Shown here one piece after another: positions 1-54,571 of a stretch of DNA of 54,571 bases (within the stretch, counting starts at the first letter, position 1; each line of letters starts with the position of its first letter). Source of the DNA: Prorocentrum cordatum (taxonomy: Eukaryota). The stretch spans positions 62,001 through 116,571 of the forward strand of contig CAUYUJ010000229.1 of the NCBI GenBank assembly GCA_963575745.1, given 5' to 3'. The notes beneath the pieces were generated by a model. The model saw only the letters and a program-made list of their open reading frames with translations, ran no database searches and was not told the origin of the DNA. Position numbers and translations under genes: made by a program.

Positions 1-60
1 TGATGCTTACAGAAACCGATTCAGAGTCATCAGTCGCGTTTTTCTGTTAAATCCACAGCT

Positions 61-590
61 CTGAACTCGGTCTGCTGCCCGCTCTAGAATCGCGAAACTA
101 TTCGTATTGTTCGAGTTATCTTGAGAGGTGCTGTCGGTTTTCTGTACTTAACTCGGGTTGTGGGGTGCTACAGTGCTGGTGGTCACAGGAATCGATTCGG
201 AGACATCGGGCGCGTCCACCTGTCGAATTCAGAGCTCTGAACTCGGTCTGCTGCCCGAGCTAGGTCCGCGAAATTATTCGTATTGTTCGAGTCATCCTGA
301 AATGCTGTCGGTTTTCTGCACTTGACTTGGGCTGTAGGGGGGCTGCAGGGCTGGTAATCACAGAAATCCATTCGGAGACATCAGACGCGTCCGCCTGTCG
401 CATTCAGAGGGCTGAACTTGGTCTGATACTCGAGCTAGGTTTGCCAAACTATTCGTATTGGTCGAGTCATCTTTAGGGTTGCTGTCGATTTACGCACGTA
501 ACTCGGGCTGTAGGAGAGCTACAGCGCTCGTACAGAAGAGAATCCAAAAGCATCGGGGGCGTTCGGCTGTTGCATCGAGAGGTTTGAAAT
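61..590 (+). repeat. Example of the ~176-bp tandem unit (CTGAACTCGGTCTGCTACTCGAGCTAGGTCCGCGAAACTATTCGTA...)
   Basis: The CTGAAC anchor recurs at 61, 237 and 412, and at 16205, 16382, 16558 and 16734 (spacing 175-177 bp). Confidence 0.9.
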
Positions 591-886
591 CGCTTGGGCT
601 GAAAAACTACTCGTTCTCTACAATTTTCTTTCGACATTATATATTGTCAGGAAGCTCTACGAGTCCCCCGGCGGTAAGAAAGGTTGACGGTTTACCGCCG
701 GCGCCCAGTAAACGCTACCAAGTATCTCGTAGAGCTCTTCGTTACGGTGAGCGAAGAGGATTCCGGCGCGGGGTGACCTCGTGGAGCTTTTCGGCATCGA
801 TGAGCTGGAGGAATCCCGGCGCGGGGTGGAGCTAGTGGTCGATCCGACCAGAAACAAAGTTACAACTTTGGATGGTTTTGCGAGCA

Positions 887-1250
887 TACCTCGTAGAGCT
901 CTTCGGCATCGATGAGCTAGAGGAATTCCGGCGCGGGGTGGAGCTAGTTGGCCGACCCGGCCAGAAAGGACAAAGTGGTAACTTTTGGGTGGTTTAGCGA
1001 AAAATTGAAGGATATTTGACAATTCATTTTGAGAAAACAGATTTCTCGCACCTGTAGTGGGTTTTGCCGCGTCCGCCAGTGCAATTTTCAGGTCCGTAGC
1101 TGCAGTATTACTATCAAAACACTTGGGGGAACCGACGTTGTATAAAAACAGAACGTGATTTTTCGAGTTTCTGAGGTCGAGCCGTGGGAGAAAAGAGCTC
1201 TACGAGAGCCCCGGCGGTAACCTGGTTGACGGTTTACCGCCGGTTCCCAG
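887..1250 (+). mobile_element. Short family-B Helitron-like element
   Basis: Starts TACCTCGTAGAGCTCT. Ends AGAGCTCTACGAG + hairpin + CCCAG, followed by host T. Confidence 0.7.
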
Positions 1251-1539
1251 TTCGAAAGATATGTTTGCCATTTATTTTGAGAAAGAAGATTTTTCGCACC
1301 TGTGAACGACTATGAGAGTCTCTGCGTCTTGATATCAGCTCTGTAGGCGTACGTTTACGATCAAAACACTTGGCGTACCAACTTCATCTCGACATGATAA
1401 TATGAGTTATTACCTCGAGAAGTTATCTCTTTCGACTCTGAGCACTCTGACGCGTGAAAGGAGCTCTACGAGGGTCCCGGCGGTGACCAGGTTGACTGTT
1501 CCCTGCCGACGCCAGTCGAACCGCCCAGAAAAGACAAAG

Positions 1540-2027
1540 TAACTCGTAGAGCTTTCCTTAGCAAGTTGTTGCTGAAGCTTACGAGTAATTCTGGGGCGCT
1601 GGAGAGTTAGTTGGCAAGAAAAATGTCGACGGACCTTTTGCTGACTTTTAGTCGGTTGAACATTCTGTTCGAAATTGAACCCTCTGTTCGAGCTCCAGTA
1701 TTTTCCCGTGATGTTCGATCGTATTCCCGCTCGCCCTTTGCTCAACTCGGTCTGATACTCGAGCTGGGTTTGCCAAACTGTTCGTTCTGTTGGAGTCATC
1801 TTGAGAGGTGCTGTCGATTTACGCACGTAACTCGGGCTGTAGGACAGCTACAGAGCTACAGAGACAATCCAGAAGCATCGGGGGCGTTCGGCTGTTGGAT
1901 CGATTTGAAATCGCTTGGGCTGAACAACTATCGTTCTCTGCAATTTTTCCCGATATTATATATTGTCAGGAAGCTCTACGAGTCTCCCCGCTGTGAGAAA
2001 GGTTGACGGTTTACCGCTGGCGCCCAG
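1540..2027 (+). mobile_element. Family-A Helitron-like element inserted at ACAAAG^TGGTAAC
   Basis: The flanks rejoin to ACAAAGTGGTAACTTTTGG, which is seen uninterrupted at ~970-988. Confidence 0.8.
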
Positions 2028-2502
2028 TGGTAACTTTTGGATGAGTTGAAAGATATGTGCCCATTTATTTAGAGAAAGCAGATTTTTACGCGTAACATTC
2101 GCATCTAAACTTTATTATCCAAGCAGCTCAGCTCTCTGGAGAGAGTTGTACTCCGAAAATGAGCGGGAACCGACATCGGAGTGACATCGAAAAATGAAAA
2201 GTTGATGTTTTTCGAGAAAGGCCGCGAGAAGCTGCCTGCTTCGATTCTGAGCACTCTCGTGCCAGGCGCCAGTTAGAAAGATTGGACCATTTATTTTGAG
2301 AGAGCGGATTTTTACGCGCATTTGTATCTAAACTTTATTCTCAAAGCAGCTCAGCTCTCTGGAGAGAGTTTTATTATCCGAAAATGAGCAGGAACCGACA
2401 TTGGAGTCACATCGAAGAATGGAAAGTTGATGTTTTTCGATACCGCGAGAAGCTGTTTCGATTCTGAGCACTTTCGTGCCTGCAAGGAGCTGTGCGAGGG
2501 TT

Positions 2503-3711
2503 CCGGCGGTGACCAGGTTGACGGTTTACCGCCGGGGGACTCGTAGAGCTTCCTGACAATATATAATGTCGAAAAAACTGCACAGAACGAATGATTTTTC
2601 AGCCCAAGCGATTTCACACCTCTCGATGCAACAGCCGAACGCCCCCGATGCTTCTGGATTGTCTTCTGTACGAGCTCTGTAGCTCTCCTACAGCCCGAGT
2701 TACGCGCGTAAATCGATAGCACCTCTCAAGATGACTCGAACAAAACAAACAGTTTGACAAACCCAGCTCGAGTATCAGACCGAGTTCAGCCTCTGAATGC
2801 GACAGGCGGACGCGTCTGATGTCTCCGAGTCGATTCCTGTGATTACCAGCCCTGCAGCCCACCTGCAGCCCGAGTTAAGTGCAGAAAACCAAGAGCACCT
2901 CTCAGGATGACTCGAACAATGCGAACAGTTTTGCGGACCTAGTTCGGGCAGCAGACCGAGTTCCGAGCTCTGGATTCGACAGGCGAATGCGCCTGATGTC
3001 TTCAAATCGATTTCTGTGATCATCTGCACTGTGGCCACCCTACCGCCCGAGTTGAGTGCAGAAAACCGACAGCACCTCTCAAGATGACTCGAACAATACG
3101 AATAGTTTCGCGATTCTAGATCGGGCAGCAGACCGAGTTCAGAGCTCTGGATTCAACAGACAAACGCGACTGATGATTCTGAATCCGTTTCTGTAAGTAT
3201 CAGCTCTGAAGCTGTCCTATAGCTCGAGTTTAGTTCAGAAAAACGAGAGCGCCTGTCAAGATGACTCGAATAATACGAATAGGTTTGCGGACCTAGCTCG
3301 GCTAGCAGACCGAGTTCAGACCTCTAGATGCAACAGACGAACGCGCCTGATCATTCTGAATCGATAAGGTGTGCTTACCAGCTCTGTAGCTGCCCTACAG
3401 CGCGAGTTAAGTCAAATATACCAAGAGCGTGTCCAGATGACTCGAAACGGCCGATCCCGCCCGTGTGCTTTTTGGCAGTAAAAGGTACCCGATCGAGCTG
3501 AGACCAAGATGGCGAGCGGGAATAAGATCGAATATCACGGGAAAAAATACTAGAGCTCAAACGAATTGAGGGATTTCGAGAACAAAATTTTCAACCGACC
3601 AAAAGTCAGCAAGAGGTCCGTCGAGATTTCTCTTGCCAACTAGCTCTCCAGGGCCCCGGAATTACTCTTAAGCTTCCAGCAATAACTTGCTAAGGGAAGC
3701 TCTACGAGTTA
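2503..3711 (-). mobile_element. Family-A Helitron-like element (minus strand), sharing its hairpin with an opposite-strand element
   Basis: 5' end at 3711 (GGAAGCTCTACGAGTTA on +). Subterminal IR ACTCGTAGAGCTTCC at 2539-2553. Inverted 176-bp units lie between. Confidence 0.75.
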
Positions 3712-4150
3712 CTAAGATTTGAAAGATATTTGACAATTCATTTCGAGAAAGCAAATTATTACGCCGAGCATTGGCATGTAAACTTCGTTCCCTCAGCAGC
3801 TCAGCTCTCTAGAGCGAGTTTTGCTACCAGTGCGATTCCCGGAGCCGACTTGATGTTGACTCCGAAAAATCTCAATTTGACGTTTCTCAAGAAAAGCTCC
3901 CAGAAGCCCTCCGCTTCGATCCTAAGCTTTCTTAGGGATGCAAGGAGCTCTACGAGGTCCCGGCGGTGACCAGGTTGACGGTTCACCGCCGGCGCCGGTG
4001 GGCAGACCCGACGTTAAGAGACAATGTGTTGACCTGGGGTGGGTTTTCCTAAGATTTGAAAGATATTTGACCATTCATTTTGAGACACCAGATTTTTCGC
4101 TCCTCTAGTGGGTTATGCCGCGTCTGCCAGTAAAATTATCAGGTCCGTAG

Positions 4151-4231
<81 letters not shown>

Positions 4232-7196
4232 TATATATATGTATATATCTAAACACTTGGAGCAATCGACGTTAGATAAAAACAGAAAACGCGATTTTTG
4301 TTTTTTTTCTTTTCTTATTCCAAAAGCTGTTCCGACGATCGCCGTGCAGGACAAGAGCTCTACGAGGTTCCCGGTTCCCATAATTCCGGGGCGCTGGAGA
4401 GCTAGTTGGGAAGAAAAATCTCGACGGACCTTTTGGTGACTTTTGGTCGGTTGAACATTTTGTTTTCGAAATTCCTCAATTCGTTTGAGCTCTTAGTATT
4501 TTTCCCCTTAATGTTCGATCTTATTACTGCTCGCCGTCTTAATCTCAGCTCGATCGGGTACCTTTTACTGCCAAAAAGCACTGCGACGGGTTCGGCCGTT
4601 TCGGGTCATCTTGATACGCGGTGACGGTTTTTTGTACATAACTCGATCTGTAGGAGAGCTACAGAGCTGACGCTTACAGGAACCGATTCAAAATCATTGG
4701 GCGCGTTCGTCTGTTGCATCCAGAGGTCTGAACTCGGTCTGCTGCCCGAGCTTGGTTCGCGAAGCTGTTCGTATTGTTCGAGTCATCTTGAGAGGTGCTG
4801 TCGGTTTTCTGTACTTAACTCGGGCTGTAGGGTGTCTGCAGGGCTGATAATTGCAGGAACCAATTCAGAGACATTAGGCGAGGTCTGAAATCGGTCTGCT
4901 ACTCGAGCTAGGTCCGCAAACGTATTCGTATCGCTCGGGTCATCTGGACAGGAACTGTCGTTTTCCTGTACTTAACTTGAGCTATAGGGAAGCTACAGAT
5001 CTGATACGCACAGAAACGGATGCAGAATGATCAGGCGCGTCGTCTGTTGCATCTAGAGGCCTGAACTCGGTCTGCTAGTCGAGCTATGTCCGCGAAGCTG
5101 TTTGTATCGTTCGAGTCATCTTGAGAGGTGCTCCGTTTTCGCACGTAATTCGGGCTGTAGGAGAGCTACAGAGCTCGTACGCAGAGAAACTGATTCGGAA
5201 TCATCAGGCCCGTTTGTGTGTTGCATCTAGAGGTCTGAACTGGGGCTGCTACTCGGGCTGATTGGGTCGGTTTTGCTAAGATTTGAAAGATGTTTGACAA
5301 TTCATTTTCAGAAACCACATTTTCCGCACCTGTAGACGACTGTGAGGGCTTCTGCGTCTTATTATGAGCTCCGTAGGCGCACTTTTACTATCAAAACACT
5401 TGGGGGAACGAACTTTATCTCGACATGAAAAAAATGAATGTTGAATTTTGTGAGAAATGCCTCCAGAAGCTCTCTCCTTCGACTCTGAGCACTCTCACGC
5501 GTGGAAGGAGCTCTACGAGGATCCCGGCGGTGACCAGGTTGACGGTTCACCGCCGGTGCCAGTTGGACGCTACCAAGTACCTCGTAGAGTCTGATGGACA
5601 GAGCTAGAGGAATACCTCGTTGAGCTCTTCGGCATCGATGAGCTAGAGGAATTCCGGGGCGGGGTGCAGCAAGTTGGCCCAGCCCGGGCGGACAATGTGT
5701 CAACCTAGAGTAACCAGGTTGACGGTTCACCGCCGGCGCCAGTCCCGGATTACAGCTCTACGAGGTTCCCGGCGGTGACTAGGTTGACGGTTCACCGCCG
5801 GCACCAGTTCCGGGGCGCTGGAGAGCTAGTTGGCCAGAAAAATCTCGACGGACCTTTTGCTGAGTTTTGGTCGGTTGAAAACTTTGTTCTCGAAATTCAA
5901 CCTTCGTTTGAGCCCAAGATTTTTTCCCGTGATCTTCCATTATTCCCGCTCGCCATCTTAATCTGAGGTCGATCGGGTAGATTTTACTGCCAAAAAGTAC
6001 TGCGGCGGGATCGGCCGTTTGTTCATCTTGACGCGGTGGCAGTTTTCTGAACATAACTCGAGCTATAGGGAGCTACAGAACAGAAGCCGATTTAGAATCA
6101 TCAGGCGCGTTTGTCTGTTGCATCCAGAGTCTGAAATCGGTATGCTGCTCGAGCTAGCTCCGCGAAACTATTCGTATTGTTCGAGTCATCTTGAGAGGTG
6201 TTGTCGGTTTTCTGTATTCAACTCGGGCTGTAGGGGGGCTGCAGGGCTGGTAATCACAGAAAACGATTCGGAGACATCAGGCGCGTTCGCCTGTCGCACG
6301 CAGAGGTTTGAAATCGGTCTGCTACTCGGTATCCCTCGAGTCATCTCGACAGGGACTGTCCGTTTTCTGTACTTAACTCGAGCTTCAGGGGAGCTACATA
6401 GCTGACACACACACAAAAAACGATGTAGAATACTCAGGCGCGTTCGTCGGTTGCATCCAGAGGTCTGAAATCGGTCTGCTACTCGAGCTAGGTCAGCGAA
6501 ACTATTCGTATCGTTCGAGTCATCTTGAGAGGTGCTGTCGGTTTTCGCACGTAACTCGGGCTGTAGGACAGCTACAGAGCTGATACGCGCAGAAAATAAT
6601 TCGAAATTATCATGCGCGTTCGTCTGTTGCATCTGCAGGTCCGAACTGGGTTTGCTACTCGGGCTAGGTCCGCAAAACTATTCGTATTCTTCGAGTCATG
6701 ACAGATGTTGTTCATTTTCTGTATTGAACTCGGACTGTAGGAGAGCTACAGAGCTGGTGCGCACAAAACCCGATCCATAAGCATCATGAGCGTTCGTTTG
6801 TTGCATCGAGAGGTCTGAACTCGGTCTGCTACCCGAGCTAGGTTCGCAAAATTATCATATTCGACCGATATTTTTTTCGAATTGATGTTTAATTTCTTAG
6901 CTGAACTCGAGCGGCCGAACAATCAGAAGGAAATCGTGAGGCGTGAAGTTCTCCCTAATGGTATTTCCTACACGCTGCAGGTGAGCTATAGAACTGTTCA
7001 GCACAGCAATGGGATATCACTAGACGCCTGAGATCAGTCTGCTATCAGCGCTCGGGCTGAAAAACTATTCGTTCTCTGCTAATTCTTTGGACATAATATA
7101 TGGTCAGGAAGCTCTACGAGTCCCCCAACGGTAAAAAAGGTTGACGGTTTACCGCCGGCGCCCAGTTTTGAGAACCGGTATTTTTCCCACGTGTAG

Positions 7197-8651
7197 TAAC
7201 TGGTAGAGCTTCCCTTAGCTAGTTGCTGGAAGCTTAAGGGTCATTCCAGGGCGCTGGAGAGCTAGTGGGCAAGAAAAATCTGGGCGGAACTTTTGCTGAT
7301 TTTTGGTCGGTTGAAAATTTTGTTCTCGAAATTCAACCATTCGTTAGAGTTCTAGTATTTTTTCCCGTCGTATTCGATCTTATTCCCGCTCGCCATCTCG
7401 ATCTCAGCTCGGGGTACCTTTTACTGTCAAAAAGCGCACGGGCGGGATCGGCCGTTTGGGGTCATCTTGACACGCGTCGTTGGTTTTCTGTAATTAACTC
7501 GAGCTATATAGGACAGCTACAGAGCTGATATTAACAGAAACCCTCTCAAAATCTTCAGGCGCGTTTGTCTGTTGCATCCAGAGGTCTGAACTCGGTCTGC
7601 TGCTCGAGCTAGGTCCGCGAAGCTGTTCGTATTGTTCGAGTCATCTTGAGAGGTGCTGTCGGTTTTCTGTACTTAACTCGTTCTGTAGGGTGCTACAGGG
7701 CTCGTAATTACAGAAACCGATTCAGAGACATCAGGCGCGTCCGCCTGTCGCAGGAAGAGTCTGAACTCGGTCTTCTACTCGAGCAGGTTCGCGATACTAT
7801 TCCTATCGCTGGAGTCATCTTGACAGGGACTGTCGGTTTTCTGTACTTAACTCGAGATCTAGGGGAGCTACAGAGCTGATGCTCACAAAAACCGATGAAT
7901 AATAATCAGGCGCGTTCGTCTGTTCTATCCAGAGGTCTGAATTCGGTCTGCTACTCGAGCTAGGTCTGCGAAGCTATCCGTATCGTTCGGGTTATCTTGA
8001 GAGGTGCTGTCGGTTTTCGTGCGTAACTCGGGCTGTGAGAGAGCTACAGAGCTGATGCGCACAGAATCTGGTTTGAAATTACCAAGCTGGTTCGTCCGTT
8101 GCATCCAGAACTGGGTTAACTACCAGGTCCGCGAAACTATTCGTATTGTTCGAGTCATCTTCGCAGGTGTTGTCCATTTTCTGTATTGAACTCGGGCTGC
8201 AGGATAGCTACAGAGCTGATACGCTCAGAATCCGATCCATCAGCATCAGGTGCGTTCGTCTGTTGCATCGAGAGGTCTGAACTCGGTCTGCTACCCGAGC
8301 TAGGTTCGCCAAACCATTCGTATTCGACCGATATTTTTTCCAAATTATGGTGATTTTTTCACTGAACTCGAGCTGCAGAGCAGCTCGAGAGCTCTTCGGC
8401 AGAAAAATTAAAAGGAGATCATGAGGCGCGAAGCATCTAGACACTTGGTTTGGTTGTTGTGAGCGCAGACGCCAAACGCGGATTCGTACTCTGCTACTTT
8501 CTCCCTAATGGTACTGTTTTTCTCGGTTCTACACGCTGCAGAACTGAAGAAACTATTCGTTCTGCTAATTCTTTGCACATTATATATGGTCAGGAAGCTC
8601 TACGAGTCCCCCGTCGGTAAGAAAGGTTGACGGGTTACCGCCGGCGACCAG
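7197..8651 (+). mobile_element. Family-A Helitron-like element inserted at TGTAG^TGGGTT
   Basis: The flanks rejoin to TGTAGTGGGTT(A/T)TGCCGCGTC, which is seen intact at ~1053-1073. Confidence 0.8.
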
Positions 8652-9418
8652 TGGGTTATGCCGCGTCTGCCAGTAAAATTCTCAGGTCCGTAGATGGAAT
8701 ATTACGATCAAAACACTTGAGGGAACCGACTGTGTTCCGAGTTTTTCTGACACGCGTTGACGGTTCCGGTACTTATAACTCGAGATTTTGGATAGCTACA
8801 GAGCTCATACTTAGAAACCTGTTGGGAATCATCAGGCGCGTTCGTGTGTTGCATCCAGAGGTCTGAACTCGGTCTTATAATCGAGCTAGGTCCGCAAAAC
8901 TATTTGTATCCTTCGAGTCATTTGACAAGTCCTCTCGGTTTCCTGTATTTAACTGAAGATTTAGAAGAGCTACAGAGCTGGTACGCGTATAAACCGATCC
9001 AGTATCACCCGGCGCGTTCTTTTCTCGCATCGAGAGGTCTCAACTCGGTCTGGTACTCGAGCTAGTTCCACGAAACGAAGATTCTTCATGCTTGAGAAAG
9101 CTTTTTCGTGTGCTCTGAGCAGCGCCGCGCGATAAGAAAGCTCTACGAGGCTCCCGGCGGTTACCTAGTTGACGGTTTACCGCCGGATCCCAGTTTGGGG
9201 AGTTTTCGCGCTGAGTTCCGAGCAGATTCCCTTCGTGCCGTTCTCGCCGTGGTGGTGCCGTAGTGGCCATTGTGAAGCCGTTGTCGCCGTGATGTGCTAT
9301 GATGGGAGCTGGCGGTGAGCCGCCAACCAGGTTACCGCCGGGAGCCTCGTAGAGCTCTTTTCTTGCGCGGCGCTGCTCGGAACACACGGGAAAAGCTTTT
9401 TCAAGCGTGGAGAAAAAC

Positions 9419-9508
<90 letters not shown>

Positions 9509-10870
9509 CTCTCCTTCCAACGTTGTTTTCCGTGATAGTAACATTGCATCTGCGGACCTGAGAATTGGACCGGCAGACACGCGTGATATTTTTTTGTTCT
9601 TCTGATTTCTGTGCGGGAGAGCTCTCAAGCTCATCTGCGGCTCGAGTTAAGTGAAGAATTTCACCATCAGTTCGAAAAAAATCGGTCCCATGCGAATAGT
9701 TTCGCGGACCTAGCTCGAGTAGCAGATCTGGTGGGAGCTCTAGATGCTTCAGCCGAACGCCCCTGAAGATTCCGAATCGGTTTCTGTACGTATCAGCTGG
9801 CTAGCTCACCTACAGCTCGAGTGAAGTACATAATACCAACAGCGCGGGTAAAGAGAGCTTCAGAAATACGAATAGTGTCGCCTAGCTCGAGTAGCAGACC
9901 GAGTTCAGACCTCTCGATGCAACAGACAAACGCGTCTGCTCATACTAAATCAATGTATGTACGTACCAGCTCTGCCTCTAAATCTTGAGTTAAGTATAGA
10001 AAACCGACAGCACTTCTTAAAATGACTCGAAGAATACGAATAGTTTTTTTTTCCGACCTGGCTCGAGTAGCAGACCAAGTTCAGACCTCTGGATGGAATA
10101 GACGAACGCGCCTGATGATTCTGAATCGGTTTCTGTAAATTCTAACTCTGTAGCTTTCCTAAATCTCGAGGTAAGTACAGAAAACCGTCAACGCGTGTCA
10201 AGATGACTCGAAACACAGTCTGTTCCCTCAAGTTTTTGATAGTAATACTGCAGCTATGGACCTGAGAATTTGACTGGCAGACGCGGCAAAACCCACTACA
10301 GGTGGGAAAAATACTTGTTCTTAAAGGAAGTTTCAAATTTTACACAAAGATGGAAAAACCGACCCCAAGTCGTCACATTGTCTATGAAGGTCGGGTCGGC
10401 CAACTAGCTCCACCCTGCGCCCGAACTGGGATCCGGCGGTAAACCGTCAACCAGATAACCGCGGGAGCCTCGTAGAGCTCTTTTCTCGCGCGGCGCTGCT
10501 CGGAACACACGGGAACAGCTTTCTCAATCGTGAAGAAGAAAGCTCGAAAAATATGTTTTTCCGTTTTCAGCCAACGTCGGTAGCCGTGATAGTAACATTG
10601 CATCTGCGGACCTGAGAATTGGACTGGCAGACACACGTGAGAATATATTTTTTCTTTTGATTTTTGTGCGGGAGAGCTCTCAAGCCCATCTGCAGCTCGA
10701 GTTAAGTGACAAATTTCACCATCAGTTCGGAGAAATTTGGTCGCATACGAACTAGGAGCCGGCGGTAAACCGTCAACCAGGTTACCGCCGGGAGCCTCGT
10801 AGAGCTCTTTTCTCGCGCGGCGCTGCTCGGAACACACGGGGAAAGCTTTCTCAAGCGTGCAGAAAAAACC

Positions 10871-10925
<55 letters not shown>

Positions 10926-13749
10926 TCCAACGTCGGCTTCCGTGAAAATAACATTGCATCTGCGGACCTGAGAATTGGATTGTCAGACGCACGTGAGACA
11001 TATATTTTTCTTCTGATTTCTGTGCGGGAGAGCTCTGAAGCTCATCTGCGGCTCGAGTTAAGTGGAGAATGTCACCATCAGTTCGAGAAAAATCGGTCGC
11101 ATACGAATAGTTTTGCGGACCTAGCTCGAGTAGCAGATCTGGTGAGAGCTCTAGATGCTTCAGCCGAACGCCCATGATGATTCCGAATCGGTTTCTGTAC
11201 GTATCAGCTCGCTAGCTCATCTACAGCTCGAGGTAAGTACATAATACCAACAGCGCCTATAAAGAGAACTTGAGAAATATGAATAGTGTCGCCAAGATCG
11301 AGTAGCGGACTGAATTCAGACCTCTCGATGCAACAGACAAGCGCGCCTGGTCATACTGAATCAGTGTATGTACGTACCAGCTCTGTAGCTCCTTTGTATC
11401 TTGAGTTAAGTATAGAAAACCGACAGCACTTCTTAAACTGACTCGAAGAATACGAATAGTTTTGCCGACCTAGCTCGAGTAGCAGACCAAGTTCAGACCT
11501 CTGGATGGAATAGACGAACGCCTCTGATGATTCTGAATTGGTTTCTGTAAGTACCAACTCTGTAGCTTTTCTAAATCTCGAGTTAAGTACCGAAAACCGT
11601 CAATGCGTGTCAAGATGACTCGGCACACAGTCGGTTCCTGCAAGTCTTTTGATAGTAATATTGCAGCTACGGACCTGAGGATTGAACTGGCAGACGCGGC
11701 ATAACCCACTACACGTGAGAAAAATACCGTTTCTCCAAACGAACTTTCCAATTTTACACAAGGTCGGGTCGGCCAACTAGCTCCACCCTGCGCCCGAATT
11801 CCTCTTAGCTCATCTTGCCGAAGAGCTCTACGAGGTATAGTTTGGCGGACCTAGCTCGAGTAGCAGACTCTGTTCAGAGCTCTAGATGCTTCAGCCGAAC
11901 GCCTCTGATGACTTGAAACCGGCGGTAAACCGTCAACCAGGTTACCGCCGGTGACCTCGTAGAGCTCTTTTCTTGCCCAGCGCTCCTCAAAACACGTGAA
12001 GGAAGCGTAAGCGAGAGCCGAACAACTCGAAACAATCGGCCGCATACAAATAGTTTTGCGGACCTAGCTCGAGTAGCAGACTCTATTCAGAGCTCCAGAT
12101 GCTTCAGCCGAACGCCTTTGATGATTCTGTATCGTTTTCTGTGCGTACCAGCTCTGTAGCTGCGCTAAAGCTAGAGTTAAGTGCAGAATACCGACAGCAC
12201 CTCTCAAGATAAATTCAGAAATGCAAATAGTGTTGTGGACCTACCTCGAGTAGCAGAACGAGTTCTGGCCTCTCGATGCTACAGACGCACGCGCCTGGTG
12301 ATACTGAATCGGTTTATGTGCGTACCAGCTCTGTAGCTCCTCTGAATCTTGACTTTAATACAGAAAACCGACATCACTGGTCAAAATGACTCGAAGAATA
12401 CAAAAAGTTTTACGGACCTAGCTCGAGTAGCAGACCGATGTCAGACCTCTAGATGCAACAGAAGAACACGCCTCATGATTCTCGATTTTTTTCTGTACGT
12501 ATGAGCTCTGTAGCTCTTCTAAATCTCGAGTTAAGTACCGAAAACCGTCAATGCGTGTCAAGATGACTGGAGAACACAGTCGGTTCCTGCAAGTGTTTTG
12601 ATAGTAATATTGCAGCTACGGACCTGAGAATTTAACTAGCAGACACGGCCTAAACCACTACACGTGAGAAAAAATACCAGTTCTTAAAACGAACTTTCAC
12701 AATTTTCACAAATATTTAAAACAACCGACCCCAAGTCATCACATTGTCTCTTAAGGTCCGGTCGGCCAACTAGCTCCACCCTGCGCCCGAATTCCTCTTA
12801 GCTCATCTTGCCGAAGAGCTCTACGAGGTATTCTGAATCGTTTTCTGTCAAGTTTTCTGTGCGTACCAGCTCGCTAGCTCATCTACAGCTCGAGTTAAGT
12901 ACATAATACCAAGAGCGCATGTAAAGATAACTTGAGAAATGCGAATAGTGTCGCCTAGCTCGAGTAGCAGACCGAGTTCAGACCTCTCGATGCAACAGAC
13001 AAGCGCGCCTGGTAATACAGAATCATTGTATGTGCGTAGCAGCTCTGTAGCTCCTCTAAATCGTGAGTTAAGTACAGAAAACCGACAGCACTTGTCGAAA
13101 TCATTCGAAGAATGCGAATCGTTTTGGGGATCTAGTTCGAGTAGCAGACCGAGTTCAGACCTCTGGATGCAACATACGAGCGTGCCTGATCAATATGAAT
13201 CGGTTTCTGTAAGTATCAGCTCTGTAGCTCTCCTAAATCTCGAGTTAAGTACCGAAAACCGTGAACGCGTGTCAGGATGACTCGGAACAGAGTCGGTTCC
13301 CTCAAGTGTTTTGATAGCAATATTGCATCTACGGACCTGAGAGTTTTACTGGCAGACGCGACATAACCCACTGCAGGTGGGACAAATACATGTTCTGAAA
13401 ACGAACTTTCAAATCTTACACAAAGATAGAAAAAACGACCCCAAGTCGTCACATTGTCTCTTAAGGTCGGGTCGGCCAACTAGCTCCACCCTGCGCCCGG
13501 AGTCCTCTTAGCTCATCTTGCCGAGGAGCTCTACGAGGTATTCCTCTTAGCTCATCTTGCCGAGGAGCTCACCGAGGTATGGCGGCGGCTGCCGTGGTGG
13601 CCGTGATAGTAGCGTGATGACCGTGGTCGTGCAGTGTGCCGTCGTGACACTGGTGCCGTGGTGGCCGTAACTCGTAGAGCTTCCCTTAGCTAGTTGCTGG
13701 AAGCTCAAGAGTAATTCCGGGGCGCTGGAGAGCTAGTTGGCAAGAACAA

Positions 13750-15788
13750 TAACTCGTAGAGCTTCCCTTAGCTAGTTGCTGGAAGCTTAAGAGTAATTCC
13801 GGGGCGCTGGAGAGCTAGTTGGCAAGAAAAATCTCGACGGACCTTTTGCTGACTTTTGGTCGGTTGAAAATAACTGTAATTCTGGCGCGCTGGAGAGCTA
13901 GTTGGCAAGAAAAATCTTGACGGACCCTTTGGTGACTTTTGCTCGGTTGAAAATTTTGTTCTCGAAATTCCTCAATTCGTTTGAGCTCTAGTTTTTTTCC
14001 CATGATATTCGATCTTATTCCCGCTCGCCGTCCTGATCTCAGCTCGATCGGGTACCTTTTACTGCCAGAAAGCAGGCCGGCGGGATCGGCCGTTTCGAGT
14101 CATCTCGACAGGCGTTGCCGGTTTTTTGTATTTAATTCGAGCTATAGGACAGCTGCAGAGCTGATACTTACAGAAACCGATCTAGAATAATGAGGCGCGT
14201 TTGTCTGCTGAATCCAGAGCTCTGAACTCGGTCTGCTGCCCGAGCTAGGTCCGCGAAACTATTCGTATTGTTCGAGTCATCTTGAGAGGTGCTGTCGGTT
14301 TTCTGCACTTAACTCGGGCTGTAGGGGGGCTACAACAGGAATCGATTTGGAGACATCGTCGCGTTCGCCTGTCGCATTCAGATGTCTGAACTCGGTCTGC
14401 TACTCGAGCTAGGTTCGCGAAACTATTCGTATTGTTCGAGTCATCTTGAGAGGTGCTGTCGGTTTTCTGCACTTAACTCGGGCTGTAGGAGAGCTACAGA
14501 GCTGATACGCACAGAAACAGATTCGATATCATCGTGCGCGTTCGTCTGTTGCATCCAGAGGTCTGAACTGGGTTTGCTGCTCGGGCTAGGTCCGCAAAAC
14601 TATTCGTATTCTTCAAGTCGGCAGATGTTGTCCCTTTTCTGTATTTAACTCGGGCTGTACGATAGTTACGAGCTGGTACGCACAGAAAACGATGCAGAAG
14701 CATCAGGGGCGTTCGGCTGTTGCATCGAGAGGTCTGAAATCGCTCGGGCTGAAAAACTATTTGTTCTCTGCATTTTTTTGACATTATATGTGGTCAGGAA
14801 GCTCCGCGAGTCCCCCGGCGGTAAGAAAGGTTGACGGTTTACCGCCGGCGCCCATTTTTGTTTTCGAAATTGAGCCATTCGTTAGAGCACTAGTATTTTT
14901 TCTGACCATATTCGATCTTATTCCCGCTCGCGTCTCAATCTCAGCTCGATCGGCTACCTTTTACTGTCAAAAAGCGTTGCGGCGGGATCGGCCGTTTCGA
15001 CTCATCTTGACATACGTTGTCGGTTTTTTGTACTTAACTCGAGCTGTAGGACAGCTACCTGAGACTTACAGAAACCGATTCAGAATCATCATGCGCGTTC
15101 GTCCTTGTCATCCAGAGGTCTGAAATTTGTCTGCTACTCGAGCTAGGTCCGCGCAACTATTCGTATTATTCGAGTCATCTTGACAGGTATTGTCGGTGTT
15201 CTATACTTACTTCGAGCTGTATGACAACTACAGAGCTGATACTTACAGAAAAAGAGTCTAAATAATCAGGCGCGTTCGTCGGTTGCATCTAGAGGTCTGA
15301 ATTTGGTCTGCTACTCGTGCTAGGGCCGCGAACCTATTCGTATTAGTCGAGTTATCTTGACAGGTGCTGGACTTAACTCGATCTGTAGTACAGCCACAAA
15401 GCTGATTTTTACAGATATTCATTCAGAATCATCAGGCGCGTTCATCTGTTCCATCCAGAGGTCTGAACTTAGTCTAATACTCGAGCTAGGTCCGCGAACC
15501 TATTTGTATTATTCGAGTTATCTTCACACATGCTGTCGGTTCCCTGTACTAAACTCGGAATGAGGAGAGGCACGCAGATGAATAGGTTCAGCATCAGACG
15601 CGTGCGTCTGGTGCATCTAGAGCTCTTGGCAATTCTCAAATATATCTAAAAGCCCTGAGATCAGGCTATTAGTGCTGAGGCTGAACAACTAATCGTGCTC
15701 TGTCAATTATTTGGACCTAGTACATGCAAGGAAGCTCTACGAGTCTCCCGGCGGTAAGAAAGGTTGAAGGTTTACCGCCGGCGCCCAG
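13750..15788 (+). mobile_element. Middle family-A element of the triple nest
   Basis: Interrupts the outer element at CAAGAACAA^TCTCGACGGACC. Confidence 0.75.
13871..14855 (+). mobile_element. Inner family-A element (internally deleted near the 5' end) of the triple nest
   Basis: Interrupts the middle element at GGTTGAAAA^TTTTGTTTTCGAAATT. Starts TAACT and ends hairpin-CGCCCAT. Confidence 0.65.
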
Positions 15789-15994
15789 TCTCGACGGACC
15801 TTTTGCTGACTTTTGGTCGGTTGAAAATTTTGTTTTCGAAATTCAACCATTCGTTTGAGTTCTAGTATTTTTTCTCATCATATTCGATCTTATTCCCGCT
15901 CGCCGTCTTGATCTCAGCTGGATCGGGTACCTTTTACTGCCAAAAACCAGGCAGGCGGGATCGGCCGTTTCGAGTCATCTCGACAGGCGTTGTC

Positions 15995-16084
<90 letters not shown>

Positions 16085-17284
16085 CTTTTTTTTTCTTTTT
16101 TTTTTCTCCTCTTAACTCGAGCTATAGGACAGGTACAGAGCTGATACTTACAGAAACCGATTCAAAATGATGGGGCGCGTTTGTCTGTTGACTCCAGAAC
16201 ACCTCTGAACTCGGTCTGCTGCCCGAGCTAGGTCCGCGAGACTATTCGTATTGTTCGAGTCATCTTGAGAGGTGCTGTCGGTTTTCTGCACTTAACTCGG
16301 GCTGTAGGGCGGCTACAGGGCTGGTCATCACAGGAATCGATTTGGAGACATCAGGCGCGTCCGCCTGTCGCATTCAGAGGTCTAAACTCGGTCTGCTACT
16401 CGAGCTAGGTTCGCGAAACTATTCGTATTGTTCGAGTCATCTTGCGAGGTGCTGTCGATTTTCGCACGTAACTCGGGCTGTAGGATAGCTACAGAGCTGA
16501 TGCGCACAGAAACTGACTCGATATCATCGTGCGCGTTCGTCTGTTGCATCCAGAGGTCTGAGCTCGGCTTGCTACTCGGGCTAGGTCTGCAAAACTGTTC
16601 GTATTCTTCAAGTCACCTTGGCAGATGTTGTCCCTCTTCTGTATTGAACTCGGGCTGCAGGGTAGCTACGAGCTGGTACGCACAGAAAACGATCCAGAAG
16701 CATCAGGGGCGTTCGGCTGTTGCATCGAGAGGTCTGAAATCGCTCGGGCTGAAAAAAAATTCGTTCTCTCCAATTTTTTTGATATTATATATGGTCAGGA
16801 AGCTCTACGAGTCCCCCGGCGGCAAGAAAGGTTGACGGTTTACCGCCGGCGCCCAGTGGCGCGGTGGTGGCCGTGCTGCCGTGACGGCCGTGGTAGCCGC
16901 GGTGTACCTCGTAGAGCTCTTCGGCATCGGTGAGCTAGAGGAATTTCAGCGCGGGGTGGAGCTAGTTGGCTGACCCGGCCCGGGCGGACAATGTGCTACC
17001 GTGGGGGCGGTTTTCCGGAGATTGTGAGGGGATTTTAAAAATTCGTACCCAGAACTGGCATGCTCCGCGCCTGTATTGGGTTACGCCGCGTCTGCCAGTA
17101 AAAGTCCCAGGTCCGTAGCTGCAGTATTTCTATCAAAGCACTTAGCAACCGAGCTTGGATGAAAACGGAAAAAATGTAAAGAGTTTTTCAGCTCACGCTT
17201 CAGGAAGCTCCCCCCCATGTGTTCCAAGCAGCGCCGCGCGAGAAAAGAGCTCTGAGAGGCTCCCGGCGGTAACCTGGTTGACGG

Positions 17285-19021
17285 AGATGGAGGTACTTGG
17301 GGCTCACATTTGTTCTGAACTACATGTGAATGAGCATCCAGATTTGGATGCTAGTATTGACTCCGCTCGAAGGGCTTTCTGGGGTCAGGCTACTTTCTTC
17401 CGCTCCACGGCCATTCCGCTGAAAGATAAGTATGAGAGGTATGCACAGAGGGTTCAGAGTATTGTTCTTGACGCTGCAGAAGGATGTACGGTTGATTCTT
17501 AATCATTGAGTGCCCTTCATATCTTTGAGGGTAACTGCCTGGCTGTCATGTGTCGCTGTGTACGGAGGGAGGAGGGAAGTTATCAGGAGTGGAACACGAG
17601 GAGATATGAATGAGCGAGGCAAAAATTTCATGATGCACAGTATGTGAGTATTGTACATATGTTCCTCAGAGTGCACTGGATGTGGGCTATCGACGTGTAT
17701 GATTTTGCCCAGAGGCTGGTCACGGACCAGGAGGCGCTGGAGGCGAATTCGACAAGAGCTTGGAGAGATTCTCGTTTCTCATGCCTGGCGTTTGGCCGGC
17801 TGTGGGATAGAACGAGAACAGATTCAAGCGAGGCTCTCAGATGTTGGGGGAAATGGAAGGAAGCCAGCTCACTGAAACGACATCGTGGGGGACAGGAGAG
17901 TGTAGGACTTCGTTCATGGTGTTATTCTTTGGAATCGCTTTATGGCTTATCCTGGTGGGAGTCCTTTGTTGGAAGCTTTGAACATTTCCTGGATTTTGCT
18001 GCGCATGTTTGTTCTAGTAGTATGTTGAAGTATTTCCAGAAGAAATGCAAAGGCCTGGCGTCTTCGGGGGTGCCTGTGTTCTTGAATATGGATGAGGATG
18101 GAGGGGTTCATATCGGTCAGGATCGGGAGGACACACCAGCATATGGGGAACGACTTAGCAAACGTATCGCGCTGCATAACATGCGTTGTACACAGTGGGA
18201 CCTGGAAGCGGGTGGGATACCATTGGACATCCAGGGGGACTCACTGCTTGTGATCAACTGGCTCTGTGGGAAAGGGAAAGTATTAGCTCAGGTATATCAG
18301 AGAAGGGTAGACACTCTGATAAATAAGTTGGACGAGATGCAGGATTTATGCTCGGTGAGGCCTCCAGAGGCTGGCCGTGATTTCTTCTCTCATTATTTTC
18401 GGGAATGGAACCAAAGGGCTGACTTGCTGACTCATCCGGCCCGTCAGGGCCATGTGTACGCCGATTTGTTTTACCTCAGTGATTTCGAATCTCAGTGTTT
18501 TACTCCTTGCCTTATCAAAGCTGGCTTTGATGGGGGTGTATGCAGCCGCGGAAGCACCCGTGGCGTGTGGATACAGATAGGTCTGCGTAACAAGTACATC
18601 TTTTCGCGGACCGACATCGCTTTCAAGGATGTGTATCTCGCAGCTTGGTGCTTGCCACCAAGTGCCACGGTGACAGATGCAGAGTTATCAGCGGCGGGGC
18701 GTATATGTGATGTGTTCCCACAGGTTGTGCAGGACTTCTTTGGTCATTCGCAGTGATAAGTCGCACTTTGTTTCATCTCGCACAATTTCTTCTTGTATAT
18801 TCTAACAGCTTTGCTGCATTGTTTGTTCTTTCTTGTTATTCTGTGTGCTTTGCGATTGATTGTGTCATTGCAGGCTTTTGATTCTCTTCGTTCCAACAGC
18901 TTCGGTGATGTGAAATAAGAGCTGACTGCTTGCGTGACGAATAAGAGGTTCTGATTCGCCTGAGACTGCGTTGGACCTGGCCTCAGTGGCCAAGACGGTC
19001 CCAGCAAAGACGCAACAAAAA
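17285..19021 (+). mobile_element. 5'-truncated non-LTR retrotransposon (LINE) with A-rich tail and 14-bp TSD
   Basis: TSD AACCTGGTTGACGG at 17271-17284 and 19022-19035. Tail GCAACAAAAA. Coding remnant inside. Confidence 0.88.
17287..18756 (+). pseudogene. C-terminal part of LINE ORF2: RT thumb region plus RNase H-like domain, with two in-frame stops (17500, 17611)
   Basis: MEVLG...ARRAFW resembles the post-RT thumb. RNase H motifs GDSLLV, HYFREWNQRADLL, FDGG and DAEL are all in one frame. Confidence 0.75.
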
Positions 19022-20159
19022 AACCTGGTTGACGGTTTACCGCCGGCTCCGAGTAATTCCGGCGCGCTGGGGGGCTAGTTGGCAAAGAAATTTCGACGGA
19101 AGTTTTTGTCTTTTTTTGACAAATTCGATTTATCGGAATTCAACAGGTCGTTAGAGCTCTTGTATTTTTCCCACCCATCTTCGATCTTATTCCCGCTCGC
19201 CGTCTTAACCTCAGCTCGATCGGGTACCTATTACTGCCAAAAAGCACCCAGGCGGGATCGGCTGTTTCGAGTCATCTTGACAGGTGCTGTCGGTTTTCTG
19301 TGCTTAACTCGAGCTGTAGGATAGCTACAGAGCTGGTAGGCACACTTAATCGATCTATAATCGTCAGGCGCGTTCGTCCAAAGTATCCGGATGTCTGGAC
19401 TGTGTCTGCTACTCGAGCTAGGCCCGCGAAGCTATTCGTATTCTATTAGTTTTTTTTTGAGATGATGATGAGTTTCTTGACTTTGCTGGAGCTGCAGATC
19501 AGCAACAGAGCTCTTTGGCACAGCAATCGGAAGGACATCATGAGGCGCGATAGTCTGACGTATCTAGACGCCTGAAATCGGTCTGCTATCAGCGCTAGAG
19601 CCGCAAAGCTATGTGTGCTCTGCTATTGTTTTGGGAAATGGTGATGGTTTTCTTGACTTGAAACGAGCTGCAGCTGAGCTACAGAGCTGTTCAGCACCAC
19701 ATTCGACAGGAAATCATCAGGCGCGCTCATTGAAAGTATCTAGACGCCTGAGATCAGTCTGCTTTCAGCGCTGGGGCTGAAACGCTATTCGTACTCTGCA
19801 TTTTTTTGGAGATGTTGATGGTTTTCTTGACTTAACTCGAGCTGCAGATGAGCTACAGAGCTGTTCGGCACGTCAATCGGAAGGAAATCATCAGGCGCGC
19901 TAGTTGAAAGTATCTAGACGCAGGATCTACAGAGCTCTTTGGCACGGCAACCGGCAGGAACTAATCGGGCGCGCTAGTTTAAAGTATCTAGACGCCTGAA
20001 CTCGGTCCGCCATCAGCGCTGGGGCCGAAACACTATTCGTACCCTGCTCATTGTTTAGAGATTGTGATGGTTCTCTTACTCTGTTCGGCACAGCAATCGG
20101 AAGGAAATCAACAGGCGCCCTAGCTCAAAGTGTCCAGACGCCTGAACTCGGTCTGGTAT

Positions 20160-20562
20160 GTCTCCTATTTTTTCCAGATGTGCTTTTCCCTCGCACCTTC
20201 TTCTCCTCCACGTCCTCCTCCATGAGACCGGGCCCTCGCGCGCGCAATGCGAGATTGCCGCGCCCGCGTTGCACGAGGAAGCTCTAGAATGCAGTAAAAC
20301 GGCATTGTATGGCCGTGGAACACGTTTTGGGTAGCGTTTCAACCAGCTCTTACACCATTCTCTAACCTGTTCCAACACCTTTGCATTCTCACATGTTGTG
20401 CTGCATCCTTTTCCTTGTTCCTGCATCCTATTCCGATGCCTATGCCTCAGTGGCTCGGCAGTGTGATGATAAGAGGTGCCTTCTCTAGCTACCCTGTGCT
20501 CCGTTTGGGGGTCTTAGGGCTCAGCTGTCACAGCTGTCCGCGCCCTGACTCAAACTCAAAAA
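20160..20562 (+). mobile_element. Possible 3' fragment of a second A-tailed retroelement ending in a Helitron hairpin loop
   Basis: Unique sequence ending TCAAACTCAAAAAAA, followed directly by CCAAGGTTAACGGTCTACCGCCGG (right half of the hairpin). No left TSD is visible. Confidence 0.4.
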
Positions 20563-21734
20563 AACCAAGGTTAACGGTCTACCGCCGGCTCCCAGTTTGA
20601 AAGATATCTAACCATTTATTTTGAGATATAAGATTTTTACGTCCAGCATTAGTGTTAACAATTTATTCTGAGAGAGAATCAGCTCTAGAAAGAGTTTTAC
20701 TATCAAAAAATTTGGAGGAACCGACATCTGGTAGACACCGAAAAATACATTTTTTGTTTTTTGTTTTTGTTCTAGATGCTCCGAGAAGCAATCTGCTTCG
20801 ATTCTGAGCACTCTTACGCGTGCAAGGAGCTCCACGAGGTTCCCGGCGGTGACCAGTTTGACGGTTCACCGCCGTCGCCAGTACGAGTTTCCGGCGGTAA
20901 ACAAGGTTCACGGAAAACCGCCGACTCCCATTTGTAGGGGTGAGCGCTACGCAGTTTGTTCGGTGTCACAAAAACGGACCGGGGAACCACTTTTCCAGGT
21001 CACCCCGCCGCTTGCGCCGCAGTTCGCCGCGTTGCCTGTGCTGGGTTCGGTTGGGGGGGTGCGTTTGGGCTGCCTCGCCTGAGGTCTTATCGACAGGAAT
21101 TCCGGCGCGGGGTGGAGCTAGTTGGTCGACCCGACCAGAAAGGACAATGTGACAACTTGGGCTCGGTTTTGCTAAGGTTTGGAAAAAATTGACAATTTAT
21201 TTTGAGAAACCAGACTTCTCGCACCTGTGAAAGACTATGAGGGCCTCTGCGTCTTAATGTGAGCTCGGTAGGCGCACTTTTACTATCAAAATACTTGGCG
21301 GAGCCAACTTCATGTCGACATGAAAACTACAAAATTGAAGATTTCACGAAAATCTTCTGCGAAGTTCTCTGCTTCGATTCTGAGCACTCTTACGCGCGCA
21401 AGGAGCTCTAAGAGGTTCCCGGCGGTGACCAGGTTGACGGTTCACCGCCGGCGCCAGTCCGGGTCACCCCGCCGCAGTTCGCCGCGTTGCTTGTGCTGGG
21501 GTCGGTTGGGGGGGTGCGTTTGGGTTGCCTCGCCTCAGGTCTTCTTGGACTTCGTGTTCCTCGTCTTGCTCGTGTCCCTTACCCACGTCTCCCTGCGGTG
21601 GGGGGGAGGGTAAGTATACTCCCGCGTCGCGCGCGCCGCCCTGTGGGCGCTTTACGGCCGAACGCGAGGCCGGCGCCTTCGGTGCGCGCGTGGTCGGGCC
21701 GCTCTAGCGGCTTTTGCTCCCTTGACTGTTCCAG

Positions 21735-22320
21735 TGTGACCGTGCCAATGAGGCCGTGTCAATGTGACCGTGCCTCGGCCGTGTCAATGCGACGGTGCCA
21801 ATACGATCGTGTCAGTGTGACCGCGTTGAGCCCGTTTCAATGTGACCGTGCCTGAGCCGTGTCAATGCGACCGTCCAATACGACCGTGTCAGTGTGATCA
21901 TGTCTATAAGGCCGTGTCAATGCGACCGTGCCGTGGCCGTGTCAATGCGACCATGCCAATGCGACCGTGTCAGTGTGACCATGTCAGTGAGGCCGTGTCA
22001 ATGTGACCGTGCCAGGGCCGTGCCAATGCGACCGTGCCAATGCGACCGTGTCAATGCGGCCGCGTCTTTAAGGCCGTGTTAATGCGACCGTGTCTTTTCG
22101 ATTGTGTCAATGCGACCGTGTCAGTAAATCCGTTTCGATGCGGCCGTGCCAATGAGGCCGTGTCAATGCGTCCGTGTTCTGTGGGGCGTGTCGAGGCGAG
22201 CGTGCCGTTGCGATCATGTCAACGCGTCCGTCTCTCGGCGACCGTATCAATGCGACTGCGTAAATGCGACCGCGACATTGACCGTGTCAGCGCGACCGTG
22301 TCAGTGCGACCGTGTCAATG
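21735..22320 (+). repeat. 14-bp minisatellite (CCGTGTCAATGCGA)n upstream of the gag relic
   Basis: Degenerate tandem copies are directly visible. Confidence 0.9.
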
Positions 22321-22501
22321 CTACCGAGACAGCGACCGGTCTCCGCCGCCCAGCATGTTGACATACATCAGGAGCAGCGCGCAATGATCGTTCTTACGCG
22401 ACGGAGCCAGCAGTGCGCGCAGGGAGAAGGCGCGAGCCGCGCACGCCGTGAGGCGCGCCGCTGCCGCACCAGCGATGTGCGCTGCAACGCCCGCGCTTTC
22501 C

Positions 22502-23473
22502 ATGGGCCTGGCTGATTTTCTTGCGGCCCATGATGAGACCAGCCGCGGCGTCGAGTGGCTTCGGCAGCGCGCAGTCCTGTGCCAGGCGCCGCGGCCGGTT
22601 GCGAATGCCGCCACGACGCGCCCGTGCCTCGCGCGCAGGACAATGAGTTGGCGTCAGTGCGCGATCTTGCGTTTGCAGATGCCGCCGCACTGCAAGGCAA
22701 CCCGTTCGCGGGTAAGCGTTCCTTCTTAGCCAGAGTGATGGCTGCCGCGAGATCTCTGACCGCGGAGGAACAGCGCGCGGCTAATCCGGCCAGCGCAGGC
22801 AGCGTGGCCGGGAACGGGTCAGCGCCTGAGCCGATGTGCCACGTGGACATCCAGGCGAAGTTGTAAGTAGGCGCTCTGAAGGATGTGGGCCAGGCGTTCT
22901 GGCCGCGGTCCGCGGCGGTCGACGCCCTCGAGTCGGACGTGAAGCGGCTGCAGCGTCGTGGCATCAGGCGGCCATTTGTGTTCGCTGACCTGAAGAAGTT
23001 CTTGCCGTTCGCAGAATCGAAGAGCGCGAAAGAGGAGGCTGATGAGGGCCCGCCCATGTCGCGGGACCTTCGCGACCTCGCGCGCGCTCGGCGTCGCGAA
23101 CCCAGTCAATGCGAAGTCGCTCACTTTCACGCAATGGCATCCCGCGCTCGACAGGTGCGCGCTTCTGCGCGCGGGGCGCGCGCATCCTAAAGCAACGGCG
23201 TCGTCCGAGCGCGTAGGTGCGCCATCGCTTGCTGCGCGGAGCAGATGTCGCTGGCTGCGACGTTTCGCCACCGCCAGAACGTCATGAAGGCCCGCTTATT
23301 TCCGTTGCTGTGCGGGTCCAGCGGCGCGGGTCCGATGCGTGCGCGGCGCGGCAGGTGGCCGCGCAAGCGCCCACTGCCAATCGGAGTGGCGTGCTGGGGC
23401 TCGTTTACGATGAGATTTGCCGGCGCACCTGGGCAGAGAGGTCTCGCGCCGGACATGATTCCTTCGACATCGT
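22502..23473 (+). pseudogene. Decayed gag-like gene of a related YR retrotransposon, with introns at 22586-22638, 23155-23216 and 23290-23354
   Basis: The spliced translation aligns almost gap-free with the spliced gag at 46647-48199 (HVDI..L, QWH, YDE..R..WAERSR.G). Stop at 22864-22866 and a frameshift at ~23085. Confidence 0.85.
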
Positions 23474-23474
23474 G

Positions 23475-23850
23475 CTGCCCTCAGTGGCCCCGTCGCTGAC
23501 CTCTGTGGCCCCGCATTATTTGCCCTTCGTGGTCCCTGCTCGCACGCGCCCGTCGTGGTCCCATACGCATGCCCTTCGTAGCCGGGCTGTCGCCTTTCGT
23601 GGCCCCCTCGCTGCCCTTCGTGGCCCGTTTGCTGCCCTCAGTGGCCCCGCTGTCGCCCTTTGTGGCCCCGTATACGAATGCCCTTCGTGGCTCCCGCTCG
23701 CTCCCGTCGTGGCCCCATATGCGTGCCTTTCGTGGCCCCGCTGTCGCCCTTTATGGCCCCCTCGCTGCCCTTCGTGGCCCTGGTGCTGCCCCCGGTGGCC
23801 GCGTCGCTGCCCTCTGTGGCTTTGTATTTGATGCCCTTCGTGGCCTACGC
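23475..23850 (+). repeat. ~21-bp tandem repeat (CTGCCCTTCGTGGCCCCCTCG-like)
   Basis: Directly visible. It truncates the gag relic. Confidence 0.85.
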
Positions 23851-24253
23851 TGGCTTTTCTCACGATGTACTTGGGAATCGCGCTATCGCTCGAGACTTCC
23901 TCGCGATTCATGCAGGACCCACGCTTCAGCAACCCTCCTGCTCGACCTCGTCGTCTGGGCCCGCCTTCCCGACTTGCCCGCTATGGGTCTGCTCACCCGA
24001 TCTGCGCGTCTGGTTATACCACATGTTTTCTGCTCATTGCCCTCCTGCTAATTTCTCTCGTGCTCCATTATTCTCCCCCCCCTTCCACCCGTCCTCTCTT
24101 CCCTTGCATTAGGGGCTGCACTAAATACACGTGGCAGGTAAGGAAGATATACCCCCAAGCGGGTAAGATCGAAGACGACGAGTGTGGGTACCGAGGGTCT
24201 GCGATTCACGTATTGATTAGTGCTTGAGCAGATAGGAGCGAACAGTCTTAAAC

Positions 24254-24323
24254 TTGTTGTTGTTGTGGTGGTGGTGGTTGTTTTTGTTTTTGTTTTTGTT
24301 TTTGTTGTTGTTGTTGCTGTTGC

Positions 24324-24364
<41 letters not shown>

Positions 24365-24370
24365 TTTGTT

Positions 24371-24423
<53 letters not shown>
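24254..24423. repeat. (GTT)n microsatellite
   Basis: Directly visible. Confidence 0.95.
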
Positions 24424-24845
24424 CTTTACCCCTCTGGCGCCAATTTGTTTTCTAGTTGAAATGCCCGTCCCGCAGCCCGCACACTAGTGGGGGCGCGCAT
24501 CAAGAAATGATTTGCTTTTCGTCAGGATACCCTGGGTTTTCTTCTCTCCGCGCGCTGCGCGGTGACATCCCGCGGCCGTCAAAGAGGCTGCTGCGGTCAG
24601 GGTGCTCTTGCATTCCCCTCAGGCGTACCTCGCGCGGGGGTTCTCGGGTTGGGTTTCTTGCGATGGTTTCTTGCGACCGCGCCCGCAGTGTATTTGTTGC
24701 AGCGGAGTGTCTTGGGCTTCGGTTTGCCCTGTCCTCCTCTTCCCCTCCCTCCTGCATGCCAGCCAATTCGCGTTGTAGTGCCCCTGCATCGCTGCTACGC
24801 TGGAGGGGATTGCCCCGCCTCGTTGCCGACGGAAAAAAGTCTTGG

Positions 24846-24999
24846 TAGGAGGCCACATGCGTACCCTACCCCTACTTCCCACGATTTCTGAGGGGGAGGG
24901 TGGGGTTCACTTCGTTTGGCAGCTCCCGAGCGAAGTGAACCCCACCCTCCCCTTCGGAAATCGTGGGGGGTAGGGGTAGGGTTCGCATCTGATCCCCTA
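24846..24999. mobile_element. 154-bp palindromic MITE, copy 1, with 5-bp TSD CTTGG
   Basis: Self-complementary around a central AGCT. CTTGG at 24841-24845 and 25000-25004. Confidence 0.88.
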
Positions 25000-25297
25000 C
25001 TTGGGCTTTGGACTGCGTGGTTGGCTCCGAACCGCAGGCAGCGGCTCCCGCCTCCATTTCCTAGGTGAGACGCTCCGACGGAGGCACCCGATGATCAGTA
25101 GGGAACAACAACACAGACACAATTAATCTTCGATTCCCCCGGAAATATGGGAACATATGGGAAGTGGGGGGAAGACGAAGACCCAGAAGGTATGGAAAAA
25201 TATGGGGAATTCTGGGATGTGTGTGTGTATTTATTTGTGTTTCCCTGGGCCCCTTTAGAGGAGGGCCTCCGTGGGCGACCCAGGCGGGATGTCCTTT

Positions 25298-25515
25298 TCC
25301 AAGAGGCCCGCCAAGAGGCCCCCCAAGAGCCCCAAACGGCCCCCAAGAGGCCCCCAAGAGGCCCCCAAGAGGCCCCCAAGAGGCGCCCAAGAGGCGCCCC
25401 CCAAGGCCTCCAAAGGCTCCCCCGAAAAGGCCCTACAAGAGGCCCGAGGAGGCCCCAGGACGGCCCCCAGGAGGCTTCAGAGCTGCCCCCAAGAGGCCCC
25501 CCAGAGGCCCCCCCC
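25298..25515. repeat. (CCAAGAGGCCC)-type 11/12-bp minisatellite
   Basis: Directly visible. Confidence 0.85.
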
Positions 25516-25883
25516 ACGAGACCCCGACGAACATCGAGCAGGCTTCAGAGCCACAGCCCAGGCGCGGTTGCGGGATGGGCCGCAGGCCATAGGATGAGCT
25601 CCCCCCTCCGGTGAACTGGGCCACCTGCTGCGAGAGCGGGCCAACTCCACGCCGCGTGGGCCTGCCGCAGAGGTTCCAACGACCTCCTCCTGAGGACGGA
25701 AGGCCGCGGCCGCCGCGCGCGGGGCGTGCGGCGGCGTGACCAGACGGCCCAGGCGTCCGCCTTCCTGTGCCGGACCGACCCCTCCTTCCCGACCCTCCCT
25801 CCTCCTGCTCTTCCTCCTCCCGTGCTCACCTCTTGCTCGAGCCCCTCCGGGGGTGCTCACACCAATGCTCTTTTCGTGACCTC

Positions 25884-26076
25884 GGCGGCGAGCGAGGAGG
25901 GGAAGCGAGAAGGGGCGGGCCTGCTCAGCAGGCTCGGAAGTCCCCCGGCCTTCTGAGAAGTTTTCGAAGACTCCCCCGGAAGGCACAGAAGACGAGAAGG
26001 CTGCAGGGCTTCTGAGAAGTCCCGCCGCCTTCTGAGGACGCCTTCTCCCTCTCGCCTCCCCCCCTCGCTCGCCGCC
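25884..26076 (+). mobile_element. ~195-bp MITE-like element with TIR GGCGGCGAGCG, copy a
   Basis: GGCGGCGAGCGAGG...CCTCGCTCGCCGCC. Internal TTCTGAGAAG motifs are shared with copies b and c. Confidence 0.7.
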
Positions 26077-26153
26077 CATACTCGCTGCACACTCGTATTT
26101 TCGTTTCTGCTGACTCGGCCTCGGCCTCTCAGTGTGGGCTGTCGGTGTGACCA

Positions 26154-27734
26154 ATGGCCTGCGCACTCAGGCTGGTGTCGCTGATGCTGCTGAGGCTGTC
26201 GCCGCCGCTCGTGCTGGGCATGCAGCTCGAGGCGACGGCGCCGCGTGCCGCCGCGGCATCTCCGCGGGCTGCGGAGAGTAAGAGCGCGCTGCTGGTACTG
26301 GCAGGCCTGGCACGGCACTTCGAAGCCACGTGGCCGGCGTTAGAGCAGGCCGTTGTGCTGCCGAACGAGAGGGCCGGGTACACCTTCAAGATTGTTTTCC
26401 ACACCGATGCGGGACTGGAGTGCCACCGCGAGTCGCCGAAGTTTGAGAGGCGCAAGTGCGAGGAGCCGACCGACCCGACGGCTCACGCGGGTCGCATCAG
26501 GAAGCTGTTTGGCACCCGCGAAGTGAGCGTGATCCATGATAATACCACGTGTCTTGACCATGACCGGCTGGCCTGGCGGCCGTCCGACGGCGGCGTTGAG
26601 TTGGACGTGCCCCTCGGCAATGTCGATGATCTGCGGGGGGAGAGGCTTTGGCCTCCTTGCGACCCCTGGTTCGAGCGCGTGCATAGCGTGGTTGCAGCCT
26701 TCGTGAAGAGCGGGGTGCAGTTCGACAAGGTTGAGGAGGGGAGAATTGGCATAGACATAAGTAAGCGTATATTTACAGGAACGACGAAAATCCATAACAT
26801 ATGGATAAATATGGGGAGTCCTTGAATTTGTGTTTATTGACTTGTTCCTCCCTGGGTGCCTTTCAAAGGTGCTGGCGGTGCGGCCCGACATCGTCCTGCA
26901 CCCCGTCGTGGGCGAGGCCCCCGACCGGGGCTTGGACAAACCGCCTCTGCCGCCGCCAGCATCTCGGGGAGCAGACAATGATTCGGCGGCGAGCGCGGAG
27001 AGAAGTGAAAAGGGGCGGGGCTTCTTAGAAGGCTCGGAAGTCCCCAACCCTTCTGAGAATTTTTCTATGCCTCCCCCGAAGACACCACAAACCCTTTCAG
27101 AAGTCGTGAGGGTTTCTGAGAAGTCCCGCCGCCTTCTGAGAGGGTCTTCTTCTTCTCATTTCTCCCTCCGCTCGCCGCCAAGATGCAAACGTGAACTTTC
27201 GGAGATCCGCGCTGGTTTCTCGGATCGGCGCTGGAGCCCCCTGGCGGCGCCTGTGGCGCCGCCCCTGGCGCGCTCCGCGCGCCAGGAATGGTGGGGCCCA
27301 GCCCAGGAACTCCACACGGACCTCCGAACGTTTTTGTTCATATGTCATTCTTTGTTCGCCGATCGTCGCCCCCGCAGCTGCTGCTTGACAAGATGTGCGC
27401 GGAGAAACCGGGCTTCAGTTTCGTGACGCCTGCGTGGCGGAGAAAGTTCTGGCTGCACGATCGAGACACGGACTTCATCAACCTCTTGTGCCTGGGCGAG
27501 GAGCTCCCAACCTACGCAGAGGCAATCCGTTTGCCAATGGAGCCTTGCAGCAAATACTCGGCAGGCAAACATCCTCCGCTGCCGCCTGGGTTTCATTCGG
27601 GCCGCGGCTGGGACGCTAAATCGCTGTATTGCCGATTTGTGAAGACGTTTTACGAGCGCAACGTTTCCATCTATCATTGGGACGATTCCTACACGCTCGA
27701 TTGGCCTTCGGGCTTCCTGCACGACTTTCCGTAG
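26154..27734 (+). CDS. Host gene, 3 exons (26154-26729, 26869-26958, 27378-27734; ~340 aa). Secreted or membrane-anchored uncharacterised protein, glycosyltransferase-like
   Basis: Hydrophobic N-terminus, ALLVLAGLARHF, and FDK|VLAVRPD formed across a GT-AG intron. The second intron is GC-AG. Phase-0 joins keep the frame. The function is inferred from the motif pattern only. Confidence 0.7.
26985..27179 (+). mobile_element. GGCGGCGAGCG-TIR MITE, copy b, inside intron 2 of the host gene
   Basis: TIRs and interior are colinear with copy a. Confidence 0.7.
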
Positions 27735-28219
27735 CTTTAGCAAATCATTTGCTGAGATGCACAAGTGGAGAGAGTGCGAGAATGCATTTGTAGTCGCTGA
27801 TAGATCTATGTCGAAGGAGTGCGGAAAGTTTCGCCCGCTTCCACCCTTCCAGCGAAAGTTCGAGGGCATGCGTGAGCATTATTGTCAGCTGGCGCTGACG
27901 ACCGAGGCGACAGTCGGCCCCTGTACTTCGCTGGGCGGCCCATGTTCGTCGTTGGGCACTAGTAGCGCGATGACTGCTTGTAAAGGGTCACGGAGAAATA
28001 GTTTGGGCTGGGGCGTTTGGCATATATTGTGCAGTATTACTTGCATCATGCCAGGCTCGGTGAGTACCTTCTGAGTAAGCAACGTGCTCTGTCGCATGAG
28101 TAGCGATTCCACTGACTGTTGCCCATGCTGCCCAGTGTTGCCAACAGCAGGGGGAACAGGCTCCGGGCTCCGAAATCGAGGAATTGTCTTGGCGGAAAAC
28201 CCGACTATATGCAGGACTG

Positions 28220-28610
28220 GGTCACGCATGCGGCCGTTGCCACATGGGCCTTCGGTGGAGTTCTCTTTGGAACCACGAAGCGTTGGAGGAGTCTGCCAAA
28301 ATGAGCGAGGTCACGCATGCGGGCGCTGTCGTTGGGGCCTTCGGTTGAGCTCCCTACGGCCCGATGGAGCCACGAACCGTGTGAAGGGGGTTCCCGACGT
28401 GGGCGCGGTCACGAATGCGTTCGCTGCCACTGGGGCCTGCGGTGGAGGAGCTCCTTGTGGGTCCATCAAACGTGTGAGGGCTGCGCTGACATGGGATCGT
28501 TCACGCATGTGGGCGATGCCACTGGGGCCTTCGGCGGAGCTCCCCATGGGGCTACGAAACGTGTGAGGGGTGTGTCGGAATGGATGCGGTGACGCATGCG
28601 GGCGCTGTGG
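28220..28610 (+). repeat. ~90-98-bp tandem repeat (~4 copies; CACGCATG...GGGGCCTTCGGTGGAGCTCC...AAACGTGTGAGG)
   Basis: An ACG(C/A)ATG anchor recurs about every 90-98 bp. Confidence 0.8.
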
Positions 28611-28899
28611 GTGAGTCTTTCGTTTGAGCTCCCTTAGAGCGTGTTTCTTTATTGCTTGGGCCGTACCGCGCGTTATGGCCCCCCCGCCCCCCCATCAACG
28701 TAACGCTCTGGCCCCCAGTGCGTCCCTGGCACTGCTGCCGTGCGCACAGGGATCCGCATAGGAACCCGATTGGGGATCCGCATAGGCATCCGCACACATA
28801 TTCGCATAGGGATCCGCATGGGGATCGCATACCTCTTATACGCCATGTGGAGGCAACGACGCCTTCGCAGGCATGTGCTCGCCAAAACTCCCCGTCGCT

Positions 28900-29198
28900 C
28901 TTCGTTGTCGTCGTCGTCATCGTCGTCGCTCGTCATTGTCGTCGTCGTCGTCGTCGTCGTCGTCATTTTCGTCGTCGCCGTCGTCGTCATCGCTCGCGGG
29001 CGCTCGTCGTTGTCAAACGCCCTCGGATGCTTTCGAGGGCCTCTGGAGGTCTTCGGATGACCTCCGGACGGGCTCTGGAGGCTTGCAGAGGCCTCAGGAG
29101 ACCTCCGGAGGCCTCAGGAAACCTCCGGAGACCTCCGGAGGCGTCGTTCGTCGTCGTCGCCGTCGTCGTCGTCGTCGTCGTTGTCGTCGCTCGTCGTT

Positions 29199-29233
<35 letters not shown>

Positions 29234-29286
29234 GGTCGTTGTAGTCGTGGTCGCTCGTCGTCGTTGTCCTCGTCGTCGTCGTCGCG

Positions 29287-29320
<34 letters not shown>

Positions 29321-29344
29321 GCGGTGGCGTTGTTGTCGTTGTCG

Positions 29345-29409
<65 letters not shown>

Positions 29410-29530
29410 TGCCGTCGCTCGTCGTCGTCGTCGTCGTCGGTGTCGTCGTCGTCGATGCTGCCGTCGCTCGTCGCCGTCGTCGTCGCCGTCGTCATCGTCG
29501 TCGTCGTCGTCTTCGTCGTTGTCGTCGTTC
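28900..29530. repeat. (GTC)n microsatellite with an embedded CTCCGGAG repeat
   Basis: Directly visible. Confidence 0.9.
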
Positions 29531-29676
29531 GTCGTTGTGCGCGCGGTCGCTGTGGTGGCGCCGGAACCGCACGGCGGAGGTGGGGCGTTACCTTCTGCTT
29601 CCGCCCCCGCCCCCCCCCATTTCGCCCGTATCGCCGCGAATGGAGAAACGCGCTCCAGTTGGCGACGAAGCGTGAG

Positions 29677-29717
<41 letters not shown>

Positions 29718-30416
29718 CGATGGTGTTGATGCTGCTTCTGCTGCTGACGGTGGTGGTGGCGATGACGATGAGGACATGCGGAGGGCAGAAGCGAGGAGGG
29801 AAGAGGGATGAGGAGGATGAGGAGAAATCAAGGAGCCGAACGCAACAAGCGTCGCCCTTGATGTTTGCCTAACGCCAGAAATGAAGAGAGGAATGACGCG
29901 AGGCGCTGCGGATTTAGAAGGAGGACCCAGCACCACAGGATAGCTGCGGGAAAACATCTGCGCTGCTCGGACAAGGCAGGCGGCGTCCTACGTTGGTGCG
30001 ACGCGCGCTTCTTCTCGGATTTCCAGCATCGGTCCTCGATCCATGCGGTGTCTTGTTTCCAGTCCGATGCTTGCCGCTAGTCGGAGTTCGAGAGAAATGG
30101 GGCCAGTGACGGGAGTAGATGCCGCAGACTCGTTCTCCGCTGGTTGACGGTTCAATCAGACAGAAACTCGCTTCTGCGTCACAGTTACCTTCAGGTCAGA
30201 GCCCATATGTCAAAAGCTAGCGTAGTCATGGGATCTTACATAGCACGCGCGCAAGCTGGCCCTCGTAGGCCCCGACGCACAGCGAGCCCGCGCACATGCG
30301 ATGCCCATCCCCGCGTGCACGGGCGCACGCCTTTTCCGAGACGCCGTGCAATCGTGTACTTTGTAGCTCAATTCTCTACTTGCGTTTCGCTACAGGGTTA
30401 TGATCGTGTTGAAAAT

Positions 30417-30648
30417 GGTCGGCGAGCGAGGGGGAGAAATTAGAAGGAGAAGGCCTTTTCAGAAGGTGGCTGGGCTTCTCTGAAGCCCCTGCGACTTCGA
30501 GAAGTTTTCTGTGTCTTCGGGAAAAGCCTAGACGAGACTGCTCAGAAAGCCTTCCGAGAAGCCCCGCCCCTTCTCACTTCCCCCCCGAGGAGGAGGAGGG
30601 GGAGGAGGAGGAGGAGGAGGAGGAGGAGGAGGAAAAGGGCTCGCCGCC
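30417..30648 (-). mobile_element. GGCGGCGAGCG-TIR MITE, copy c (inverted, with a GAG expansion)
   Basis: GGCGAGCGAGG...GCTCGCCGCC. The interior resembles the reverse complement of copies a and b. Confidence 0.6.
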
Positions 30649-30782
30649 TAACCAAAAGGACCACAGAGGAGCTCCACCGGGGGCGGGTCGGGGATCCCGT
30701 GCCCGGGCCGGCGGCCCTGCCGCCAGAGGCCTCGCCACGAGTTCTAGTGTCCGCGGTCGCGCTCTCGCCTCCACGCTGGCTA

Positions 30783-30936
30783 CAGGGGGCCACATGCGAA
30801 CCCTACCCCTACCCCCCACGATTTCTGAGGGGGAGGGTGGGGTTCACTTCGTGTGGGAGCTCCCGAGCGAAGTGAACCCCACCCTCCTCCTCAGAAATCG
30901 TTGGGGGTAGGGGTAGGGTTTGCATGTGGCCCCCTA
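30783..30936. mobile_element. 154-bp palindromic MITE, copy 2, with 5-bp TSD GGCTA
   Basis: Near-perfect palindrome centred on GGGAGCTCCC. GGCTA at 30778-30782 and 30937-30941. Same length as copy 1. Confidence 0.9.
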
Positions 30937-32959
30937 GGCTACCTTTTCGGCTCGGGCGGCCACGATCCTCGGCAGGAAGTGCACCCGAGTGCACGTGGCC
31001 GTGCTCGCACGCCTGTCCACTCCAGTCCACCTCCGCGCAGTAGGGTTGATCGACTTCCCAGGAGTACCACTCGCATCCGTGCCTCGTCGGTGATCCCCAG
31101 CCCATCCCCAAGCACTTTCGGTGGCCAGCCCCGCGCGGAGAGCCTCGGCATGGGCGCCCAAGGCCTCTGCACCCTTTCCGCGCATCCTTACTACATGTGT
31201 GAACTGTATAGTCGACCTCCTACTCTTCGACCCGCCTCTTCACCTTTGCTGCCATTCGGGTGCTCTGCTGGGGTAATCTTGTGCGTGGAGGCAGTTCGCT
31301 ACGCGCACGCACGCGCGCGCAGGCGCACGCGTCGCGCGCCCGCCTCGGGCGCACCGGCCCGTGCCCTTCCCGCTGGCGCTCCGGAGGCGGGGGGGCCCCA
31401 CCCCACTGCAGGTTTGGCCCCTTCTCTCCTCTCCAGCCACTCGGCCCTCGCGGAGCGCCTGCGTCAGGGTCTCGGCAGAGGATGCTGTGGGGGCCGAGGA
31501 GGAGGAGGAGGAGGGGGAGGAGGAGGAGGAGGGGGAGGAGGAGGAGGAGGAGGAGGAGCGGAGGGCTTCTTGGAACGCTTCTCGTGGCGCGCGTGGTCCG
31601 TCCGCGAGTACTTGCGCGCGCCGCTGGCGGATCCTAGGGTGCGGGGCGGCCGAAAGGCATCTTGGCTGCACTCTGGCGTGTTGCCTGAATTGCTCTTCTC
31701 CGCGACGAGTGCCAACTGTGCGCGTTTCGGGGCATAATCACGGGTGCTTATTCGCTGGGGGAACTTCCTCACGTTTTGCGTATCGCCACCAGCCCATCCA
31801 GAAGCAGATCGCCAGGCGAATTGCCTTGATCAGAGAAGTTGAGACGAGTGCAGTAACAACTACCCTGTAAGCGTTTTCTCGGAGGCAGGCTATCTTGAAC
31901 CATCTTGAGGTATCTTGAGCCGTCTTGGAGGCCATCTTGCGCTCTCAGAGGCCCTCCTGGGGCCATCTTGGGCCATCTTGGACGCTCTAATCCCTCGGGG
32001 TCCTCCCCTCCCAGGTCCAGGTGGGGTAGACAGGGGAAGGGAGGGCAATTTGAAGATACAAGACAAACTTCGTTAAACCACCTACGCCCAGAGGGCTGGT
32101 GGGATTCCATTTAGTGCCACTTCGGGAACTGAGGCTGCTACCAATAGTTTGGCCGTCAGCACACGATCAGCGTGGATTACGAAGTCCAAGGCCTTCAGGT
32201 GTGTGTGTGTGTGTGTGTGTGTGTGGATACTTTCCCCTCTTGTCTCCATTCCCTGCGGTCTGCCCTCTTTTTTGGCCCCCTCCTCTCGAGTGGGCGTAAT
32301 TCGCACTGCTTCGTTCCAGTTTTGTTCGACGGTTCGGAGTTTTGCGTAGGTCCCGATGAGCGTAACAAGTGGCGTTTGCGTGCCAGGTGCACGGTGTCCT
32401 GCAGGTGGCCGCTGTGCACAGCCGCTTGCGGTCGCCTTGGCATTGGGGTGCCAGGGTGCCAGATCCGCCTTGATCGCGGCAGGGGATGATCAGGGGACCA
32501 AAACTGCCAGCGAGGGTGCTTAGGCTGTGTAAGTACCTGATGTGGCAGGCCGTGCAGCGAGAGTGACCCTTCGTTGCACGGGCAACAGGAGGAGCATCTG
32601 TTCACGAAGCGAAGTGGGCGCGATCTTTCCGTACATTTCGTATCTGCAGCGACGAAGTTAGGCGAACACGAGTGAGACATCGAGTGTTTAATGGGTCTGA
32701 TGACGAGAAGCACGCAATCATACGAGCCCGCTCCCTCCTCATCTCTGCCTCCCTGGCCCCCTGCTGATCCGCCCTCGTCGTGCTCCTCCTCCTACTCCTC
32801 CTCCTTCCCTTCTGTGTGGGCGGAAGGTATGTTTGCTTCTCCCCCCCAGCTTGCCTTCTCACCGTGAAGCTGTCGAGTACTACCTGAACTGACCTGACCC
32901 GACCTCTTTTCCACGCATCCGCCCCTCTCATCCTCTCATCCACTCTTCTCTGCTGTCTC

Positions 32960-34010
32960 TTCTTCTTCCTCCTCCTCCTCCTCTTCCTTCTCCTCCCCAT
33001 CCTCCTCCTCCTCCTCCTCCTCCTCCTCCTCCTCCTCCTCCTCCTCCTCCTCCTCCCCCTCCCCCCCCTCCTCCTCCTCCTCCTCCTCCTCGTCCTCGTC
33101 CTCGCCTTCGTCCTCGTCCTCGTCTTCCTCCTCCTCCTCCTCCTACTCCTCCTTCCTCCCCCCCTTCCTCTTCCCCCCTTCCTCCCTGACCATTCCATCC
33201 GCTTCGCCTCCCGCTCCTCCTGCCCTCCCTCCCCCCCGCCACGCCGCCACTGACAGCCGCCACATCCTGCGGCCTCCAGCGCTTTTGGGGCCGAAACCGC
33301 GAGCCTGAGCGGCTCGGCCCGCGGCCCGCGCGCGACGCCAGCGTGCGGAGACGCCGCGTGCTTCCACCGCGCGCTGGGCCCCTGCGCCCCCACCCCTCTT
33401 GCGGTCCGCCGTGCGGGCCCCAGGGCCTCGACGTCGGCCTTGCCTGTTCCGGGCGTGGGGATGCTCCAGCGCGTCGCCCCCCTCCGTGGGCCGACCTCTC
33501 CCTCTCTCTCTCTCTGTCCCTGTCTCTGTGTCTGTGCCTCTGTGCCTGTGTCTGTGTCTCTGTGCCTGTGTCTCTGCCTCTGCCTCCGTCTCTGTCCCTG
33601 TCTGTCTGTGTGCCTGTCTCTCTCTCTCTCTCTCTCCCTCTCTGCGTGCTTGCATGTCCCGTTTCGGACCCCCGACGCCGCGGGGCTCCATCGTGCAGAC
33701 GCCGTTCATGACCCGAGGGCCGCTGGGAGGGGCAGCATGGCCTCCGATGAGGGACTTACGGTCTCCGGCGCAGCCAGCCTGCAGGCGAAGGCGATCCTTG
33801 GTGCCGATCCCCCCCAGGATGGCGAGAATGAGGATGAGGATGAGGATGAGAAGGGGGGGATGAGGAGGAATAGGAGGAGGAGGAGGAGGAGGAGGAGGAG
33901 GAGGAGGAGCAGGAGGAGGAGGAGGAAGAGCTGGAGTGGGAGGAAGAGGAAGTGGAGGAGGAGCAGGAGGAGGATGAGGGGGAGGAGGAGGAGGAAAAGG
34001 AGGACAGGAA
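32960..34010. repeat. (CCT)n, (CT/GT)-rich and (GAG)n low-complexity tracts
   Basis: Directly visible. Confidence 0.85.
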
Positions 34011-34640
34011 ACGGAGGATTGATAAGACACATGTTGAAACTGTTCGTAATGAGAAGAATACGAATCATAATATTAAGGAGCGCAATGCTACGAATGCAGC
34101 AAGCATATTCACCAATACCAATAATCAGAAGACGCATACCAGTTAATATTATCACACCACAAACCAAAGAAATCACATACTGACATCACTGAGAGGACTA
34201 CTACTTGTAACAAGAGAACTGCAATTCATAACAATGGTATGACGAAGACTAATACTATTTCGAATAATATTCACAATGCCAATCATAAGAGCAACATTCG
34301 TAATACGAGTAATAACATTAATCTTCACTATGGTAACAACGGTATGTAATAATACGAGTGCGAACAGTAATCTTCAGTATTGTAGCAACAATAAGGAAAC
34401 TAATACTAATCATATTTCGAAACAAGATCATAGCAATGCAGGTGCTACTACTAGCAGTAATAACCATACTAATACAACGGGTAGTACGAATAATAGTACG
34501 ATACATCGAAGTAGGGAAATATGACCAAGCGGAGGAGGAACGTGAAGAAGAGGGGAGTGCGGGGACGCGGGGAAGATTGAACACGGGCCGCAGAGAGGAA
34601 CGATGATGAGGGGAAATATAAAGAGTAGCAAGCCGAGGGG

Positions 34641-35905
<1,265 letters not shown>

Positions 35906-36079
35906 GTGGCAAGGAAGAGCCGACGGTTCGATGGTCCTGCCGGACCTGCCCGAACCATGTCCCTGGGCCTCATGGGCTTGGACGAAGAAGAAGAGGAGCA
36001 GGAGGAGGACGAGGAGGAGGAGGAGGAGGAAGAGGAGAGGTAGGGTGAGGAGGAGGTGGAGGAGGAGGAGGGGGAGAAG

Positions 36080-36868
36080 GGATGATACTGATGATGATAC
36101 TGATGCTGCTGATTATGATGATGCTGCTGATGATCATTCTGATGCTGATGCTGATGCTGCTGATGATGATGATGACGAGAAAGGAGATGATGATGGTGGT
36201 GACGATGATGCTGAGCTGCTGTTTATGACTACGATGATCATTATGAGGATGATGCTTATGATGATGCTCATGATGAAGATGAATGTGAACCTGACGATCA
36301 TGACGACGAGGATGACGATGATGCTACTGCTGATGGTGAGCATGATGCCGATGTCGCTGCAGATGCCGATGCCGTTGCCGATTACGATGACGATTACGAT
36401 GACGATGAGGATGATGAGGATGATGATGTTGCTGCTGATGATGATAATGATGATGACGATGCTGATGACGATGACGACGACGATTGAGATGATGATGATA
36501 ATGCTGATGTTGCTGTGGATGATGATGATGATGACGGCGATAATGATGACGAGGATGACAATGCTGCTGATGATGCTGATGATGATGCTGATATTGCTGA
36601 TGATGGCGATGATGCTAATGACGATACTGCTGATGCTGCGGATGATGCTGATGATGGTGCTGATGCTGATGATGCTCATGCTGCTGATGGTGATGACGAC
36701 GACGATGATGCTGATGCTGATGACGATGATGGTGGTGCTGGTGATCATGATAATGATGATGATGCTGATGATGATGCTGATGATGATGATGATGCTTCTG
36801 TTGTTGGATGATGATGATGCTGGTGATGATGCTGATGCTGATGATGACGATGACGACGATGATGATGG

Positions 36869-36901
<33 letters not shown>

Positions 36902-36993
36902 CGATGATGATGATGATGATGATGATGAGTATGATGATGGTGATAATGATCACGATGATGCCGACGATTGAGATGATGATGATGCTGCTGATG

Positions 36994-37026
<33 letters not shown>

Positions 37027-37347
37027 GTGGTGCTGATGATGATGATGATGATTTTGACGATACTGACGATGCTGATGATGCTGATTATGATAGTGCTGCT
37101 GATGATGATGATGATGATGATGAGGTTTGGGTCGGTGATGATGATGACGATGAGGACGATGACTAGGAAGATGATGCTGTTGATACTGATGATGCTGATG
37201 ATGCTGATGATGATGGTGATACGTCGGCTGCTGCTACTACGGAATATTATGATGCTGCTGCTGATGATGATGCTGCTGCTGATGATGATGCTGATGCTGA
37301 TGATACTGCTGATGAAAATGATGATGATGCTGCTGACCATGCTGACC

Positions 37348-37407
<60 letters not shown>

Positions 37408-37453
37408 TTGATGATGCTACACATTATGATGAGTATGATGATGATGCTGATGC

Positions 37454-37506
<53 letters not shown>

Positions 37507-37598
37507 ATGATGCTGATGACGATGATGATGATGATGCTGATGATGATGCTGATGACGATGATGACGATGATGATGTTGATGATGATGCCGATGATGAC

Positions 37599-37637
<39 letters not shown>

Positions 37638-37638
37638 T

Positions 37639-37716
<78 letters not shown>

Positions 37717-37737
37717 ATGATCATGATGATCATGATC

Positions 37738-37805
<68 letters not shown>
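36080..37805. repeat. ~1.7-kb degenerate (GAT)n microsatellite
   Basis: Directly visible. Confidence 0.97.
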
Positions 37806-37999
37806 CTTGGGAAGGATTAGGAGGATGAGCAGGAGGAGGAGAACGAGGAGGATGATGAGGAGGAGGATACTGCAGAGGAGAAGAAGGAGTGATGATAAGT
37901 CGGAGGAGGGCGAGGATGAAGATGAGGATGAGGGGAAGGCGACGTCCGCAGCCGACCTGCCTACCGAGGGCGTGCTGGCGGCGTTGAGGTGGCCCGCTG

Positions 38000-38024
38000 G
38001 CCGCCGCCGCCGCCATCGCCGCCT

Positions 38025-38072
<48 letters not shown>

Positions 38073-38206
38073 GCGTCGCCCTCACCGTCGCCCTCGCCCT
38101 CGCTGTCACCGTCGCCGTCGCTACCGCCGTCGTCGTCGTCGTCGTCGTCGTCGACGCCGTCGCCGCCTCCGTCGTCGTAGTCGTCGTCGTCGCCGTCGCC
38201 GCCGTT

Positions 38207-38243
<37 letters not shown>

Positions 38244-38404
38244 TCGTCGCCGCCGTCGTCGTCGTCGCCGTCGCCGCCGCCGTCGCCGCCGCCGCCCTCG
38301 TCGTCGTCGCCGCCGTCGTCGTCGTCGTCGTCGTTGCTGTTCTTCTCGGCGTCGTCGTCGTGCTCGCCGCTGTAGCCGCCGCCGCCGCTTCCGTCGTCGT
38401 CGCC

Positions 38405-38455
<51 letters not shown>

Positions 38456-38536
38456 CCATCGTCGTCGTCGTCGTCGTGGCCACCGCTTCCGTCGTCGTCG
38501 TCGCCGTTGCCAGTGCTGTCGTCGTCGTTGTCGTCG

Positions 38537-38567
<31 letters not shown>

Positions 38568-38629
38568 CGTCGCCGCCGCCGCTGCTTCCGTATTCGTCGT
38601 CGTCGTGCCGTCGTCGCCGTCGCCGTCGT

Positions 38630-38661
<32 letters not shown>

Positions 38662-38707
38662 TCGCCGCTGCCGCCGTCGCCGTCGCCGTCGACGCCGTCG
38701 CTGCCTC

Positions 38708-38756
<49 letters not shown>

Positions 38757-38764
38757 GTCGTCGT

Positions 38765-38796
<32 letters not shown>

Positions 38797-38860
38797 CAGC
38801 CGCCGCTTCTGTTGTCATCGTTGTCGTCGTCGCCGTCGTCTTCGTCGTCGTCGTCGCCGT
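38000..38860. repeat. (GTC/GCC)n microsatellite
   Basis: Directly visible. Confidence 0.95.
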
Positions 38861-38877
38861 CACCACTTTGGCTCAAG
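38857..38877 (+). other. Relic of the dinoflagellate spliced leader
   Basis: CCGTCACCACTTTGGCTCAAG versus SL CCGTAGCCATTTTGGCTCAAG: 18/21 match, with the 3' 11 nt identical. It sits exactly at the microsatellite/LINE junction. Confidence 0.8.

Positions 38878-54571: not shown

What the first reader, a model, noticed from the sequence alone, without database searches (positions are those of the whole stretch)
22502..23473. Divergent gag paralog with a different intron set, implying intron gain and loss within the retroelement family
Seen: after removing 53-, 62- and 65-nt introns (none a multiple of 3, all AG|G(C/T)...AG|G), the relic aligns with the intact gag. Examples: HVDIQAKL*VGALKDVGQAFWPRSAAVDALESDVKRLQRRG versus HVDICATLKTASLEGLPSDLLPSSDLVDELASEVAKLRKRG, and LVYDEICRRTWAERSRAG versus VYYDEQARKDWAERSRSG. 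Its N-terminus also looks SAM-like. None of its three intron positions matches one in the intact gag. Inference: intron possession is a family trait maintained through rapid positional turnover, perhaps because splicing is needed for expression.
Basis: seen in the sequence. Interest (0 to 1): 0.78.

Follow-up and report, generated by a model that had tools for sequence, protein, structure and literature searches.

The report
Intron-bearing retrotransposon gag relic
This stretch is the dead front end of a jumping gene whose coat-protein gene is interrupted by three short intron-like inserts, and related jumping genes carry such inserts at entirely different places, which is unusual for elements that copy themselves through RNA.

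Summary
Window 22502-23471 is collinear with ORF1 (gag) of the tyrosine-recombinase retrotransposon at 44639-53341 once inserts of 53, 62 and 65 nt are removed (37% identity over 169 aa, E 2e-27). All three inserts are AG|GY...AG|G.

It is the 3'-truncated copy, with one stop and one frameshift, of a second Ngaro-like family (B). A full-length member was recovered (L001: gag, RT/RNase H, recombinase). It keeps all three inserts with the same borders. Two of them break the frame, so ORF1 can only be made after their removal.

The window's other element (family A) has five such inserts in gag. A third family (C) from metagenomes has at least three in gag and six in RT. No gag position is shared between families.

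Inserts diverge at the synonymous rate, and only the spliced frame shows purifying selection. Spliced models align without breaks to 13 contiguous Gag relatives.

No introner-like source was found. No RNA data were available, so splicing is inferred, not shown.

"Rapid turnover" is not supported: the inserts were present wherever they could be read in the twelve copies examined. The N-terminus is weakly SAM-like by fold.

The parts
20931..22501 (+). 5' non-coding part of the family B relic, including the 14-nt tandem array at 21738-22326, which belongs to the element
   Evidence: Aligns to L001 392-1606. The same 14-nt array is in L001 at 657-1443. TRF row.
22502..22585 (+). Relic gag exon 1 (ATG; first half of the SAM-like N-terminal domain)
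   Evidence: 82% identical to L001 1607-1690.
22586..22638 (+). R1, 53-nt putative intron, phase 0, CAG|GC...CAG|G
   Evidence: Same length and borders in L001 1691-1743. Its 3' end is read through in P0008, P0009 and P0011.
22639..23154 (+). Relic gag exon 2, carrying an in-frame TAA at 22864-22866 and a frameshift near 23077-23088
   Evidence: L001 and contigs of 4 of 4 runs have C at 22864 and two extra bases behind 23077.
23155..23216 (+). R2, 62-nt putative intron, phase 2, CAG|GT...TAG|G
   Evidence: It is 60 nt, in frame and open in L001 2265-2324. Its removal gives AAFDR|YAIA, as in 13 of 13 contiguous relatives with no gap.
23217..23289 (+). Relic gag exon 3
23290..23354 (+). R3, 65-nt putative intron, phase 0, AAG|GC...CAG|G
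   Evidence: Same length and borders in L001 2401-2465. Read into, out of frame, in P0008.
23355..23471 (+). Relic gag exon 4, truncated (about codon 265 of 350)
   Evidence: Similarity to L001 stops at 23471/23472. No RT or recombinase follows.
23472..23844 (.). Tandem array (154-nt and 21-nt periods) that replaces the rest of the element
   Evidence: No similarity to any of the elements.
44639..53341 (+). Family A Ngaro-like element with split direct repeats: A1 44639-45157, B1 52524-52671, A2 52664-53178, B2 53194-53341
   Evidence: repeat families D6, D7, D8. It is flanked on both sides by (CGT)n arrays.
46647..48199 (+). Family A gag with five putative introns I1-I5 (52, 63, 54, 66, 76 nt); stop TAG at 48197-48199
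48340..50610 (+). Family A RT/RNase H frame; no inserts detected. This copy lacks 7 nt at 50567 and 1 nt at 50641 relative to L007.
50870..52369 (+). Family A tyrosine-recombinase frame. Its N-terminus repeats the gag N-terminal domain.

Best explanation
Window 20931-23471 is a dead, 3'-truncated copy of a Ngaro-like tyrosine-recombinase retrotransposon (family B). Family B is distinct from the near-complete family A element at 44639-53341.

In living family B members, ORF1 (a Gag-like protein with a SAM-like N-terminal domain) is interrupted by three short spliceosomal introns: R1, R2 and R3. The protein can only be made from spliced RNA. The RNA that is reverse-transcribed must be unspliced, because new copies inherit the introns.

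Family A carries five different introns in gag. A third family (C) carries others in gag and at least six in RT. The lineages therefore acquired or kept non-overlapping intron sets.

Shown: the homology, the identity of the relic, conservation of the inserts and their borders in a full-length element, their neutral evolution, and collinearity of the spliced products with contiguous relatives.

Inferred: actual splicing, use of unspliced RNA as template, and the direction of change (gain or loss).
For: 1. Homology: E 2e-27, 37% over 169 aa.

2. L001 is a full-length family B unit of 6813 nt. Its ends overlap (1-141 = 6814-6954). It has a gag, an open 869-aa RT/RNase H frame (40% identical to family A, E 4e-138) and an open recombinase frame (45%, E 4e-71). 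The window relic matches L001 822-2583 at 89%.

3. R1 and R3 have the same lengths (53, 65 nt) and borders in L001 and shift the frame. With the inserts removed, a 350-aa ORF runs from ATG to stop.

4. All 6 of 6 splice-site dinucleotides in family B and 10 of 10 in family A remain GY/AG between copies that differ by about 10% inside the inserts. The I1 donor is GC in the window and GT in L007.

5. Family A, window versus L007: pS 0.120, pN 0.043, inserts 0.105 (31/296). Family B, L001 versus relic: pS 0.104, pN 0.046, inserts 0.096 (17/178). Inserts versus non-synonymous sites: Fisher p 4.6e-4 (A) and 0.016 (B). pN/pS is 0.36 (A) and 0.44 (B) in the spliced frame. In the shifted frames it is 1.42 and 1.44 (A), and 1.70 and 0.91 (B).

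6. The in-frame inserts I2 and I3 are 8/21 and 7/18 identical between the window and P0006. Flanking exons are 157/169 identical. I3 or I4 carry frame-shifting length changes in P0007, P0006 and P0012.

7. Spliced A, B and C models align with 13 contiguous relatives. The junctions of I2, R2, gA and gB lie in blocks with no gap in 13 of 13.

8. Border pattern by chance: 0.18% per insert.

9. The third family needs six 52-61-nt GY...AG removals to restore its RT frame.
Against: - No RNA evidence. No sequencing run on record as RNA holds the stretch, and all protein-database relatives of families A and B are unspliced ORF calls.
- R2 is 60 nt, in frame and free of stops in L001 and P0008. In those copies it could be translated.
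- I2, I3 and I4 are in frame and open in the window copy.
- GC donors make up 13 of the 17 inserts listed, which is far from the usual GT majority. Host introns could not be examined, because none of the 120 window ORFs scanned gave a credible Pfam domain match.
- Exon-versus-insert rate contrasts rest on small counts. For family B one partner is a dead copy.
- Exact borders of some family C inserts were chosen among near-equal candidates.
- The window's family A copy has two frameshifts in RNase H, so it is not a fully intact reference.
Confidence: 0.75

Rival explanations
1. The inserts are not introns. They would be junk insertions or variable linkers in elements whose ORF1 is dispensable or read by frameshifting or read-through, so the intron-like borders would be incidental.
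For: No RNA evidence. R2 in L001, and I2-I4 in the window, are in frame and open. GC-rich DNA gives long open frames by chance. GC donors dominate.
Against: R1, R3, I1 and I5 break the frame, yet the exons beyond them are under purifying selection only in the spliced frame. The border pattern has a 0.18% chance per insert. R2 splits the motif AAFDR|YAIA, which is contiguous in 13 of 13 relatives. In-frame inserts are 38-39% identical where exons are 93%. Six further frame-restoring removals are needed in the third family's RT.
Confidence: 0.1
2. The locus is a host gene domesticated from gag (an exapted, intron-bearing gene), not a transposon relic.
For: No RT or recombinase lies near it. Introns are typical of host genes. 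Marine runs hold about 90-93% identical sequence.
Against: It has a stop and a frameshift. Upstream it continues into the element's own 14-nt array and leader, as in L001. It ends abruptly inside an exon. The contigs laid run on past 23467-23469 into sequence unlike the window (loose ends) and carry the same five differences from the window as L001, so I take them for full-length elements rather than this locus. Their loose ends were not aligned to L001.
Confidence: 0.03
3. The intron sets differ because an intron-rich ancestral element lost different introns in each lineage (by reverse transcription of partly spliced RNA), not because introns were gained.
For: Loss of sense introns is the expected outcome of retrotransposition. 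In DIRS-1 assays the intron of a marker cassette carried by the element is spliced from the element's transcript, and new copies lack it (PMC7192593, passages seen). L001's RT insert (4032-4139) and the third family's rt3 lie only 4 codons apart, which could be one old intron that slid.
Against: It would require an ancestor with at least 11 gag introns of which no two lineages kept the same one. Many relatives are contiguous. Within families no loss is seen at any site that could be read in 12 copies.
Confidence: 0.3

Closest known systems
Ngaro retrotransposons (DIRS order), as described in the GC-rich marine flagellate Cafeteria burkhardae (Hackl et al. 2021, PMC8547959; passages and supplementary sheet 3 seen)
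   Same: Split direct repeats A1-[ORFs]-B1A2B2. ORF1 Gag-like, ORF2 RT/RNase H, ORF3 tyrosine recombinase. GC-rich, several unrelated types in one genome, marine protist host. [quoted passage not shown]
   Different: No introns are reported in the passages I saw. Full-length copies there are 6.0-6.9 kb, against 8.7 kb (family A) and a 6.8-kb unit (family B) here. Whether the window's host is that organism was not tested.
Penelope-like elements that retain introns (Arkhipova et al. 2003, cited in Craig et al. 2021, PMC8557442; passages seen)
   Same: Copies of a retroelement keep spliceosomal introns through retrotransposition. That paper calls this 'highly unusual among retroelements'.
   Different: Unrelated RT clade with target-primed insertion. 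Usually one intron, often in the 5' UTR. Here there are up to five in gag and at least six in RT, inside codons.
Spliced subgenomic RNAs of LTR retrotransposons (BARE, PMC3735527; Arabidopsis Ty1/copia, PMC5580714; search listing and abstract starts only)
   Same: Separate RNA pools for translation (spliced) and for reverse transcription (unspliced).
   Different: There a single splice event adjusts the Gag:Pol ratio, and the unspliced RNA still encodes the proteins. Here the unspliced RNA cannot encode Gag at all.
Introners (intron-generating transposons; PMC12130899, search listing only)
   Same: Lineage-specific appearance of new introns.
   Different: Introners are repeated sequence families. 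The 17 inserts here have no copies elsewhere in the window or loci, and share only 8-11-nt GC-rich strings.

Membership tests
Ngaro-like tyrosine-recombinase retrotransposon | Split direct repeats A1-[ORFs]-B1A2B2 | tested here: met
   Family A element: 44639-45157 = 52664-53178 (99-100%) and 52524-52671 = 53194-53341 (99%). For family B the L001 contig is circularly permuted, as expected of such repeats, but the repeats themselves were not resolved.
Ngaro-like tyrosine-recombinase retrotransposon | Reverse transcriptase / RNase H ORF | tested here: inconclusive
   Pfam RVT_1 scores only E 0.027, below its cut-off. The three families align over more than 600 aa, with F/YVDD and the RNase H end motif visible.
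Ngaro-like tyrosine-recombinase retrotransposon | Tyrosine recombinase with H-x-x-R and catalytic Tyr | tested here: inconclusive
   No Pfam hit at E<=0.1. THDLRRG and AFLSYLD are visible in the translations of all three families. The assignment of these motifs is from recall.
Ngaro-like tyrosine-recombinase retrotransposon | No methyltransferase domain (separates Ngaro from DIRS1-like) | not tested
   No dedicated search was made.
Family B element (the relic as a member) | Nucleotide similarity to a full-length member across leader and gag | tested here: met
   89.2% over 1765 columns to L001.
Spliceosomal intron | GT/GC...AG borders at the exact edges of the insert | tested here: met
   R1-R3 and I1-I5. 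Chance is 0.18% for the full pattern.
Spliceosomal intron | Removal restores one reading frame collinear with homologues | tested here: met
Spliceosomal intron | Evolves without protein-level constraint | tested here: met
   (small counts).
Spliceosomal intron | Absent from mature RNA | not testable with these tools
   No RNA holder was listed, and the single read-laying run went to DNA contigs.
Introner | Many near-identical copies of the intron sequence at unrelated sites | tested here: not met
   blastn-short of 17 inserts against the window, L001, L006 and L007 gave only the orthologous positions. The host genome as a whole was not available.
SAM (sterile alpha motif) domain, N-terminus of Gag | Five-helix SAM fold | tested here: inconclusive
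   The model is of relative P0013 (pLDDT 83). Residues 1-85 best match SAM domains: CASKIN2 Z 5.7, rmsd 2.3 over 63 aa; SLy1 Z 5.4, 63 of 69 residues; Ste11 Z 5.0. About half of the 50 rows listed are SAM domains by my count. These Z values are below the tool's caution line. Pfam gives no SAM hit in 0 of 13 relatives. The window's own domain folded poorly (pLDDT 59.7).
Retroelement Gag | CCHC zinc knuckle / nucleic-acid-binding tail | tested here: inconclusive
   zf-CCHC scores above its cut-off in 4 of 13 contiguous relatives. Families A and B have G/K/R-rich tails ending in KRAR but no CCHC. No capsid fold was detected.

The most novel reading that the evidence does not exclude
These Ngaro-like elements form a lineage in which every protein must be made from multiply spliced mRNA, while only unspliced pre-mRNA is reverse-transcribed.

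The predominance of weak GC donors (13 of 17) would be the device that keeps both RNA pools.

Introns would arise de novo inside the elements often enough that sister families share none. That would make them a natural system for watching intron birth, and for asking whether carrying introns shields a retroelement from host silencing of intronless transcripts.
Probability: 0.3. Interest if true: 0.8.

Novelty: new variant of a known kind. Interest (0 to 1): 0.6.

Why it matters
Retrotransposons copy themselves through RNA, so introns in the sense strand should be erased. Standard retrotransposition assays, including one for DIRS-1 (PMC7192593), rely on this.

Here three families of tyrosine-recombinase retrotransposons carry 3 to 10 or more short introns inside their coding sequence. 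The introns were found at every readable site in the twelve A and B copies examined, and the families share no gag position.

If splicing is confirmed, two things follow. First, the elements must separate a spliced messenger pool from an unspliced template pool. Second, introns have been gained or sorted inside mobile elements.

This bears on how introns originate and on how retroelements interact with host RNA surveillance. It also explains why gene callers fail on such elements.

My four literature searches found no report of introns in Ngaro or DIRS coding regions. The older Goodwin and Poulter papers could not be read.

Tried and rejected
- No whole genome is held for the window, and earlier scan notes gave nothing.
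- No RNA holder was listed for 22340-23471. Only small-share DNA runs were listed, so expression and splicing could not be tested.
- The viral-contig scan with the relic peptide gave 0 relatives among 72 pattern matches.
A shorter one returned 4 loci.
- The MAG that holds L001 has no other RT-bearing contig, so it gave no host genes.
- Pfam on 120 window ORFs gave no credible host domain. The single row at E<=1e-4 (SR-25, 23 bits against a cut-off of 40) I discount as low-complexity. Host intron features could therefore not be compared.
- No extended similarity between the inserts, nor between them and other places.
- The array after the relic shows no similarity to any of the elements.
- Foldseek against the PDB gave nothing at E<=0.001 for the Gag model. 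No capsid-like fold appeared.
- The gag tree (quick search only; the careful search did not finish in 288 s) is poorly supported.
- A fourth gag insert in the third family (about 1098-1163) could not be fixed. Candidates tie, and the copies differ by 1 nt there. It is left out of the counts.
- My early reading that marine contigs represent an orthologous intact locus was dropped, because their ends diverge from the window just before the relic's break and they share L001's differences from it.
- Lengths of Cafeteria Ngaros (6.0-6.9 kb) do not match ours, so host identity stays open.
- The Goodwin and Poulter 2004 paper could not be fetched.

Full report
**Setting.** The window is eukaryotic and rich in repeats. 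Bases 1-20 kb are 47-50% GC and full of a 176-nt satellite. The rest is 55-73% GC with long trinucleotide arrays. None of the 120 stop-to-stop ORFs scanned outside the two elements gave a credible Pfam domain match (one sub-threshold, low-complexity row). No whole genome is held for the window.

**The reference element (family A).** At 44639-53341 lies an element with split direct repeats: A1 44639-45157 = A2 52664-53178, and B1 52524-52671 = B2 53194-53341. This is the A1-[ORFs]-B1A2B2 layout given for Ngaro retrotransposons (PMC8547959, passages seen).
- Its frames encode a Gag-like protein, an RT/RNase H and a tyrosine recombinase.
- Gag starts at ATG 46647 and ends at TAG 48197-48199.
- Gag needs five removals: I1 46884-46935 (52 nt), I2 47169-47231 (63), I3 47410-47463 (54), I4 47722-47787 (66) and I5 47920-47995 (76).
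- This copy is not fully intact. Relative to a 93% identical metagenomic copy (L007) it lacks 7 nt at 50567 and 1 nt at 50641 in RNase H.

**The observation.**
- The ATG at 22502, the inserts R1 22586-22638 (53 nt), R2 23155-23216 (62) and R3 23290-23354 (65), and their AG|GY...AG|G borders are exactly as described.
- One in-frame TAA (22864-22866) and one frameshift near 23087/8 are also present.
- With the inserts removed and X at the two lesions, blastp against spliced family A Gag gives 97.1 bits, E 2e-27, 63/169 identities and 2 gap columns.
- Unspliced, only the last exon is detected (E 4.6e-4).
- The border pattern occurs at 0.18% of random 50-80-nt segments with a 3-nt slide.

**What the relic is.**
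- A scan of prokaryote-labelled genome contigs returned L001, a 6954-nt contig in a bin labelled Myxococcales. It is the only RT-bearing contig of that 6.5-Mb bin.
- Its ends overlap (1-141 = 6814-6954), as expected when a repeat-bounded multicopy element is assembled.
- It holds a gag 81-88% identical to the relic's spliced translation, an open 869-aa RT/RNase H frame (40% identical to family A, E 4e-138) and an open recombinase frame (45%, E 4e-71).
- Window 21724-23472 aligns to L001 822-2583 at 89%. Further upstream pieces align back to 20931, including the 14-nt tandem array. Similarity stops at 23471/23472, inside gag exon 4.
- No RT or recombinase follows in the window.
- The relic is therefore a 3'-truncated, mutated copy of a second family (B).
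- Contigs of four of four public runs (three marine or unlabelled metagenomes and one coded organism) carry 88-93% identical sequence. They show the same differences from the window as L001: C at 22864, two extra bases behind 23077, two fewer in R2, and two in-frame 3-nt insertions. They run on past 23467-23469 into sequence unlike the window, so I take them for full-length elements rather than this locus; the loose ends were not aligned to L001.

**Are the inserts introns?**

*Evidence for:*
- In L001, R1 and R3 keep their lengths and borders and shift the frame. Only their removal gives a 350-aa ORF from ATG to stop.
- Between copies, 6 of 6 (B) and 10 of 10 (A) splice-site dinucleotides stay GY/AG. 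The I1 donor is GC in the window and GT in L007.
- Inserts differ at 0.105 (A, 31/296) and 0.096 (B, 17/178). This is like synonymous sites (0.120, 0.104) and unlike non-synonymous sites (0.043, 0.046). Fisher p is 4.6e-4 (A) and 0.016 (B).
- pN/pS is 0.36 (A) and 0.44 (B) in the spliced frame. In the shifted frames it is 1.42 and 1.44 (A), and 1.70 and 0.91 (B).
- The in-frame inserts I2 and I3 are 8/21 and 7/18 identical between the window and P0006, where exons are 157/169 identical.
- In other copies I3 or I4 carry frame-shifting length changes (P0007, P0006, P0012).
- A profile search found 857 representatives at E<=1e-3. Many are contiguous 315-417-aa proteins. Aligned with 13 of them, the spliced A, B and C models are collinear. 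The R2 junction reads AAFDR|YAIA exactly as in the relatives. The I2, R2, gA and gB junctions lie in blocks with no gap in 13 of 13.

*Evidence against, or missing:*
- There are no RNA data.
- R2 is 60 nt and open in L001 and P0008.
- GC donors make up 13 of the 17 inserts listed. The candidate in L001's RT is also GC.
- Host introns could not be examined.

**A third family (C).**
- The metagenome scan returned L007 (family A) and L004-L006. The latter three are 97.5-98.3% identical to each other.
- In L006 the RT matches are split over seven frame-changing pieces. Each of the six gaps is best closed by a 52-61-nt GY...AG removal: 2612-2672, 2876-2934, 3490-3547, 3726-3786, 4183-4238 and 4498-4549.
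- Three further in-frame insertions of 17-20 aa may be more of the same.
- Its gag needs removals at 755-807, 874-941 and 1291-1353. For 755-807 I preferred the AG|GT...AG|G candidate over a slightly higher-scoring one.
- A fourth gag insert could not be fixed.

**Positions.**
- On the gag alignment no two families share a position. The nearest pair, I4 and gD, are 5 codons apart and differ in phase.
- In RT, family A has none. Family B has one candidate (4032-4139, 108 nt, in frame). Family C has at least six. The B candidate and C's third insert are 4 codons apart.

**Stability within families.**
- Every insert was present at every site that could be read. Family A copies: window, L007, P0005, P0006, P0007, P0012. 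Family B copies: relic, L001, P0008-P0011.
- Turnover is therefore not rapid on the scale of copy divergence (7-12%).
- Families A and B group together only weakly in a quick tree (SH-aLRT 86), and family C sits elsewhere.
- Gain versus loss is unresolved.
- No introner-like source was seen.

**The N-terminus.**
- The first 70-80 residues of Gag form a small helical domain.
- In family A the same domain recurs, 65% identical over 68 aa, at the start of the recombinase frame.
- A confident model of relative P0013 (pLDDT 83) matches SAM domains best over residues 1-85. Top Z is 5.7 with rmsd 2.3 over 63 aa, and about half of the 50 rows are SAM domains by my count.
- These Z values are modest. 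Pfam finds no SAM in 0 of 13 relatives.
- R1 lies inside this domain.
- Four of 13 relatives end in a CCHC zinc knuckle, which fits a Gag role.

**Mechanism.**
- *Shown:* full-length elements with open RT and recombinase frames keep frame-breaking inserts in gag, and the copies inherit them.
- *Inferred:* Gag, and in family C also RT, is translated from spliced mRNA, while the RNA that is reverse-transcribed is unspliced. In DIRS-1 marker-cassette assays the cassette's intron is spliced from the element's transcript and new copies lack it (PMC7192593, passages seen). Retention here therefore implies selective use of unspliced RNA as template.
- *Speculation:* weak GC donors may keep splicing partial.

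**Comparison with what is known.**
- Architecture and gene order match Ngaro elements. Those of Cafeteria burkhardae are GC-rich, marine and of several types, and the authors note that gene prediction failed on them. No introns are mentioned in the passages I saw.
- Penelope-like elements are described as highly unusual among retroelements for retaining introns (PMC8557442).
- My searches found no report of multi-intron coding regions in Ngaro or DIRS elements. Older subscription papers were not readable.

**Verdict.** The relic itself is an ordinary dead transposon fragment. The intron-bearing family it reveals is a new variant of a known kind, pending RNA proof.

Noticed in passing
window 50567 and 50641: The 'intact' family A element lacks 7 nt and 1 nt in the RNase H end relative to L007, where the frame is continuous. 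This copy's pol is therefore frameshifted, unless the assembly is in error.
   Followed up: yes
window 46647-46883 and 50969-51172: The N-terminal domain of Gag recurs at the start of the recombinase frame (65% identical over 68 aa). The same holds in L007, and more distantly in L001. A shared domain in two ORFs of one element is unexplained.
   Followed up: partly
window 23615, 23769 and 47717: The 12-mer CCTTCGTGGCCC occurs three times (expected 0.01). Two are in the tandem array that replaces the relic's 3' part, and one is exactly at the exon 4/I4 junction of family A gag. No longer similarity was found.
   Followed up: partly
window 43621-44633 and 53375-54571: The family A element sits inside a long (CGT)n array that continues on both sides.
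   Followed up: no
window 34641-37805; 4156, 9420, 15996: There are very long trinucleotide arrays, (GTA) x 423 and (GAT) x 574, with strong GC skew. There are also pure T runs of 59, 89 and 110 nt within the low-GC, 176-nt-satellite part of the window.
   Followed up: no
window 45720-46416; L007 1-724: A 245-nt tandem repeat lies in the leader of family A upstream of gag. Family B has a 14-nt array in the same place. Internal leader repeats seem to be a shared feature.
   Followed up: no
L001 (whole locus): This eukaryote-type retroelement contig is binned in a genome labelled as a myxobacterium, and it is the only RT-bearing contig there. It is probably a GC-driven binning error.
   Followed up: partly
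window 48337-48339; L001 5548-5550: In the window's family A element the long frame that overlaps gag and the RT frame are one frame separated by a single stop codon. In L001 the same is true of the RT and recombinase frames. It was not examined whether this means read-through or further inserts.
   Followed up: no
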